This document shows, piece after piece, positions 1-64,000 of a DNA stretch of 64,000 nucleotides; positions within the stretch are counted from its first letter, which is position 1; every line of letters begins with the position of its first letter. The notes under the pieces were generated by a model. The model was given only the letters and a program-made list of their open reading frames with translations, had not been told where the DNA came from and did not search any database. This stretch comes from a bacterium (GTDB taxonomy: Bacteria; Zhuqueibacterota; QNDG01; DSAB01): the NCBI GenBank assembly GCA_011388275.1, contig DSAB01000119.1, positions 110,045 through 174,044 on the forward strand, given 5' to 3'. A program made the position numbers and the translations under genes.

Positions 1-1482
1 CAAAAGGCCCACTTCGTCAACAAGTGTCCTGACCAGTTCATTCGGTGATATTTGATTTTTAAGATTTATGTATTTTCGGATCAATTCAACAAAGGCCAGA
101 ATGTTTTTTACCGCACGCGTGCCAATTCCGGGCACTTTGTCAATGATCTGCAATACATCGAAGATATGCATATTCCGTTCTGCGGCGAATTCGACAATGC
201 GTTTCCAGGAAACTTCTCCGATGCCTCTTGTCGGAAAATTGACAACACGGTGAAGGCTGACCGAATCGCTTGTATTCACAATGAGCTTCAGATAGGCTAA
301 AACGTCTTTGACCTCTTTTCGGTCATAAAATCGGACACCTCCGACAATCACATATGAAAGACCGTTTCTTCGCATTCTATCTTCAATCGCACGAGACTGG
401 GCATTGGTTCGATACAGAATGGCAAACTGCTTGAAAATGCGCTTTCCTCGAAAAACCTCTTCCTTGATTTGTTCGACGATTTTCTGGGCTTCATCTATTT
501 CATCCATCGCTTCCAGAATTTCGATCTTCTCGCCTTCTTCTTTTTCGCTCCACAAACGCTTGCCTTTTCGGCCGGCATTTTTTTCAACCAGGGAATTGGC
601 GGCTCGCAGAATAAGCCGGGTCGAACGGTAATTCTGTTCGAGTCTGAAAACAGAGGCATCTCTAAAATGGGTTTCAAATTCGAGAATATTCTGTATGTCC
701 GCTCCTCGCCAGCGGTAAATGGATTGATCATCATCGCCCACTACGCACAGGTTTCGGTTCAGTTCCGCCAGTCTTTTTAAAAGAAGAAACTGAACACGGT
801 TGGTATCCTGGTATTCATCGACCATGATATAGTGAAAACGTTTCTGATAGTCAAGCAAAATCCCGGGACGGTCTTCGAAAATCCGCAGCGTCATCAGCAG
901 CAGGTCATCGAAATCAAATGCCTGATTCTTCCTGAGAGACGATTCATAAACAGGATAGATACCGGCGACAGCCTGTTCAAATGCAGAAGAAGCGTTACGT
1001 GAAAATTCCTCCGGTAATATCATTCGGTTTTTGCAGCGACTGATAACAGAGGCAATCGATTTTGGCGTGAAGTCACGGAATGGAACAGCATCCTGATCCA
1101 TTATGGATTTGATGAGTCGCTGCTGATCGTCGGTGTCATAGATCACAAAATCTTTCGAGTAGGACAACGCCGAATGTTCCCGACGAAGAATTCTGGCGCA
1201 GATACTGTGAAAAGTTCCGATCCAGTACAGCGTCTGCACCCCGACCAATTTCTGAATCCGCTCTTTCATCTCCCGAGCGGCTTTATTGGTAAATGTCATG
1301 GCCAGTATATTTTGAGGGCCTGTTTTTCCGGTGCCCACCAGGTACGCATAGCGATAAGTTAAAACACGGGTTTTACCGCTTCCGGCCCCCGCCAGAACCA
1401 GTACCGGCCCCTCTGTCGTCTCAACCGCTCTTTGCTGCGCCTGATTCAGCTCGGACAGAAACTTTATCGAATCTGATTTCAC
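1..1482 (-). CDS. pcrA: ATP-dependent DNA helicase PcrA/UvrD (partial, runs off window start)
   Basis: Absent from the ORF track, presumably because it has no stop inside the window. Manual translation from GTG 1482 gives MKSDSIKFLSELNQAQQRAVETTEGPVLVLAGAGSGKTRVLT...ILAMTFTNKAAREMKERI, i.e. SF1A Q motif, Walker A and motif Ia. Confidence 0.93.
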   Translation of the reverse strand, partial: MKSDSIKFLSELNQAQQRAVETTEGPVLVLAGAGSGKTRVLTYRYAYLVGTGKTGPQNILAMTFTNKAAREMKERIQKLVGVQTLYWIGTFHSICARILRREHSALSYSKDFVIYDTDDQQRLIKSIMDQDAVPFRDFTPKSIASVISRCKNRMILPEEFSRNASSAFEQAVAGIYPVYESSLRKNQAFDFDDLLLMTLRIFEDRPGILLDYQKRFHYIMVDEYQDTNRVQFLLLKRLAELNRNLCVVGDDDQSIYRWRGADIQNILEFETHFRDASVFRLEQNYRSTRLILRAANSLVEKNAGRKGKRLWSEKEEGEKIEILEAMDEIDEAQKIVEQIKEEVFRGKRIFKQFAILYRTNAQSRAIEDRMRRNGLSYVIVGGVRFYDRKEVKDVLAYLKLIVNTSDSVSLHRVVNFPTRGIGEVSWKRIVEFAAERNMHIFDVLQIIDKVPGIGTRAVKNILAFVELIRKYINLKNQISPNELVRTLVDEVGLL

Positions 1483-1496
1483 GGTTTTTTCCGATT

Positions 1497-2573
1497 TCAG
1501 CGATTACGGCGAATGTCTCTTCTCAATCTGTCGAATCGATCTTTCGCCTTCTGATGCTCTTCGATGGTCCGGGAAAAAGTGTGAGACCCATCGCCATTGG
1601 CCACCATGTACAGATAATCATCGGAAGAGGGATACAATGCGGCCAGTATAGAGGCAAGCCCCGGGCTGTTTACCGGACTTGGTGGAAGCCCTCGGTATAA
1701 ATATGTATTATACGGCGATTGAATCTGTAAATCTTTATACAAGAGGCGTCTCGGTCCATCGTGAATGATGTATTGAATGGTCGGGTCCGCCTGAAGACGC
1801 ATTCCTTTTTGCAGCCGGTTATGATACAGAGCGGATATCACAGCCCTTTCCGAACCGATAACGGCTTCTCCTTCGATAATGGAAGCCAATGTCATCACTT
1901 CATGAATCGTCATACCCAAACTCCGGGCTCTTTCCAGCAAAGAATCATGAATAACACTCCGATACCGGTTGACCATCTTTGTCAAAGCCGATTCAGGTGT
2001 TTCGTTGAGCATGAAATAATAGGTATCCGGAAACAGATACCCCTCCAATGAGGGGGCATCCACTTTCAGTTGACGACAAAACTGTTCATTGTTTATCCGT
2101 TCCATCAGAGTGGTTGAATCAATATGCAAATGTTGTTTCAACAACGACACAACATTCTCTGCACGCAGACCCTCAGGGATGGTAAGTGTAAGGGTCATCA
2201 CATTTCCCCTGGTGAGCCGGCGAAGAACTTTCCAATAAGACACTTGACCTTCAAATAAATAATGACCGGCCTTGAGCTGGTGGCCCCATCCCATGAATTT
2301 AGCCATAATCATAAAAGTCCGGGGATGTTGAATGATCCGCAATTCCCCCAGTTCTCTGGCAATAGAGGTTAAAGTCATACCCCTCTGAATGTCCACGATG
2401 ATTTTTTCATCGGAAGGAATATCCCATCGTCGGTTAATATACAGGGCGAAAACAATCAGAGCCATCAGGGTCAGTCCGGTAATAAACAAACCGGCCAGCC
2501 GTTCCAGATTCCGGTGTTTTATCTGCTTGAGTTGTTTCGCCAATTGATTTAGAAAATTCGCTTCGCCTGGCAT
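1497..2573 (-). CDS. mltG: Endolytic transglycosylase MltG
   Basis: N-terminal TM helix; IPEG, LEGYLFPDTY, LASIIEGE, LQADPT, SPYNTY..GLPP motifs. Confidence 0.95.
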   Translation of the reverse strand: MPGEANFLNQLAKQLKQIKHRNLERLAGLFITGLTLMALIVFALYINRRWDIPSDEKIIVDIQRGMTLTSIARELGELRIIQHPRTFMIMAKFMGWGHQLKAGHYLFEGQVSYWKVLRRLTRGNVMTLTLTIPEGLRAENVVSLLKQHLHIDSTTLMERINNEQFCRQLKVDAPSLEGYLFPDTYYFMLNETPESALTKMVNRYRSVIHDSLLERARSLGMTIHEVMTLASIIEGEAVIGSERAVISALYHNRLQKGMRLQADPTIQYIIHDGPRRLLYKDLQIQSPYNTYLYRGLPPSPVNSPGLASILAALYPSSDDYLYMVANGDGSHTFSRTIEEHQKAKDRFDRLRRDIRRNR

Positions 2574-2706
2574 AAGAAGGTTCGACTCCGCATTCTGGCT
2601 TTTATTCCCATTGTCATGTCAGTATACAGATATAGTAAAATGGCCCTTCAGAGTCAGGGCCGAAGATCCTGTTTGAGCACTTTATCATTTTCTAAATCAC
2701 TGGTTT

Positions 2707-2735
2707 AATGTAAGATTTTCACGGTCTTTTGTCAA
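2707..2735 (-). promoter_or_regulatory. sigma70-type promoter for mltG-pcrA
   Basis: TTGACA-17 nt-TACATT on the minus strand. Confidence 0.65.
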
Positions 2736-2763
2736 CCGGTTTATTGGAAATTTGACCGATTGT

Positions 2764-3960
2764 TCAGTTCGTTTTTCCTCTCAAAACGATGCACTCTCCG
2801 TATTTATTTTTCAGTTTATCCATTGCCCTGTTTATTTTTTCTTGCTTGTCATCCTTAAACAGATCGGTTTGATCTCCATCTGTCCGCGATAGTTGAGTCA
2901 TGCCCACTCCCAAGAGCCGTATCGGTCGAGTAGAATGATTATTTTCAAACAACTTTTGTACTGTTTGGTAAATTGTATCCGTTGCATCCGTTGGAAAAAC
3001 CAGTGTATGATGTTTTGTCCACGTTGTAAAATCGCAATCACGAATCTTCAATACCACGGTTTTTCCTTTTATACGGTGAGAACGCATACGAAATGCAACC
3101 TTCTCGGAAAGCCACAAGAGAATATTCAGGCAGCATAACCGATCCGATTCGTCCTTTTCAAACGTGATTTCATTGGATATTGACTTGGCATTTCTTTCCG
3201 GAACAACCGGGCTGTCGTCTTCACCTCTGGACAAATGCTTTAAAACTTCTCCATGGCGTCCAAACCTGGACTTCAATTCCTCTATCGAAAACCGTGAAAG
3301 GTCTCCTATTGTCCTTATGTTCAGCTCGTTCAATTGTTTCTCGATCTTTGCTCCGACACCCCAAATCCTGCGAATTGGAAGAGGGTTCAGAAACTCACCT
3401 ATTCTATTGTGATCAACAACGACAAATCCATCCGGTTTCTTCAAGTCTGAGGCGATTTTTGCCAGGAGCTTGTTGGGAGCGATTCCAATAGAAGCGGTCA
3501 GCCCCTGTTCATGCCTTATCTCCGTTTTGATTCGCAGTCCGGTTTCTTCCGCACTCCCCATCAATCGCAGCGTTCCGGTCAGGTCAAGAAATGCTTCATC
3601 CAGACTCACCGTCTCCACAAGAGGTGTATAGCGTTTAAAAATCTCCATCAATTTACGGCTTACGGAAACATAATAATCCATACGAACCGGCATAAACACG
3701 GCATGGGGACATAACCGGAAAGCCCTGGAAATAGGCTGGGCTGAATGGATACCGTACTTTCTGGCTTCATACGAAGCCGCACATACCACACCCCTGCCTT
3801 GTCCCTCTTTGGGATCAGCCCCGATGACAACCGGTTTCCCTTGCAATTCTGAATGATCTCTTTGTTCAACAGACGCATAAAAAGCATCCATATCCACATG
3901 GATAATAATCCTTTGAATAGGAAGTCGCGGTGATTTAATTGGATTAATGGAATTGCTCAT
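2764..3960 (-). CDS. dinB: DNA polymerase IV (Y family)
   Basis: IIHVDMDAFYASVEQ, ASYEAR, SLDEAFLD, AKIASD..KPDG motifs. Confidence 0.96.
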   Translation of the reverse strand: MSNSINPIKSPRLPIQRIIIHVDMDAFYASVEQRDHSELQGKPVVIGADPKEGQGRGVVCAASYEARKYGIHSAQPISRAFRLCPHAVFMPVRMDYYVSVSRKLMEIFKRYTPLVETVSLDEAFLDLTGTLRLMGSAEETGLRIKTEIRHEQGLTASIGIAPNKLLAKIASDLKKPDGFVVVDHNRIGEFLNPLPIRRIWGVGAKIEKQLNELNIRTIGDLSRFSIEELKSRFGRHGEVLKHLSRGEDDSPVVPERNAKSISNEITFEKDESDRLCCLNILLWLSEKVAFRMRSHRIKGKTVVLKIRDCDFTTWTKHHTLVFPTDATDTIYQTVQKLFENNHSTRPIRLLGVGMTQLSRTDGDQTDLFKDDKQEKINRAMDKLKNKYGECIVLRGKTN

Positions 3961-4387
3961 CGAAGAAATCGGTTAAAATCTGTTTATGATCGAATGCCAG
4001 TGGCGAGGGTAAATGTCTTCGATCGAACCAACCCAAATCGGCCGCGTCATCGGAAGCTTTCGATTCACCCCGAGCCTCAGCCGTATACACCACGGAAATC
4101 GTATGAAAACGTGGATCTCTGTCCGGTTTGGAGTACACACCCAATAAGCGCAGATTATAAACCTCCAGCTTCGTCTCCTCACGGGCTTCCCGGACAGCCG
4201 CTTTTTCTGCGGACTCGCCATAATCGATAAAACCGCCGGGGAGTGCCCAGCCGTATGGAAAATTCTTTCTTTGAATCAGTAGAATCCGGTTATTCCTTTG
4301 AATAAGGATATCCACTGTGGGAAGGGGGTTCTGATAAATTCGAACGTTTCCGCCGCAATGGGGGCATGTTTGTGTTTTTGATTTCAC
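3944..4387 (-). CDS. NUDIX hydrolase
   Basis: Nudix box GGFIDYGESAEKAAVREAREET; RDPRFH; N-terminal CPHC. Confidence 0.92.
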   Translation of the reverse strand: MKSKTQTCPHCGGNVRIYQNPLPTVDILIQRNNRILLIQRKNFPYGWALPGGFIDYGESAEKAAVREAREETKLEVYNLRLLGVYSKPDRDPRFHTISVVYTAEARGESKASDDAADLGWFDRRHLPSPLAFDHKQILTDFFDEQFH

Positions 4388-4401
4388 AACGCCTATCCGA
4401 T

Positions 4402-4875
4402 TTATTTGTGATATTTCTCACCCCGGATCAGGGTAAAACTTCGATAGAGTTGCTCCAGAAGAATCACGGGGACCATTTCATGTGGAAAGGTCATTTTCGA
4501 AAGGGAGAAACAATAATCACTGCGTTTAATGACCCTTTCCCCCAATCCGACGGCTCCTCCGACAATCCAAACCGATCGCTTAACGGAACGATTCAACCAT
4601 TCCTGAATTCGATCGGCCAATTCAAGCGAACTCCATGACTCGCCTTTTCGGTCCAGAGCGATGACTACGCAGTTAGATTCAGGCAAGACACGAAGTATGC
4701 GATCCGCTTCCTCTTGAAGAACTCTCTGCGTATCCGTCGATGGCTTGATTGGAGCCGGGAGGACTGATTTACTTTCAACCGCTGAGTAATGACGCAATCT
4801 TTGGATATAATGGTTTTCACCTTCCAGGAAACAGGCAGTTTTGGTTGTGCCGACCGTGATCAGAGAGATTTTCAT
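4402..4875 (-). CDS. rlmH: 23S rRNA (pseudouridine1915-N3)-methyltransferase RlmH
   Basis: SLSKMTFPHE..LLEQLYR..GEKYHK SPOUT signature. Confidence 0.95.
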   Translation of the reverse strand: MKISLITVGTTKTACFLEGENHYIQRLRHYSAVESKSVLPAPIKPSTDTQRVLQEEADRILRVLPESNCVVIALDRKGESWSSLELADRIQEWLNRSVKRSVWIVGGAVGLGERVIKRSDYCFSLSKMTFPHEMVPVILLEQLYRSFTLIRGEKYHK

Positions 4876-5315
4876 GAAATCCGGTTCTCCCGTTCCTGAT
4901 CGCTGCTTTGGAAATCACGTTCTCTTGGAATGTCCTCATCAATGATTTGAAGAAGATCTTTCAGGTCTTGCTGCAGAGACTTTATGGCGTCGTGCCATTC
5001 GGTTGTGTCACTCTTCTTTTTCTCTGGTTGAGTGTGTACATCCGGATTTTTTAATACCTGATTGATGTCATCATCGCCGAGCCCTTGATTCATAAATTTA
5101 TTTATGGTACAAACCAGCTCCATATCCGAGGGTCTGTACAGGCGTCTTCCTGTTTTGCTTTTTGACGGCCGTAAAGCGGGAAATCGTGCTTCCCAATCTC
5201 TTAGCTCCTGTGAATCCCTTCCTGTTAAACGGGATAATTCTCTGGATGAATAGTAAAGCCTTCTTATGGGCGGTCCGTTGAGTTCAGATTTTTTCACCAC
5301 GTCCTCCCCAGACAC
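4872..5315 (-). CDS. MerR-family HTH protein
   Basis: YYS..ELSRLTG....LRDWE..FP.LRP.K...GRRLY MerR-type wHTH followed by a coiled-coil tail. Confidence 0.8.
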   Translation of the reverse strand: MSGEDVVKKSELNGPPIRRLYYSSRELSRLTGRDSQELRDWEARFPALRPSKSKTGRRLYRPSDMELVCTINKFMNQGLGDDDINQVLKNPDVHTQPEKKKSDTTEWHDAIKSLQQDLKDLLQIIDEDIPRERDFQSSDQERENRIS

Positions 5316-5358
5316 AGAACCAAAGATGAACAGAGTTGATCCGTATTGATTTATCGGA

Positions 5359-6153
5359 TCATCTTTTCCGCAGAAAACCGTTTTTCACCCATACCGTGCC
5401 GCTGGAAAATTCATTGATGAGTTTCAGTTTCCACATTTCCGGCACGATGAATCTCCCTCCCATTTTTGCCTTTAGACTGTTGATCCCATCAAAAAGATAA
5501 TAAGCTTTTCGCTGCAAAACAAATGATTCATGAATATAATCATGATTTTTTTTTATCAAAGCACATCCGCAAATATATCCTTCTTCCTGGCAACTATCGA
5601 TAACACGTTGATTATACCGGCCAAATGGAAATGAGATAAACCGTATCTTATTATTCAATCCGTCTTCGAGAATGCATTTGGAAACTCTTATTTCACGTAT
5701 CAATTCTTTCAGTGTCAACCGGGTCAAATCCACATGACAACAACCATGAGAGCCGATTTCCCAGCCCATGGAATGCAGCTGCCGTATCTGCTCCCAGCTG
5801 AGATGCCTGAACCGTTTCCCCCCTAAATTCACATCCCATGTATTCTCCCGGCCTATATATCCTGCAATTACGAACACAGTTCCGGTAAAACCCAGTTCCT
5901 GCATAGGCGGTACCGCGTGATCCATTATGTTTTCATAGGCATCATCAAATGTCAGTGTCACAGCAGGACCGACAGGGATCTTGTTTTCAGTCAGTTTCTC
6001 AAGCGGCAGACTCGTATAGGCATTATCAGACAGGTATCGGATGACTCGTTGAAACCGGTGTGGAGTCACCCGGGTGATTCCCCATTCAAATCGATCATCG
6101 ACTTTATGAAAGGCCAGAATAGGATGATGATTCCTTGATTTCGTTTCCGACAT
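5359..6153 (-). CDS. Polysaccharide deacetylase (NodB/CE4)
   Basis: LTFDDAY, EIGSHG..H, SFPFG motifs. Confidence 0.9.
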   Translation of the reverse strand: MSETKSRNHHPILAFHKVDDRFEWGITRVTPHRFQRVIRYLSDNAYTSLPLEKLTENKIPVGPAVTLTFDDAYENIMDHAVPPMQELGFTGTVFVIAGYIGRENTWDVNLGGKRFRHLSWEQIRQLHSMGWEIGSHGCCHVDLTRLTLKELIREIRVSKCILEDGLNNKIRFISFPFGRYNQRVIDSCQEEGYICGCALIKKNHDYIHESFVLQRKAYYLFDGINSLKAKMGGRFIVPEMWKLKLINEFSSGTVWVKNGFLRKR

Positions 6154-6156
6154 AAT

Positions 6157-7350
6157 CTATCCAGGGTAAGCATTCAAACCTTTTTCAAGAATATCCATAG
6201 ATCGGTTCAAAGCCTGAGAGTTGAGTACATAGGCGATTCGAGCCTCCCTCATTCCACGTCCGGGAGTTGCGTAGAAACCCGGCCCAGGCGCTATCATTAC
6301 GGTTTCATTCTGGTCATGAAAATCCGTCAGCATCCATCGGCAGAAATCTTCGATATCCTTCACCGGAAAGGTGACCATCATGTAAAAGGCCCCCTCTGGC
6401 TTGACGCATTTTACGCCTTGAATCTTCGAAAGTCTTTGAAAAAGCGTATCCCTGCGTTCACGGTATTCCTCAAGCATGTCCGAAAAGTAGCGTTCACCGG
6501 TTTTGACCAACGCCATGGCCCCGATCTGCTCCAAAGTCGGCGGACAAAGACGTGCCTGCCCGAATTTAAGAACGGTTTTCATGATTTCTTTATTTTTACT
6601 GACTATGCATCCCACACGGGCACCACACGCGCTGTAACGTTTGGACAGACTGTCCACCAGAATGGCATTTTCACTGATTTCTGAAAATTCCATTATGGAA
6701 ACATGTTTACCGGAAAAGCAAAACTCTCTGTATACTTCATCGGACAGTACAAATAATTGATTGTGCAAGGCAAAATCAGCCACGATTTTCATCTCCTCTC
6801 GAGTGAGAACCGTGCCTGTCGGGTTGTTCGGCGAGCAGATTATTATCGCGCGGGAGCGCGTTGTAAGGCATTGCTCCAGTTTTTGAATCGAAGGCAGCCT
6901 GTATCCGTTCTCGGGATCCGTCCCCACAGGAATCAGGCGGATTCCGGCCATATGCGCGAATCCGTTGTAATTGGGATAGAACGGTTCAGGAACAATGATC
7001 TCATCCCCTGGCGAAGCCGCGGCCATCATTGCAAATAAAACGGCTTCACTTCCCGCTGTGGAGATCATGCAGTCTTTTGGTTCCACTTCAATTCCGTTTT
7101 TGCGGTAATAATCGGCCATGGTCTTCAGAAATTCGGGAAGTCCGTTGGAAGGTCCATAGGCCAGAACCTTTTGTTCAAACGATTGCAGGGCCTGGAAAAA
7201 TTCATTTGGAGTGGGTATATCAGGCTGACCGATATTCAAATGATAGATATGCACTCCATGTGCTTTTGCCGCATCAGCATGAACGGCCAGTTTTCTTATG
7301 GGAGATTCGGGCGTGGATTTCCCGCGAAGAGAAATATCAGGAGACTTCAT
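6157..7350 (-). CDS. PLP-dependent aminotransferase class I (aspartate aminotransferase-like)
   Basis: LNIGQPD, PNNPTG, SDEVY, DSLSKRYSACGARVG. Confidence 0.92.
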   Translation of the reverse strand: MKSPDISLRGKSTPESPIRKLAVHADAAKAHGVHIYHLNIGQPDIPTPNEFFQALQSFEQKVLAYGPSNGLPEFLKTMADYYRKNGIEVEPKDCMISTAGSEAVLFAMMAAASPGDEIIVPEPFYPNYNGFAHMAGIRLIPVGTDPENGYRLPSIQKLEQCLTTRSRAIIICSPNNPTGTVLTREEMKIVADFALHNQLFVLSDEVYREFCFSGKHVSIMEFSEISENAILVDSLSKRYSACGARVGCIVSKNKEIMKTVLKFGQARLCPPTLEQIGAMALVKTGERYFSDMLEEYRERRDTLFQRLSKIQGVKCVKPEGAFYMMVTFPVKDIEDFCRWMLTDFHDQNETVMIAPGPGFYATPGRGMREARIAYVLNSQALNRSMDILEKGLNAYPG

Positions 7351-7367
7351 GAGAGCTTCCTCCTAAA

Positions 7368-8606
7368 TCATGCTGCGGTTTCGGAAATCAGAAGTGATTC
7401 ATGGATACTCTGTTCCTCAAACAATTCTCGAGCCGTTTTCTGAATTATTACAGGAGTGATACTATTGAACCGGGCAATCGTTTCTTCCATCATCGGCACC
7501 GGTTGATCGTACAGGGCGAATCGAGCCAGTCGATCCATGCGATAGTTGACATCTTCATGAGCAAGAATCAAATGCCCCTCGATTCGTCGTTTGACCCGGT
7601 TCAATTCATCAACGGTTATGCTTTTTCGAGTCAGTTTATCGATCTCGGCGCGAATGCCCCTGATCACTTTTTCAGTATGTACCGGAGCCGTGCCTGCGTA
7701 GATTCCCAGGAGTCCCGAATCTTTCCAACACTCCAGAAATGTGTAAATCGAATAGACCCATCCCCTGTTTTCCCGCAGCTCCTGAAAAAGCCGGGAACTC
7801 ATTCCAACCCCTAATATTTGATTGATCAGAACCAACACATACCGTCTTTCATCAGCCATGGCAAAACCGGGAATGCCGATACAAAGATGGTTTTGTTGAA
7901 AGGGCATTTTGTCTTCACGGCGGATAGTCCCTCCAAATACAGGAGGTTCGACCTTTTTTTCGGAACCCGCGGGCACATCACTTAAATATTTCTTCGCCAG
8001 TTGGATCAAAGACTCGTGGTGCAGTTTTCCGGCGGCAGTCACCAGTATATTCTCTGCTGTGTAGTGTTCGGCCCTGTAGCGATCCAGATCCGAACGAAGC
8101 AGACGGCTGATACTGTCGGCAGTGCCCAGAATGGGCCTGCCCAAAGAGTGTTTCCCAAAAACTGTACGAATCAATATATCCTGAACAAGGTCTTCGGGTG
8201 AATCATATAGACTGTGAATCTCTTCCAAAACAACGGTCTTTTCCTTTCGAATGGCAGACGGTTTCAGCGTGGCGTTTAATACCAGATCGGACAACACTTC
8301 AAACGCCTCATGCATATGATCCGGCATTGTCCAGGAATGAAAAGCGATCGTCTCCTTTTCTGTAAAGGCGTTTAAGTGTCCGCCCAGACTTTCAAGGCTG
8401 ATCGCAATATCACGGGCATCGCGCGTTTGCGTACCGGTAAAAACCATGTGTTCGAGAAAATGTGAAATGCCGTTTTGCGTATCCAATTCATAACGGGATC
8501 CCGCCTTTATCCATATTCCCAGTGCGACTGAATTCGAACCCGGTACACACTGAGACAACACACGAATCCCATTGTTCAGTAATGTCTCATCAACCCTGAA
8601 AAACAT
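7368..8606 (-). CDS. M16 family zinc peptidase
   Basis: Inverzincin HFLEH motif, LNAFT, GMSSRLFQELRE; typical pnp neighbour. Confidence 0.93.
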   Translation of the reverse strand: MFFRVDETLLNNGIRVLSQCVPGSNSVALGIWIKAGSRYELDTQNGISHFLEHMVFTGTQTRDARDIAISLESLGGHLNAFTEKETIAFHSWTMPDHMHEAFEVLSDLVLNATLKPSAIRKEKTVVLEEIHSLYDSPEDLVQDILIRTVFGKHSLGRPILGTADSISRLLRSDLDRYRAEHYTAENILVTAAGKLHHESLIQLAKKYLSDVPAGSEKKVEPPVFGGTIRREDKMPFQQNHLCIGIPGFAMADERRYVLVLINQILGVGMSSRLFQELRENRGWVYSIYTFLECWKDSGLLGIYAGTAPVHTEKVIRGIRAEIDKLTRKSITVDELNRVKRRIEGHLILAHEDVNYRMDRLARFALYDQPVPMMEETIARFNSITPVIIQKTARELFEEQSIHESLLISETAA

Positions 8607-8613
8607 GTCCGAC

Positions 8614-10704
8614 TCATCTCTCGCTGTCGGTTTTTTGCAGTACCTTGTGACTCAGATCCAGCTTGCCCTCTGGATTAATCTTCATTAATTTAACTTCAAT
8701 TTCCTGCCCGACACGAAGATGATCTTCGACACGGTTGACGCGATGCGGCGCGATCTCGGATATATGCAGCAGGCCCTCTTTGCCGGGCAGAATTTCAATG
8801 AAAGCACCGAAATTCGTGATTTTTTTTACTTTGCCCTTATAAACCTTTCCGATCTCCGGCTTTTGGACAATGCTTTTGATCAGCTCCATGGCTGCCATGC
8901 AGGACTGTTGATCCGCTGAAGCGATTTGAATCGTTCCGTCATCTTCAATATTGACTTCCGCGCCGGTTTTATCGACTATTTCCCGAATCATCTTTCCGCC
9001 CGGACCGATAACCGCGCCGATATCGTCGATGTCGATCTTCATGCTGAAAATACGGGGCGCATACGGAGAAATATCATCCTTGTGTATTTTAATCACGCTG
9101 TCCATGATATCCAGAATCTTCAATCGGGCTTTTTGGGCCTTGTCCAAAGCCTGCCTCAGAAGATCCGAGCTGATTCCTTCTATCTTTATATCCATCTGAA
9201 AAGAGGTAATTCCCGAACGGGTGCCGGCCACCTTGAAATCCATATCTCCCAGATGATCTTCATCACCCAGAATATCCGTCAAAACGGCAACCTGATCTTT
9301 TTCCTTGATCAAACCCATGGCAACACCGGCGACAGCCGATTTGACCGGTACACCCGCGTCCATCAGCGCGAGACTGCCTGCGCATACGGTCGCCATGGAT
9401 GAGGATCCATTGGATTCCAGAATATCAGATACAATCCGTATGGTGTACGGGAACACTTCATCCGCGGGTATAACGGGTTTGAGAGCCCTTTCCGCCAGAT
9501 TTCCATGTCCCACTTCTCTTCGGCTGGTGCCGCGGAAAAAACGAACTTCGCCAACGCTGAAAGGCGGAAAATTATAATGCAACATATAACTCTTCCACGA
9601 TTCGCCTTCGAGATTCTCGATCTTCTGCTCGTCTACACGGGTCCCGAGCGTCACGACCGTCAGACTCTGGGTTTCACCCCGTGTAAAGAGGGCCGACCCA
9701 TGGGTTCTGGGCAGCACTCCAATTTGGCAGTCGATTGTTCTGATATCGTCGTAACCACGATTTCCGATACGTCTTTTTTCGTCCAGAACCATTTTCCGGA
9801 CCAGCTCCTTTTCCACCTCGTGGATAGTCTCCTCAATGAATATTTCCTGACCGGGATAATCTTCGGCCACAGAGTCGAAAATAACCCGTTTCAGGTTTTC
9901 AAAGGCCTCACGCCGCTCCATTTTGGGATGTATTTCCAGAACCTCAGGAAGCTTCCTGATTGCAATCTCCCGAACTTTCTGAACAAGCCCGGTGTCGACT
10001 TCAATAGGGAGAAGGGGGCGTTTGGAGCGTCCCGCTTCTTTTATGAGTTCATTCTGAAGTGCGATAATTTTCTTGATGGCTTCATGCCCGAATTCCAGAC
10101 TTTCAACCATATCCTCTTCACTGATCTCACGGGATTCGCCCTCAACCATGGCCAGTGCCTGTTCTGAAGCGGCAACCACGACATTCATATCGCCTTTTGT
10201 CAGATCCGAAAAAGAGGCGTTTAAAACATACCGTTCATCAACGCGGCCGACCCGAACAGCAGCAATCGGCCCCTGAAAGGGAATATCCGAAATAGACAGC
10301 GCGGCGGAAGCACCGATAATTCCCAGCACATCGGCATCGTGCTCCCTGTCCGAGGAAAGAACCGTTACCACTATCTGCACTTCATACATAAACTCCATGG
10401 GCAGAAGGGGACGAATCGGACGGTCTATCAGCCTCGCGCTGAGAATCTCCTTCTCCTGAGGTCTGCCTTCGCGTTTGAAAAAACCGCCCGGAATCTTACC
10501 GATGGCATAGGTCTTTTCTCTGTATTCAACCGAGAGAGGAAAGAATCCACGGTATTCCGCGGGTTTTCGGGAAGCCACGGCCGTAACCAAAACCACGGTA
10601 TCGCCGTACTGCACCACAACGGCACCATCCGCCTGACGGGCCAGTCTCCCTGTCTCAATCGTGAGTGTTTTGCCCTCAATCTCAATACTTTTCGAAATAA
10701 TCAT
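8614..10704 (-). CDS. pnp: Polyribonucleotide nucleotidyltransferase
   Basis: [39 protein letters not shown] and S1 domains. Confidence 0.98.
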
Positions 10705-10849
10705 TGAATCTTCTCCTAATGTAAGCAGGTCCGGCTATCCGTCCCGCATTTCGAATTCATGTCACCGTCTGTCATGAAACGGAGCCGATTGGCTGCATGA
10801 ATCCGTGATTCTTCGCAGCCTGAACAGTCTTCGGGAACAAACACGGCTG
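10705..10849 (-). promoter_or_regulatory. Structured rpsO-pnp intergenic leader
   Basis: Two minus-strand stem-loops: GGCTGC...GCAGCC, and a longer interrupted CGGCTCCGT/TTCATG...CATGAA/ACGGATAGCCG just before the AGGAGA SD. Confidence 0.45.
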
Positions 10850-11119
10850 TCAACGCCGAATTCCCAGTTCTTTGATCAGGGAGCGATACTGTTCCAGATC
10901 CTCATGAATCAGATAATCCAGTAATCTGCGCCGTTGCCCCACCAGCTTGAGCAGCCCGCGCCGGGAATGGTGATCCTTTTTATGAGTCTGAAAATGTTCG
11001 GTCAATTCTTTGATGCGCTCCGTCAACAGAGCGATCTGAACCGATGTATTTCCGGTATCCTGACTATCCTTTCCGTATTTTTCAATAAGTGCGACTTTCT
11101 CTTCTCTGGACAAGCCCAT
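10850..11119 (-). CDS. rpsO: 30S ribosomal protein S15
   Basis: [35 protein letters not shown]. Confidence 0.98.
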
Positions 11120-11128
11120 GCTTACCTC

Positions 11129-12058
11129 CTACTCATTCACGGAACTTAAAAGTTGTTTAACACGTAATTTGTCCTCATTGATCTGCTCTCTCAATCGATC
11201 GACTGATTCGAACTTCTTCTCTTCCCGTATTCGATTAAGAAACAGAACTCTGAGTCTTTGTTGATATAAATCCTCAACCGTACCCAGAACGTGAACTTCG
11301 ATTCCTTTTGAATGTCCATTCACAGTCGGTCTAAAACCGATATAGCACATGCCGCTGAACGAACGCCGCCTGTAATGAACCTGAACGGCATAAACACCAT
11401 GGCCTGGAATCAGTTTATCCCTGTCGCTGACACGAATATTGGCCGTCGGGAATCCGATTCGATGGCCCAGGCCATGGCCGCGAACCACCTTCCCCTCCAC
11501 GCAATACGGACGGCCAAGCATGAGAGCCGCTTCCTGTACGAGACCTTGATGCAATTTACGGCGTATCCGTGTGCTGCTGACGGTTTCACCGTGAACCAGC
11601 ACGGGAGGAATGACCGCCACTTTGAACCCGCATTGATCGCCGACCTGATTCAGCAGTTTCTCGTCCCCGGTTCGGTCTTTACCGAAAGCGTGATTAAACC
11701 CGATAAAGAAACAACGCACACCGACATTTCTTACAATCTCCATGATAAAATCACGAGGCGGCTGCGAAGCCAATCTTGGGTTAAATGACATGATCAAGAG
11801 CGCGTCAATACCCAGAGATTTCAGTATATGCTGCTTCTCTTCGAGAGTCGTCAACAGGCACAGTTTATCATCCCCACCGACAATCTTCTGCGGATGCGGT
11901 GAGAAAGTCAATAAAACACTTCTGCCCGTACCATTCACCGCACGGGTCAGCGATCTGATAATTTCCTGATGACCCAGATGGATGCCGTCAAAAGTCCCCA
12001 GGGTCAGGCAGGTCTCCTTTTCAAACGGAATTTCCTCAAGCGATCGATAGATTTTCAT
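11129..12058 (-). CDS. ribF: Bifunctional riboflavin kinase/FAD synthetase
   Basis: GTFDGIHLGH, VSSTRIR, GFPTANI, RIREEKKF. Confidence 0.96.
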   Translation of the reverse strand: MKIYRSLEEIPFEKETCLTLGTFDGIHLGHQEIIRSLTRAVNGTGRSVLLTFSPHPQKIVGGDDKLCLLTTLEEKQHILKSLGIDALLIMSFNPRLASQPPRDFIMEIVRNVGVRCFFIGFNHAFGKDRTGDEKLLNQVGDQCGFKVAVIPPVLVHGETVSSTRIRRKLHQGLVQEAALMLGRPYCVEGKVVRGHGLGHRIGFPTANIRVSDRDKLIPGHGVYAVQVHYRRRSFSGMCYIGFRPTVNGHSKGIEVHVLGTVEDLYQQRLRVLFLNRIREEKKFESVDRLREQINEDKLRVKQLLSSVNE

Positions 12059-12731
12059 GGCCGGTAAATCGCTCTTTCCATTCCCAGGGTGTCAGGGCCG
12101 ATTCAATATCATAGGATCCGATAGCGGTTCTGCACAGTTCCAGAATCATTCCCCCCGTGCCCAGCATTTCACCGATATCCCTCGCCAAAGCCCGAATATA
12201 CGTGCCTCCGGAGCAATGAACACAAATATCAATATCTGGCTTTTTCCAGCCGATCAATTCAATCTTCCGAATTGTCACCCGGCGGGGATCTCTTTTTACT
12301 TCGACCCCTTCCCGCGCCCATCGATAAAGGGGTTTCCCGTTTTTCTTGATAGCCGCGTATCGGGGAGGGATTTGCATAATTTCGCCTTCAAAACATTTGA
12401 GCACATTCAAAATATCTCTTTTTGTAAACGCTTTCACTGGCCTTTCTTCAATCACGGTTCCCTCTTTATCATCCGTTTCGGTTCGAATTCCTAACCGAAC
12501 AACGGCTCGATAGGTCTTTTCGAACTGCATCAATCGGGAAACCTGTTTGGTGGCTTTGCCCGTACAGACCAAAAGCACACCTGTAGCCAAGGGGTCCAGG
12601 GTACCCGCATGACCCACTTTTTTACAGTGAATCCATTCTCGAATCATTCGAACAACGTGAAAAGAGGTCATTCCAGATGGTTTGTTTACATTCAGAATGA
12701 CACCTTCTTGAAATGGATAGACTTCATTCAT
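12036..12731 (-). CDS. truB: tRNA pseudouridine(55) synthase TruB
   Basis: KPSGMTS, KVGHAGTLDPLATG, CSGGTYIRALARD. Confidence 0.96.
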   Translation of the reverse strand: MNEVYPFQEGVILNVNKPSGMTSFHVVRMIREWIHCKKVGHAGTLDPLATGVLLVCTGKATKQVSRLMQFEKTYRAVVRLGIRTETDDKEGTVIEERPVKAFTKRDILNVLKCFEGEIMQIPPRYAAIKKNGKPLYRWAREGVEVKRDPRRVTIRKIELIGWKKPDIDICVHCSGGTYIRALARDIGEMLGTGGMILELCRTAIGSYDIESALTPWEWKERFTGHENLSIA

Positions 12732-13720
12732 TTTCCATCCAGGTACACGCCCAATTCGACAAGAAGGCGAAACTTGACCTCTTCAACATTTCCGTTGATC
12801 GTGCAGCCTGCCGCCCGGACATGACCTCCTCCTCCGAATTTCCGAGCCACGCCGTTAACATCCAGCGTATTCTTCGAACGGAGGCTGACTCGAAAACACC
12901 CGGGACTCTTTTCCAGCATAAAAAACTCCACTTCTGTTTCATCCACAGCCATTAGATAATCCACAAAACCTTCTGTGTCGACGGGTTCAGCCTCTTTCAG
13001 AATTTCATAGGACAGATACATGCAGCATACACGGCCCTCATAGTGGAATTCAACGGTTGCCAGGGCCGATGCCAGTCCCTTGATTGTCTGCCTGGACATG
13101 CGATAATATATTTTTTCCGCAATATATTCTGGAACCGCTCCGGATTTGACCATTTCCGCACACACTTCCAGGGATCTTTCACTGGTGTTGGGGAAACGGA
13201 AACTGCCGGTATCACAAATAATTCCGGTGTATACCAGGGTAGCCACTTCCGGTGTAGTCGGCATTTTCATGTAACGGGTCAGCTGATAAACGATCTCGAC
13301 CGCACTGCTTTCCGAATCGTCCACCACATTGACATTTCCAAACCTCTGATTGCTTGCATGATGGTCGATATTGATCACAAGATGATTCTTTTTTATCCTG
13401 TCCTTGACACAGCCGAGCCTGTTCAAATCCGCGGAATCGAGTATGACAAGCGCTTCCGGGTTAAACAGATCATCCATTTCTTCGGCTTTTTGAATCGCTT
13501 CGACTCCGGAAAGAAAATTAAACTTTTCCGGAACCACATCCTGAATACAGATTTGAACCGTTTTCTTTTTATATTGAAGCAGCGCATAAAAAACCAATAC
13601 AGAAGAGATTGCATCTCCATCGGGATTGATATGGGTGCTTATTAAAAAGCGGTCATTATTATCAATGATGTCCTGAATCCGATGAAATTGTGAAAGAATC
13701 TTCTTATTTAAAGGCCGCAT
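12728..13720 (-). CDS. nrnA: DHH/DHHA1 phosphoesterase (NrnA-like nanoRNase)
   Basis: HINPDGD, IDHH, DTGSF, GGGGHVRAAG. Start moved to ATG 13720 to avoid overlap with rbfA. Confidence 0.9.
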   Translation of the reverse strand: MRPLNKKILSQFHRIQDIIDNNDRFLISTHINPDGDAISSVLVFYALLQYKKKTVQICIQDVVPEKFNFLSGVEAIQKAEEMDDLFNPEALVILDSADLNRLGCVKDRIKKNHLVINIDHHASNQRFGNVNVVDDSESSAVEIVYQLTRYMKMPTTPEVATLVYTGIICDTGSFRFPNTSERSLEVCAEMVKSGAVPEYIAEKIYYRMSRQTIKGLASALATVEFHYEGRVCCMYLSYEILKEAEPVDTEGFVDYLMAVDETEVEFFMLEKSPGCFRVSLRSKNTLDVNGVARKFGGGGHVRAAGCTINGNVEEVKFRLLVELGVYLDGK

Positions 13721-13730
13721 GAATCTCCAT

Positions 13731-14090
13731 TCAAGGTTTTTGCACCGGGGTTTCATCTTTCAGGCTGTCCAGCAGTAAATCGATCTTTTCTCTATATTCC
13801 CAGGATCTGTCCAGATAAAAATGCAAAACCGGAACATAACGAAGACGCAGCCTTGTTCCCAGCTCTGCCTGAATAAAGGATGAGGCACGAGTCAGGGCTT
13901 TCAGCGTTTTTTCTCCCTCCTGTCTGTCTCCAAGAACACTGAAATAGATTTTGGCGTTTCTCAAATCTTCGGAAAGTGAGACATCGACAAGTGTCGTGAA
14001 ACCAATCTCGGGATCTTTGACTTGAAACTTCAAAATCGAACTGATCTCACTCTTGAGCAATTCTGCTACCTTTTTTGAACGCTTTATCAT
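13731..14090 (-). CDS. rbfA: Ribosome-binding factor A
   Basis: KDPEIGF, SEDLRNAKIY, RLRYVPVLHF; operon context. Confidence 0.95.
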   Translation of the reverse strand: MIKRSKKVAELLKSEISSILKFQVKDPEIGFTTLVDVSLSEDLRNAKIYFSVLGDRQEGEKTLKALTRASSFIQAELGTRLRLRYVPVLHFYLDRSWEYREKIDLLLDSLKDETPVQKP

Positions 14091-14146
14091 TTCACAAACA
14101 ACCTGAATCTTTTAAAACCCGCAACAATAAGGGTCATGGTTTGAAT

Positions 14147-14428
14147 CTAAAAAATCTCTATCAACTGGTCGATCACCTCGATACGATGATCCTCAAGAAT
14201 AGTTCTGAGAACTTTCTGAATCACGGCGTCAATAAAGCGACGGTCATTGGATACCAGAGCGACTCCCAGCACGCTGTGCTGCCATTTATCCTGATAGTCA
14301 ATTTCAGCGATTGAACAATTATACCGATGCCTGAGTTTATCTTTTATGCTTTTCAGAATAAACCGTTTTTCTTTCAATGAAAAGGCATCGGTTATCAACA
14401 GTTCAACACGCAGTGTCCCCACCAGCAT
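14147..14428 (-). CDS. DUF503 (YlxP-like) protein
   Basis: SLKEKR..LKSIKDKL..YNCSIAE..QDKWQ; lies between infB and rbfA. Confidence 0.88.
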   Translation of the reverse strand: MLVGTLRVELLITDAFSLKEKRFILKSIKDKLRHRYNCSIAEIDYQDKWQHSVLGVALVSNDRRFIDAVIQKVLRTILEDHRIEVIDQLIEIF

Positions 14429-14431
14429 GTA

Positions 14432-17041
14432 TTATAAGGTCCTGGCTGTTTCGACGAACTGATAAACTTCGATCAAATCGCCGGGTTGAATATCCGAACC
14501 GGTATCCAGGGTGATTCCGCATTCGTATCCGGAAGTAACTTCTCTGGCATCTTCCTTGAATCGTTTGAGCGAAATGATTTTCCCTTCATGTATCACCTTG
14601 CCGTCACGAATCAAGCGGGCATGGGCATTGCGAACCGCCTTTCCGCTCTGAACGGAACATCCCGCTATTTGACCGATGCGCGACGCTTTGAAGACTTCCC
14701 GGATTTCCGCTACACCGATGACTTCTTCAGAAATTTCCGGTTCCAGCAAACCGGAAAGAGCCAGCTTGACATCATTGACCGCATCATAGATGACTTTGTA
14801 CAATCGAATATCAATACTCTCACGCCTGGCCAGTTCTTTGGCCTGCGGGTTGGGTGATACATGAAAACCGATGATAACGGCATTGGACGCCTCCGCGAGT
14901 AAAACATCGGTTTCTGTGATTGCGCCCACACTTTTATGAATGATGCGCACAGTGACATCTTCTGTGCTCAGGGCCATGAGAGAATCAATAAGCGCTTCCA
15001 GCGATCCATCCACATCGGCCTTGACGATCACGGACAGCTCCTTAACCTCGCCTTCGGCGATTTGTCTGGAGATCTGATCCAGAGTAATCCTTCGGAATTG
15101 CCGAAATCCCTGTTCTCTCTTCAACTGCTGGCGCTTTAAGCTGATCTCTTTGGCTTCCTGTTCGGAGTCTACGACCACAAGAACATCACCGGCCTGGGGC
15201 ATTCCTGTAAATCCCAGAACCTGGACCGGAGTGGATGGAGTCGCCTTTTTAATGCTTCTGTCTCTTTCATCAAACATCGCGCGAACCTTTCCGTGATTCT
15301 GTCCGGCCACAAATACGTCTCCGACTGTCATGATCCCCTTTTGCACCAGCAATGTTCCAACAGCACCTCTACCCTTGTCCATACGAGCTTCAATAATCAC
15401 CGCCCTGGCATGACCGTGGGGATTGGCTTTCAATTCCAGAACTTCCGCTTCAAGAAGAATCATTTCAAGCAAGCGGTCCACGCCTTCACCGGTTTTAGCG
15501 GATATCTCGGCGCATTGTACTTTCCCCCCCCATTGCTCGACCAGGACATTGTGTTCGGAAAGATTCTTTCTGATTTTTTCCGGTTCTGAACCCGGTTTAT
15601 CAATTTTATTGATGGCAACAATAATAGGAACAGCCGCCGCCCTGGCGTGATTAATCGCTTCTATGGTTTGCGGCATCACACTGTCATCCGCAGCCACAAT
15701 GAGTACGACGATATCGGTAACCTGCGCTCCACGGGCCCTCATGGCGGTAAAAGCCTGATGTCCGGGTGTATCCAGGAAAGTAATTTTCTTATCACCGAGG
15801 TCGACGACATAGGCACCGATGTGCTGAGTGATGCCACCCGATTCACCGGCTATGATATTGCTTTTACGGATATAATCAAGGAGCGATGTTTTCCCATGAT
15901 CCACATGACCCATAACCGTAACAACGGGCGAACGATATTCCATCAGCGCAGCATCGTCCTCCTCTTCTATTAATTCATCGAGTCTCTCTTCTCCATATTC
16001 GGTCAGAAATCGCACATCATATCCGAACTCATCGGCCACCATCAAAATCGTATCCTTGTCCAAACGCTGATTGATCGTAACCATCAAACCAAGAGAAATG
16101 CAGGTCTGAATCACATCGCTGGCCTCGACACCCATAATGTTTGCCAATTCGGCCACTGATGTGAATTCAGTGGCTTTTAACAAATGATGTTCTTCCTGAA
16201 CAACGTCTTCGATCTCTTTTTCCTTGCGGCGTCTTCGCTTTTTCGCGGTATCTCCGCTCATCCTGGCCAGTGTTTCCCGAATGGAAGCCTCTATCTCTTT
16301 CTCATCAATCTGAACGGCCGTTTTTTTCCTTCGGCGCCTTTTCTTCTTTTTGCCTGGAACTCCGCCTTCTTTCATAGCGTCTTCAAGCGTCTGCTCTGGC
16401 CGTGCACGGCCCTTTTTCCTCTTTTTTGATTTCTCCGCTTCAGCCTTGTCTTCTTCCAGTGCCACAACAGGTTTTATTTTCGGATGACGCTTCAGTTGAC
16501 GCCGAGGCTTCTCTTCGACTTCTTTCTCTTTGGTTTTTTCGGCTTGTTCTGGCGCTTTCTTTCCTGAAATTTCTTTTTCTCTTGTCTTCTCTGTAACAGC
16601 CCGGCGCTGTTCTTTCTTTGCGGTTTCTTTTATTTCTTCTTTGACTTTCTCTGTTTGGTCTTCACGGACTGCTTCTTCAACGGGTTTTTCTTTCTTTTCC
16701 GCCTTTTTGACTGCCACCTTCGGCTTGGTGACAATTTTTACACGTTCAAATACATCCCCCTTGGAAGCTTCCAGCACTTCATCGATTTCATGCCGTATAG
16801 CCTCACGCCTGGCTTCCTCTTCCTGTTTTTTCTCCTGAATCTTTTTCCTGAAATCAGGCGTCCTGTCGGTCTCCTCTTCCTTTTTAATAAAATGCTCTGA
16901 AATCAGTGAATACATATCCTCCGTTACGGGAACCATATGATTTCGCACGGATATTTTATGATTGTGCAAAAAATCAATAAGCGCTTCCGTGGAGATATTA
17001 AATTCCTTTGCTGCCTGATAAATTCGTTTTTTCTTGGACAT
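14432..17041 (-). CDS. infB: Translation initiation factor IF-2
   Basis: MGHVDHGKT, GGITQHIG, DTPGH, NKID; Lys/Glu-rich N-domain; likely start MSKKKRIY at 17041. Confidence 0.98.
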   Translation of the reverse strand: MSKKKRIYQAAKEFNISTEALIDFLHNHKISVRNHMVPVTEDMYSLISEHFIKKEEETDRTPDFRKKIQEKKQEEEARREAIRHEIDEVLEASKGDVFERVKIVTKPKVAVKKAEKKEKPVEEAVREDQTEKVKEEIKETAKKEQRRAVTEKTREKEISGKKAPEQAEKTKEKEVEEKPRRQLKRHPKIKPVVALEEDKAEAEKSKKRKKGRARPEQTLEDAMKEGGVPGKKKKRRRRKKTAVQIDEKEIEASIRETLARMSGDTAKKRRRRKEKEIEDVVQEEHHLLKATEFTSVAELANIMGVEASDVIQTCISLGLMVTINQRLDKDTILMVADEFGYDVRFLTEYGEERLDELIEEEDDAALMEYRSPVVTVMGHVDHGKTSLLDYIRKSNIIAGESGGITQHIGAYVVDLGDKKITFLDTPGHQAFTAMRARGAQVTDIVVLIVAADDSVMPQTIEAINHARAAAVPIIVAINKIDKPGSEPEKIRKNLSEHNVLVEQWGGKVQCAEISAKTGEGVDRLLEMILLEAEVLELKANPHGHARAVIIEARMDKGRGAVGTLLVQKGIMTVGDVFVAGQNHGKVRAMFDERDRSIKKATPSTPVQVLGFTGMPQAGDVLVVVDSEQEAKEISLKRQQLKREQGFRQFRRITLDQISRQIAEGEVKELSVIVKADVDGSLEALIDSLMALSTEDVTVRIIHKSVGAITETDVLLAEASNAVIIGFHVSPNPQAKELARRESIDIRLYKVIYDAVNDVKLALSGLLEPEISEEVIGVAEIREVFKASRIGQIAGCSVQSGKAVRNAHARLIRDGKVIHEGKIISLKRFKEDAREVTSGYECGITLDTGSDIQPGDLIEVYQFVETARTL

Positions 17042-17141
17042 TTCGATTCCGTTGATTTTCCTGACACAAACAGATTGCAGGTCCATTCGACCGAAACGGC
17101 AGAAGCCGGATGTTTAGGGGAATCCACCGCTCTTTATTTAA

Positions 17142-18500
17142 TTATTCTTCAAGCACTCTTTCTGCAGATTCAGTGTCATTCTCTTCACTGGTTTCCAGAC
17201 CGGTTTCGTTCTTCTCAATATCCGGTTCGAGCGTATCCATAGGTCCGGTTTCTGCTTCTTCGACCTCCTCATAGTAAGAACCGAGAATTTCCCAGATCTT
17301 TTCAACTGTTTTATCTCCAAAACCCTTCAGTTCCATGATGGTTTTCCGGCCTGCATCAAGAACCTCTTCAGCAGACTCGAAACCCGCGCTGACCAGTTTG
17401 TCCAGCACATTTTTTGACAGCTCCGGAATATCAGTCAGCATCAGCGATTCCTCTTTCTGCTGTTCCAAAAGCCATTCCGATTCCTTGACCGTTGTAATTT
17501 CATAGCCGGTCAGTATGGAGGCCAGCTGTCTGTTTTGTCCTCCTTTACCGATAGCCAAAGAGATTTGATCATCGGAAATAACCGCCGTGGCTGATTTATT
17601 TTCTTCATCGATCAGAACCTTTAAAGGTTTGGCGGGACTCAGCGCACGTTGAATAAAAATCTGCGGCTCACTGCTCCAATTGATCACATCGATCTTTTCG
17701 TTGTTCAGTTCTTTGACAATGGCCTGAATCCGGACTCCTTTTAAACCTACACAAGCACCCACAGCGTCGATCCGCTTGTCGTTGGAATACACACCTACTT
17801 TGGCACGATCTCCGGGAAATCGGGCCACTCGCTTCAGCTCGATGATTCCGTCATAGATTTCCGGAACCTCTATCTCGAAAAGACGAACCAAAAACTGGGG
17901 ATCGGCTCTTGATACGATGACTTCCGGTCCGCGACTGGACTGAGTGACGGCTTTAATGATCGCGCGTATGGAATCTCCCCGATGAAAACGTTCATTATAG
18001 ATCTGCTCCGATTTGGGGAGCGATACTTCCATTCGATCCACGGAAACCAGAATCTCTTCCCGATTGATCTGACGGACATCTCCGACAATGATTTCTCCGA
18101 CTCGGTCACTGAATTCGGCAAAAATGACCTCTTTTTCCGCTTCCCGTATTTTCTGATTCAACCCCTGCTTGGCTGATGTAATGAGGCGCCTTCCAAAACT
18201 TGAGGGATCGATAATTTCAACAAATTCATCACCCAGCTCCAGATCGGGTTCAACCCGCTGTGCGTTTTCCAGTGAAATCTCTGTGACGGGATCGGTAACC
18301 TCTTTGACAATGCTCTTAACCTGATAGATTTCGACCTCTCCTTTATCCATGTTCACAAAAATATCGAAATTATCCGAAGTTCCATATTTTCGTTTAATCA
18401 TGGAGAGAAAGAGATTTTCCAGTATTTCTCCCAGAACTTCCCGCTGGATGTTTCGCTCTTTGGCGATCTGTGTAACGGCTTCAACGATATTGATATTCAT
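17142..18500 (-). CDS. nusA: Transcription termination/antitermination factor NusA
   Basis: FEIEVPEI, DAVGACVG.KG.RI, LAIGKGGQN; ATG 18500 preceded by AAGGAG. Confidence 0.97.
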   Translation of the reverse strand: MNINIVEAVTQIAKERNIQREVLGEILENLFLSMIKRKYGTSDNFDIFVNMDKGEVEIYQVKSIVKEVTDPVTEISLENAQRVEPDLELGDEFVEIIDPSSFGRRLITSAKQGLNQKIREAEKEVIFAEFSDRVGEIIVGDVRQINREEILVSVDRMEVSLPKSEQIYNERFHRGDSIRAIIKAVTQSSRGPEVIVSRADPQFLVRLFEIEVPEIYDGIIELKRVARFPGDRAKVGVYSNDKRIDAVGACVGLKGVRIQAIVKELNNEKIDVINWSSEPQIFIQRALSPAKPLKVLIDEENKSATAVISDDQISLAIGKGGQNRQLASILTGYEITTVKESEWLLEQQKEESLMLTDIPELSKNVLDKLVSAGFESAEEVLDAGRKTIMELKGFGDKTVEKIWEILGSYYEEVEEAETGPMDTLEPDIEKNETGLETSEENDTESAERVLEE

Positions 18501-18516
18501 GGAAGCCTTCTCCTCC

Positions 18517-18978
18517 TTACTTCCATTTAAGTTGAATGGATGCGGATTGAATCTCCGTATATTGATATTCTTCTTCACCCTGCCTGGTTCGGACTCGAAA
18601 GATCGAATCATCGGCTGCGATCAACGTACCCTGAACCAGTACGCAATCACGGGTTCTCAGACATTGAAGGACTATATCCCTTCCAATATTTCTCATAAAA
18701 TCACCCGGTGTTGTCAATTTGCGGTCAACACCCGGTGAAGAAACTTCAAGTCGATAATCCTGAGTTAAAATGGAATCACCGACCAGGTCCAATTCGAATC
18801 GTATTCTCCGGGTCAGAGCCACACAGTCTTTTATGGTGACTCCTCCTTCCTGATCAATAAATACCTGAATAACTGCCTTTTGCGCGCTGCCTCCGATTTT
18901 CAACTCGACCATCTCATACTGCTGCCCTTCCACCAATTTGGCAATCATCCGCCGCAATTCTGACCGGTCCGAAGTCAT
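18517..18978 (-). CDS. rimP: Ribosome maturation factor RimP
   Basis: VFIDQEGGVTIKDC, YRLEVSSPGVDR. Confidence 0.94.
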   Translation of the reverse strand: MTSDRSELRRMIAKLVEGQQYEMVELKIGGSAQKAVIQVFIDQEGGVTIKDCVALTRRIRFELDLVGDSILTQDYRLEVSSPGVDRKLTTPGDFMRNIGRDIVLQCLRTRDCVLVQGTLIAADDSIFRVRTRQGEEEYQYTEIQSASIQLKWK

Positions 18979-18990
18979 TCGTCTCCCATA

Positions 18991-19018
18991 AATAAAAAAG
19001 TGGGTAAATTACCCACTT
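18991..19018 (-). promoter_or_regulatory. rimP leader terminator-like hairpin
   Basis: Minus strand AAGTGGGTAATTTACCCACTT followed by a T-tract, immediately 5' of the rimP RBS; resembles the conserved rimP-leader. Confidence 0.75.
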
Positions 19019-19028
19019 CGCGAACTCT

Positions 19029-19057
19029 AATATACAAAATAATTTGTTATTTTGCAA
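19029..19057 (-). promoter_or_regulatory. sigma70-type promoter of the rimP-nusA-infB operon
   Basis: TTGCAA-17-TATATT with an extended TG. Confidence 0.6.
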
Positions 19058-19098
19058 CAAAAAACACGTTCCAGGAGCGTCCTTGGAATAAGACTCTT

Positions 19099-19767
19099 CT
19101 ATAATGATTTCAACAGGTATTCCGCCTCCTGGGCAACCTGCGATTCAGGGTAATTCTCAATAATGTTTTGATAGGCCATTCTGCTTTTTTCCTTCATTTC
19201 AGCTTTCCGATAACAGCGTCCGGCGTCTTTCCAGTAAAAAGGGCTGTAAAAACCTTTTCGGCTGAGATCAGCGGCTTTTTGAAACCATTCAGCGGCTTCA
19301 GCAAAATGACCTTGATTTTCCAGGGAAGCTCCGATTCCCGCCATACTGGAAGCCTTGTAAAGCTTAATATCTCCATAGTCGTTTATATACATTCGAAAAT
19401 GCTTCTCGGCATTTTCATAGTCCTGCCGCTGAAAATAAATATCCCCCAAATAATAAGCGGCTTTCCCCGATGAAGAAGTGCCTTCATAGACAGTCATGAT
19501 CTCCGTCATTGAAGAGATCGCCCTGTCATAATCACCGGCTAAAAAAACCTGTTCCGCAATAGCCAATTCCGCCGCGGCGGCCTGTTCGGCTTTTGCCTTG
19601 CTTCTTACCATCATAATGGAAATGAAGGCGACTGCCAGAAGACCGATTACTATGTAATGTGTCTGTTTGGCATACCGCCGATACCATTTCTGAACCTTTA
19701 CGTAAAACGTAACCAAACCGTCTTCCCGTATTTCCATTTTGCGGATTTTTTTCCGAGGTCTTAACAT
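19099..19767 (-). CDS. Membrane-anchored tetratricopeptide repeat protein (YfgM-like)
   Basis: One N-terminal TM helix followed by TPR-pattern helices (AAYYLGDIYF, AYQNIIENYPES). Confidence 0.8.
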   Translation of the reverse strand: MLRPRKKIRKMEIREDGLVTFYVKVQKWYRRYAKQTHYIVIGLLAVAFISIMMVRSKAKAEQAAAAELAIAEQVFLAGDYDRAISSMTEIMTVYEGTSSSGKAAYYLGDIYFQRQDYENAEKHFRMYINDYGDIKLYKASSMAGIGASLENQGHFAEAAEWFQKAADLSRKGFYSPFYWKDAGRCYRKAEMKEKSRMAYQNIIENYPESQVAQEAEYLLKSL

Positions 19768-19788
19768 GTTATCTCCACATCGAATCCA

Positions 19789-20172
19789 CTATACATTTTC
19801 CGCTTTGTTCTCGCTTAGCACTTTCTGTACAATCTCCAGTACGGTGGTCTGAAGATCGGCCGGTTTCGTAAAAAACGGGAAACCCCGATTTTTCTGCTGT
19901 TCGAGAACTTCGGCTTCATCCGCATAACCGGTCATTAGAATGATCTTTTGATCCGGTTTCTTCTTTCTTATTTCACTGGCCAGCTCAAATCCGCTCATAC
20001 GGGGCATGCGAATGTCACTGACAACAAGGTCCGGCTTGAATCGATCGAATTCAATGAGGGCTTCTTCCCCATTGAAAGCGATTCGCACCTCGTATCCCTG
20101 ACGCTCGAGGAACCGGGCGTATACTCTGGCTATTGTATCAACATCATCGACAACAAGAATTCTTTCTTTCAT
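19789..20172 (-). CDS. Single-domain response regulator (receiver)
   Basis: ILVVDD, phosphoacceptor SDIRMP, MTGY, KP. Confidence 0.93.
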   Translation of the reverse strand: MKERILVVDDVDTIARVYARFLERQGYEVRIAFNGEEALIEFDRFKPDLVVSDIRMPRMSGFELASEIRKKKPDQKIILMTGYADEAEVLEQQKNRGFPFFTKPADLQTTVLEIVQKVLSENKAENV

Positions 20173-20225
20173 TCTGCCCCCCGATTTTCATCGTCTCACT
20201 TTTTTCGCACCGATCAGTCAAACAG

Positions 20226-20298
20226 TACCCCAGGCAGGAGTTGAACCTGCGGCCAACGGTTTAGGAAACCGCTGCTCTATCCTCTGAGCTACTGGGGC
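20226..20298 (-). tRNA. tRNA-Arg (anticodon CCT)
   Basis: GCCCCAG acceptor pairing CTGGGGT, D arm AGCTCAGAGGATAGAGC, anticodon arm GCGGT-TTCCTAA-ACCGT, T loop GGTTCAACTCC; CCA not encoded. Confidence 0.96.
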
Positions 20299-20319
20299 GT
20301 TCTATTTGTAAATCATGTT

Positions 20320-20348
20320 AATTTATTAAAGTCGTTTTAAAAAGGCAA
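20320..20348 (-). promoter_or_regulatory. sigma70-type promoter of tRNA-Arg
   Basis: TTGCCT-17-TAAATT. Confidence 0.5.
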
Positions 20349-20387
20349 GAATTATTTCGATCATTTTCATCCTTATTCGAATTAATC

Positions 20388-20416
20388 TTGATTATTTCAG
20401 CCAGGTTTTGTATACT
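20388..20416 (+). promoter_or_regulatory. sigma70-type promoter of the M20 gene
   Basis: TTGATT-17-TATACT with an extended TG. Confidence 0.6.
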
Positions 20417-20472
20417 GATCTTCACAGGTACAGCCGGTTTATTTCATCGCCTATTCATGGAGGTTAGACAAT

Positions 20473-21711
20473 ATGTCACAAGAGACCCTCGGCCGCATTC
20501 TGGATCGAATTGATGAATACAGGGAACATGTTATTGATATGCAAACACGTCTTACCGCGATTCCAGCCATCGGCCCGGACAACGGAGGAGAAGGTGAAGC
20601 CGAGAAGATGAGATGTGTTCTGGAATTTCTGAATGATCTTGATCCCAATGAGATCGTGGAAATCAATGCGCCGGATAACCGGGTTCCGGCCGGATACAGA
20701 CCCAATCTATTTGTCCGATTCAAAGGCAGCGCTTCAACACGCACCATATGGGTTATGTCTCATATGGATATTGTGCCGCCCGGGGATCTTTCGCTGTGGA
20801 ATTCGGACCCCTATCAAGTGGTCGAAAAAGACGGCAAGCTTTACGGCCGTGGCACCGAAGACGATCAGCAGGGTTTTATATCGCCGTTTCTCGCACTCAA
20901 AGCCATGAAGGAAGAGGGAATCACGCCTGCATTTAATGTAGGCCTCGCGATTGTTTCCGATGAAGAATCGGGATCCAAATTCGGCATCCAGCATGCCCTG
21001 AAAGAACGGCCGGATTTGTTTTCAAAAGAGGATCTGATCTATATACCCGACGCCGGAGATCCCGAGGGAATTACGATGGAAGTCGCAGAAAAATCCATAT
21101 TATGGATCAAGGTTGAAACACTGGGCAAACAAACACACGGTTCAACCCCTGAAAAAGGAATCAACGCCCACAAAGCCGCAGCCCATCTGGTTGTAAAAAT
21201 GAACGACCTCTATCGAGACTTTCCGGATACGGATCCTCTCTACGATCCGCCTGTTTCCACCTTTGAGCCGACACGCAAGATGGAGAACGTGTCCAATATC
21301 AATACCATTCCCGGTTCCGACATTGTCTTTTTTGACTGCCGGGTCCTTCCCCGGTACTCTCTTGAAAACCTGAAACACCAGGCACGCACCTATGCGGATG
21401 AGATTGAGAAAGAGTTCGGTGTTCGCATTTCCCTTGGCTTTCCGCAGGATGAAACCGCTCCTGATCCTACATCGCCCGATGCACCGGCTGTTCAGACGCT
21501 TAAAAAGGCCATCCATGAAATTCATGGTAAAAACGCAAAAGCAGTGGGTATCGGAGGGGGCACCGTAGCCGCCTATTTCCGGCGTGCCGGTCTCCCCGCG
21601 GTTTGCTGGTGTACTCTGGATGATACGCTGCATGGACCCAATGAGTATTCGGTCATCAAAAACGTGCTGAATGACGCCAAAGTGTTTGCCCATATCTTTT
21701 TACAGCGATGA
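20473..21711 (+). CDS. M20 family metallo-hydrolase (DapE/ArgE-like)
   Basis: SHMDIVPPG, LYGRGTEDD, DEESGS, HGPNE metal ligands; GGAGG SD. Confidence 0.9.
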   Translation: MSQETLGRILDRIDEYREHVIDMQTRLTAIPAIGPDNGGEGEAEKMRCVLEFLNDLDPNEIVEINAPDNRVPAGYRPNLFVRFKGSASTRTIWVMSHMDIVPPGDLSLWNSDPYQVVEKDGKLYGRGTEDDQQGFISPFLALKAMKEEGITPAFNVGLAIVSDEESGSKFGIQHALKERPDLFSKEDLIYIPDAGDPEGITMEVAEKSILWIKVETLGKQTHGSTPEKGINAHKAAAHLVVKMNDLYRDFPDTDPLYDPPVSTFEPTRKMENVSNINTIPGSDIVFFDCRVLPRYSLENLKHQARTYADEIEKEFGVRISLGFPQDETAPDPTSPDAPAVQTLKKAIHEIHGKNAKAVGIGGGTVAAYFRRAGLPAVCWCTLDDTLHGPNEYSVIKNVLNDAKVFAHIFLQR

Positions 21712-21788
21712 CGAAAAATTCTTGAAAACTCTTTTTGGAAAAACGGACGGATCTTTACCCGTCCATTTTTATATCAAGGAATCATAAA

Positions 21789-22853
21789 ATGCTGCTTCAT
21801 GACTCATCCGGCAGGAAACCGCTTCACCAGGAAACCCGACCTGCCGAAATCATCCGATTGCGACAAAAGTTATACCAATCAATTCGCACTTTCTTTTTCA
21901 AAAGAGATTATGTGGAAGTGGATCCGCCGATACTCACTCCTTACCCGACCCTTGATGCCAATGTGGAATCTCTTTCTTCCCGAATCCGTATCAATGAATC
22001 GGACTATACTCTATACCTTCATACGAGTCCGGAGCACTCCATGAAGAAATGTCTGGGTGACGGTTTGACCCAAATTTTCTTCCTGGGAAAGGTGTTTAGA
22101 AATGACGAATGCTCCGACCGGCATAATCCCGAATTCACCATGCTCGAATGGTACCGGTCCCCTTCCGATTACCAGGGTATCATGACAGAGACAAGAGAAT
22201 TGATCCTGTGGCTGTGGCAATCGGTTATTGGAAACACGGAACTCGTTATCAACGGTCAGAAGATTTCCTTCAGTGACCCCTGGGATATCCGCTCCGTGGA
22301 TTCCCTTTTTATGGAATATGCGGGTTTTTCGCTGACCGACCACGAAACCGCGGAAGCTCTGCGCAGTGAAGCACTCGCCCGAAATCTGTATACATGCTTG
22401 AATGATAATTGGGAAACCCTTTTTTTCCGCTTTTTTCTGGAGTATATTGAGCCCCGACTGGGAATTCATAAGCCTGTCTTTGTCATCGATTATCCCATCT
22501 CCCTTGGATTGATGGCCAAACAAAGTGCAACGGATCCCTTTTTTGCCGAAAGAGTGGAACTGTATGCAGGCGGAATGGAACTGGCGAACGGATACTCCGA
22601 ATGTCTCGACCCTGAAGAGCAGTACCGGCGTTTTCAGGAAGACCGGCGGCGAAAATTCAAGGAAACGGGCATCGACTATCCAATCGATCTGGAAATGATA
22701 GAAGCCCTGAAAAAGGACATTCCCCCCACCGCCGGCATGGCCCTGGGTGTCGACCGACTGCTGATGCTCATCACAGGCATACCGCGCATCCAGGACCTGC
22801 TTCTCTTTCCCGTGCACCGATGGGTTTCCACGGCTCGGAAAAATGATTTATGA
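21789..22853 (+). CDS. epmA: EF-P lysine aminoacylase EpmA/GenX
   Basis: LysRS-II catalytic domain only: YLHTSPE, FRNDE..RHNPEFTMLEWY, ELANGYSE, GMALGVDRL. Start uncertain (21735 TTG or 21789 ATG). Confidence 0.9.
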   Translation: MLLHDSSGRKPLHQETRPAEIIRLRQKLYQSIRTFFFKRDYVEVDPPILTPYPTLDANVESLSSRIRINESDYTLYLHTSPEHSMKKCLGDGLTQIFFLGKVFRNDECSDRHNPEFTMLEWYRSPSDYQGIMTETRELILWLWQSVIGNTELVINGQKISFSDPWDIRSVDSLFMEYAGFSLTDHETAEALRSEALARNLYTCLNDNWETLFFRFFLEYIEPRLGIHKPVFVIDYPISLGLMAKQSATDPFFAERVELYAGGMELANGYSECLDPEEQYRRFQEDRRRKFKETGIDYPIDLEMIEALKKDIPPTAGMALGVDRLLMLITGIPRIQDLLLFPVHRWVSTARKNDL

Positions 22854-22948
22854 AGTTGAAGATTAAACAACGGGGGTCATTCTGGCAGCCGGCGCGGCTT
22901 TTCTGATCCGTTCAAAAACCCGGCTGCACTCCGCGTCCCCTTCATCTC

Positions 22949-23857
22949 ATGAACGACCGTAGAATCGCATCCAAAATCGACCGGCTTCAAAAAAGTCTTC
23001 CCCTGGTCAGGGCCGCGCTCTCACCCTGTCGTGTCTGTCCACGCCGATGCGGTGCAAGGAGGCTACAGGGCGAAACCGGATTGTGCGGCACGGGTTTCGA
23101 CCTCATGATCGCTTCGGACACTCTGCATCGGGGCGAAGAGCCCCCCATATCAGGCACACGCGGATCGGGAACTCTTTTCTTCAGCGGATGCGGACTGAAA
23201 TGTGTGTTCTGCCAGAATTATCCCATCAGCCAGCTTGTTCACGGACGTATCGTCAGCCCCGAAGACCTTGCCTTTCGAATGCTTGAACTGCAGCGCAGGG
23301 GAGCGCATAATATCAATCTGGTAACACCGTCTCATTTTATACCGCAGATTATGGAATCCCTGTTGACAGCTTATCAAAATGGATTATCCATCCCTCTGGT
23401 ATACAACAGCAGCGGATATGATTCCGTCGAAACACTTCAATGGCTGGATGGCGTTGTGGATATCTATATGCCGGACATGAAAGTAGACGACAGTAAAACG
23501 GCCGGCCAATATTTCTCAGCTGCCGATTATCCCGGAGTCAACCGCCGGGCCGTTGTTGAAATGTTTCATCAGGTCGGTCTTTTACAAACGGATCCTTCGG
23601 GAATCGCACTCCGAGGGCTGCTGATCCGCCATCTGGTGCTTCCCGGGAATAAAAGCGGAAGCCGGGAAATTTTCCGGTTCATCGCGGAATCTGTTTCACC
23701 CCTTGTCCATATCAGCCTGATGAGTCAATATTTCCCGGCCCATCGGGCCCTGAACAGACCCCCGTTAAACCGGCGGATCACCCGGCTTGAATACCGGCAC
23801 GCCAAATCCGCAATGTTTCAAGCAGGCCTGTTTCAGGGATGGTTCCAGGATAATTGA
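22949..23857 (+). CDS. Radical SAM protein, PflX-like
   Basis: CRVCPRRC, GEEPPISG..GSGTLFFSGCGLKCVFCQN, GAHNINLVTP, RHLVLP, SLMSQYFP. Confidence 0.9.
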   Translation: MNDRRIASKIDRLQKSLPLVRAALSPCRVCPRRCGARRLQGETGLCGTGFDLMIASDTLHRGEEPPISGTRGSGTLFFSGCGLKCVFCQNYPISQLVHGRIVSPEDLAFRMLELQRRGAHNINLVTPSHFIPQIMESLLTAYQNGLSIPLVYNSSGYDSVETLQWLDGVVDIYMPDMKVDDSKTAGQYFSAADYPGVNRRAVVEMFHQVGLLQTDPSGIALRGLLIRHLVLPGNKSGSREIFRFIAESVSPLVHISLMSQYFPAHRALNRPPLNRRITRLEYRHAKSAMFQAGLFQGWFQDN

Positions 23858-23871
23858 ACGTCTCCGTTCGC

Positions 23872-23905
23872 AAAAAAGCCGCGGATTTCCAGTAAACCCG
23901 CGGCT
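23872..23905 (-). terminator. Intrinsic terminator between convergent genes
   Basis: AGCCGCGG..CCGCGGCT stem with A6 on the plus side (T-tract on minus). Confidence 0.7.
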
Positions 23906-23932
23906 CATCGATGTCCATGAATCAGGGTCAAA

Positions 23933-24523
23933 CTACCATTCCAGAACCGAAGATTTTTCAATCAGCTCCTGAAAACGGTTCTCGACAATATCCTGCTTAT
24001 TGGCCATTCTCAATCGATTCTTCTCTTTTAATTCCTGAAGACGCTCTTCCAGCCTTCTGATCTCCAGTTCGCGGTTCTTTTGTCTGAGATCGAACAGGAT
24101 ATTCAGTTTCTCCTTCAGCTGATTCTCGATCCGTTTCTGTTCATCCGTGTCCGCGGTTTTCCAGGCTTCGGCAAGATCCCTGCAATCCCGGTCCATTCTC
24201 CGTTCCTGCAGAATCCGTTTATAGGTCTCTGGATCGTTGGCTTTGATGCGTTTGAGATTCCGAAGCTGTCTGGCAAATTGATTCATGATTTGCTGATACA
24301 TCAAAGGATTGGATGTTTTCAGCTGCAGGACTCGATCATACCGTCCTGGATCCGTTTCCTGCAGAAGGCGTAACGCTTCATCCTCTTCCTCCTGTGTCAA
24401 AGAAACGGCCTGTTCCACGACATTTTGCGCGCGGGGATTTCTCTGCCGGGCCAAACCCGGGACGGAAATTCCGAACATGATTAGAAATACCCATACTCCC
24501 CAAATCATACTGTTCCATTTCAT
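23933..24523 (-). CDS. Exported helical/coiled-coil protein (Spy/CpxP-like accessory of the ECF unit)
   Basis: Signal peptide, charged all-helical body, AAGGAGG SD; third gene of the ECF operon. Confidence 0.6.
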   Translation of the reverse strand: MKWNSMIWGVWVFLIMFGISVPGLARQRNPRAQNVVEQAVSLTQEEEDEALRLLQETDPGRYDRVLQLKTSNPLMYQQIMNQFARQLRNLKRIKANDPETYKRILQERRMDRDCRDLAEAWKTADTDEQKRIENQLKEKLNILFDLRQKNRELEIRRLEERLQELKEKNRLRMANKQDIVENRFQELIEKSSVLEW

Positions 24524-24544
24524 AAAACACCTCCTTGCACCGTA

Positions 24545-25105
24545 TTAAATTCCGGCCATGTTCTCGAACAGGTTCTGTATCTGGTTTCTGATACTGTTGA
24601 ATTCACCGGATAATAGTGAAAGATCGTCCAGCCAGAACGATTCATTTTCATCCTGTGTGCTGACCGTTACCCAGCGGTTCGAGAAGAGGTCGTCCATTTC
24701 CGCGGAAAGATTATATGTCTCGATGAACAATTCATCCCGCCATTCCATTAAATCTTCGTTGACAGAGGGATTGTAACCGGCTGGATGCAGGACGAGAAAA
24801 GCAACGATCATCGCCGCAAGAGCGGGCATTCCCCATGCCAGCGTTCTGAACCAGGGAAGCGTCTGGATTCCGAATGTCCGCTGCCCGGTGATGCGGCGAC
24901 CGGCTTCGTGCAGAATATGCCGGCGTATTGTTTCATCCGGAATATCCGCTGTATTCCGAATCGTTTTCTTTGCCATTTTCAGAAAGTTTGCCTCGTCCCG
25001 GCAAAAAGGACAGGCTTTCACGTGTTTCCTGAACTTTTTAGCCTGCCGGGAATTCAACTCACCGGAAAGGAATAAATGGGTTTTCTTTATTTCAGGACAG
25101 GACAT
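24545..25105 (-). CDS. Zinc-finger (HxxxCxxC) membrane anti-sigma factor
   Basis: MSC...FLSGEL....HVKACPFC followed by a TM helix; overlaps the ECF stop. Confidence 0.85.
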   Translation of the reverse strand: MSCPEIKKTHLFLSGELNSRQAKKFRKHVKACPFCRDEANFLKMAKKTIRNTADIPDETIRRHILHEAGRRITGQRTFGIQTLPWFRTLAWGMPALAAMIVAFLVLHPAGYNPSVNEDLMEWRDELFIETYNLSAEMDDLFSNRWVTVSTQDENESFWLDDLSLLSGEFNSIRNQIQNLFENMAGI

Positions 25106-25682
25106 GACTTTTTTCCTCCCAGGACTCATGAGGAATCATCCTTTTTAAACTCTGAACCGCGTAGTGCATGCGACCCAGGACGGTATTGAGCGGGCATTGC
25201 ATGATTTCGGCAATTTCCCGAAACGGAATCTCTCCGTTGAGACGCATCAGCAGAACCTCCCTCTGTTCGCTCGGCAATTGATCGATCGCCCGGTAAAGCC
25301 ATTGAAGCTTTTCCCGCTGAATCATTTGCTCTTCGGGTCCTGACGCATCCCCGGGAAGACAGTCCAAACCCTGCCCGCTTTTTAAATCATCTTTAACATT
25401 ACGCGACGCCTTTCGCGCATGATCGACACAGCCATGATAAGCGATTCCGAAAAGCCAGCTCGAGAAAGTGCCTCGTTCTTCGTAATTCTTTAATCCGCTG
25501 ATCACCTTCATCCATGTTTGCTGAAACAGATCTTCCGCGCTTTCACGCTCGCGTACAAGTCTCAGCAAGAACGCGAATAGCGGACGCTCGTATCTTTGAT
25601 ACAGCTTTCGAAAAGCCTTTGGATCTCCGGCCAGATACGCCCGCACCAGGCGGGCATCGCTTTTGGCATGTCTGCTGTTCAT
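25092..25682 (-). CDS. ECF RNA polymerase sigma factor
   Basis: GDPKAF..LY, AEDLFQQTW, FSSWLF, LPSEQREV..EIAEIM.CPLNTVLGRMH. Start 25682 or 25703. Confidence 0.93.
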   Translation of the reverse strand: MNSRHAKSDARLVRAYLAGDPKAFRKLYQRYERPLFAFLLRLVRERESAEDLFQQTWMKVISGLKNYEERGTFSSWLFGIAYHGCVDHARKASRNVKDDLKSGQGLDCLPGDASGPEEQMIQREKLQWLYRAIDQLPSEQREVLLMRLNGEIPFREIAEIMQCPLNTVLGRMHYAVQSLKRMIPHESWEEKSHVLS

Positions 25683-25874
25683 ACAATGAAGTAAACGACT
25701 CACACCCTTTTTTATTGTTCATGTAAAATAGGTTTTTTCAGTTTCTCTATCAAGTCCATTCATGCTCGCTCGCAAAGTGATGTATTTAAAAAAACAGCAT
25801 CAAGCAATCCATATGACTGATTTTCGCATACGCGTGTGTTTTATTCCCATTCTATGAAATGTGAAAAAATTTCC

Positions 25875-25903
25875 TTGCATATTCACTCGAGTCTTCATAA
25901 ATT
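25875..25903 (+). promoter_or_regulatory. sigma70-type promoter of the lipoprotein/OMP pair
   Basis: TTGCAT-17-TAAATT. Confidence 0.45.
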
Positions 25904-26017
25904 GTTCTTATTCAAACCGATCGCAAGACCGGCTTTCCAGCCGGTTTCAATAGATACAATCAAATCTTCAACGAAGAGAAAGGTTTCATTTCGAACAATA
26001 ATAATGAGGAGGTCATT

Positions 26018-26479
26018 ATGAATCGTTTTAAACCATTGGTTATTCTGGGCATCATTCTATGCCTGGGAATCTGCCTTGTCCACTGTGACAAGAAAACCGG
26101 AACCGGTAACGACAATCAAGACCCTGAAGCCAGTCTCGTCGGCACCTGGGTTCTCACCACCCTGACGATCCCTGATCCAGATACCGGTGACGATATTACG
26201 GTTCCCGCTTCATTCGCCGGTATTTCCATGACCGTTGTTCTCAGCGCCAACGGGAATGTGACCATCACTGTTGACTGGGGGGATGGCGAAGAAACCGAAA
26301 CAGGCACCTGGACGGCGACAGCCACGACCCTGACCATGAACCTGACCGGAGAGACCGTGGTCGTGCCCTATACGCTGACAGGCAACACTCTTACGCTGGC
26401 CATTACGATGGAAATCGATTGGGACGGTGACGGCATTGAAGAAGAGAGCACCATAACCATGACATTCACCAAACAATAA
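26018..26479 (+). CDS. Thr-rich lipoprotein with lipocalin-like beta domain
   Basis: Signal peptide ending in Cys, LVGTW and GTW motifs, alternating beta pattern; GAGGAGG SD. Confidence 0.75.
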   Translation: MNRFKPLVILGIILCLGICLVHCDKKTGTGNDNQDPEASLVGTWVLTTLTIPDPDTGDDITVPASFAGISMTVVLSANGNVTITVDWGDGEETETGTWTATATTLTMNLTGETVVVPYTLTGNTLTLAITMEIDWDGDGIEEESTITMTFTKQ

Positions 26480-26575
26480 GTCTTTTAAAAAGAAGATGTC
26501 CTGCTGCGGCCCGTCCGGATTCACTGAAACCCGGAGGGGCCGCGGTGATTTACAGCCCTTAACGTGGAGGTTTGA

Positions 26576-27271
26576 TTGAAAATCCGAATATCTTATATTG
26601 CATTAATTGGTTTGGCCGCAACCCTTCCGCTCTTTGCCCAGGCCCCCTTTGAAGCGGGCGGCAGCCTGACACTGGCCTTTCCGCAAAACGAGTTCGCCGA
26701 CAACGTGGACAACCTGGGGTTCGGCGCTTCGGGTAACTTTCTGGCCCGGTTTCCCGGTTCACCGCTTGCCATCGGCGGATCCTTCACTTTTCTGATCTAT
26801 GGCAGTGAAACAAGGAAAGAGCCCCTGATTCCCCCTGTTTACGTGGACGTGACCACGACCAATGCGATTATCATGGGTCATGTGCTGCTGCGCATTCAGC
26901 CCTCAGACGGCCCCCTGGTTCCCTACGCGGACGGTCTTCTCGGGTTCAATTTCCTGACCACCGATTCCCGGATTGAAAATGAACAGGGCGAAGAGATCGC
27001 CAGCTCCAACAATTTCCGGGATATTACGTTTGGTTACGGCGCCGGAGCGGGGGTCAAAATCCGCGTTCATCAAAAACCTGACCGGAAATCCTGGGAGACG
27101 GGAATTTCTGCGGTTTACCTGGATCTGGGCGCACGTTATTTAATGGGGGGTGAAGCGGAATATCTCAAAAAGGGTTCAATCGAAATCGACGGCGATGATG
27201 TGCGGTACACCGTCGTCAAATCGACGACCGACATACTCACGATTCATGCGGGCGTCATGATGACCTTCTGA
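26576..27271 (+). CDS. Outer-membrane beta-barrel protein
   Basis: Signal peptide, amphipathic strands (PYADGLLG, FGYGAGAG, LDLGARY), C-terminal Phe. Confidence 0.75.
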   Translation: MKIRISYIALIGLAATLPLFAQAPFEAGGSLTLAFPQNEFADNVDNLGFGASGNFLARFPGSPLAIGGSFTFLIYGSETRKEPLIPPVYVDVTTTNAIIMGHVLLRIQPSDGPLVPYADGLLGFNFLTTDSRIENEQGEEIASSNNFRDITFGYGAGAGVKIRVHQKPDRKSWETGISAVYLDLGARYLMGGEAEYLKKGSIEIDGDDVRYTVVKSTTDILTIHAGVMMTF

Positions 27272-27304
27272 CGTCTCGATCTTCATGACACCGCCGCAGG
27301 TACA

Positions 27305-27340
27305 GGCCGGCCCTCATTAAATTCGAGTCCGGCTTTTTTC
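27305..27340 (+). terminator. Intrinsic terminator
   Basis: GCCGG..CTC/GAG..CCGGC stem followed by TTTTTT. Confidence 0.6.
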
Positions 27341-28093
27341 TTATAAGCCGGTAGGCAGATCGATGAACACGGTTTCCATTCCCCACTTCTTTTCCAGCAA
27401 TCGGCCGACAGCCTTAACGCCCAGGGTTTCCGTGGCGTAATGACCGCCGAAAATGACATGAATACCCGCTTCTCTGGCTGTCCAGTAATGGGAATGTCCC
27501 GGTTCGCCGGTGATAAAAACATCGAATTTCCCGTCCACCGCTTCCTGCAGCATGCCCAGACCTCCTCCGCTTACGATACCCAGCTTGCGTACATTCCGGG
27601 ATCCGAAAGTCCACGCGGTCAGCGGAGTGTCGAGTTTCTCCTTTAATAAACGGATAAGATCTTCCACATCCATTTCTTTGTTCAAAGTAACGGCTTTTCC
27701 AATGACGGACCCGTGATATTCTCCGAAATCCTCCGCCTCCGGCCAGTTCATCAGTTGGGTAATCTGTGCGTTGTTGCCCAGCTCAGGATGAAGATCCAGA
27801 GGCAGATGGGCGGCATACAGACAAATATCGTTTTGGATAAGCGTTTTAACCCGTTCGTACATGAGACCCGTCAGCGGAACGGGTTTTTCCCATAAGAGTC
27901 CGTGATGGACAATAAGCATATCGGCCCTCTCTTCACGGGCCTTTTCAAAGGCGGCCTGAGAAGCGTCCACGGCCAGGGCAATTTTATTGATTTCGCCCGT
28001 GTTGGCCACCTGAAGTCCGTTGACACTGGAATCAGAAATCTCTGCCACACGCAGTTCCTGATCGAGAAATTCAGTCAGCATTTCCAGTTTCAT
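27341..28093 (-). CDS. Nif3-like dinuclear metal center protein (YbgI/DUF34)
   Basis: NGLQV, VHHG, HLPLD.HPELGNN, ITGE, GHYATE. Confidence 0.93.
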   Translation of the reverse strand: MKLEMLTEFLDQELRVAEISDSSVNGLQVANTGEINKIALAVDASQAAFEKAREERADMLIVHHGLLWEKPVPLTGLMYERVKTLIQNDICLYAAHLPLDLHPELGNNAQITQLMNWPEAEDFGEYHGSVIGKAVTLNKEMDVEDLIRLLKEKLDTPLTAWTFGSRNVRKLGIVSGGGLGMLQEAVDGKFDVFITGEPGHSHYWTAREAGIHVIFGGHYATETLGVKAVGRLLEKKWGMETVFIDLPTGL

Positions 28094-28096
28094 GGT

Positions 28097-29182
28097 TTAC
28101 TCCAACCTGTTTAAAATGGTTTCGGCGATTTCCCGGTCTCCATGCACTTCAGCCGGTCTCGATTTGAAGGGACTTTCGGTCAGTTTCCTGATCCTTCGCA
28201 CCCACTCCCCGCTTCGCAGTGAATCCCCTTCGATCTCGTCGACTGTCATATGATTTCGCATCCATCGCATCAGGAGCTCGTTTTCACGGAAATCATCTCT
28301 CTTTACGCACAGAAGAGGCGTTCGATTCACATACGTTTCGGCCATGATTCCGTATCCAGGTTTGGACAATACCGCATCGCTTGCCTGAACCAGATCCGGA
28401 AACCAGGCTGTTTCACGGGAAACCGGAACGATCGAATGTCCGGAGACCTTCCTTAAGGGGCAAATGAAGCGGATCTCTTCATCCTGATCGAAGTGTTTCG
28501 GATCGATCAATTCCATGTCGGTCTCAGGCAGTGCCAGAAGGACGACTTTCACTCCTTCTTCAATGCCGAGAGCGCGCCGTATGTCTTTTCGGTCCTTTGT
28601 CGATTGCCGGGTGATAAGCGGTATATTCACCCGATTCGGAAATGCCGACATGGGCTCATGAGCCGGAAGACGCATCAAAAGATCGGCTTCGCAATAACAG
28701 GACCGAATATGCCGAATAATCTCATGAAATGCCGGCATCTCCTTCGACCACGGTTCATAGATCCAGTCCCAACCGAAATTTCCCCAGGCCAGGGAAGGTA
28801 TTTTCCATTGGCCGGCCAGGTGAAAAGCGAATGGCGGAATATCGCCCAGAATCATTCGAGCCCCCGTTCTCTCCAGAGCCGTCAATTCAGACAGTACCCA
28901 GGCATCCCATTGCTTCAACAGAAGCCGCCACTTCGCCAGAGTGGCTTCCCGGTCGACACACAGACTGGTGCGCTGCACGGTTCCGACATCCACCGATACT
29001 TTTCCAAGATGATACGGTGCTTTTAGATAAAGCCGATAGATCCAGGGCGGAGCGTCCGTCCTGATTTGAAAAAACAGACCGGAATCCATCTCCCACAAAC
29101 GATTCATCACTTCGATGGAACGCACGGAGTGACCCAGACCGTGTCCGGAAACATACACCGCCAGCCGGCGTATCGATGACAT
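28097..29182 (-). CDS. GT-B fold glycosyltransferase-like protein (arabinokinase N-domain-like)
   Basis: YVSGHGLGHSVR, NFGWDWIY, SKPGYG..AE, FRENE. Confidence 0.7.
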   Translation of the reverse strand: MSSIRRLAVYVSGHGLGHSVRSIEVMNRLWEMDSGLFFQIRTDAPPWIYRLYLKAPYHLGKVSVDVGTVQRTSLCVDREATLAKWRLLLKQWDAWVLSELTALERTGARMILGDIPPFAFHLAGQWKIPSLAWGNFGWDWIYEPWSKEMPAFHEIIRHIRSCYCEADLLMRLPAHEPMSAFPNRVNIPLITRQSTKDRKDIRRALGIEEGVKVVLLALPETDMELIDPKHFDQDEEIRFICPLRKVSGHSIVPVSRETAWFPDLVQASDAVLSKPGYGIMAETYVNRTPLLCVKRDDFRENELLMRWMRNHMTVDEIEGDSLRSGEWVRRIRKLTESPFKSRPAEVHGDREIAETILNRLE

Positions 29183-29186
29183 TCTT

Positions 29187-30164
29187 CTAAAACCCTTTCA
29201 TGGCTGTACTCAGCCGTTCCATCAGCATTCGCATATCCTCCGGGGGTTCCGATTCAAATCGCATAAACTTTTCCGCAACCGGATGCTTGAAACCCAGAAC
29301 CCGCGCGTGAAGAGCCTGCCGGTTCATGATCTGAAGAAGCTCTTGGGCCAGAGCCATGTTTTTATGATTCAGCCCCCCCAGTCTGGCTCCTCTACCCCCA
29401 TAAACCGGATCACCCAGAACCGGATGACCGAGATAAGCCATATGAACGCGTATTTGATGGGTTCGACCCGTCAGCAGCCGCAGCGTAATCCGTGAAGTCA
29501 AAGGGTATTTCTCTTCCACTCGATAGAGCGTCACCGCCTTTCGTCCCCGGTTTGAAACTTCCACTTTCTTTCTGTCTCTCGAACTTCTTGCCAAATGTGT
29601 TTCGATCTTTCCCTCTTTGCTTTTCAGATGCCCCCATATAAACGCTGTATACAACCGTTCGGTTGTCTTTTCTGAAAACTGCAATGACAGCCGATGATGA
29701 ATAGAATCATTTTTTGCAACGACGAGCAGACCTGATGTATCTTTATCCAGACGGTGTACGATACCGGGCCGTTCCGGTGTATTGACGGCTGACAGTGTTT
29801 TGGTATGATGAAGCAGCGCGTGAACCAGTGTTCCGGAACGATGCCCATAAGCCGGATGAACCACCATGCCGGCCGGTTTGTCGATAACCAGCAGATATTC
29901 ATCTTCATGAACAATGGTCAAAGGGATCGCTTCGGGTTCAAGTTTATGAGGAGGTGACATCGGAAGGGTGATACAGATCTCTGTACCGGGTTCCACCGGG
30001 TGACCGGCCTTGACGGGATCACCGTTGATCAAAACCATGCCCTCATGAATCAACTTTTGAATACGGCTTCGGGAAATATCCCTGATCTCCCTGGTCAGAA
30101 AGATATCCAGTCTTTCCTTCCTTTTACCGCCGGGAACAGTGATCTTTATAATCTGCTTTTCCAT
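29187..30164 (-). CDS. rluD: RluA/RluD family pseudouridine synthase
   Basis: S4 domain, KPAGMVVHP, HRLDKDTSG, TGRTHQIRVH. Confidence 0.93.
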   Translation of the reverse strand: MEKQIIKITVPGGKRKERLDIFLTREIRDISRSRIQKLIHEGMVLINGDPVKAGHPVEPGTEICITLPMSPPHKLEPEAIPLTIVHEDEYLLVIDKPAGMVVHPAYGHRSGTLVHALLHHTKTLSAVNTPERPGIVHRLDKDTSGLLVVAKNDSIHHRLSLQFSEKTTERLYTAFIWGHLKSKEGKIETHLARSSRDRKKVEVSNRGRKAVTLYRVEEKYPLTSRITLRLLTGRTHQIRVHMAYLGHPVLGDPVYGGRGARLGGLNHKNMALAQELLQIMNRQALHARVLGFKHPVAEKFMRFESEPPEDMRMLMERLSTAMKGF

Positions 30165-30653
30165 TCATTGGGCATTATCGGACGACTTCAACGGTTTGCT
30201 TTCTTGTGAAGGTTCTTTTTTAATAAAAACATGAAAACAGAGTATCAACATACCGATAACCACAGCCGAATCCGCGATGTTGAATACGGGCCATCTGACC
30301 CGGCCGAACCCTATATCAAGGAAATCCACAACCTGCTGATGCAGCACACGATCGATCAGATTTCCAGCCGCCCCGCCTAAAATGCAAGCCAGACTTCCCT
30401 TTAGAAGCATGCCCTCATCTTTATGAATCAGCAAATAGATGAGCACCCCAAGACTCGCCAGAATGGATAAAATCGTAAAAATATAACCGTGCTGGATTCG
30501 AATACCAAAAGCCATGCCGGGATTTTCCACATAAGTAAATCGAACCACATCACCCAATATCGGTATGGATTCACCCAGTACCATAGTATGCCTGACAATT
30601 CCCTTGGTTATTTGATCCAGAATAAACGCGGAGGCAAAAATAAAAACAATCAA
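30165..30653 (-). CDS. lspA: Lipoprotein signal peptidase II
   Basis: DQITK, NPGMAFG, GNLIDR, VVDFLD, WPVFNIADS. Confidence 0.96.
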   Translation of the reverse strand: MIVFIFASAFILDQITKGIVRHTMVLGESIPILGDVVRFTYVENPGMAFGIRIQHGYIFTILSILASLGVLIYLLIHKDEGMLLKGSLACILGGAAGNLIDRVLHQQVVDFLDIGFGRVRWPVFNIADSAVVIGMLILCFHVFIKKEPSQESKPLKSSDNAQ

Positions 30654-31057
30654 TGACCATCCTCCTCTTTCTGGTCTTCATTTATTTTCAACTCTTCTTC
30701 TCTGGATTTGCACTGGATGCACAGCCTTGCATGGGGAACCGCTTCCAGACGTTCTTTATTGATCGGCTGCTGGCAGCTGTGGCACAGACCGTAAACTCCT
30801 TCATCCAGTCGCTCAAGGGCCTGATCGATATGGTACAAAAGACGGCCATCGCGCTGGGCATAAAAAAAGTTTTTTTCTCTTTGCATGGTATCCGTTCCCT
30901 GATCGGCCATATGAAAGGCATAGGCCGAATGGTCACCCGACGACTCTCTGTTGGTGGATTCCATCTCCACGTCTTTGATAAAAGCCATCTGATTCAGTAA
31001 TTCCATGCGTTTGTCCAAAAGAAGCTTTTTATAACGTGCCTTTTCTCTCTGGTTCAT
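30650..31057 (-). CDS. TraR/DksA C4 zinc-finger protein
   Basis: HMADQGTD, ALERL..YGLC..C..RLEAVPHARLC..C. Confidence 0.92.
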   Translation of the reverse strand: MNQREKARYKKLLLDKRMELLNQMAFIKDVEMESTNRESSGDHSAYAFHMADQGTDTMQREKNFFYAQRDGRLLYHIDQALERLDEGVYGLCHSCQQPINKERLEAVPHARLCIQCKSREEELKINEDQKEEDGH

Positions 31058-34000
31058 CCAGATTCTCCTCTATGGTTTTGATTCCTCTTTAATTCAACCC
31101 GTTCAATATTGACGACAAGTGATTCGTTTTCAATATTCAGTTTGTATCCATCTCCCCTTTGATTTTCAAAGGGCTGAATATCCAATGCCAGAGTTTCACT
31201 GATAATATAATCCCGTTTTTGCTGAATGGCATTTGCCATTTTCCCATCGGCTTTGTAAAAGATATCGATTCGATCGGTCACGCAATAACCCGCTTCCTTG
31301 CGAAGATTCTGTATGCGATTGACGAATTCACGGGCATACCCCTCATCAATCAGATCATCATCCAGTTCAATGTCCAGGGCGATGATCAGATCCCCCTCTT
31401 GCTGAATTATGTAACCTTTCATCGGTTCCGTGACAAGCTCGACATCATCCAGTTCCACCTTTCCATGACTTCCTTTATCCACCATCACATGGATCGACTC
31501 TCCCTGCTCGAGCCGTTCGATCTCTTTATCTGTAAAACCGCGAATCACCTCCGCAGCCTGATTGACATGCGAGCCGAATTTTGGACCCAAACGTTTAAAA
31601 ACCGGTTTTGTTTTACGGAGCATTAAAAAAGATGAATCATTGGTATATTCGATTTTCTTGACATTGACTTCTTCCAAAACGATCGATTGAAGCTGCCGGA
31701 TCGCTTCCTGAACAGTTTTTCCTGCACAGACGACAACCCGCCTGAGAGGCTGTCGAATCTTGATTTTGGCTTCATTCCTTGCGGCGCGGCAAAGCACAAC
31801 AACCTGACGGGCTCGGTTCATTCGGCTGATAAGATCTCTATCGATGGTCTGAAATGCAGATTCCGTGGGGTCCGGATAATCTGCCAGGTGCACACTCTCA
31901 CATGAATCAACGGCGTGGGTATTGAGATTTTGATACATGGCTTCTGCCAGGAATGGAATAAACGGAGCCGTCATTTTGCTGACGGTCATGAGCACATCGA
32001 ATAATGTCTGAAACGCGCTCTGTTTATCGAGTCCCATCTCGGATTTCCAAAACCGCCTTCGGTTACGCCGTACATACCAGTTGGAGACATCATCGATAAC
32101 GAACTCCTGAATGCTTCGAGCGGCTTTGGTTACATCGAATCGTTTCAGGTATTCACAGACCCGATGTATCAATTCATTTCTGACAGAAATCAGCCATCGA
32201 TCGATTTCGGGTCTGGAGGCGAATGGAATGGGATCACCGATTCCGGTAAATTCATCAATATTGGCATACAACACGAAAAAACCGTACGTATTGATCAACG
32301 TACCGAAGAATTTGCGCAGGACCTCATCCAGGCCTTCATCGTCAAAACGCGTGGGCACCCATGGAGGGCTGACCGTGAAGAGATACCACCGCAATGGATC
32401 CGCTCCGTATCGATTCAGAATATCGAATGGATCCACTGCATTTCCCCTGGATTTGGACATCTTTCTACCGTCTTTATCCAATATAAGCTCAATGGAAAGA
32501 CACTGTTTATAGGATGATTTTCCGGAAATCATGGTAGAAATGGCCAGCATCGAATAAAACCATCCTCTTGTCTGATCCACTCCCTCTGCGATAAAATCGG
32601 CTGGGAATTGTTCATAAAATGTGTCTTCTCCGCAAAAAGGATAATGCATTTGCGCATAGGGCATGGAGCCCGAATCGAACCAGCAATCAATGACTTCCGG
32701 AGTGCGATGCATGGTACTTCCACAATCCTGACAAGGGAAAGTGACTTCATCAATAAAGGGTTTATGTAAATCTTCAATGGTTTCTTTTCCCGACCATTTC
32801 TTTAAAGTTGCGATGTCGGGTACGGCCTTTTGATTTTTGCAGGCTGAACAGATCCAAATATTCAGCGGTGTTCCCCAATAACGGTCACGAGACAATGCCC
32901 AATCCACATTATTGACCAGCCACTGGCCGAATCTTCCTTCTCCGACTTCTCTGGGAAACCACTGAATGGACTCATTGTTTTTCAGCAGCTGATCTTTGAC
33001 TCTGGTGGTTCGAAGATACCACGATTTTTTCGCATAATACAGCAAAGGTGAATCACAACGCCAGCAATGCGGATAAGAATGGGTGTACCAGTCGCTTTTA
33101 TACAAGCGATTGTTCTCTTTGAGATTGACAAAAATCTCTTTTTCCAGCGCCTCCTCTTTGACATAACGGCCTTTCCATAGCGGAACCCGTTCATTGAAGC
33201 GTCCCTGATCATCCACAGTATGCTTCGCGGGCAGACCGACCCGCATTCCCAATCGATAATCGTCTTCACCGTACATCACCGCGGTATGAACCACTCCCGT
33301 CCCCTCTTCTGTCGTGACAAAATCGTCACAGGTCACATAGTAAGCCGGATGGCTCTCATCGGCCAGATTCACAAAATTGAACAGGGGCAGGTAATGCCAT
33401 CCTTCCATCTCCTCTCCTGAAAAGGTTCGCAGTACGGTATATTGCCCCTCCAGGATATCGAGCCGGTCTTCAGCCAGATAATAGATCTCCGCTTTTCCAC
33501 CGGTTTCCTGTTTGACCTCGGCGTAAACTATTTCTTTACCAACCGCGAGCGCCACATTGCCCGGCAGAGTCCATGGAGTCGTGGTCCACGCCAGAATATA
33601 TCTTCCTTTTCCTTCCGTCAGTTGAAACTTGGCAATAACAGACCGTTCTCTGACCTCACGATAGCCCAGAGAAGTTTCATGACTGGAAAGAGCGGTTTCG
33701 CATCGCGGGCAGTAGGGCAGAATCTTGAAACCCTGATACAGAAAATCTTTTTCCCATAATTCTGCCAGCAGCCACCACACGGTTTCGATATACTCATTGG
33801 TATATGTGATATACGGATCGTCGAGATCGAGCCAGAAACCGATTCTCCGGGTCATCTCATTCCACTCTTTCAAATAGGTGAACACCGATTCCCGGCACTT
33901 TCGGTTGAATTTGTCCACACCATAGGCTTCAATCTGTTCCTTGTTATCAAATCCAAGTTGTTTTTCTACTTCGATCTCAACAGGCAGTCCGTGTGTATCC

Positions 34001-34257
34001 CAACCGGCCTTACGCGTTACCCGGTAACCCTGCATGGTCTTGTATCGGCAGACAAAATCCTTGATGATTCGGGAGATGACATGGTGAATACCAGGCCTGC
34101 CATTGGCCGTGGGCGGACCCTCATAGAAGACAAAGGATTTCGATTGATTTCGGTTCTCAATGGATTTTCGAAACACAAATTCCCTGTCCCAGAATTCCAG
34201 AATCTGATTTTCCAGATCGGGAAAATGAAAGGGCATTTTTACTGCATCAAAAGCCAA
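31054..34257 (-). CDS. ileS: Isoleucine--tRNA ligase, type 2
   Basis: YEGPPTANG, GWDTHGLPVE, WTTTPWTLP, DQTRGWF, KMSKS; type 2 C-terminus AREFVNRIQNLRK. Confidence 0.97.
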   Translation of the reverse strand: MAFDAVKMPFHFPDLENQILEFWDREFVFRKSIENRNQSKSFVFYEGPPTANGRPGIHHVISRIIKDFVCRYKTMQGYRVTRKAGWDTHGLPVEIEVEKQLGFDNKEQIEAYGVDKFNRKCRESVFTYLKEWNEMTRRIGFWLDLDDPYITYTNEYIETVWWLLAELWEKDFLYQGFKILPYCPRCETALSSHETSLGYREVRERSVIAKFQLTEGKGRYILAWTTTPWTLPGNVALAVGKEIVYAEVKQETGGKAEIYYLAEDRLDILEGQYTVLRTFSGEEMEGWHYLPLFNFVNLADESHPAYYVTCDDFVTTEEGTGVVHTAVMYGEDDYRLGMRVGLPAKHTVDDQGRFNERVPLWKGRYVKEEALEKEIFVNLKENNRLYKSDWYTHSYPHCWRCDSPLLYYAKKSWYLRTTRVKDQLLKNNESIQWFPREVGEGRFGQWLVNNVDWALSRDRYWGTPLNIWICSACKNQKAVPDIATLKKWSGKETIEDLHKPFIDEVTFPCQDCGSTMHRTPEVIDCWFDSGSMPYAQMHYPFCGEDTFYEQFPADFIAEGVDQTRGWFYSMLAISTMISGKSSYKQCLSIELILDKDGRKMSKSRGNAVDPFDILNRYGADPLRWYLFTVSPPWVPTRFDDEGLDEVLRKFFGTLINTYGFFVLYANIDEFTGIGDPIPFASRPEIDRWLISVRNELIHRVCEYLKRFDVTKAARSIQEFVIDDVSNWYVRRNRRRFWKSEMGLDKQSAFQTLFDVLMTVSKMTAPFIPFLAEAMYQNLNTHAVDSCESVHLADYPDPTESAFQTIDRDLISRMNRARQVVVLCRAARNEAKIKIRQPLRRVVVCAGKTVQEAIRQLQSIVLEEVNVKKIEYTNDSSFLMLRKTKPVFKRLGPKFGSHVNQAAEVIRGFTDKEIERLEQGESIHVMVDKGSHGKVELDDVELVTEPMKGYIIQQEGDLIIALDIELDDDLIDEGYAREFVNRIQNLRKEAGYCVTDRIDIFYKADGKMANAIQQKRDYIISETLALDIQPFENQRGDGYKLNIENESLVVNIERVELKRNQNHRGESG

Positions 34258-34299
34258 GGACTGCTCCAGATTTTAGAAGAAACCATGTTTCATGAGATA

Positions 34300-35175
34300 T
34301 TATTTCTGAATGTATTTCCCGATCAGCAGATCCAGACGGCGTGACTGCTCTCTGCTGATCATCGACGGATCGGTTACAATCGAGTTGGCCAAAGCGGAGG
34401 CACATTCACAATGACGTTCCGGCGGGATATTCAGGATTGCCTGATGAATTATTTTCTTAACAGCGATAATATTGCGACGCAGATTTTCCATTATCACATC
34501 CACGCTTACGGTGTGGTCGTGCCCTTCAAACCAGCAATCGTAATCAGTAACCATGGCCAGCGTGCAGTAACAGATTTCGGCTTCCCTGGCCAGTTTGGCT
34601 TCAGTCAGGTTGGTCATGCCGATCACATCCAGACCCCATGATCTGTATAAATTCGATTCGGCTCTGGTTGAGAAAGCCGGACCTTCGATATTCAAATAGG
34701 TTCCGCCCCAATGAAGCCGGCTTCCTTCTCCTGTTTCATGACCGGCTTCAAATACCACTTTTCTCAATTCCTCACAAACCGGATGGGCAAATACGATGTG
34801 CGCAGCAACACCATCGCCAAAAAAGGTATCCTTTCGACTCCGAGTCCGATCGATAAACTGATCGATAAGGACAATATCAAGGGGCTGTATCTCCTTTTTC
34901 ATGGAACCTACGGCGGATATTGAAAGAATCCATTCGACATCAAGAGACTTCAATGCCCAAATATTGGCCCTGCAGTTAATCGCGGACGGCAGGATTCGAT
35001 GGCCTCTTCCATGACGGGGAAGAAAAACGATCTCACGTCCATGTAACTCGGCGATATCGAATTCATCGGAAGGATCACCAAAGGGTGTGTCGACGTGAAT
35101 TCTGCGCTTAATCTGTATTTCATCCACGCTGTAGAATCCACTGCCACCGATAATTCCGATACGCTTCTTGCTCAT
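34300..35175 (-). CDS. mtnP: S-methyl-5'-thioadenosine phosphorylase
   Basis: GIIGGSG, PRHG, EGPAFSTRAES, IGMT, VTDYDCW. Confidence 0.93.
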   Translation of the reverse strand: MSKKRIGIIGGSGFYSVDEIQIKRRIHVDTPFGDPSDEFDIAELHGREIVFLPRHGRGHRILPSAINCRANIWALKSLDVEWILSISAVGSMKKEIQPLDIVLIDQFIDRTRSRKDTFFGDGVAAHIVFAHPVCEELRKVVFEAGHETGEGSRLHWGGTYLNIEGPAFSTRAESNLYRSWGLDVIGMTNLTEAKLAREAEICYCTLAMVTDYDCWFEGHDHTVSVDVIMENLRRNIIAVKKIIHQAILNIPPERHCECASALANSIVTDPSMISREQSRRLDLLIGKYIQK

Positions 35176-35244
35176 CCAGTATTCTCCTGTTTCATTGGAT
35201 GCATCTTTTCATATCCTTAAAAGTTAAATCATGCTCAAATAGTT

Positions 35245-35829
35245 TTACTCTTCATTATTCTCTCTGCTGTCATGAGCGGTAAAAGGTTTTCGATCCCGTT
35301 TGTGCTCTGAAGAAAGGCGTATATCATTGACTGTTCTGATCGCCTCTCTTCTGTCCATGGCACGACCCGCACGAAAAAACATGAATGTGCCCAAGGTTCC
35401 AAACCCCAGAGTGGTTGCGGCTAAAACATTTCCCGATTCTTTTCCCAGCATCGACCCCAGGAAGAAACTGCTTCCAAAGCTTAACACACCACCCCCCAGG
35501 GTGTATATCACCGTGTTCTTACTGGTTTTTACAGATTGAATCTCTTCTTCAGAGATACCTCTTCCAAATTGATCATACACAGGAGGCTTTCGCCTGATCA
35601 GCCGGATTGTATTCTTGGGTACTGAGATCGCACTATTTTGACTGGCAAGCAGAACCAGCTGATGCGGTTCGGATTTCATCACTGTGCCCTGAATTTTTTC
35701 TCCGTTCTGCAATATGATTTCCAGAAAATTGGAGGGTTCTGCCTCTTCAAAATGGATATATGGCCGCTTGGCACATCCTGTCAATCCCGTCAGCACGATA
35801 ACAGACAGGATGATTTTGCTCTTCACCAT
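35245..35829 (-). CDS. Hypothetical lipoprotein (Sm-like domain plus Gly-rich TM helices)
   Basis: ATG 35829 with GGGAGG SD; lipobox LTGC; two C-terminal hydrophobic Gly-rich segments. Confidence 0.7.
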   Translation of the reverse strand: MVKSKIILSVIVLTGLTGCAKRPYIHFEEAEPSNFLEIILQNGEKIQGTVMKSEPHQLVLLASQNSAISVPKNTIRLIRRKPPVYDQFGRGISEEEIQSVKTSKNTVIYTLGGGVLSFGSSFFLGSMLGKESGNVLAATTLGFGTLGTFMFFRAGRAMDRREAIRTVNDIRLSSEHKRDRKPFTAHDSRENNEE

Positions 35830-35915
35830 AAAAACCTCCCGCGATAAGACAAATAAATCCGTATCGACATGTGAAATATGCCAAAACGGAAGTCTTCTAA
35901 ACAGCATTTTTTCGA

Positions 35916-36431
35916 TTAGCGGTCTTGAGCAGATTCGGGCCTTGAATGACCTTTTCTGGACAGACTATCACCGTTTACAACATCATCGATTTCCAAAACC
36001 CGTATCAGCTCAATCTGGGATTCCAATAAATGTTTCAACCTTTTAGAAAATGATTCTTTTTGTGATCGAAGAATATTGAGTTCATTCTTCATTTTATCGA
36101 TCTTTCCCCTGGCCTCATCCAGAATCCTCTCGGCTTTAAGTTCCGCTTCCCTCAGAATGATCTGGGCTTCCCGTTTGGAATTTTCCTTTGATTGGGTTAC
36201 GGATTCCTGAGCGTTCATCAATGTCTCTTGAAGTGTTTTCTCGACCTGCTGATAATCCCGAAGCTGGGTTTTCAGTTTTATCACTTCATCATTCAGTCTT
36301 TTACGGTCATTCAAGATCTCTTCAAACTCTTCGGAGACCATCTCGAGAAACGCCTCGACTTCAGACGGATCAAATCCGCGAACCTTAACCTTAAAATCTT
36401 GTTTTTTGATTTCAAGAGGTGTTAATTTCAC
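35916..36431 (-). CDS. divIVA: DivIVA domain protein
   Basis: MKLTPLEIKKQDF..RGF...EVEAFL followed by a coiled coil. Confidence 0.92.
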   Translation of the reverse strand: MKLTPLEIKKQDFKVKVRGFDPSEVEAFLEMVSEEFEEILNDRKRLNDEVIKLKTQLRDYQQVEKTLQETLMNAQESVTQSKENSKREAQIILREAELKAERILDEARGKIDKMKNELNILRSQKESFSKRLKHLLESQIELIRVLEIDDVVNGDSLSRKGHSRPESAQDR

Positions 36432-36507
36432 CGTTTTTCACTCCCTGAACAACCGGTCTTGCATCATGATCCAACAAACAGCGGAATTGAAATGAATGAA
36501 TTTTTTC

Positions 36508-36536
36508 AATATAAACCTTTCTCTCACAAAATGCAA
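36508..36536 (-). promoter_or_regulatory. sigma70-type promoter of the divIVA-ileS run
   Basis: TTGCAT-17-TATATT. Confidence 0.55.
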
Positions 36537-36550
36537 CTATATTTTAGAAC

Positions 36551-38557
36551 TCATCGAACGTATAGTAATTTCATTGTGTTAACCGTTTTTGCACTTCGAA
36601 AACGGCAAAAATATATCCCGGAAGGCACCGACATTCCGGCACTGTTGTTCCCGTTCCATATCACTTCATTGATTCCCTGTGAAACATTCTGATCCAGCAG
36701 AGTCGTGATTCTTTGTCCGCGCAGGTTGAAAATTTCCAAAGTCACACGGGCGCTTTCGTAAACTGAAAAACGTATTCTGACCGATTCGTTAAACGGATTG
36801 GGGTATGCCGAAAGAAGCCGAAACCCTTCAGTTTTTTCTCCACCGACGAAATATCCAAGAGTGGTATCCGTTGAAATTGTATATAAGCGATGGGGAGAAT
36901 CCAGAGGGACCTGATGCATGGAACCATCTTGCCAGGTTTCAAAATAGAATTGAATTTCATCAAAGACGTCCTCACCGGGAAGTCGAAAGCGAACCCTGAA
37001 ATCGGATTGATTTGATGGTATGAACGCCGGGTATTTTACGAAATTCGATGAACGGTTGCATCGATAGTGTATAAATACCGAATCCGGTTTGATGTCATCC
37101 TTGTAAAAAACATCGCTTTCAAGAACAAATTCACCGTTTGAAAGATCGGAAACAGCGGACACACGGGTGAAGATCGGTCCATGGAAAAAGACCGCTTCAT
37201 AAGCATTGATAATACCCCATCCCAAATCATTGTCCGGAGTCTCCCACTGAGAGGCGGTTTGCCGAAGCGCTTCACGCACTTCCATGGGAGTCAGTTCAGG
37301 ACGGGCCTGCAGCATCAGCGCACACACACCGGCAGCCAAAGGGCTGGAAAAGGAAGTTCCGCTTACACCGTAATATCCGCCGTATGAATGTAAATCGACG
37401 GTTACAACACCCGTTCCCAAAGCCATGACATCCGGCTTGAACCGGCCATCCGCAGTCGGACCGACCGAACTGAAATAGGTGGAATTTCCACCCGCTGTGA
37501 CGGCTCCCACAGCAATCACACTGTCCCCATCAGCAGGACTGATAATATAATGCCAGGGTTCATGCCTGGAATTTCCCGCGGCTGACAGAAAGACAACTCC
37601 TTTTGAAACAGCAATGTCGGCAGCCACAGTAGGAATAAACGTGTCTCCATCCAGATCTTCTGTACGATAATCCGGACCGTTCACGAAAGTATAAAAAGCC
37701 AGTGAATTTGTGACAATATCCACACCTCTGGATTCAAGCCATTCCAGACCGGCCACCCAATAATCGATCTCAATCGTATCATCCGAGACATCGACCAGCT
37801 CGGTTTTGGCCAGAGCAAAAGAGGCTTCATGAGCAGCCCCCATCATGTAACCGGGATGATAGGCACCTATCACTGCAAGCACCTGGGTCCCATGAATTTG
37901 CTGCTCCGGATGATCTCCATATTCATTTGACGTAATAAAATCATTTTGAACAAAATCATATTCTGTATAGATGTGTATATCGGAAAGCGCAATATGTGTT
38001 CTCGTATTGAATCCTGTATCGAGCAGCCCCACACGGACACCCTTGCCTGTAAGCCCCAGGGCATGCACTTCAGGTAACCGGATCTGACCAAGCTGAACCG
38101 CGCTGTATCCGTAAAGGTCGTCCACACGGGATGAAGATTTGGAAATGCTTCGAGGATGTTGATCTGGTTCGGGATTGTGTTTCCAGGTTCGCACAGGATG
38201 GATCGTCCTTACAAATGGTAAAGATTGAAGTCTGGATATGATGGATTCGGAACACCGCACTGTAACCGCGTTAAGCCATCGTGATCTCTGAATCACTTGA
38301 CAACCCATCCTTTCGATGGCATTCAGATAAGGCTGATAGATCGGAATATCCCGGCTGTCCCAGCTTCCGGTACTGCCCCTTTTTAATCTTCGCTCCACTG
38401 CCAGCGGATGAATCCCATTCTGCAAAGGATTCCACTGTTCGGCAGCCGGTACCTCTTTGTCTGTAAAGAATATCCAAATTTTCTTTTCTGCTTCGCCGGG
38501 AAGCACCGTATCTGTAAAGCAAAACAGAATGATAAGGCAACACAATATCCCTTTCAT
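36551..38557 (-). CDS. S8 subtilisin-like serine peptidase with C-terminal T9SS-type/FlgD-Ig sorting domain
   Basis: Signal peptide; triad LLDTG / HGTQV / GTSFSSP; AAGN; C-terminus YPNPFN...IFNLRGQ...WNG...SGIYF...KL. Confidence 0.92.
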   Translation of the reverse strand: MKGILCCLIILFCFTDTVLPGEAEKKIWIFFTDKEVPAAEQWNPLQNGIHPLAVERRLKRGSTGSWDSRDIPIYQPYLNAIERMGCQVIQRSRWLNAVTVRCSESIISRLQSLPFVRTIHPVRTWKHNPEPDQHPRSISKSSSRVDDLYGYSAVQLGQIRLPEVHALGLTGKGVRVGLLDTGFNTRTHIALSDIHIYTEYDFVQNDFITSNEYGDHPEQQIHGTQVLAVIGAYHPGYMMGAAHEASFALAKTELVDVSDDTIEIDYWVAGLEWLESRGVDIVTNSLAFYTFVNGPDYRTEDLDGDTFIPTVAADIAVSKGVVFLSAAGNSRHEPWHYIISPADGDSVIAVGAVTAGGNSTYFSSVGPTADGRFKPDVMALGTGVVTVDLHSYGGYYGVSGTSFSSPLAAGVCALMLQARPELTPMEVREALRQTASQWETPDNDLGWGIINAYEAVFFHGPIFTRVSAVSDLSNGEFVLESDVFYKDDIKPDSVFIHYRCNRSSNFVKYPAFIPSNQSDFRVRFRLPGEDVFDEIQFYFETWQDGSMHQVPLDSPHRLYTISTDTTLGYFVGGEKTEGFRLLSAYPNPFNESVRIRFSVYESARVTLEIFNLRGQRITTLLDQNVSQGINEVIWNGNNSAGMSVPSGIYFCRFRSAKTVNTMKLLYVR

Positions 38558-38634
38558 CCTCGCTCCTCGTGCCGAAAGATATCTTTCTATAATAATACGA
38601 AAGTGATTTTAAAGAAACAACGATGAATTTGTTC

Positions 38635-38663
38635 TTGATTTAATAGTGAAGAGGTCCTATATT
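38635..38663 (+). promoter_or_regulatory. sigma70-type promoter of the GT2 gene
   Basis: TTGATT-17-TATATT; implies a start codon at 38689 or 38701 rather than 38662. Confidence 0.55.
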
Positions 38664-38688
38664 GATAGCGGTTCCTCCTACAAACCTG

Positions 38689-39807
38689 ATGACGGATCCC
38701 ATGATTCTATTTCTCTTCACAGGTGCGCTCTTCCTCTTTTATGCCTTACTGCTCACCTGGCTTTCCGGAGGTTTCCGGCGATTGCGCCCGTCTTTAATTC
38801 GGCACTATCCATCTCTCAGCATTATTGTACCCGCTCATAATGAAGCACGTCATCTTCCGGTTCTGTTAAGCTGTCTTGAACGACAAATTTACCCGTCCGA
38901 CCGGCTGGAAATCATTCTGGTCAATGACCGTTCAAATGACGGAACGGAAAAGATCATGAAAAACTTCGTGAATCATCATGCCAGATCCTTCATGATTTCG
39001 ATCAAAGATGTCGATGAGGAATTCTCACCCAAGAAATACGCCATTACCCGCGGAATTGAGTCCGCGACAGGTGAAATCGTTCTCACAACCGATGCCGATG
39101 CGATACCCGGTCCCCGCTGGGCGGAAGCTATGGCCGGCTGTTTCGCTCCCGACACGGACATGGTGATCGGGTACGCGCCTTATCGAACCGACGGCCCGTA
39201 TGATTCTTTTTTTCATCGTCTTTTGGCTCTTGAATATTTTGTACTGGGATGTATCGGAGCCGCCTCTCTGGGGCGTGGATATCCAATATCCGCCAATGGA
39301 GCCAATTTGGCCTACAAGAGGAAGCGATTTATATCAACCGGAGGATTCGGTCCTGGACGGTGCATGATATCGGGTGACGATGATCTGCTCCTTCACCGGT
39401 TTCGATATGAGCGGGGCTTCCATGTCCGTTATGCCCTGTCCCGGGATGCCCGGGTCTTTAATAATCCTCCTTCCACCCTCCTTCGCTTTATCAAACAGCG
39501 TCTGCGCTTTTCGTCCAAACATCTGCGTTATCCTCCCAGGCTTCTCGCAGCCATGAGTCTCACGTATGCCTTTTATTCAGGGATTCTTTTGCTGATTGCC
39601 GGATCCATTCTTATGCCCTCATTGCGATGCGGCACTGCGATCCTTCTGTCAGGGAAAATCGCAGTGGAACTGTTTTTTCTGAGCCGCGGGAAACCATATC
39701 TCGAACAGCGAAACCTGATTCGATATTATCCCTTTGCCTTTTTTCCCCATCTCCTCTATGTTGTTTTAATTCCTTTTTTCGCGCGATTTCTACGAACCCG
39801 CTGGTAA
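38689..39807 (+). CDS. Membrane GT2 family glycosyltransferase
   Basis: N-terminal TM, IIVPAHNE, VNDRSND, TDAD, SGDDD, QRLRF (QxxRW-like), C-terminal TMs. Confidence 0.9.
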   Translation: MTDPMILFLFTGALFLFYALLLTWLSGGFRRLRPSLIRHYPSLSIIVPAHNEARHLPVLLSCLERQIYPSDRLEIILVNDRSNDGTEKIMKNFVNHHARSFMISIKDVDEEFSPKKYAITRGIESATGEIVLTTDADAIPGPRWAEAMAGCFAPDTDMVIGYAPYRTDGPYDSFFHRLLALEYFVLGCIGAASLGRGYPISANGANLAYKRKRFISTGGFGPGRCMISGDDDLLLHRFRYERGFHVRYALSRDARVFNNPPSTLLRFIKQRLRFSSKHLRYPPRLLAAMSLTYAFYSGILLLIAGSILMPSLRCGTAILLSGKIAVELFFLSRGKPYLEQRNLIRYYPFAFFPHLLYVVLIPFFARFLRTRW

Positions 39808-39859
39808 CCGAAATGTAAGGTTAATCCCGACAGCATTTATCCATGATTCTGTTTTTCAG

Positions 39860-39888
39860 TTGACAAACAGAAAGACTTTCCGTATCTT
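39860..39888 (+). promoter_or_regulatory. sigma70-type promoter of spt-cerS
   Basis: TTGACA-17-TATCTT. Confidence 0.6.
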
Positions 39889-40020
39889 CTTTGGATGCCA
39901 TTTTAAGCATGACCACGTTTCATATTCCTGGATTTCAATTTTTCACCCGAATCTTTTCGCTGATACCTGTTCTGGAAACGAGAATTGAATCTTATGATGA
40001 AAAGCCGAAAGGAGAATTCT

Positions 40021-41208
40021 GTGGATATTTTTGATAAATGTCACAAGTTTACTCGAGCCAAAGAAGCCATCGCCGCAGGTATTTACCCCTATTTTCAACA
40101 AATCCAATCCGGCCCCGGTTCTGAAGTCATCATCAATGGAAAATCGATGATCATGATCGGATCCAACAACTATCTGGGTTTAACAGGCCATCCAAAAGTC
40201 ATTGAAGCCGGAATATCGGCTATTCGGAAATACGGGACCGGATGTACCGGATCCCGTTTCCTGAACGGGACCCTGGACATTCACGAAGAGCTGGAAAAAC
40301 GGCTTGCACGCTTTCTCAATCGCGAAGCGGTTCTCTGTTTCAGCACCGGTCATCATGTCAACCAGGGCTGCATATCCACGCTGGTCGGCAAGAAAGACAT
40401 CGTATTTACGGACCGGGCAGACCACGCCTCGATCGTCGATGGAACGCGACTGACTTTCGGTAAAATCGTCAAATACAAACACAATGACATGGAAGACCTG
40501 TGCCGGGCCCTGAAGCATTATGAAAATCATAGTGCCGGAAAAATGATTGTCACCGACGGTGTTTTCAGTATGGAAGGCGATATAGTCAATCTTCCGGGAC
40601 TGGTTAAGCTTGCAAACCAATTCAATGCTCGCGTGTACGTAGATGACGCCCACTCCGTGGGTGTTCTGGGAAAACACGGAAGGGGAACCGGAGAACATTT
40701 CGGTCTCGAAGATCAAATTGACCTTCAGATGGGAACCTTCAGCAAATCCTTCGCTTCACTGGGCGGTTTCGTCGCCGGAGATGAAGATGTCATTCACTAT
40801 ATCAAACACCATGCCCGTTCTCTGATTTTCACTGCCAGCGCCCCTCCGGCCTCGGTTGCCACGGTTCTGGCCGCTCTGGATATAATTGAATCAGAACCCG
40901 AACGTATCGAACAGTTGAGAAAAATCACTCAAAAGATGAAACGGGGTTATGACTCTCTGGGTTTCGACACCGGAAAAAGTGAGACTCCCATTATTCCCAT
41001 CAAGATCGGAAAGGAAGAAGACTGCTTGATGTTCTGGAAACTTCTGTTCGATAACGGCATTTTCGCAAATCCCTCCATCAGCCCGGCGGTCCCCCCCGGC
41101 GAAGCCATCATCCGGACCAGTTATATGGCCACCCACACGGAAGATGAACTAAATCAAATTCTGGAAATCTTCGCCCGATTGGGCAAGCAATTCGGAATTA
41201 TTCCATAA
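40021..41208 (+). CDS. spt: Serine palmitoyltransferase (alpha-oxoamine synthase family)
   Basis: GTG start after AAGGAG; YPYF, GSNNYLGL, GSRFLNGT, DHASI, DDAH, PLP lysine in MGTFSKS (SPT-type rather than the T[LF]GKA of BioF/Kbl). Confidence 0.85.
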   Translation: MDIFDKCHKFTRAKEAIAAGIYPYFQQIQSGPGSEVIINGKSMIMIGSNNYLGLTGHPKVIEAGISAIRKYGTGCTGSRFLNGTLDIHEELEKRLARFLNREAVLCFSTGHHVNQGCISTLVGKKDIVFTDRADHASIVDGTRLTFGKIVKYKHNDMEDLCRALKHYENHSAGKMIVTDGVFSMEGDIVNLPGLVKLANQFNARVYVDDAHSVGVLGKHGRGTGEHFGLEDQIDLQMGTFSKSFASLGGFVAGDEDVIHYIKHHARSLIFTASAPPASVATVLAALDIIESEPERIEQLRKITQKMKRGYDSLGFDTGKSETPIIPIKIGKEEDCLMFWKLLFDNGIFANPSISPAVPPGEAIIRTSYMATHTEDELNQILEIFARLGKQFGIIP

Positions 41209-41226
41209 ACAAGAATGAGGGAATCG

Positions 41227-42351
41227 ATGTCTTCTGAAAACGTTCAGATTTTTAACGTTCAATCGAAGAAGGATTGGAAACAGTTTGTCATGTTTCCATA
41301 CCACCTGTACCGTCACCATCCCTTCTGGGTGCCTCCGCTGATTTCCGATCAAAAGAAACTGCTGGATTTCGACCTCAATCCCTTTTTCAGCCATGCCTCG
41401 GGCCGTTTTTTCCTGGCGCGCCGTGGAAACATAATTGTAGGGCGCATAGCTGCCCTGGTTGATGATCTCCACAATCAGATTCACCATGAAAAGACCGGTT
41501 TCTTTGGTTTCCTGGCTGTGGAAAATGATTACGAAGCAGCGGCTGCTTTGCTGGACGCGGCAAGAAATTGGGTCCGAAAGCAGGGCATGAAACAATTTCG
41601 AGGCCCGGTGAATCCTTCGCAAAACGAAGACTGCGGCCTGCTCATCGACGCTTTTGATTCACCGCCCGTTATCATGATGCCCTATAATCCGGAGTATCTG
41701 GTTCACTTTTTAGATCAATACGGATTGAAAAAAGCGGTTGATTTATACGCCTATTTACTGGATGGAACCAAACCCCAGCCGCCTAAACTGGTTCGTGTCG
41801 CCGAATTGGTTGCGAAAAAACCGGGCGTGAATATTCGTCCAATTGATATGAAACATTTTTTTCAGGAAGCTCGAATGATTTGGAAAGTCTATAATTCGGC
41901 CTGGGCGAATAATTACGGATTCGTACCCATGACCGAAGAGGAATTTGTTAACCTTGCCAAACATCTCAAACAGGTGGTTGTTCCTGATTTGGCTCTGATG
42001 GCTGAAATACACGGTAAACCAGCAGGTTTCTCCCTGTCCATTCCCGACATGAACCAGGCACTTATTCATCTCAATGGACGTCTTTTCCCGCTCGGAATTT
42101 TCAAACTGCTTCATTACTCACGAAAAATCAATCAATTGCGGATAATCATACTCGGCGTCCTGCCGGAATACCGCCGAACCGGAGTCGACGCAGCCCTTTA
42201 CGGCCATACATGGAAAAACGCCGTTTCTCGTGGATATATAAAAGGCGAGATGTCATGGATTCTGGAGAATAATACCATGATGAACCGTTCGGCCCGCATG
42301 CTTGGGGGAAAAATATATAAAACCTATCGAATTTATGAAATGCAATCCTGA
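41227..42351 (+). CDS. GNAT-fold protein, bacterial ceramide synthase-like
   Basis: PYHLY..PFWVPPL, NPFF, VGRIAA, GFFGF, GLLIDAFD.PP..MMPYNPEY, PDMNQAL, EMSWILENN; 18 nt after spt. Confidence 0.8.
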   Translation: MSSENVQIFNVQSKKDWKQFVMFPYHLYRHHPFWVPPLISDQKKLLDFDLNPFFSHASGRFFLARRGNIIVGRIAALVDDLHNQIHHEKTGFFGFLAVENDYEAAAALLDAARNWVRKQGMKQFRGPVNPSQNEDCGLLIDAFDSPPVIMMPYNPEYLVHFLDQYGLKKAVDLYAYLLDGTKPQPPKLVRVAELVAKKPGVNIRPIDMKHFFQEARMIWKVYNSAWANNYGFVPMTEEEFVNLAKHLKQVVVPDLALMAEIHGKPAGFSLSIPDMNQALIHLNGRLFPLGIFKLLHYSRKINQLRIIILGVLPEYRRTGVDAALYGHTWKNAVSRGYIKGEMSWILENNTMMNRSARMLGGKIYKTYRIYEMQS

Positions 42352-42363
42352 ATTGTCCTGATA

Positions 42364-42598
42364 TGCACACAACTCATGCAACAAATTGTTATATATTTGT
42401 TACATTTTCAAGTCATTGATACTACTACATCTATGGTTTTTTCTCGATAATTTGTAAACTATTGTTAACATTCTGATTATTAACATCCCTGGAATAATGT
42501 GCATTCCGATACATCCAATTCTATCCTTAAGTTATATCTAATCAATATATTATCTGTCTTCATCGATGATGACATCGAAGAATGGCATGTTTCTTGTT
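42364..42598 (+). promoter_or_regulatory. Putative sigma54 promoter with upstream activator sites and IHF site
   Basis: TGGCATGTTTCTTGT at 42583-42597 (GG-N10-GT); IHF consensus AATCAATATATTA at 42540-42552; TGT-N12-ACA at 42387-42404 and 42453-42470; TGCA-N9-TGCA at 42364-42380. Confidence 0.55.
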
Positions 42599-42608
42599 AT
42601 GGAAAATA

Positions 42609-42677
42609 GTGTTGGTGCAATTCTCATCTCGCCTCTCCCCTTTGAAAAAAGGCCTGGATCCCCTCCAGGCCTTTTTC
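42609..42677 (+). ncRNA. Candidate sigma54-dependent small RNA (~70 nt)
   Basis: Lies between the predicted sigma54 start and a strong terminator; C/U-rich CTCATCTCGCCTCTCCCC segment; no convincing plus-strand gene. Confidence 0.45.
42645..42677. terminator. Bidirectional intrinsic terminator
   Basis: AAAAAA-GGCCTGGA-TCCCC-TCCAGGCC-TTTTT. Confidence 0.85.
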
Positions 42678-42706
42678 TGTAATCTATGCATAACGTTCCA
42701 AAAAAG

Positions 42707-43054
42707 TTATTCGATCCAGTATAATATCCTTCCACATTGTTCGCATGTCATAATTGTCTGATCCGATCGTCCGGAAGCTTCATAAGAAGTGGGCAAGCGA
42801 GCGAAACATCCCAAACAGGTGCCGTCCTGAACCGGGGCAATGACTCTTATGTAACGTGTATTCAGTCGTTGAAAGGTCCGAAGCAATCGGGTTTCGATCC
42901 TTTTTCCCAAATCATCTCTTGCTTTTTCCAGACTCTCTCTTCCCTTTAATTTAAATCCGGCTTTTTTTTCTTCCTGTTCCGCTTCCAGAAGCATCATGCT
43001 GATGTCCTGATATAAAACCAAGAGTTCCAACTGATTTTTCGTCAATGGAATCAC
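42707..43054 (-). CDS. Short coiled-coil/C4 zinc-ribbon protein (DUF164/CT398-like)
   Basis: LVLYQDI N-terminus; CLGC..LP..CEQCGRILY. Confidence 0.8.
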   Translation of the reverse strand: MIPLTKNQLELLVLYQDISMMLLEAEQEEKKAGFKLKGRESLEKARDDLGKRIETRLLRTFQRLNTRYIRVIAPVQDGTCLGCFARLPTSYEASGRSDQTIMTCEQCGRILYWIE

Positions 43055-43512
43055 ACCTCCTGAATGGCCTGAATAAAGGAACGGAAATCATTGGCATTCA
43101 TCAGCGTTTTTCGTTTTTTTGCATCACGTAATCTTTCAACCAGTTTGCCCAAAATCGGCAGATATATGTTCGCTTTTTCCTGTGGCGGAGCGAGGATGAG
43201 AAATATCAGATGAACCTTTTTTTTATCCGGAGCGTTGTATTCCACACCCTTTTGGGATAGGGCGGCTACGATAAACACCTCTGCAACTGCCAAAGTCCGG
43301 CAATGAGGTATGGCTATTCCCCTGCCAATAGCCGTACTTCCCAGGCTCTCCCGTGTCAGCAAAGTCTGCAATACGATCGAACTGCTCTTGATCTTTCCGG
43401 AATCAACCAAAACCGCAACCATCTTCTGCAGCAACTCTTCCTGGCTTGAAGCTTCAACATCGGGGATAAAATAATCTTCATTTAAATAATCGGCCAGATC
43501 AATATCAATCAT
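43051..43512 (-). CDS. PTS EIIA domain protein (Ntr/fructose type)
   Basis: RESLGSTAIGRGIAIPHC phospho-His motif; D.K.VHLIFL. Confidence 0.9.
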   Translation of the reverse strand: MIDIDLADYLNEDYFIPDVEASSQEELLQKMVAVLVDSGKIKSSSIVLQTLLTRESLGSTAIGRGIAIPHCRTLAVAEVFIVAALSQKGVEYNAPDKKKVHLIFLILAPPQEKANIYLPILGKLVERLRDAKKRKTLMNANDFRSFIQAIQEV

Positions 43513-43552
43513 AGTATTTGTCTTTCCACGGAAAGGCTATTCTGTATGACCA

Positions 43553-44623
43553 TTACAAATATTTTTGAAGATTTTTTCTTTTAAACCTCTCGACAATTTT
43601 CTTGACATCCTCGACGCGATCCCTGCGGCAAATCAGAGTAGCGTCCTTTTCCTGAACTATAATGATGTCTTCCATTCCGATGACGGCGATAACACCACTG
43701 GAAGTGGAAATATAGCAATTCCGGGAATCCATGGTCACCACATCACCTTGAATGGCATTTCCATCTGAATCTTTTTTACTGAGTTTATAGGTCTGCTCCC
43801 AGCTTCCGAGATCATTCCACTCGAATTCACCTTTGACGAGAAAAACGTTGTCCGCTTTCTCCATAATCGCATAATCAATGGATATTCCCCGTATCTGCCG
43901 GTACACCTTCTCCAGAGTTTCTTCATAATTATTGTTTCCAATGACTTTCTTGAGCGTGAGCAAGGCTTCATATAAATCCGGTGCATATTTTTCAAACGCT
44001 TTTAACAATACGGATATTTTAAAGATGAATATTCCGCTGTTCCAGTAGAAATCACCGCTTTTCAAGAACCTTTCAGCAGTCGCCAGATTGGGTTTTTCAG
44101 CAAAAGTACGGACACTGAACGAACTGATGCCGTTCAATTTTCCCAAATTCTCTTTGATTTGTATATACCCATAACCGGTTGCCGGACGGTCGGGCTGAAT
44201 ACCAATGGTTACCAAAGCGTCTTTTTGACCGGCCAAGCTCACTGCCGCCATAACGGTTTTTCGGAATCGATCTTCCTGCCGAATCAGATGATCCGCAGGA
44301 GAAACAACCATGATCGCTTCCGGATCACGAGCCTCTACAAACAGTGCGGCCAGTCCGATGCAAGGTGCCGTGTTCTTGCCTATGGGTTCGTAGATGATAT
44401 TTTGAGAAGGGACGGGAAGATGCTGTTTTTCCATTTCACATTTCTGGCCGATGTTGGAAACGACAAACAAATGATCGGGTGAGGTAAGCGGAAGAAACCG
44501 GCGAACCGTGCTTTCAATCAGGGTCTGTTTTCCAACAAGAGAAAGGAATTGTTTGGATCTTTTCTTTCTGCTGTGCGGCCAGAATCGTGAACCGGAACCA
44601 CCGGCCATCAGTATGCAATACAT
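43553..44623 (-). CDS. manC: Mannose-1-phosphate guanylyltransferase
   Basis: MAGGSGSRFWP.SR, KQFL, EP.GKNTAP, PADH, TGYGYI, FAEKP, WNSG, WNDLGSW. Confidence 0.93.
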   Translation of the reverse strand: MYCILMAGGSGSRFWPHSRKKRSKQFLSLVGKQTLIESTVRRFLPLTSPDHLFVVSNIGQKCEMEKQHLPVPSQNIIYEPIGKNTAPCIGLAALFVEARDPEAIMVVSPADHLIRQEDRFRKTVMAAVSLAGQKDALVTIGIQPDRPATGYGYIQIKENLGKLNGISSFSVRTFAEKPNLATAERFLKSGDFYWNSGIFIFKISVLLKAFEKYAPDLYEALLTLKKVIGNNNYEETLEKVYRQIRGISIDYAIMEKADNVFLVKGEFEWNDLGSWEQTYKLSKKDSDGNAIQGDVVTMDSRNCYISTSSGVIAVIGMEDIIIVQEKDATLICRRDRVEDVKKIVERFKRKNLQKYL

Positions 44624-44674
44624 GAAAATCCTTTGCTCCAGCCAATAGATATTTTCCGGGGCGCCTCCGGCCTA

Positions 44675-44703
44675 AAGATAATCATTTACCATGAACAAAT
44701 CAA
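44675..44703 (-). promoter_or_regulatory. sigma70-type promoter of manC-EIIA-zinc ribbon
   Basis: TTGATT-17-TATCTT. Confidence 0.45.
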
Positions 44704-45305
44704 GTGTTTTGACTGTTTTTACAGGATAAATAACGGTGTAAATCACGCGCTTTTTTCCGAAGAGCATTCAGAGAACGATCATTATAAATGATCACATGAG
44801 CCCTGCCTGCCTTAAGATCATCGTTGAGCTGTGAATCCATCCGAAGTGATATATCTTTCAGGGTCCATTTTCTGTCTTTTTGCAGCCAATGCAGTCTTTT
44901 TTCCCTCGGAGCAATCACCAGAACGATTAGATCAAACCAATCATCCAGTTCCGCCTCCATAAGAACAGCCATATCAACTACAACGTGTTCTTTGGCCGGA
45001 CTTCGATAAGGAAGCAGAAGCGGCATAAGAGCCGATCGAATCAGGGGAAACATGATGTCATTCAGGCGACGGAGCTGAAGAGAATCGGAAAAGACGATGG
45101 AAGCCAGTTCTTCCCTTTGAAGAATCCCTTCTTTAAAAACAAAATCTCCAAACGATGAACGGATACGATCGCTGGCTTCAGGGACTTCCTCGATAATTTG
45201 GGCGGCCAGTTTGTCCACATCGATAAGCGAACCGTTGCAGCGGCTCAGTTCTGCGGCAAAAGAACTCTTTCCCGAGCCTACACCGCCTGTGACCCCAACG
45301 ACCAT
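44700..45305 (-). CDS. coaE: Dephospho-CoA kinase
   Basis: GVTGGVGSGKS, LASIVF, RMDSQ. Confidence 0.92.
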   Translation of the reverse strand: MVVGVTGGVGSGKSSFAAELSRCNGSLIDVDKLAAQIIEEVPEASDRIRSSFGDFVFKEGILQREELASIVFSDSLQLRRLNDIMFPLIRSALMPLLLPYRSPAKEHVVVDMAVLMEAELDDWFDLIVLVIAPREKRLHWLQKDRKWTLKDISLRMDSQLNDDLKAGRAHVIIYNDRSLNALRKKARDLHRYLSCKNSQNT

Positions 45306-45405
45306 GAAATAATCCCTCGATTTTCAATACTTCATAAATCTTATTCAGTATCCGCTTTTCGGGACACAAAGTCAAGTACAAATTCATTTTTTAAAGTCTT
45401 TTTTC

Positions 45406-45434
45406 TTGACAATCAGAATCAAATCATTTACATT
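45406..45434 (+). promoter_or_regulatory. sigma70-type promoter of ychF
   Basis: TTGACA-17-TACATT. Confidence 0.6.
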
Positions 45435-45479
45435 GCCAAAGTTCATTTCCTTCCGCATATTCAATTCACCGGGGATATC

Positions 45480-46580
45480 ATGGGTTTTAAATGCGGTCTG
45501 GTCGGTTTGCCCAACGCCGGAAAATCAACTGTGTTTAATGCATTAACCTATCAGCGTGTGGAAGCATCGGCCTATCCATTCTGTACCATCGATCCTCATA
45601 TAGGAATCGTTCCTCTAAAAGATGATCGTTTATCCTTGATTCAAGAACTCTATCATTCACGTCAATCCACGCCAGCAACTCTGGAGTTTGTGGACATAGC
45701 CGGATTGGTCCGCGGCGCGAGCCAGGGTGAAGGACTCGGCAATCAGTTCCTCAGCCATATACAGGGAATGGATCTCATTGCCTATATTATCCGCTTCTTT
45801 GAAGACAAAAACGTTTCTCATCCCTATGGAAACATTGACCCTGTGCGGGACAATGAAATTGTGACACATGAATTGATTCTCAAAGATCTTGAAACGGTTC
45901 AATCGGCTCTTGAGAAAGCGAGAAAGTCCTCGCGCGCAGGAATCGCCGAACTCCGGCAGGAAGCCGAAGAGCTGGAGTCGATCGAGACAAAACTTAAAGA
46001 AAAAATTGAGGTGAGAAAACTTGATCTAACGGAAACCGGGCAGGAGATATGCCGCCGGCTGAATCTGATTACCTTTAAACCCGTTCTCATCATCGCCAAC
46101 ATACAGGAGCCCGGTCAGGAGTCGGATTCGCGTTTTACTGGTTTCCATGACACTTTGAAAGCGGATCCAATAATCACGATTTGCGGCAAGATTCAATCGG
46201 AAATATCCGAACTGCCCGAATCAGAGAGAATGGACTTTGTCAATGCAATGGGTCTTGAATCCGCGGGGATCAATAAACTCGTTGTTGCCGGATATAAGGC
46301 GCTGAATCTGATTACATTTTTTACCGCCAATGAAAATGAAGCCCGGGCGTGGACCGTTCGATCAGGCACCACCGTCCGTGAGGCAGCCGGCAAAGTACAC
46401 AGTGATTTCGAAGACTTCTTTGTCAAGGCTGAGGTAATAAAAATCGATGAATTGAAAGAGCATGGATCCATAAAAGCTCTTCACGATTCCGGTCTGGTCC
46501 GGATTCATGGGAAACAATACCTCGTCGAAGACGGAGATCTGATACTGTTCCGCACTCACAGACACACAAGAAAGGAATGA
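45480..46580 (+). CDS. ychF: Redox-regulated ATPase YchF
   Basis: Likely start ATG 45480: GLVGLPNAGKST, YPFCTIDP, DIAGLV.GAS.GEGLGNQFL, LITFFT, TGS domain. Confidence 0.95.
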   Translation: MGFKCGLVGLPNAGKSTVFNALTYQRVEASAYPFCTIDPHIGIVPLKDDRLSLIQELYHSRQSTPATLEFVDIAGLVRGASQGEGLGNQFLSHIQGMDLIAYIIRFFEDKNVSHPYGNIDPVRDNEIVTHELILKDLETVQSALEKARKSSRAGIAELRQEAEELESIETKLKEKIEVRKLDLTETGQEICRRLNLITFKPVLIIANIQEPGQESDSRFTGFHDTLKADPIITICGKIQSEISELPESERMDFVNAMGLESAGINKLVVAGYKALNLITFFTANENEARAWTVRSGTTVREAAGKVHSDFEDFFVKAEVIKIDELKEHGSIKALHDSGLVRIHGKQYLVEDGDLILFRTHRHTRKE

Positions 46581-46583
46581 TCC

Positions 46584-48275
46584 ATGATTATTGAACTGGA
46601 AACCTGGACGATCAGAGCCTTGATGGAACGAAGTTTTTCCCATTACGGCAACCTCCCTGCAATTGCCTTTGCAGGAGAATCGCCCAAAACCTACAATGAA
46701 GTGCACGCGGAGGTTCAAAAACTCGCAGCGGATCTGATCTCGAGAAACATTCAGAAAGGTGACCGGATCGGCATTCTGGGTGAAAACTGTCCCAACTGGG
46801 TCATCGCCTATCTGGCGGTTGCTTTTATCGGCGCCGTGGCGGTTCCCATCCTGACCGGTTTTCCGGACGCGGACACCCGTCATATCCTTCGAAACAGCGA
46901 ATGCGTGGCCCTGTTTATCGCTTCCAAACTTCGAACCAAGATTGAAGGCATGGAGAAATCTTCTCTTCACTCCATCTACTCTCTGGAAGATTTCTCTCTT
47001 GAAGAGCTGCAATCAAGCCATTCTAATTGGCTGGAAAAAACCATTCAGCTGATTCACAAACGTACCGGTAAAAAACCCGACCATCAAGACATACTCAAGG
47101 AGCTGCCGGGCCCTCAGCCGGAAGATCTGGCTGTGATTATCTATACATCCGGCACGACGGGAAATTCCAAAGGTGTCATGCTGAGCCATTATAATATCGT
47201 TTCCGATGTGATTTTCAGTATTGAAAAATTTCCGATCACGCATGAAGACCGTTTCCTGTCCATTCTTCCGCTGGCACACACTTTTGAAGCCACGGGAGGC
47301 ATGCTCTGTCCGCTGGCCGTTGGAGTGAGCATCTACTACTTAAAAGGACTTCCGACACCCCAAAAGCTGCTTGCCGGCATGGAAACGGTCAAACCTACAG
47401 GGGTATTGACTGTTCCCCTGGTGGTTGACAAAATATACCGAAAGAAGATTGTTCCGCAACTTCAGAGCAAAAAAGCAATCTGGGCCCTCTACCACATTCC
47501 CTTTTTCAGACGGCTGCTGAACAAGGCCGCAGGCCGCAAGCTGGTTCAATCTCTGGGCGGCGCCCTTCGATTCTTTATGTTTGGCGGGGCTTCCCTGAAT
47601 GAAGATGTGGAAATATTTCTTCGGGATGCCGGTATCAGTTACTCGACCGGTTACGGAATGACCGAAACATCACCCATTATGACGATCAACCCCTTCGGCC
47701 ATGTAAAAGTCGGTTCCTGCGGCCAGCCCATACCCAACCTGGAAATAAAAATTCACAATCCGAATCCGGAAACCGGCATCGGTGAAATCATCGTCAAAGG
47801 ACCCATGGTCATGCAGGGTTATTACAAGAATCCCAAAGCCACCGAAGAGGTTTTCATTGATGGTGAATGGCTGCGGACCGGTGATCTGGGGTTCCTCGAC
47901 AGCGACGGATACCTGTTTATCAAGGGCCGTTCAAAAAACGTGATTATCGGATCATCCGGCGAGAACATCTATCCAGAAATTATTGAACAGTTGATGCTGC
48001 AGAACCCGTATATTCAGCAGGTTATTGTTTATGAATCTCAGGGAAAATTGACGGCGAAATCCTATATGGACGCGGACATGATCGATCAGGAAGCGGAGAA
48101 AGCGGGGATAACAACGGAAAACCTGGAGTCTTTCAAGGAGCAGTTGCTGGAAGAAATCCGCAAGAAAACGAATGAGCAGCTGCCCGGCTTCTCGGCTATT
48201 TCTAAAATTATCGAACAGCCTGAACCCTTTGAAATGACACCAACCAATAAAGTGAAACGGTATCTCTATATATAA
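46584..48275 (+). CDS. Long-chain fatty acid--CoA ligase (AMP-binding)
   Basis: IIYTSGTTGNSKG, GYGMTET, WLRTGDLG, KGRSKNVI..GENIYPE. Confidence 0.92.
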   Translation: MIIELETWTIRALMERSFSHYGNLPAIAFAGESPKTYNEVHAEVQKLAADLISRNIQKGDRIGILGENCPNWVIAYLAVAFIGAVAVPILTGFPDADTRHILRNSECVALFIASKLRTKIEGMEKSSLHSIYSLEDFSLEELQSSHSNWLEKTIQLIHKRTGKKPDHQDILKELPGPQPEDLAVIIYTSGTTGNSKGVMLSHYNIVSDVIFSIEKFPITHEDRFLSILPLAHTFEATGGMLCPLAVGVSIYYLKGLPTPQKLLAGMETVKPTGVLTVPLVVDKIYRKKIVPQLQSKKAIWALYHIPFFRRLLNKAAGRKLVQSLGGALRFFMFGGASLNEDVEIFLRDAGISYSTGYGMTETSPIMTINPFGHVKVGSCGQPIPNLEIKIHNPNPETGIGEIIVKGPMVMQGYYKNPKATEEVFIDGEWLRTGDLGFLDSDGYLFIKGRSKNVIIGSSGENIYPEIIEQLMLQNPYIQQVIVYESQGKLTAKSYMDADMIDQEAEKAGITTENLESFKEQLLEEIRKKTNEQLPGFSAISKIIEQPEPFEMTPTNKVKRYLYI

Positions 48276-48296
48276 CTATTTGCTTCGAACGCCGGC

Positions 48297-49598
48297 TTAC
48301 GACAGGGGCCTCTCTCCGGGGCCCCTGCTGTTATCTCTTCTCAGTGCGCGATATCCGATGTCTCTTCGGTAATAGGCTCCGTCAAAGGTTATTTGATTGA
48401 CGCCATCATAGGCTGTTTTGACGGCCTTGGATATATCATCCCCCCAAGCGGTGACTCCCAGAACCCTCCCCCCTGAAGTGACTATCTGATTCCCCCTGTA
48501 CTGTGTACCCGCATGAAACACCATCACTTCGCCAGGAATCCGATCCAGACCGTGGATCACTTTTCCTTTTTCATAGGATCCGGGATATCCTCCGGAAGCC
48601 ATCACCACACAAACCGCCCCTCCCTTTTTCATATCGGGTATTGTTGAACCGATGCGGCCTTCCAGTGACTCAAACATCAGCTCGACAATATCGCTGTTCA
48701 GCAGTGGAAGAATGGCCTGTGTCTCCGGATCACCGAACCGACAATTGAATTCCAGAACTTTAGGGCCGGCAGAGGTCATCATCAGGCCGGCGTAGAGAAC
48801 ACCCCGATAGCGAATCCCCTGTTCTGTCAGCCCCGTTATCGCCCGCTTGATGATTTTCTCGTTGACGATTTTGATCATTTTTTCCGTCATCACCGGTGCC
48901 GGCGCATAGGCACCCATGCCACCGGTGTTGGGGCCGGTATCTCCTTCGAAGACAGGCTTGTGATCCTGGGCCGGTGGAAGAATAACAAATCGTTCTCCAT
49001 CCGTCACCGCGAGCACGGAAACTTCTTCGCCCTGCAAATATTCCTCGATGACCACCTGATTGCCCGCGTCACCAAATACCTTTTGACGCAGTATCTGTTC
49101 GAGCCCGTCATAGGCTTCTTTTCGGTTTCGGCAGATCAGAACACCCTTTCCGGCTGCCAGTCCATCGGCTTTAATGACCGTGGGATAATGGATTTCCTGA
49201 ATCGCCTCTACAGCCTTGTGGACATCATTGTACACTCGAAAATCGGCTGTCGGTATACGGCATCGAAGCATCAGATCCTTGGCAAACGCTTTGGACCCTT
49301 CCAGTTGAGCCGCCTTTCGAGCGGGCCCGAATATCGGGTATCCTTCCCTTGTGAACAGATCGACGATGCCCTGTGTCAAAGGCAATTCCGGGCCGACGAC
49401 CGTTAAATCAATTTGATGTTTCCTGGCAAACTGGATCAACCCTTTGCTGTCCGTGACGGAAATATCCACACATTCGGCCAGAGTCCGGATTCCGCCGTTC
49501 CCGGGGGCGGCGAAAACTTTCTTAACCAGAGGACTCTGACGGATTTTCCAGACCAGGGCATGTTCCCGTCCTCCGCTGCCTACCACCAGCACTTTCAT
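48297..49598 (-). CDS. purD: Phosphoribosylamine--glycine ligase
   Basis: [37 protein letters not shown]. Confidence 0.97.
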
Positions 49599-51607
49599 TG
49601 GATCCTCCCTTTTCGCCTTGCATGCACAGGCTGTTTTCCCTGAAGCTTCGCAATCTCATCGCGAAGGTGCGCGGCTTTCTCGAATTCAAGATTCTCGGCC
49701 GCGGCCAGCATCTCCATGCCCATTGCCTCGACAATCTCTTCCTTTTCCAGGGCGGACAGCGAACCATACTCGGCCGCCAGCGGCTCGTAATGAACCCGGG
49801 CATCCGCCACGGCGGTAGCCGCCATAACTTCATCCGCTGTTTTATAGACGGTTTCGGGTTTTATTCCGTGTTTCTGATTGTATTCCGCCTGTATCCTTCG
49901 TCTTCGTTCGGTCTCTTGCTGCAGAAAACGGATGGCTTCCGTAATCCTGTCTGCGTACAGGATGACCATGCCATTGACATTCCTGGCGGCCCGTCCGGCC
50001 GTTTGCATCAGGGATCGTTCCGAACGCAGGAATCCTTCCTTGTCCGCATCGAGAATGGCAACCAGACTGACTTCCGGAAGATCCAGACCTTCGCGAAGCA
50101 GATTGATACCCACAAGAATATCAAATTCGGCCAATCGCAGCCCCCTCAGAATCTCGACACGGTCAAGCGCGTCGATCTCTGAATGGAGATACCGGACTCG
50201 TAAACCGAGATTGTTCAGATAATCCGTCAGATCTTCAGCCATGCGCTTTGTCAGGGTGGTAACCAGTACCCGTTCCCTTTCAACCGTCCTTCTTCGAATT
50301 TCAGCAACCAGATCATCGATTTGCGATTTTGTCGGACGAACCTGGACTTCCGGATCCATTAATCCCGTGGGCCGAATGACCTGTTCGACAATCTCTCCTT
50401 TGGTTTTTTCCATTTCATATTCGGCTGGTGTAGCCGAAACAAATACCGCACGGTGGATTTTTTTCTCGAATTCTTCAAACTTCAATGGCCGATTATCCAG
50501 TGCCGAAGGAAGACGGAATCCGTGTTCCACAAGGGTCTCTTTTCGAGCCCTGTCTCCATTGTACATGGCCCTTATTTGAGGAATGGTGGCGTGGGATTCA
50601 TCGATGATCATGAGAAATTCATCCGGGAAATAATCGATCAGACAAGCCGGGCTTTCGCCCTCTTTTCTTCCGGTCAAATGGCGGGAATAGTTTTCAATGC
50701 CGCTGCAATAACCCACCTCACGAAGCATCTCAAGATCATAATGAGTCCTGGATTCCAGTCGCTGAGCTTCGAGCAATTTGTTCTGTTCGTGCAGCCTTCT
50801 CAGCTGTTCCTTTAATTCTGCCTGGATCGATTGAACGGCTGAATTCAGTTTATCCGGAGTTGTGACAAAATGCTTGGCCGGATAGATCCCCGCGCATTCC
50901 AATTCATGATCACTCTTTCCGGTCAGGGGATTGATAATGGATATCTTTTCAACCGTATCCCCCCACAGTTCGACGCGAACGGCATGTTCTTCATAGGCTG
51001 GGTAGATATCAATCACATCGCCCCGAACCCGAAAAGTTCCCCGGTGAAAATCGATGTCATTGCGGGTGTAATGAATATCCACAAGCATTCGAAGAATCTT
51101 ATCTCTCCGTACTTTATCACCGGTCTTCAGTAAAAGAAACAATTCGCGAAAATCCTGGGGCGACCCCAACCCATAGATACAGGAAACGGAAGCGACGATA
51201 ATGACATCGCTTCGAACCATCAAGGAACTGGTCGCTTTCAGCCTGAGACGCTCGATCTCCTCGTTGATGGAAGTGTCTTTCTCAATATAGGTATCGGTTG
51301 TAGGAATATAGGCTTCCGGCTGATAATAATCGTAGTAACTGATAAAATATTCCACCGCATTCTTCGGAAAAAATGATTTAAACTCGCCATAAAGTTGTGC
51401 GGCCAGTGTTTTATTGTGAGAAATAATCAGGGTCGGCTTGTTGAGTTCTTCGATAACTCCCGCCATGGTGTATGTTTTCCCGGAACCGGTCACCCCAAGC
51501 AGGACCTGAAAACGTTTATTCTGTCTCAAACCTTTGACCAGAGCCTTGATCGCACGCGGCTGGTCTCCTCTCGGGCTGAAATTTGAGATCAATTGAAAAT
51601 TCGGCAT
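49595..51607 (-). CDS. uvrB: Excinuclease ABC subunit B
   Basis: [37 protein letters not shown]-terminal UVR domain. Confidence 0.98.
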
Positions 51608-51631
51608 GCATTTCCCCGTTCAACCGGACTC

Positions 51632-51660
51632 AATATACAACCAATTGGGTATAAAGTCAA
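51632..51660 (-). promoter_or_regulatory. sigma70-type promoter of uvrB
   Basis: TTGACT-17-TATATT with an extended TG. Confidence 0.6.
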
Positions 51661-51745
51661 GGTTGGATCATTCGCTGAAATGAAAGCCGGATTCCGGTCA
51701 AATTGATCCGGGAATGAAACAGGAAATGGACATCCGAATTTTACC

Positions 51746-51774
51746 TTGATTTTGGAGTGACAACGTGTTATATT
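51746..51774 (+). promoter_or_regulatory. sigma70-type promoter of the ppiD-like gene
   Basis: TTGATT-17-TATATT with TGn. Confidence 0.55.
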
Positions 51775-51842
51775 TTAAGTTTGAGGTCAAGATTGCATAG
51801 TCATCATTTCAACCGCTTTGAATAAGAGGAGAACTTCCCGTT

Positions 51843-53660
51843 ATGATGCAGACATTGCGTAATTACATGAAACATATTATCATTATCACCGCCCTGGCAT
51901 TTGTGGCGACCATTGTTTTCAGCTGGGGAATGGGAGGCTTCGGCGGAAAGGGTCATGAAGCCGAACGGGGTATTATCGGTGAGGTAAACGGGCATAAAAT
52001 TCTGTACCAGCAGTTTGCTCAAAACATCAACCAGGAACTTCAGTCCGTGAAAGATGAAATCGGCGAAAACGAGATTCCGGAATACCGGTTGAACGCCATA
52101 CGGCAAAATGTCTGGCAGTCCATGATTCAGAACGTTCTTTTTACACAGGAAATCGAGAGACTGGGTATCCATGCCACGGTTGAAGAGATTCGTTTTCATG
52201 TCAGACAGAACCCTCCCGAATTTCTTCGTTCCAATGAACAGCTTATGACCGACGGACGTTTCGATATCAGCAAATACCATCAGGCGTTGAGTGATCCCAG
52301 AAATCAGGACGCCTTTACCGCACCCATTGTGCATTATTTCGCCAGCGTACTGCCGGCACAAAAACTTCAGCAGCGCATTCTCACAACGGTTCGCCTCACC
52401 GATCATGAAGTCAAAGAGTATTACCGAATGAAAAATGACAAGGTGAAAGTCCATTTTCTCTTTTTCGATCCTGCGAAGGAATCCCTGGAAGGCATCTCGA
52501 TTACTGACGATCAAATAATCAGATATTACAAGACAAACAGAGAAGACTTTCATGTCGGTGAAAAACGCAAGATCGGCTTCGTGGTTTTTGAAAACCGGCC
52601 TTCCCGGCAGGATACCCTGCAGACATTGCAGGATATCAATGAGATCCGGACTCTGATTGAACGCGGAGAACCTTTTGAAGAAATGTGCCGTGATTATTCT
52701 GAAGATGAAGGAAGCGCCCCTCAGGGTGGAGATCTTGGTTTCTTCAGTCGCGGAACCATGGCTCCTGCCTTTGAAGAAGCCGCTTTCTCCGCCCCTTTCG
52801 GTGAAATTACCGGTCCGGTCCTGACCAACTTCGGGTACCATCTGATCAAGGTCACGGCCAGAAAAACAGAAAACAATGAAGAACAGATTCGCGCCAGCCA
52901 TCTTCTGCTTAAAATAAAGCCCAGTAATGAAACCTGGGAGGCAATGAACCGAACTGCGGAAATGTTTCACCAGCTGGCAAAGAACCGTAAATCCGTTGAC
53001 CTGAAGACTCTGGCGGAACAGGAAGGGCTTGCTTACGAAGAGACCGAGTATTTTTCACGCGGCGCGTTTATCCAAAGCCTTGGTTTTGCCTCCCGCATTA
53101 ATTTTCTCGCATTCAATGAACGAAAGGGATGGATCAGCGAGCCCGTTTACTGGCAGGAAAATCTGCTTGTTTTCCGTATACTGGACATTGAGAAAGCGTA
53201 TTATCGCCCCCTGGAAGAGGTCCGATCGAATATTGAGACGCTGCTCCAGAGAGAAAAAAGGATGGAACTTGCCGGGGAAAGCTGCCGGTCTTTAAGAGAA
53301 CAGATGACTGTTTCGTCGGATTTCGAACGCCTGGCCGAGGATAACAGGCTGAAGATACATCAGACGGACTGGTTTACCATGCAGGATTACGTCACCATTG
53401 CCAGCCGCGATCCCGTGTTTATCGGAACCGCTTTTAAATTGGGAATCAATGAGATCAGTCCTCCGGTCAGCGGCGAAAGGGGTTATTATCTCATCAAGGC
53501 GATCGACCGGCAAATTACGGACGATGCGGTCATCGAAGCGCAGATGGATGATCTGAAGTCACAACTGCAGCAGGAAAAGATGCAGAAAGTTTACTCCGCC
53601 TGGTATAATGACCTCGTGGAGAACGCGAAGATCAAAGATTATCGGGATCAATACTTTTAA
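51843..53660 (+). CDS. PpiD/SurA-like periplasmic chaperone, parvulin PPIase
   Basis: N-terminal anchor (AFVATIVFSWG), SurA_N domain, GGDLGFF.RG.M..AFE, T.FGYHLIK. Confidence 0.88.
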   Translation: MMQTLRNYMKHIIIITALAFVATIVFSWGMGGFGGKGHEAERGIIGEVNGHKILYQQFAQNINQELQSVKDEIGENEIPEYRLNAIRQNVWQSMIQNVLFTQEIERLGIHATVEEIRFHVRQNPPEFLRSNEQLMTDGRFDISKYHQALSDPRNQDAFTAPIVHYFASVLPAQKLQQRILTTVRLTDHEVKEYYRMKNDKVKVHFLFFDPAKESLEGISITDDQIIRYYKTNREDFHVGEKRKIGFVVFENRPSRQDTLQTLQDINEIRTLIERGEPFEEMCRDYSEDEGSAPQGGDLGFFSRGTMAPAFEEAAFSAPFGEITGPVLTNFGYHLIKVTARKTENNEEQIRASHLLLKIKPSNETWEAMNRTAEMFHQLAKNRKSVDLKTLAEQEGLAYEETEYFSRGAFIQSLGFASRINFLAFNERKGWISEPVYWQENLLVFRILDIEKAYYRPLEEVRSNIETLLQREKRMELAGESCRSLREQMTVSSDFERLAEDNRLKIHQTDWFTMQDYVTIASRDPVFIGTAFKLGINEISPPVSGERGYYLIKAIDRQITDDAVIEAQMDDLKSQLQQEKMQKVYSAWYNDLVENAKIKDYRDQYF

Positions 53661-53698
53661 TCATACGGTTTCATCTCTTCGTGCCGCGGCACGTCCCG

Positions 53699-54172
53699 TC
53701 AGTTCAACGGTTCTTCCCGCCACAGGGATCGAATGCGGACGGAAAGCTGCTCCAAATACTTTTGGTCTGTTTCGTCAAAAGCATTCAGCTCGCTGTGATC
53801 CAGATCCAGAACGCCTCTTATACGTTTCTGATTATCCAGAAGGGGTATGACAATCTCGGATTGGGAATGTTGATCACAGGCAATGTGTCCTTCATACCGG
53901 TGGACATCAGGAACAATAATTGTTCTTTTCTGCCTGGCGCATGACGCGCATACGCCTTTCTCGCGGGGCAGAAAAACACAGGCCGGCGTGCCCTGAAAGG
54001 GGCCCAGAACCAGGTGATCCCTGCGGACGAAATAGGTTCCGATCCAGAAATAGTTCAGCCTTTTCTTCAATACGGCGGCGATATTGCCCAGATCGGCTAT
54101 CAGATCTCCGCCTTTTTCCAGACGGATATCGATTTCACGAAGCGATGCCACATACAGATCTTTTTTGCTCAT
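53699..54172 (-). CDS. msrC: GAF-domain free methionine-R-sulfoxide reductase
   Basis: LGPFQG.PAC, GVC, GHIACD..SQSEIVIP, GVLDLD. Confidence 0.85.
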   Translation of the reverse strand: MSKKDLYVASLREIDIRLEKGGDLIADLGNIAAVLKKRLNYFWIGTYFVRRDHLVLGPFQGTPACVFLPREKGVCASCARQKRTIIVPDVHRYEGHIACDQHSQSEIVIPLLDNQKRIRGVLDLDHSELNAFDETDQKYLEQLSVRIRSLWREEPLN

Positions 54173-54176
54173 TGAA

Positions 54177-55079
54177 TTACCCGCGAATAAAAAGGTTTTT
54201 CAGGATATGGCCGGCCATCCCGGGATTTTCCCTGAGACGCCGCATGGAGTAGGCGTACCAGTGCCGGCCAAAAGGAACATAGACTCGCAGCGCGTGCCCT
54301 GAATCGATGAGCACGCCGCGCATTTTCTCCGTCACACCCAGCAGCATCTGGAATTCATAATCGGATTTCCTGCACTGAAGAGACTCGATCAAACTCAGGG
54401 AACGGTCAATTAATTTCTTATCATGAGTCGCGATACCCACGAAACATCGATCCCGTAAAAGCATTTCGGTCAACATCATATACTGCCGGCGGACGGTTTC
54501 TCTTTTCTTAAATGCTATCTCCGGTGATTCATTATAGATTCCCTTGCAAATGCGCAAATTGGCGATACCGTCTTTCATCAGTTCATGCACGTCCGTTTCA
54601 CTTCTTTTCAAACAGGACTGGATAACGGCCCCTGCATTGGAAAATTCGCGGCGCAAAGAACGGTAGATTTCCAATGTTGAATCCGTCGTGGTTGCGTCTT
54701 CCATATCAATGCGGACAAAAACATTCAATGCCTTTGCCCGTTGCAGAATACACCGCATGTTTTCGAAACATCTGTCACGATCAATACGCAATCCCAGAGA
54801 GGTCAGCTTTACCGAAAGACCGGCATCAAGCCGATGACTGTGAATCGCCTCCAGAACCTGAATCGATTCCTCCCTGGATCGGTCCGCTTCTTCGAGTGTT
54901 TCAATGTCTTCTCCCAGAACATCGATTGTGGCGCGGCAGCCCTCCCGATTGAGCGTTTCCACCTTTGACAAGGCGTCCTTCAAAGTGATTCCTGCGACAT
55001 AGCGGCAGGAAAAAAGCCAGATGAACGATTTGGGAAAAATGGGAAGAACGGCGACAATCATCCGGTTGAACCATTTCAT
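54177..55079 (-). CDS. Monofunctional proline dehydrogenase
   Basis: SVKLT.LGL, RIDMED, RICKG.Y, IATHD, EFQML.G, VYVPFG..WY.Y.MRRL.E. Confidence 0.93.
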   Translation of the reverse strand: MKWFNRMIVAVLPIFPKSFIWLFSCRYVAGITLKDALSKVETLNREGCRATIDVLGEDIETLEEADRSREESIQVLEAIHSHRLDAGLSVKLTSLGLRIDRDRCFENMRCILQRAKALNVFVRIDMEDATTTDSTLEIYRSLRREFSNAGAVIQSCLKRSETDVHELMKDGIANLRICKGIYNESPEIAFKKRETVRRQYMMLTEMLLRDRCFVGIATHDKKLIDRSLSLIESLQCRKSDYEFQMLLGVTEKMRGVLIDSGHALRVYVPFGRHWYAYSMRRLRENPGMAGHILKNLFIRG

Positions 55080-55084
55080 TTCAG

Positions 55085-56050
55085 TCAGTCTCCGTATTCA
55101 TAGATCAGAGTATCGCGAAAAACCCCGCGAGCTCCGAAACTTTCCTTAAATTTGGCAAGCCCCCAATTGGGGTTCCCGTTTACGGTAAATATTCCAAAAT
55201 CGAGAAACCGGTACCCGTGCTCTCTTCCCCATTTCATGATTTCATAAAAAATCAGATTCACCGGACGATAACGCTGATAGTCTGTGTCGTGACTGATATA
55301 GAAAGCCAGGATCACTTTCCGGTTGCAGATGAAAAGGGTTACGCCCGCAATGATCCGATCATGGATGCTCGATTCAAATTGCATAATACGCCGGGGGAAG
55401 AGCCGGTACAGCTTTTTCAGTTCCTCCAGCGTATGCGTTGGAGTGACCTGATGACGCATGGCCAAATTATTCTGCAATATCGAATAGAACGCATCAAAAT
55501 TATGGGTGATTTTAATCTGAACACCGGTTTTCACGGCACGCCGTGTGGCTGTTCTTGCTTCCGGTTTAAAGCCGTCGAGTATAAAATTTTCACCGCCCAG
55601 GAAAACCACACTGGACAACTCTCGTTTCTGATATCTGAATCCCCGCCTGATCAGTGCAAACTCCGCATGGTTATTGATTTGTTCGTGATAAATGGCGGGA
55701 GGCAGTGTCATTCGAATGGTTTTCAGTTTTACCGTACGGCCATAATCCAGCAGAGCCTCCGTCAGATGAAAGGCGTCCTGCAATGACAGATTGCGTCTGC
55801 AGACAAACCCTCCGTAGCTGGCTCCTGGATGAGAGTGGAGGCATTTTTCCTCTTCTGTCAAAGCGGCCGGAATAACCGCCAAAAGGGTACTGCCGTTCTG
55901 AAAAATCAGAGAATGATCCTGAAACCGGCCGCCTGGATGGTAATTTAGAAATCGTCGAGTATGAAAAATCGTTCCGTTTCCCGATTTATCGACAAATTGA
56001 TCCCAGACCCTCGAATGATGTTCCTGATAATTTAACACATCCAGAGACAT
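55085..56050 (-). CDS. GNAT/FemAB-like acyltransferase
   Basis: WDQFV..S.NGTIFH.R.FL.YH, SHPG.SYGG, LDFG..T, L.KFKESFGA. Confidence 0.8.
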   Translation of the reverse strand: MSLDVLNYQEHHSRVWDQFVDKSGNGTIFHTRRFLNYHPGGRFQDHSLIFQNGSTLLAVIPAALTEEEKCLHSHPGASYGGFVCRRNLSLQDAFHLTEALLDYGRTVKLKTIRMTLPPAIYHEQINNHAEFALIRRGFRYQKRELSSVVFLGGENFILDGFKPEARTATRRAVKTGVQIKITHNFDAFYSILQNNLAMRHQVTPTHTLEELKKLYRLFPRRIMQFESSIHDRIIAGVTLFICNRKVILAFYISHDTDYQRYRPVNLIFYEIMKWGREHGYRFLDFGIFTVNGNPNWGLAKFKESFGARGVFRDTLIYEYGD

Positions 56051-56967
56051 CAGGCATTGCTCATCAGTCGGACCATAATCGCTTTCTGAATATGCATACG
56101 GTTTTCCGCTTCATCGAAAACAATGGCACGCGGACCGTCCATGACAGCGTCTGTGATCTCATCACCCCGGTGCGCGGGCAGACAATGCATGACTTTGACA
56201 TCCGCCCCCGCCTCATTGACCAGGTTTTCGTTGACCTGATATTTCCGGAATACTTTTTTTCGTTTTTCCGCTTCTTTCTCTTGTCCCATGCTGGCCCAGA
56301 CGTCGGTATAGATAATATCCGCTTCCCGGACCGCGATCATGGGATCCCGTTCGATCTCGATGGAACTGATACCGGATTTTTGTCCCTCCTGCAAAGTTGC
56401 GGCATCGGGATTGTACCCCTCAGGCACTGACAGCGTCAGGCTCATGGGAATTCGGGACGCCATGTTGATCCATGAATTGGCCAGATTGTTTCCATCGCCG
56501 ATATAGGTCACTTTGAGTCCATCAAAATGACCCCGATGCTCTAAAATGGTCAGCATATCGCCCATCACCTGGCATGGATGATAGAGATCCGTTAATCCGT
56601 TAATAACGGGGACCGATGCGTATTCAGCCAGTTCCAGAATCAGCTCATGGCCAAACAGGCGTGCCATAATCCCGTCATTATACCGCGACAGGACGCGTGC
56701 AATATCGGCCACGGATTCCCGTTTGCCGATGCCGATATCATTCGGGCTGAGATACAGGGCATGCCCCCCAAGCTGGAACATACCGGTCTCAAAAGAGACA
56801 CGTGTTCTGGCCGACGGTTTTTGAAAAACCATGGCCAGTGTCTTATCTTTTAAAATCGCTTTTCTTTTACCCTTTTTCAACTTCTTTTTCAAATCGAGGG
56901 CCAGTTCAAAGAGATCATAGATCTCATCTCTGGTGCAGTCAGTGATGGTTAAGAAATCTTTTTTCAC
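56050..56967 (-). CDS. argF: Ornithine carbamoyltransferase
   Basis: GTG 56967 after GGAGGAG; KPSARTR, HPCQ, GDGNN, TDVWASMG, HCLP. Confidence 0.95.
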   Translation of the reverse strand: MKKDFLTITDCTRDEIYDLFELALDLKKKLKKGKRKAILKDKTLAMVFQKPSARTRVSFETGMFQLGGHALYLSPNDIGIGKRESVADIARVLSRYNDGIMARLFGHELILELAEYASVPVINGLTDLYHPCQVMGDMLTILEHRGHFDGLKVTYIGDGNNLANSWINMASRIPMSLTLSVPEGYNPDAATLQEGQKSGISSIEIERDPMIAVREADIIYTDVWASMGQEKEAEKRKKVFRKYQVNENLVNEAGADVKVMHCLPAHRGDEITDAVMDGPRAIVFDEAENRMHIQKAIMVRLMSNA

Positions 56968-56989
56968 ATCTCCTCCTGGTTCTGATTGG

Positions 56990-58402
56990 TTAAAGAATGT
57001 ATTTTGCGAGATCCTCATCTTCGATAATATCTTTAAGCCGCTCTCTCACATCCCGCGCGGTGACCCGAATGGACCGGATGGACGGATCAGGCACCTCATA
57101 AAGAACGTCTTCAAGAAGATTGCTCATGATTGTCTGCAATCGCCGTGCTCCGATATTCTCCGCCCTGTCATTGACCTCCGTGGCGATACGGGCGATCTGC
57201 TCGATGGCGCCATGAGTAAATGTCACTCTGACCTGTTCTGTCTTCAGCAGGGCCGTCATCTGCTTGATCAGGGCGTTTTCCGGCTCTGTCAGGATACGAA
57301 TAAAATCATCGGTATTCAGGCTGTTTAGTTCGACCCGAATGGGAAAACGGCCTTGAAGTTCCGGGATCAAATCAGAAGGTTTGGAGACATGAAATGCTCC
57401 CGAGGCGATAAACAGAATGTGATCTGTTTTGACCATGCCGTATTTCGTGACGACATTGGTTCCTTCGACCACAGGAAGTATATCACGCTGTACTCCTTCT
57501 CTGGAAACATCGATATTTCCTCCGTTTTCCGCCCCGGCGATCTTGTCGATCTCATCCAGAAACACGATCCCGGACTGCTCCACCCGGCGAATCGCCTCCT
57601 TGATCACCTTGTCCATATCGATCAGCTTCTGAACCTCTTCTCCCAAAAGAACCTGGCGCGCTTCTTTGATTTTCATTTTTTGTTTCTTGCGCTTTTTGGG
57701 CATCATGCCCCCGAACAGATCCTGTATGTTCATCCCCATCTCTTCAATGCCGACAGGTGAAAAAATCTGCAGCATGGGATGGCTGTCCTGGACCACGCTG
57801 ATCTCCACTTCCCGTTCCTCCAGTTTCCCCTCAGCAAGCTGCTGTCTGAGTTTGTCCCGGGTTCTTTTTCGTCTGTCTTCTTCCTCCAGGTTTTGGGAAG
57901 AGATCCTTCCGTCCGCGGTGACGAATCCGGATTGTTCCTGGGTCGGCTGTTGAACCGGATATTCCGGATACAGCAAATCGAGGAGGCGTTCTTCAACATG
58001 ATCCTTCGCCTCACTCTCGACCCGTCTCCGCCATTCGGATTTGATCATCGAAACGGAGAGATCCGTCAGGTCGCGTATGATGGATTCCACGTCACGGCCC
58101 ACATATCCCACTTCTGTGAATTTTGAAGCTTCCACTTTGATGAAAGGCGCTTCGGCCAGCCGGGCCAGACGCCGCGCAATTTCCGTCTTGCCGACTCCGG
58201 TAGGTCCGATCAAAATGATATTGTTGGGCATGATTTCATCTCTGAGATCCTCATCGACCTGCTGCCTTCTCCAGCGGTTTCGCAGGGCGATGGCCACCAT
58301 CTTTTTCGCCTTGTCCTGACCGATGATGTATTTATCCAGCTCGACAACGATCTGCCTGGGTGTCAATTGATTGATATTCGCCGCGTGGGTTTCTATTGGC
58401 AT
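56990..58402 (-). CDS. hslU: ATP-dependent protease ATPase subunit HslU
   Basis: [27 protein letters not shown]. Confidence 0.97.
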
Positions 58403-58941
58403 CAAAGCTCCTCAATCACAATATGATGGTTGGTATAAATACAGATTCCGGATGCGATCAAAAGGGATTCTTTCACGATCTGAGCCGCTGTCAGTGTCGA
58501 ATGTTTGGCCAGGGCCCTTGCGGCGGCGAGCGCGTAGGAGCCGCCGGATCCGATCGCGACAATATGATCGTCGGGTTCGATGATATCACCTGTCCCGCTG
58601 ATGATCAGTGTGCTCTTTTTATCCGCCACGGCCAGAAGTGCCTCCAACTGACGCAAATATTTGTCCGTTCTCCATTCCTTGGCCAGTTCAACCGCGGAAC
58701 GGTAGAGATTGCCGTGATATTGCTCCACCATTTTCTCAAATTTATCCATCAACGTAAAAGCATCCGCCGCGGCTCCGGCGAATCCTGCCAAAATGGTATC
58801 ATTATACAGTCTCCGCACCTTTTTGGCCCGCTCTTTCATGACCATATCATCCAGGGTAACCTGACCGTCCCCTCCCAAAGCGACTTGACTGCCTTTTCGG
58901 ATTCCCAGAATGGTCGTGGCATGGAAAGTCGGCCAAGCCAT
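58402..58941 (-). CDS. hslV: ATP-dependent protease subunit HslV
   Basis: HATTIL, GDGQVT, GFAG, WRTDK.LR.LEA, IGSGG, CIYTN. Confidence 0.97.
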
Positions 58942-59877
58942 CTATTTGATCCCTTTCAGGTATTTGAAATACTCGCTTTTTGTGGTCAACAGAATCACGG
59001 TTGTGCTGTCGACCGTCTCTTCATAAGTTTGAAGTGTCTTTAAAAACGAATAAAATTCGGGATCCCGGTTATACGCTTCCGCGTAGATTCTAGTGGCTTC
59101 CGCGTCGGCACGGCCGTGTATCTCCCGGGCCTTCTGATACGCTTCGGACCGTATTCTCTGAAGCTCCCGTTCGCGTTTGCCCTCGATTTCGGCTCTCTGT
59201 CCCTGTCCTTCCGACCTGTACCGTTCGGCAATACGTTTTCTCTCCGATATCATCCGCTCATAGACCCTCTTGCGGACCTCCTCCACATAGTTGATGCGTT
59301 TGATCCGCACATCGACCAGATCAATGCCGTATTGCGCGACAATTTTTCTCGCTTCATTCAGTATTTCGGTAACAATTTTCGCCCGGCCGGTTTCAACCGT
59401 TTCCGCGACCACTGTGGAATCAACCAAAAGCTCCATGTCGCTGAAATCGAGTTCCCGGTTTGAATTGCGAACGAGTTCAAAGAGAATATTATCGGACACG
59501 TAATCTCTCGTCACGGCGTCGACAATATCATCCAGACGGCTGTGCGCGCCGGTTTCATTGCCCACGGTCTGCAGAAACAGCAGAGGATCTTTAATTTGCC
59601 AGCGCGCCGTCATATCGATCCAGATATATTTTTTGTCCTTGGTCGGAATCTGGTTGGGATCGCCGTCCCAGGCCAGGATTCGTTTATCAAAATAATGCGT
59701 TTTTTCGATAAAGGGTGTTTTCCAGTGAAGCCCCGCCTCAACCACCGGCTGTCCCACCGGTTTTCCAAAACGGGTTATGATGACCTGCTGCACTTCATCC
59801 ACGATATAAAGACCGCTGCTCAAAGTAATTAATATGATCAGAGCGGCGATTACGGGAATCGTCATTCTGGCTTTCAT
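58942..59877 (-). CDS. hflC: FtsH protease modulator HflC
   Basis: TM plus SPFH domain; TKDKK, RMISER.RIA..RSEG, DPEFY.F. Confidence 0.93.
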   Translation of the reverse strand: MKARMTIPVIAALIILITLSSGLYIVDEVQQVIITRFGKPVGQPVVEAGLHWKTPFIEKTHYFDKRILAWDGDPNQIPTKDKKYIWIDMTARWQIKDPLLFLQTVGNETGAHSRLDDIVDAVTRDYVSDNILFELVRNSNRELDFSDMELLVDSTVVAETVETGRAKIVTEILNEARKIVAQYGIDLVDVRIKRINYVEEVRKRVYERMISERKRIAERYRSEGQGQRAEIEGKRERELQRIRSEAYQKAREIHGRADAEATRIYAEAYNRDPEFYSFLKTLQTYEETVDSTTVILLTTKSEYFKYLKGIK

Positions 59878-60863
59878 CGCAATCCTCCTTTCTCCAGGGG
59901 CAGAAACGGGAGCACATTCTGCTGGTTCTCATCGAGAATGTATTTTTTGCCGATCTTCGGAAGAATGCGGTTCATCGTTTCGAGATACAGTCTGCGCCGC
60001 GTAACATCCCTGGACTGGCGGTAAGCGTCCCAAACCGAAATATAATTGGCCGCGTCCCCCCTGGCCCTGTTGATACGGTTTAGAAAATAGCCCTCGGCAC
60101 TCTCGATCTGTTTCTTAGCCTCCCCTTCAGCCAATGGGACAGCCTGATTGTAGGATTCCCAGGCCTGATTGATGATTCGTTCCTTTTCCTGTTTGGCCTC
60201 ATTGACATCGTTGAATGCGGGCTTTACGATTTCAGGCGGGTTGACATCCTGAAGTTTGACGGTACCGACACGAATACCCGATTCGTATTCGTCCAGAACC
60301 GTTTGAAGACTTTGTTCGATCTCCTGATCGATCTCCATGCGGCCGGTCGTAAGCACTTCCGACACGCTTCGGTCTCCCACAACGCTTCGAACCACGGATT
60401 CCGTGATCGTGCGCAGCGTTTCTTCGGGATTCCGCACGTTGAACAGAAAGTGCCGGGCATCCTTGATGCGATATTGAATGATCCATTCAACGACGGCGAG
60501 ATTCAGATCACCGGTCAGCATCAGCGATTCATCCTGATATTCCCGAGCCGAATAGACGGTACGGACTCCGGCGCGCAGGGTTCTGAATCCAAACTCCTCT
60601 TTGAATACATATTTGACCTTGACCCTGGTCGCGGTCTCGATTCCCAGAGGAAGCTTCATATGCAGTCCGGGTTCCGTGGTCCGCACAAATTTTCCGAATC
60701 GCTGAACAACCGCCTGTTCGTCGGGTCCGACTGAATACAACGAGGAAGCCAGGAAGATTAAAAACAATATGACTGCGCCTGCAGCGAGCAATGTTTTCGG
60801 AGTAATTTGAGCCGGAATTTGAACCTCCTCTCCACCCAAACGGATGGTTCGCTTAAAAGCCAT
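59874..60863 (-). CDS. hflK: FtsH protease modulator HflK
   Basis: TM plus SPFH domain; MLTGD.N, PP..V..AF.DV, RLYLETM. Confidence 0.93.
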   Translation of the reverse strand: MAFKRTIRLGGEEVQIPAQITPKTLLAAGAVILFLIFLASSLYSVGPDEQAVVQRFGKFVRTTEPGLHMKLPLGIETATRVKVKYVFKEEFGFRTLRAGVRTVYSAREYQDESLMLTGDLNLAVVEWIIQYRIKDARHFLFNVRNPEETLRTITESVVRSVVGDRSVSEVLTTGRMEIDQEIEQSLQTVLDEYESGIRVGTVKLQDVNPPEIVKPAFNDVNEAKQEKERIINQAWESYNQAVPLAEGEAKKQIESAEGYFLNRINRARGDAANYISVWDAYRQSRDVTRRRLYLETMNRILPKIGKKYILDENQQNVLPFLPLEKGGLR

Positions 60864-60905
60864 ATAGCCCCTCCTTTCCCATAAAATGTTTTCTCTGCGG
60901 TTCTG

Positions 60906-62324
60906 TTAAATTTGCCGCCTCAAACGTGCCACGGGAATCATCATCTGTTCCCGGTATTTGGCCACCGTGCGCCGGGCGACACGAAATCCTTCCTTGTGCA
61001 GCATCTCTGAAATGGTCTGATCGTTCAAGGGTTTTCGAGTGTTTTCCTTCTCGATAATCTCCTTGATTCTCGCTTTGATGATTTTATTCGACACATCTTC
61101 ACCGGACTCCGTTTCGAGACGTTCACTGAAGAAATATTTCAGCTCAAAAACACCGAAATCGGTCTGTACATACTTTCCGTTGGTCACCCGGCTCACTGTG
61201 GAGATATCCAGATCGACATCATCCGCCACGTCTTTCAGTATCATGGGTTTCAGGGCTTCTTTCCCTTTCTCAAAAAAACCTCTCTGATGTTTGAGGATCG
61301 ACTCCATCACCCTGAGAATAGTCGATCGGCGCTGATAGATGGAGTTGATAAGCCATCGTGCCGATTCGAGACGCTGGCGAATATAGTCTCTCGTCTCTTT
61401 GGTTACATGGGTTTTGTCCTTGAGTAACTGTTTGTATGATTCATTGATCCTGAGTCTGGGAATATTCCAGTCATTGAGTGTAATTTGGAACTTGCCATCC
61501 TGTTTCTCGACAATAATATCCGGAATAATATAATTCTCGGCTTCCGAGATGTATCTTTCTCCCGGTTTGGGGTTCAATCTGGCCACCGAATCCATGAGTC
61601 GCTTCACGGTTTCAAGGGGAATCCCCAGTTTCTTGGATATCTTCTCATATCTTTTATTGGAAAAATCGTCGAAACACTCTGTCAGCATTCGAATCGCCAG
61701 TTCATTTCTCGGCTCCTGTTCGAGCAGCTGAATGGTCAGACATTCCTGAAGATCTCTGGCACCGATACCAACCGGATCGAAACGCTGAATGACGCACAGC
61801 ACGGTCTCGACCTCTTCTTGAGTTGCATCGAACTGTTCGGCAATGGTATCGATATCACAGGCAAGATATCCGTCATCATCCAGACACCAAAGGATGTACT
61901 CTCCGATCGCGGCTTGTCTTTCATCGAAAGGAGCCAGGTGAAGCTGCTCAAACAGATGATCGAGAAGGGTTACCGGAGCCGGCTCGGGTCGTTCCATATC
62001 GTCTTCACGGTGTTCCCTCGGCTGTTTGATTTCATAATTGTCTTCATCATTGAGAATACTGTCCCAGTCAATCTCTTCTTCTTCGATCTCTTTCTCTTCT
62101 TCCTTTTCCTCCTCTTCTTCCTCCTCTTCCTCTTCGGTTTGTGGCTCCTGCATTTCCAATTCCTGCTCTTGTTCAAGCTCCATTTCCAGAAGAGGGTTGA
62201 TTTCCAGTTCCTGCTTTATCCGCTGTTCCAGGCGAAGTACCGGAAGCTGAAGAAGAGTTGACAGAAGAACCTGTTGGGGACTTTGTTTCTGCTGCAGGAG
62301 CAGTCTCTGGGTTATTTGAATCAT
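60906..62324 (-). CDS. rpoN: RNA polymerase sigma-54 factor
   Basis: Gln/Leu-rich region I, acidic region II, STVSR, RpoN box ARRTVAKYRE. Confidence 0.97.
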   Translation of the reverse strand: MIQITQRLLLQQKQSPQQVLLSTLLQLPVLRLEQRIKQELEINPLLEMELEQEQELEMQEPQTEEEEEEEEEEKEEEKEIEEEEIDWDSILNDEDNYEIKQPREHREDDMERPEPAPVTLLDHLFEQLHLAPFDERQAAIGEYILWCLDDDGYLACDIDTIAEQFDATQEEVETVLCVIQRFDPVGIGARDLQECLTIQLLEQEPRNELAIRMLTECFDDFSNKRYEKISKKLGIPLETVKRLMDSVARLNPKPGERYISEAENYIIPDIIVEKQDGKFQITLNDWNIPRLRINESYKQLLKDKTHVTKETRDYIRQRLESARWLINSIYQRRSTILRVMESILKHQRGFFEKGKEALKPMILKDVADDVDLDISTVSRVTNGKYVQTDFGVFELKYFFSERLETESGEDVSNKIIKARIKEIIEKENTRKPLNDQTISEMLHKEGFRVARRTVAKYREQMMIPVARLRRQI

Positions 62325-62333
62325 ACCGTGCCT

Positions 62334-63116
62334 CTATTCCCTGACTTCCGCATAACGGTCCAAACGAAATTGCGATCCCAAATAGATCTTTCTCGCTTCT
62401 TCATCGTTGGCCAGGAACTCCGATGTGCCTGATTTCAATATTTTTCCCTCCGACAACAAATACGACCGGTCCGTGATTGAAAGTGTTTCATACACGTTGT
62501 GATCGGTAATCAAGACACCGATGTTCTTGTCCTTTAAGTGCATCACAATATTCTGAATATCTTCAATGGCAATCGGATCGATTCCAGCAAACGGTTCATC
62601 CAGAAGAATAAAACGCGGATTGGTTACCAGCGCCCGGGTGATCTCGACACGCCGGCGCTCGCCTCCGGAGAGTGTATAAGCTTTCTGTTTTCGAAGAGAT
62701 TCAATCGAGAGTTCCTGAAGCAAAACTTCAAGCCGATTCATTTGTTCTTCACGGGAAATATTCATGGTTTCAAGAATCGCCAGAATATTCTGTTCCACGG
62801 TTAATTTGCGGAAAACGGACGCTTCCTGGCTCAGATAACCGATTCCCATGCGAGCCCTTCGATACATAGGCAGCCGGGTGATATTCCTGTCATTGAAAAA
62901 AATATCACCTTCATTGGGTCGAATCATTCCGGTAATCATATAAAAAGTCGTGGTTTTGCCCGCACCGTTGGGGCCCAGCAGACCCACAATCTCACCAAGG
63001 CGAACCTCCACGGACACGCTGTCAACGACTCTCCGGCGTCGATAAATTTTCACCAGATTCCGGGCGCTTAATACGTCAACAGGCGCTGTGCCGTCTGGTT
63101 CAGGACGTTCAGTCAA
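62334..63116 (-). CDS. lptB: LPS export ABC transporter ATP-binding protein LptB
   Basis: [38 protein letters not shown]. Confidence 0.96.
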
Positions 63117-64000
63117 AGATTTTCCCCTCTGCCTCTTTTCGCTTTTTCTTTGGGTTTGTATTCTCCGGTACTCAAACCGGGAGAGCTTTCAACGAGAACC
63201 TGTTTGACCTGACCCTCTTCATTAAATTCAAGGATGATCCGGTCACCTGTAACCGTATTGACTCCTTCATTCACTTCATTTTCATCGAATATATAATAGA
63301 CACTGGAGGCCTGTCCTTCCACAATAACCTGCTCGACCGTATCACGGGAAGCGATTATTCGTATTCTCTTTCCATTCAGGACATTTCGATGCAGAGAATC
63401 TTCACCCCAAAATATTTCGGCGTTCCCCCGAATCAACCCCCCGCTGAACTTGAGAGAATCGAGCATCATATCGATGGTGTCGCCGGCCATCTCCTGATCG
63501 GTAAAAAATATTTTTGGTGTTTTCTGAAGCACGATCCGTTCTTCTTCCGCGTAATAATCGGCTGTCTCGGAAACGGCTTTCAAGTTACCGCGGGTAATCA
63601 CCACACTGTCCCTGGCAAAGACTCTTTGCTCCTCTCCCCAGGCTTCCAGATAGCGGCATTCCATGGTCATAGTGTCACGGCTGCTCGTATCGATTTTTAC
63701 AGCCCTGACCCGGCCTGTCATCAATCCATAATCCTTGTTACGGTCGTACAAGGCTTCGTCTCCAGATAGTTCAACCGATTCGATCATATCATTGATCCGG
63801 ACACGACCTGTGGCTCTGGCGACTTTCGAATTCTGATTGTATATCACCTGATCGCCTCGAAGCGTTCGGTGATCCTCATGCAAAAATACATCGCCTGTGG
63901 CGATCTCGGTCCGGGTTTTTCCGTTATACTGCACACGCTGGCTCGTCAGAGTTCGTTTCCCATCGAAAATGTGTACATTATCATCAAGAAAAACGAGTTC
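63113..64000 (-). CDS. LptA/OstA-like beta-jellyroll protein (partial, starts beyond window end)
   Basis: Frame stays open to 64000 ([22 protein letters not shown]...); repeated OstA-type strands; directly upstream of lptB. Confidence 0.82.

Follow-up and report, generated by a model that had tools for sequence, protein, structure and literature searches.

A putative serine palmitoyltransferase and N-acyltransferase gene pair with a predicted role in ceramide-backbone synthesis in an uncultured bacterial lineage

The gene pair and its surroundings

The window analyzed here is a 64-kb stretch of DNA (positions 110045-174044 of contig C2, genome G000) that carries two adjacent genes on the plus strand. 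The first, designated spt (39994-41208, +), was called from its open reading frame and its motifs and encodes a serine-palmitoyltransferase-like alpha-oxoamine synthase (AOS). The reading frame extends over 39985-41208 and specifies 407 aa when counted from the TTG at 39985. Since alignments of relatives begin at residue 7-10, translation likely starts at the ATG at 39994 or at 39997. The second gene (41227-42351, +) was placed by its start and spacing and encodes a bCerS-like tandem-GNAT N-acyltransferase of the YghO/CC_1154 family. Its reading frame covers 41215-42351. The likely start codon, ATG at 41227, is preceded by a purine run (GAGGGA, 41217-41222) and gives a protein of 374 aa, the length shared by most of the listed GNAT homologues. 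The TAA stop codon of spt lies at 41206-41208, and the GNAT gene starts 18 nt downstream. An initial annotation had described the same 18-nt spacing and a GNAT protein of about 375 aa. All motifs it had named were recovered in the translations, namely YPYF, GSRFLNGT, DHAS and GTFSKS in the AOS and WVPPL, NPFF, GRIAA, MPYN and SWILE.N (as SWILENN) in the GNAT protein. Pfam searches assigned Aminotran_1_2 to the AOS (185 bits) and Acetyltransf_1 to two stretches of the GNAT protein (25 bits).

The gap upstream of spt comprises 185 nt and contains a sigma-70-like hexamer pair, TTGACA-17-TATCTT (39860-39888, +; 10/12 matches). The dedicated promoter proposed in the initial annotation corresponds to this hexamer pair. 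However, promoter-like sites in the region were not more frequent than expected by chance (10 observed versus 7.8 ± 2.8 in shuffles), so the pair is a consensus match only and no evidence of a promoter. Downstream of the GNAT gene, a GC-rich hairpin (AGGCCTGGA / TCCAGGCCT) with flanking runs of A and T was read directly from the sequence at 42650-42676. It is possibly a two-way terminator between the operon and a convergent gene (42707-43054, -). The hairpin was absent from the output of the computed signal scan of the region, and Rfam gave only sub-threshold matches over the operon region, located on the hairpin.

Upstream of the pair lies a gene for a membrane GT2/GT21-like glycosyltransferase (38662-39807, +), which matches PF00535 (72.6 bits) and PF13506 (25.3 bits, cut-off 21.7). 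The protein has hydrophobic segments at both the N and the C terminus, and its closest Atlas clusters carry PF13506, which we take to be the signature of the ceramide glucosyltransferase family. In 4 of 30 relatives the gene directly adjoins spt, and the others carry it elsewhere; its link to the pair is weak. That it encodes a bacterial ceramide glycosyltransferase, and that the three genes form a glycosylceramide module in this lineage, is quite improbable. If true, such a module would occur in a lineage lacking the PAP2-type head-group enzyme that adjoins the pair in other phyla. The window also contains lptB (62334-63116, -; 365 bits versus a cut-off of 240) and an LptA-like gene (63113-63934, -), in line with the lptAB genes noted initially.

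Assignment of the two proteins and conservation of their pairing

The best NCBIfam model for the AOS is NF047600 (SerpalmtaseCFB) with 552.6 bits, a lead of 135 bits over the runner-up family (417.7 bits). A homologue in the related locus L016 reaches 565 bits on this model, and the alpha-proteobacterial Spt model NF047603 gives 309 bits for the AOS. The closest solved structure is the serine palmitoyltransferase (SPT) of Sphingobacterium multivorum (3a2b/8guh), matched with 447 bits over residues 17-402; the scores for other solved chains were 290 bits (Thermus AOS/Kbl), 270 bits (Sphingomonas SPT) and 198 bits (BioF). Hence, the AOS is nearer to a characterised SPT than to the Kbl, BioF, ALAS, CqsA and cysteate acyltransferase classes (290, 265, 240, 198, 175 and 124 bits). 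In the alignment, the blocks GTFSKS, DHAS, DDAHS and GSRFLNGT are identical to those of 8guh. Together, we take these to be the PLP-lysine block and the conserved AOS active-site blocks.

Along its full length, the GNAT protein shares 37% identity with E. coli YghO (375 columns, E = 9e-82). PMC9386255 includes CC_1154 and yghO (ECD_02850) among the 'aca' N-acyltransferase genes of dihydroceramide synthesis. The AF2 model (pLDDT 88.7) has tandem GNATs as its best fold matches, and the protein lacks a hydrophobic segment (peak 19-residue hydropathy 1.01). No specific GNAT model was found in NCBIfam or Pfam, and no relative was found by a PDB sequence search. The genome contains five paralogues of this family, and several YghO/bCerS paralogues per genome mean that a family match alone cannot pinpoint the ceramide synthase. 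Among the five, the window copy is the top match for the YghO, Sphingomonas, Roseomonas, Streptomyces, Rubrobacter and Aureispira references, all six of which are Spt- or Lpt-linked. For YghO the margin is narrow (233 bits versus 215 bits for the second paralogue, on contig C6). In a tree built with a quick method the C6 paralogue falls inside the same large group as the window protein, and the deep branches, among them that of the proteobacterial clade relative to C6, are not ordered by this tree. The Bacteroides and Prevotella homologues examined group with other paralogues of the genome and not with the Spt-linked copy.

Conservation of the arrangement was analyzed in the best 80 relatives from a profile search with a narrow GNAT alignment, a set without Caulobacter. 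In 61 of these loci an Spt-like AOS lies within 300 nt of the GNAT gene and in three more within 2.3 kb, and these 64 loci span 17 named phyla. Ten loci have both flanks present without an Spt-like AOS nearby, and six were untestable. A reductase of the Spt-linked (CerR-like) clade occurs in 30 of the 80 loci, and trios of AOS, GNAT and reductase are found on Streptomyces, Rubrobacter and Aureispira plasmids. Of 30 relatives within the family or order, 19 retain the spt-GNAT arrangement, and five relatives have Spt without a GNAT orthologue at E ≤ 1e-60. The best named protein matches belong to KSB1, Zixibacteria and Calditrichota. According to an excerpt of a published study of rhodobacterial genomes, cerS there always lies in a separate operon. 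Contrary to this statement, outside the Proteobacteria the ceramide synthase homologue usually follows spt immediately and in the same orientation (52 of the best 80 loci).

Taken together, profile scores, solved relatives and the tree described below place the AOS on the Spt side, in agreement with the SPT-type enzyme claimed initially, and the sequence comparisons support serine palmitoyltransferase as its closest class. Homology to YghO, the connection to CC_1154 in the excerpt of PMC9386255 and the pairing with Spt in 64 of the best 80 loci likewise support the GNAT ceramide synthase of the initial annotation. The protein is described here as bCerS-like by homology, its link to Caulobacter CC_1154 running via YghO and the published list of homologues.

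The same enzyme pair may act on another head amino acid (alanine, glycine or cysteate) and yield 1-deoxyceramide-like or sulfonolipid-like lipids. The AOS lies below the curated equivalog cut-off of NF047600 (552.6 versus 640 bits), and users of serine, alanine, glycine and cysteate are not separable by sequence here. A Black Sea study (PMC11334938) moreover reports 1-deoxyceramides, and the activity of its broad 'Spt-like' clade B is only inferred. We nevertheless consider a different amino acid unlikely: the 447 bits to the serine-using SPT stand against 240 and 239 bits for the solved cysteate-C-fatty acyltransferases, and Kbl is likewise lower. Furthermore, the PAP2_3/PAP2_C head-group enzymes present in 17 of the best 80 loci would presumably depend on the C1 hydroxyl, which serine alone supplies.

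It is very unlikely that the GNAT protein acylates an amine other than a long-chain base, for instance in an N-acyl amino-ketone signal made jointly with the AOS. Such a role would fit the four other paralogues, which lie in unrelated neighbourhoods and presumably acylate other amines, as well as the lack of a curated family model and the ten loci without a nearby Spt. The recurrence of Spt next to the GNAT gene across 17 named phyla, the co-occurrence of reductase and PAP2 genes at related loci and the full-length homology to YghO, itself part of a complete spt/acp/epi/aas cluster, all argue for a ceramide synthase.

The genome encodes a separate Kbl (577 bits, cut-off 460) and another AOS. 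A 60-row tree separates both by a branch from a group comprising the window AOS, GNAT-adjacent AOSs and the E. coli Spt, which passes NF047599. The AOS thus sits apart from BioF and Kbl, with which clustering had been named at the outset as a refuting outcome. A housekeeping role for the AOS as BioF or Kbl can practically be dismissed. The BioF and Kbl models give 392 and 383 bits, values expected inside one superfamily, but neither score reaches its cut-off and each trails the Spt model by about 160 bits. The Kbl above its cut-off elsewhere in the genome and the placement of the window AOS among the GNAT-adjacent AOSs in the tree also speak against it.

Reductase, acyl carrier protein and head-group genes

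A reductase HMM search gave no match within the window, and a search for PP-binding/ACP domains gave none there either, all three PP-binding matches of the genome lying outside. The initial annotation had likewise seen neither CerR nor a dedicated ACP in the window. The genome-wide search for CerR that it had proposed yielded a candidate, C150:395-1525 in G000, with 341 bits on the reductase HMM compared to 258 bits for the next paralogue of the genome. The protein falls inside the clade of Spt-adjacent reductases (support 94/95, not starred). The contig is short (3,078 bp) and has a GC content of 56% (59% in the ORF) versus 48% for contig C2. Identity to the reductases of relatives is 40-44%, those being mutually just 38-58% alike, and in G001, the genome of locus L016, the best match reaches only 32%. 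Assignment of contig C150 to the organism is uncertain, and so is the status of this reading frame as its candidate CerR. In locus L016, an epimerase gene located 8 kb downstream was also tried as a CerR query and turned out to be a non-orthologous paralogue. A cluster of epimerase, AMP-ligase, ACP-like and AOS genes on contig C1, considered as a second sphingolipid module, was rejected since it comes down to an acetate-CoA ligase and Kbl, each of which exceeds its cut-off.

Next to spt there is no dedicated ACP or acyl-ACP synthetase of the kind found in the rhodobacterial AcpR-AasR module. The nearest AMP-ligase gene, encoding an acyl-CoA ligase (46584-48275), lies 4.2 kb away. It was left out of the system because five housekeeping genes lie in between, and its place is also kept in L016. 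A search of the genome for a PAP2_3 orthologue found none.

Proposed pathway and comparison with known systems

On the basis of these sequence data, the two-gene operon probably encodes ceramide-backbone synthesis, with Spt acting first, followed by the bCerS homologue, and CerR encoded elsewhere. Homology, fold, gene order and conservation were established directly; from them we infer which substrates are used, in what order acylation and reduction occur, and that the lipid is produced. As a soluble PLP enzyme of the Bacteroidota (CFB) type, Spt would form 3-ketosphinganine by condensing a long-chain acyl thioester with L-serine. With neither a dedicated ACP nor an acyl-ACP synthetase linked to the pair, acyl-CoA is the probable acyl donor. 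The tandem-GNAT protein would then transfer a second acyl chain to the amino group of the long-chain base, and reduction of the 3-keto group by a CerR-type NAD(P)H reductase encoded elsewhere, possibly the candidate on C150, would yield dihydroceramide. One more uncultured lineage is thereby added to the bacteria for which production of sphingolipids in addition to LPS is predicted. The pathway itself is a known one, with predictions covering dozens of bacterial phyla; the pair adds a further example and leaves the picture of this pathway unchanged. In the literature matches listed for KSB1, Zixibacteria or Calditrichota, the name serine palmitoyltransferase did not occur.

The founding description of bCerS in the Caulobacter ceramide pathway is reportedly that of Stankeviciute et al. 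(2022). The Caulobacter crescentus pathway is reported to comprise Spt (CC_1162/CCNA_01220), CerS/bCerS (CC_1154/CCNA_01212) and CerR (CC_1164/CCNA_01222) (PMC11324152, PMC9393093, PMC11087976). The system described here resembles it in combining a PLP-dependent alpha-oxoamine synthase, a GNAT-type N-acyltransferase and a reductase of the NAD-epimerase type, the last as an unlinked candidate. Caulobacter bCerS is reported to be a cytoplasmic peripheral membrane protein with no predicted transmembrane regions, and the window GNAT similarly lacks a hydrophobic segment. Unlike in Caulobacter, the window has no linked dedicated ACP or acyl-ACP synthetase and no LptF/G copies beside the GNAT gene, CerR is unlinked, and the GNAT gene directly follows spt on the same strand. 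Moreover, the window Spt belongs to the CFB and not to the alpha-proteobacterial type, as reflected in its NF047603 score. The Sphingomonas and Roseomonas GNAT homologues follow LptF/LptG copies, as in the Caulobacter order CC_1156-CC_1155-CC_1154.

The yghO cluster of BL21-type E. coli (ECD_02850-02854; record NZ_MG591698.1) encodes a fatty acyl-AMP ligase, an epimerase, an ACP, an Spt-like AOS and lptF/lptG copies. Beyond the similarity of YghO to the window GNAT, its AOS is 38% identical to the spt product and its epimerase 28% identical to the C150 candidate. The E. coli Spt differs in clearing the beta-proteobacterial Spt model (599.9 bits), and its gene is accompanied by those for an ACP and a fatty acyl-AMP ligase. 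In addition, yghO is divergently transcribed and not co-operonic, whereas the window GNAT gene closely follows spt.

The SPT of Sphingobacterium multivorum (PDB 3A2B, 8GUH) shares the GSRFLNGT, DHAS and GTFSKS blocks with the window AOS, which differs in scoring below the NF047600 cut-off and in belonging to another lineage, one that is uncultured. For Bacteroidota, PMC11334938 reports no linkage among the three pathway genes. The same study (Ding et al., ISME J 2024) covers 38 phyla and the 'Spt-like' clade B of Black Sea MAGs. The pair described here resembles this clade, in which Spt-like genes of numerous uncultured phyla frequently have homologues of bCerS and CerR nearby on the scaffold.

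The gene pair and identity of the synthase

The gene pair is best read, from its sequence, as a two-gene operon that would perform the first two steps of ceramide synthesis. The alpha-oxoamine synthase (AOS) ORF covers 39985-41208 on the plus strand, and its start is probably ATG 39994 or 39997, because relatives align from residue 7-10. On the same strand the GNAT ORF opens at 41215, with ATG 41227 as the likely start. This codon is preceded by a GAGGGA run, lies 18 nt past the AOS stop codon and yields a protein of 374 aa, the length of most GNAT homologues among the matches listed. The positions of both ORFs, the 18-nt spacing and the length of ~375 aa agree with the initial annotation, and all nine motifs quoted there were found in the two translations. 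The dedicated promoter it described was recovered as a 10-of-12 consensus match at 39860-39888, but such matches are not enriched regionally (10 observed versus 7.8 ± 2.8 in shuffles). Direct reading revealed a GC-rich hairpin at 42650-42676, flanked by A and T runs and absent from the scan's list, which may mark the operon end. The gap following the operon (42352-42706, 355 nt) is AT-rich, and the hairpin at its end is common to a convergent zinc-ribbon gene. No notable ORF and no Rfam family above threshold was found in this gap.

The top NCBIfam model for the AOS was the CFB-type serine palmitoyltransferase (552.6 bits), followed by the BioF/Kbl subfamily (417.7), beta-proteobacterial Spt (392.9), BioF (391.8) and Kbl (383.3). 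Among all solved structures, Sphingobacterium multivorum SPT matched best (447 bits), ahead of Thermus AOS/Kbl (290), Sphingomonas SPT (270), Kbl (265), cysteate-C-fatty acyltransferase (240) and BioF (198). The CFB-type score lies below the curated equivalog cut-off of 640 bits, and 'Spt-like' is the honest label for this protein. The genome contains three further AOS matches. One is a Kbl that exceeds both curated cut-offs (577 and 576 bits); the others are a Kbl-like fragment and an AOS of ambiguous, BioF/Kbl-like type. In a quick tree of 60 AOS rows, one branch (SH-aLRT 84, not starred) had the genome's own Kbl and the ambiguous AOS on one side. On the other side were 56 GNAT-adjacent AOSs, an E. 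coli Spt passing the beta-proteobacterial model NF047599, and the AOS of the pair, placed deep among the GNAT-adjacent proteins and apart from the own Kbl. The clustering with BioF or Kbl that the initial annotation had named as contrary evidence was therefore not found in this tree. A separate minus-strand run (C1:14265-19743) encodes an NAD-epimerase-like SDR, an acetate-CoA ligase, an ACP-like ORF, Kbl and an MFS transporter; this locus also carries a divergent Kbl-like fragment. Both its ligase and its Kbl scored above cut-off. The small ACP-like ORF between acs and kbl matched an ornithine-lipid ACP model best, below cut-off.

The GNAT family and conservation of the pair

Pfam gave weak Acetyltransf_1 matches to two stretches of the GNAT, and NCBIfam contained no model for it. 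The best fold matches of its AlphaFold2 model (pLDDT 88.7, 19-row alignment) were tandem GNATs: MAB_4324, the clavulanate tandem GNAT, glucosamine N-acetyltransferase and MshD. A hydrophobic segment was looked for in this protein and none was seen. The family is large, with at least 7,563 clusters at E≤0.001 (8,000 candidates scored). The genome has five copies, and only the window copy adjoins an AOS. The four paralogues, tandem GNATs of the YghO/bCerS type, lie at C6:20336-21484, C12:28634-29860, C4:50029-51153 and C85:67-864 (loci L010-L013). Their neighbourhoods contain S58 peptidase, NfeD, Band-7 and radical-SAM genes, EamA and MatE transporters, an S9 peptidase, and an SSF transporter.

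Species-representative genomes were scanned, and the best 80 of 596 confirmed GNAT relatives (39-60% identity) were compared. In 52 of these loci the gene immediately preceding the GNAT on the same strand encodes an Spt-like AOS (median gap 38 nt); in nine such a gene comes directly downstream, and in three it lies 1.0-2.3 kb upstream. These 64 Spt-positive loci span 17 named phyla. Ten loci had both flanks present and no Spt-like AOS; six cannot be judged. Of 30 genomes related at family or order level, 26 yielded an Spt orthologue (≥71% identical), 21 a GNAT orthologue (≥55%) and 19 the spt-to-GNAT adjacency. In G013, G017, G019, G021 and G025 Spt was present, but the GNAT search gave no orthologue at E≤1e-60; spt adjoins a contig end in G017.

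A quick GNAT tree with arbitrary root (86 rows, excluding eight of the 80 loci whose GNAT ORF was not recovered by the ORF picker) placed the window copy as sister to that of the related locus L016 (99*). Both belong to a 74-row group (SH-aLRT 87) consisting of 55 Spt-adjacent rows, 17 without Spt in the examined stretch, the window copy and, on a long branch, paralogue C6. A proteobacterial trio (99*), two actinobacterial trios and paralogue C12 formed a polytomy. Homologues from Bacteroides finegoldii and Prevotella grouped with C4 and C85 (99*), not with the Spt-linked copy.

Clustering of neighbouring ORFs identified three recurrent partners. The first is an NAD-epimerase-family reductase (31 cluster members); HMM scores together with a tree group 30 locus proteins into a single clade and set three cluster members apart as outlying paralogues. 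The second is a PAP2_3/PAP2_C membrane protein beside the pair in 17 of the 80 loci from several phyla (including L026, L031, L039, L041, L047, L048, L055, L062-L064 and L067). Pfam places inositol-phosphorylceramide and sphingomyelin synthases in these families, and the protein is likely a ceramide head-group transferase. No PAP2_3 orthologue was found in the genome under study. The third partner is a class IV aminotransferase (7 of the 80 loci). In six loci of Bacteroidota and Kryptoniota (L028, L035, L036, L038, L053 and L058) a class IV (branched-chain) aminotransferase directly follows the GNAT; next to it, in all of these but L028, come genes for a universal stress protein and a cNMP-binding protein. 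One further family member lies ~8 kb away in L086.

Candidate reductase and neighbouring genes

As initially annotated, no CerR-type reductase was found in the window. The genome search proposed there gave a candidate, C150:395-1525, whose assignment to the organism is not secure. It was the best reductase-HMM match (341 bits; next own paralogue 258) and fell inside the Spt-adjacent clade of a careful 43-row tree (support 94/95, not starred), with nine other own paralogues outside. It is 40-44% identical to reductases divergently beside spt in six of the 30 relatives, which are only 38-58% identical among themselves, and 28% identical to the epimerase of the E. coli cluster. Judged by sequence, it is plausibly the CerR of this genome; the assignment is insecure because the contig has only 3,078 bp, its GC content (56%; ORF 59%) exceeds that of the window's contig C2 (48%) and relative G001 has a match of only 32%. 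Contig GC ranges from 45.5 to 58.7% (genome mean 52.2%, C2 47.8%), a wide spread for one organism that bears on the assignment of small contigs such as C150.

Directly upstream of spt, a membrane GT2 glycosyltransferase (38662-39807, plus strand) has a marginal PF13506 (GT21) match; this domain occurs in 89-100% of members of all five Atlas clusters listed for it by sequence features. The gene is contiguous with spt in four of 30 relatives (G012, G014, G026 and G030) and lies elsewhere in the others. Orthologues of 40-43% identity occur in three relatives without detected Spt (genomes 80-87% complete). The protein is possibly a lipid glycosyltransferase; that it glycosylates ceramide is possible, with weak support. 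The rest of the neighbourhood is of housekeeping character. It comprises IleRS, lspA, coaE and ychF, a T9SS subtilase, genes with a DivIVA domain and with a PTS EIIA-2 domain, and a nucleotidyl-transferase gene with a C-terminal domain of the mannose-1-phosphate guanylyltransferase type. The reported lptAB were confirmed as lptB and an lptA-like gene at 62334-63934 (minus strand).

Proposed pathway and relation to known systems

The Spt-like AOS would form 3-ketosphinganine, probably from acyl-CoA, since all three PP-binding matches of the genome fall outside the window; the initial annotation likewise saw no dedicated ACP there. The bCerS-like GNAT would add the amide-linked chain, and an unlinked CerR-type enzyme would then reduce the ketone. 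The proposed order is that of the localisation work on Caulobacter (PMC11087976).

In the plasmid collection, tblastn aligned 98% of the query with E. coli YghO (37% identity), and BLASTP gave 37% over 375 columns (E 9e-82). In the E. coli record yghO neighbours a fatty acyl-AMP ligase, an NAD-epimerase, an ACP, an Spt-like AOS and lptF/lptG copies. PMC9386255 lists 'aca: CC_1154, yghO ECD_02850, Swit_3908 ...' as acyl-CoA N-acyltransferase genes needed for dihydroceramide synthesis and states that clustering of the five genes is confined to C. crescentus and E. coli BL21; CC_1154 is given as CerS, adjoining LptF2/LptG2 (CC_1156, CC_1155), in PMC11324152. LptF/LptG copies immediately precede the GNAT homologues of Sphingomonas (35% identical) and Roseomonas (38%), and AOS-GNAT-reductase trios occur on Streptomyces, Rubrobacter and Aureispira plasmids. 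The window copy was the best of the five paralogues for all six references (YghO and the five genera), with a small margin for YghO (233 bits versus 215 for C6). The suggested link to the CHARACTERISED enzyme is one step removed, running via YghO and its published naming together with CC_1154.

In contrast to the separate operon published for rhodobacterial cerS, the GNAT gene here directly follows spt, as in most non-proteobacterial loci among the best 80 of 596. A Black Sea study (PMC11334938) describes the three genes as often clustered and predicts Spt-like proteins in 38 phyla; gene clustering and a predicted multi-phylum spread of such proteins were, on that account, already described.

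Follow-up and report, generated by a model that had tools for sequence, protein, structure and literature searches.

Small RNAs driven by sigma-54 are, to our knowledge, known mainly from Proteobacteria (Qrr, GlmY/GlmZ and the Desulfovibrio ncRNAs). Vibrio Qrr RNAs require Hfq. In sections of the Qrr literature, Qrr1-5 are short trans-acting RNAs for which one enhancer-binding response regulator (LuxO) together with sigma-54 is the sole known promoter input. The RsaE/RoxS RNAs of Firmicutes are Hfq-independent and repress by pairing of a C-rich tract with G-rich ribosome-binding sites. In E. coli, QseF/GlrR sites with sigma-54 and IHF drive the sRNA GlmY, the consensus of these sites being written TGTCN10GACA in a section of PMC3045617 and TGTN12ACA in a section of PMC6075780. 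Four sigma-54-dependent ncRNAs of Desulfovibrio vulgaris have dedicated regulators with the ncRNA as their only target, as described in a part of PMC4641369.

The stretch of DNA analysed here, hereafter the window, is 64 kb long. It includes a gene-free gap of 355 bp (42352-42706), flanked by convergent ORFs at 41215-42351 (+) and 42707-43054 (-). An AT-rich gap of this length between convergent genes had been described in the original prediction and was borne out by the ORF map and by the GC content, which was 0.295 for 42300-42599 versus 0.39-0.53 in the remaining 200-nt windows of 40000-45000. All the motifs that had been listed for 42364-42677 were found in place by direct reading of the sequence. 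The gap very probably encodes a real sigma-54-type small-RNA gene, and the features of the locus are as follows:

41215-42351, + strand: upstream neighbour, ceramide-synthase-like GNAT gene (weak Pfam GNAT match)
42387-42404, + strand: UAS1, putative distal enhancer site, TGT-N12-ACA, 196 nt upstream of TGGCAT
42453-42470, + strand: UAS2, putative proximal enhancer site, TGT-N12-ACA, 130 nt upstream of TGGCAT
42540-42552, + strand: IHF-consensus match AATCAATATATTA (WATCAANNNNTTR) at -43, not supported as functional
42583-42597, + strand: sigma-54 type -24/-12 promoter TGGCATGTTTCTTGT, TGGCATG-N4-TTGT, with conserved bases and spacing
42609-42678, + strand: predicted small RNA of ~70 nt, its 5' end placed from the promoter geometry
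42632-42642, + strand: C-rich tract CGCCUCUCCCC (CGCCTCTCCCC), putative seed, conserved in relatives
42647-42678, both strands: bidirectional intrinsic terminator with A-run, 8-bp GC-rich stem, 5-nt loop and T-run, shared with the Zn-ribbon/ptsN-like operon
42707-43512, - strand: convergent neighbours, Zn-ribbon gene (42707-43054) and PTS EIIA-2/PtsN-like gene (43051-43512)

With GlmY/GlmZ of the Enterobacteriaceae the predicted gene shares its position as a stand-alone sRNA gene behind a sigma-54 promoter and beside cell-envelope genes and, going by sections of PMC3045617 and PMC6075780, the presence of multiple TGTCN10GACA or TGTN12ACA sites approximately 100-200 bp upstream. It differs from them in several respects: the Rfam sequence and structure models of GlmY/GlmZ gave no match, the RNA is ~70 nt long with a C-rich tract versus the 184-nt glmY feature of E. 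coli K-12, two sites are present versus three, no IHF site is conserved, the activator gene is not adjacent, no protein attains the GlrR cut-off, and the phylum is another one (KSB1-like). The likeness to Qrr lies in the short RNA, in the predicted promoter input of an enhancer-binding regulator plus sigma-54, and in the number of related RNAs per genome, at least three sigma-54-to-terminator units being found as candidates in the genome under study; unlike Qrr, there is no Rfam match, Hfq was not found here, and both seed and taxon are unrelated. Like the predicted RNA, RsaE/RoxS is short and leaves a C-rich tract unpaired, and some members also have a terminator loop rich in C, but its promoter type is different. 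The gathering score of the RsaE model is 79 and the match reached 19.5 bits, so that the predicted RNA is not an RsaE member. Desulfovibrio vulgaris is likewise an environmental bacterium rich in enhancer-binding proteins, whereas its regulator gene adjoins the RNA in at least two cases and it belongs to another phylum (from a part of PMC4641369, the RNAs being compared by description only).

No Rfam family reached its gathering score in the window stretch, and no match at E ≤ 0.01 was obtained in nine related loci. The best Rfam match, cyano_het_sRNA, was rejected (32.0 versus 35.7 bits, on the minus strand and mostly over the terminator hairpin). Literature on KSB1 small RNA or sigma-54 included, among the matches listed, no description of this RNA or of any KSB1 sRNA. 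The sRNA, proposed as undescribed, is so by both searches.

The promoter TGGCAT-N5-TTGT has the GG at -24, the G(C) at -12 and the fixed 10-nt spacing that define sigma-54 promoters. GGCAT, the spacing and TTG were invariant across the alignment of five genera (G023 reads CGGCAT), and the last -12 base was T in the genome under study, G003, G001 and G014, C in G017, G023 and G005, and A in G007. The pattern TGGCA[CT]-N5-TTG[CT] had 28 matches in the genome, 14 of them in non-coding DNA (~8.5% of the genome, taken as the remainder after a crude ORF mask), which is an enrichment. Eight of these 14 end in TTGT, and therefore the T in place of the usual C, already pointed out in the original prediction, is no argument against a promoter here. 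The same prediction had staked itself on conservation in relatives, and the GG-N10-G spacing and the seed are both kept. It had also placed rpoN in the window, where the gene was located near 60912-61388. One copy of rpoN was found, together with 16 full-length enhancer-binding proteins (Sigma54_activat, >225 bits) and one at 111 bits.

The ordered cassette was detected, with a patchy distribution, in eight of the 31 genomes of the order, representing three of its seven families: the genome under study (G000), G001, G003, G005, G007, G014, G017 and G023. It consists of two TGT-N12-ACA sites, TGGCAT-N5-TTG[C/T], a variable stretch of ~30-40 nt that puts the tract 43-54 nt past the start of TGGCAT, the tract (C/U)CUCUCCCC and a hairpin with a U-rich tail. 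The genomes searched were all of other genera. Protein mapping recovered the convergent gene pair in eight other genomes, giving nine loci in total. All five long gaps (own, G001, G003, G017 and G023, from five genera and two families, the four others being ~330-455 bp) carry the ordered elements, and none of the four short ones (~20-210 bp; G002, G004, G008 and G009) carries any motif.

A covariance model built from the five long-gap loci (R1) found the further members G014 (52 bits) and G007 (40 bits), the latter a weaker version with TTGA at -12 and CGT-N12-ACA sites 24 bp apart; G005, with its promoter 47 nt further from the tract, was added by eye. Additionally, a metagenome scan yielded two new members (contigs L271 and L298) with the same layout and synteny, as well as two close copies of G017 and G001. 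R1, when run on 151 genomes of the phylum, 120 of them beyond the order, gave no true match outside the order, a match in G039 being rejected as a tRNA plus terminator, and over 80 ceramide-synthase loci from many phyla the best scores were only 23 and 15 bits. A MAFFT alignment of the eight members misaligned the seed and was excluded from the model, and an alignment with reverse-strand terminator rows was excluded from the pair counts. For the flanking gene, the nearest relatives with a name were MAGs labelled candidate division KSB1.

In a DNA search of 41 related genomes the coding flanks matched in 26. The G001 match covers the unit from promoter to terminator, starting at 42582, the base just before the -24 element (query 583), and the G007 match covers it from seed to terminator, starting at 42632 with the C-rich tract. 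The remainder of the gap was unalignable, and the 250 nt from the upstream stop codon to the promoter showed no conservation.

It could be argued that no separate gene is present, and that the cassette is a 3' UTR of the upstream lipid operon or a product of its processing, or that the motifs have come together by chance in an AT-rich spacer. Such a view agrees with the position of the upstream gene on the same strand and with the lack of a detected terminator from its stop codon to the hairpin. On the other hand, the conserved boxes are a -24/-12 element of fixed spacing and paired sites at enhancer distances, the stretch between stop codon and promoter is unconserved, and the cassette is kept in G014 and G007, in which the upstream gene differs or sits on another contig. 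Chance is excluded by three controls. The exact promoter-plus-seed pattern had 46 matches in ~185,000 species genomes, of which only the two from this order have at least two TGT-N12-ACA within 260 nt upstream (one other match has a single site, and the remaining 43 lack it); 73 of 80 metagenome pattern matches lack TGT-N12-ACA; and in the genome under study this motif occurs 422 times (45 non-coding), with three pairs 55-80 bp apart, the only non-coding one being that of this gap. The absence of a separate gene is thus very improbable. Judged by conservation in other genera, four elements are beyond chance: the UAS pair, the -24/-12 promoter, the C-rich tract and the hairpin terminator. What comparison shows to be conserved is the order and spacing of enhancer sites, promoter, tract and terminator, with covariation and without a reading frame.

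The two TGT-N12-ACA sites, 66 bp apart as originally noted, are also kept in other genera. Relative to the T of TGGCAT, they lie at -196/-130 in the genome under study, -195/-126 in G003, -197/-127 in G001, -196/-128 in L271, -184/-115 in L298, -185/-117 in G005 (with an additional distal site at -207), -173/-106 in G017 and about -173/-107 in G023; a UAS2-equivalent site was also recorded at -113 in the member scan. Their spacing across members was 66-70 bp and their positions were at a typical enhancer distance, those of the present locus falling within the ~80-200 bp upstream at which activator sites of sigma-54 promoters are placed, in a layout kept in the orthologues. In several copies the sequence is TGTC-N10-GACA, as in the consensus published for GlrR/QseF, and G005 carries three textbook sites of this type. 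The centre of the site was T-rich on the promoter strand in most copies.

Two other motifs of the proposed architecture did not hold as functional elements. The exact IHF consensus was present, among seven members scanned, only here (-43) and once in G001, elsewhere (-163), the chance expectation of an exact match in an AT-rich gap of this size being ~0.07 by a rough estimate. TGCA-N9-TGCA (42364-42380) was carried by none of the eight other syntenic gaps. The genome contains two genes of the HU/IHF family, so the DNA may still be bent, either by a protein or through its own AT-richness.

An enhancer-binding protein would bind the two sites ~130 and 196 bp upstream and, once bound, would activate the TGGCAT-N5-TTGT promoter; this activator would probably belong to a two-component system and have a DNA specificity similar to that of QseF/GlrR. 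The sites of the members have the form of the QseF/GlrR regulon (TGTC-N10-GACA or TGT-N12-ACA). The most GlrR-like regulator (G000:C1:22717-24081) showed 43% full-length identity to E. coli GlrR and scored 401 bits against the NCBIfam GlrR model, whose cut-off of 763 was not attained by any protein of the genome. Its orthologues were present in six of the seven other carriers and also in many non-carriers, and were not found in the carrier G014. Another regulator, on G000:C43, with a GlrR-like HTH as a weak local match, was rejected because its orthologues occurred only in three non-carriers, and a high-scoring UAS-like site at C2:5399 was dismissed as lying inside a coding region. The distribution of orthologues across the order was examined for two of the 16 regulators. 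TGT-N12-ACA is also given as the site of the PpsR/CrtJ repressors in sections of the literature on them; since these use the same half-sites, the motif alone cannot name the binding protein.

RNA polymerase with sigma-54 would transcribe from this promoter a stand-alone regulatory RNA of ~70 nt. The predicted RNA was present in single copy in the 2.82-Mb, 155-contig assembly and was the sole plus strand match of R1 in the window. A conserved ORF was sought on both strands of the cassette in the syntenic gaps and none was found; the ATG and stop positions vary between orthologues, and in G001 the frame that the ATG of ATGGCATG opens runs for five codons before it closes. With its own promoter, an intrinsic terminator and no conserved frame, the unit has the make-up of a trans-acting sRNA gene. 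As far as can be read from DNA, it is highly likely that the RNA is made, and only with its activator on.

The hairpin GGCCTGGA-TCCCC-TCCAGGCC (42653-42673) is preceded by six A and followed by five T (42674-42678), runs that make termination possible on both strands, and lies 33 nt beyond the stop codon of the Zn-ribbon gene. It was clearly shown by folding (MFE -23.4 kcal/mol, z -3.4), and 11 of 16 pairs keep their pairing via changes on both sides in the five-genus alignment. A consensus terminator scan, which gave no terminator between the upstream stop codon and the hairpin, also missed the hairpin itself, probably because the A and T runs lengthen the stem and consume the T tail. The proposed unit of ~70 nt ending in a terminator is supported by the comparison. 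The UCCCC loop did not prove to be a fixed feature: a C-rich loop was read in four of the eight genome members. Transcription would stop at this strong hairpin, which would also serve as terminator of the convergent Zn-ribbon/ptsN-like operon.

The ceramide-synthase-like gene is the final gene of a GT2/serine palmitoyltransferase cluster and adjoins the RNA gene in six of the eight genome members. The gene preceding it scored 552.6 bits against the NCBIfam serine palmitoyltransferase (CFB type) and did not reach the model cut-off of 640. The RNA gene is flanked by this GT2/serine palmitoyltransferase/ceramide-synthase-like cluster (38662-42351) and by a mannose-1-phosphate guanylyltransferase-like gene (43553-44623), which places it within a run of cell-envelope genes. 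The match of the Zn-ribbon protein (115 aa) to the NCBIfam model of the regulatory protein CdsZ, which is 251 residues long, was confined to the 95 C-terminal residues of the model (42 bits, cut-off 275). In this order the Zn-ribbon gene always has a PtsN-like EIIA gene as partner.

The convergence of the RNA gene with the Zn-ribbon gene in nine of ten loci (seven of the eight genome members, L271 and L298), with ptsN adjoining wherever the locus sequence extends (the G001 contig is too short to show it), makes a cis-antisense role at the shared terminator a live rival. By this account the RNA is a real sigma-54 RNA that acts in cis on the Zn-ribbon/ptsN-like operon and not as a general anti-RBS repressor; the transcripts would be fully complementary at the shared terminator, read-through would lengthen the duplex, and the stability or termination of the ptsN-like mRNA could be altered. 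The convergence is maintained even without the ceramide-synthase neighbour (G014, G007), the A-run and T-run flanking the terminator make it symmetric, and searches for trans targets found none. Nevertheless, G005 carries the RNA gene and lacks the Zn-ribbon/ptsN genes in its 3-kb locus, the sure overlap is only the self-paired terminator hairpin, and the best-conserved tract lies outside the operon mRNA if the operon terminates normally. The cis role is considered unlikely.

The tract, whose core is written CCUCUCCCC within the putative seed, reads (C/U)CUCUCCCC in six of the eight genome members, CCUCUCCUC in G005, CUUCUCCC in G023 and AUCUCGCCUCUCCCCUUU in L271 and L298, and the conserved RNA stretch around it is ~17 nt. 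The centroid fold leaves it unpaired in the genome under study, G003 and G001; in G017 and G023 part of it is paired. The seed had been proposed as complementary to a Shine-Dalgarno sequence plus AUG. Its C-rich part is conserved, but the anti-AUG part is not (CAU, UAU, CGU and AAU among the orthologues). In the proposed mode of action the mostly single-stranded tract (A)UCUCGCCUCUCCCCUU would pair with G-rich start regions, independently of Hfq, and block translation; the case for this step is about evenly poised.

A duplex scan of 2374 heuristic start regions gave 60 sites at ≤-18 kcal/mol for the real seed versus 41-61 for eight shuffled C/U-rich seeds. Three candidate targets were rejected, their complementarity being lost in orthologues: G000:C3:5691 (135-aa secreted protein, no Pfam), C15:1987-3174 (395-aa envelope-like protein) and a TPM-domain gene on C21 (in the genome under study, 15 of 16 nt pair in a stretch that spans SD and AUG). 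A candidate site in C47 was rejected as lying within a tRNA-synthetase gene. The start regions of the neighbouring genes were ordinary. The exact 10-mer complement GGGGAGAGGC had 78 matches in five carriers, not above the reversed control in three of the five; in the genome under study and 30 of the 78 relatives' loci, two of these complements lay before a start codon, both in relatives, and no gene family recurred. An mRNA target of conserved complementarity, a further mark of trans-acting sRNAs, was thus not obtained in these searches. An SD-like 4-mer was present before 1329 of the 2374 heuristic starts versus 215 in a control window, in a set whose starts had been picked in a way that favours motifs of this kind. 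The assembly, 96.5% complete, yielded neither an Hfq gene, although it has at least three small-RNA candidates, nor a 16S rRNA 3' end.

In Hfq-less bacteria, C-rich single-stranded tracts in sRNAs usually pair with G-rich start regions. This general behaviour speaks against another explanation, namely that the RNA binds or titrates a protein (e.g. a C-rich-RNA binding protein) or decoys another RNA, rather than pairing with start regions. The ~17 conserved nucleotides do exceed the need of a generic anti-Shine-Dalgarno function, no conserved complementary mRNA site was found, and GlmY, the sRNA whose promoter comes closest to this one, is a protein decoy according to sections of PMC4152352 and PMC7073468. 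However, no candidate protein is at hand and the tract is single, with no repeated motif. A protein-binding or decoy function is considered improbable.

Taken as a whole, a stand-alone regulatory RNA of ~70 nt, activated by sigma-54 and an enhancer-binding protein and sharing its terminator with the convergent operon, is the likely reading of the locus. Of the undescribed bEBP-controlled sRNA first proposed, the ORF-less unit of enhancer and sigma-54 promoter with its conserved tract stands, while three details are not borne out: the IHF site, the pair of TGCA motifs and the complementarity to an AUG.

Other sigma-54 RNA candidates were observed in the order, outside the window. A second one in the same genome (G000 C11:10160-10270, minus strand; L198:955-1071) has the promoter TGGCATATGAATTGC, then ~75 nt that include the tract UACCCCUUGU and a strong terminator; all three elements are kept in G002 and G027 (74% mean column identity), and an upstream 11-bp inverted repeat, CATATTTCAGA ... 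TCTGAAATATG, could be a different enhancer site. A third unit (G000 C10:7288-7430, plus strand; L199) has TGGCATGTTTTTTGT, ~115 nt with AAUCCCCCUAAGG and a GC-rich terminator, and lies ~200 bp before the next gene. L080 (G007:C121:4316-4413, minus strand) and L079 (G011:C62:3786-3892, plus strand) share a unit of TGGCAA-N5-TTGC, CUCAAUUCCUUUCCUCUUCCCC and a terminator, which looks like a fourth C/U-rich sigma-54 RNA family of the order, not seen in the genome under study. As candidates, they bring the sequence families in the order to at least four.

If real, this would be, by the literature found, the first sigma-54 sRNA family to be documented for a candidate phylum within the FCB group. The two enhancer sites, the -24/-12 element and the lack of a competing gene make the locus handy for de-orphaning one of the 16 enhancer-binding proteins, and the proposal is testable by heterologous reconstitution, though the carriers are uncultured. 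The occurrence of a QseF/GlrR-type site before an sRNA gene by envelope-lipid genes suggests one of two origins, an old pairing of regulator and sRNA or a convergent design. More tentatively, and with considerable doubt, the lineage may run a layer of post-transcriptional control via several Hfq-independent C-rich sRNAs, each with its own enhancer-binding protein and sigma-54 promoter, of which the present family would be a QseF/GlrR-like envelope-sensing output that tunes envelope (sphingolipid/polysaccharide) or PtsN-linked functions. If true, the QseF-GlmY logic would reach far outside the Proteobacteria.
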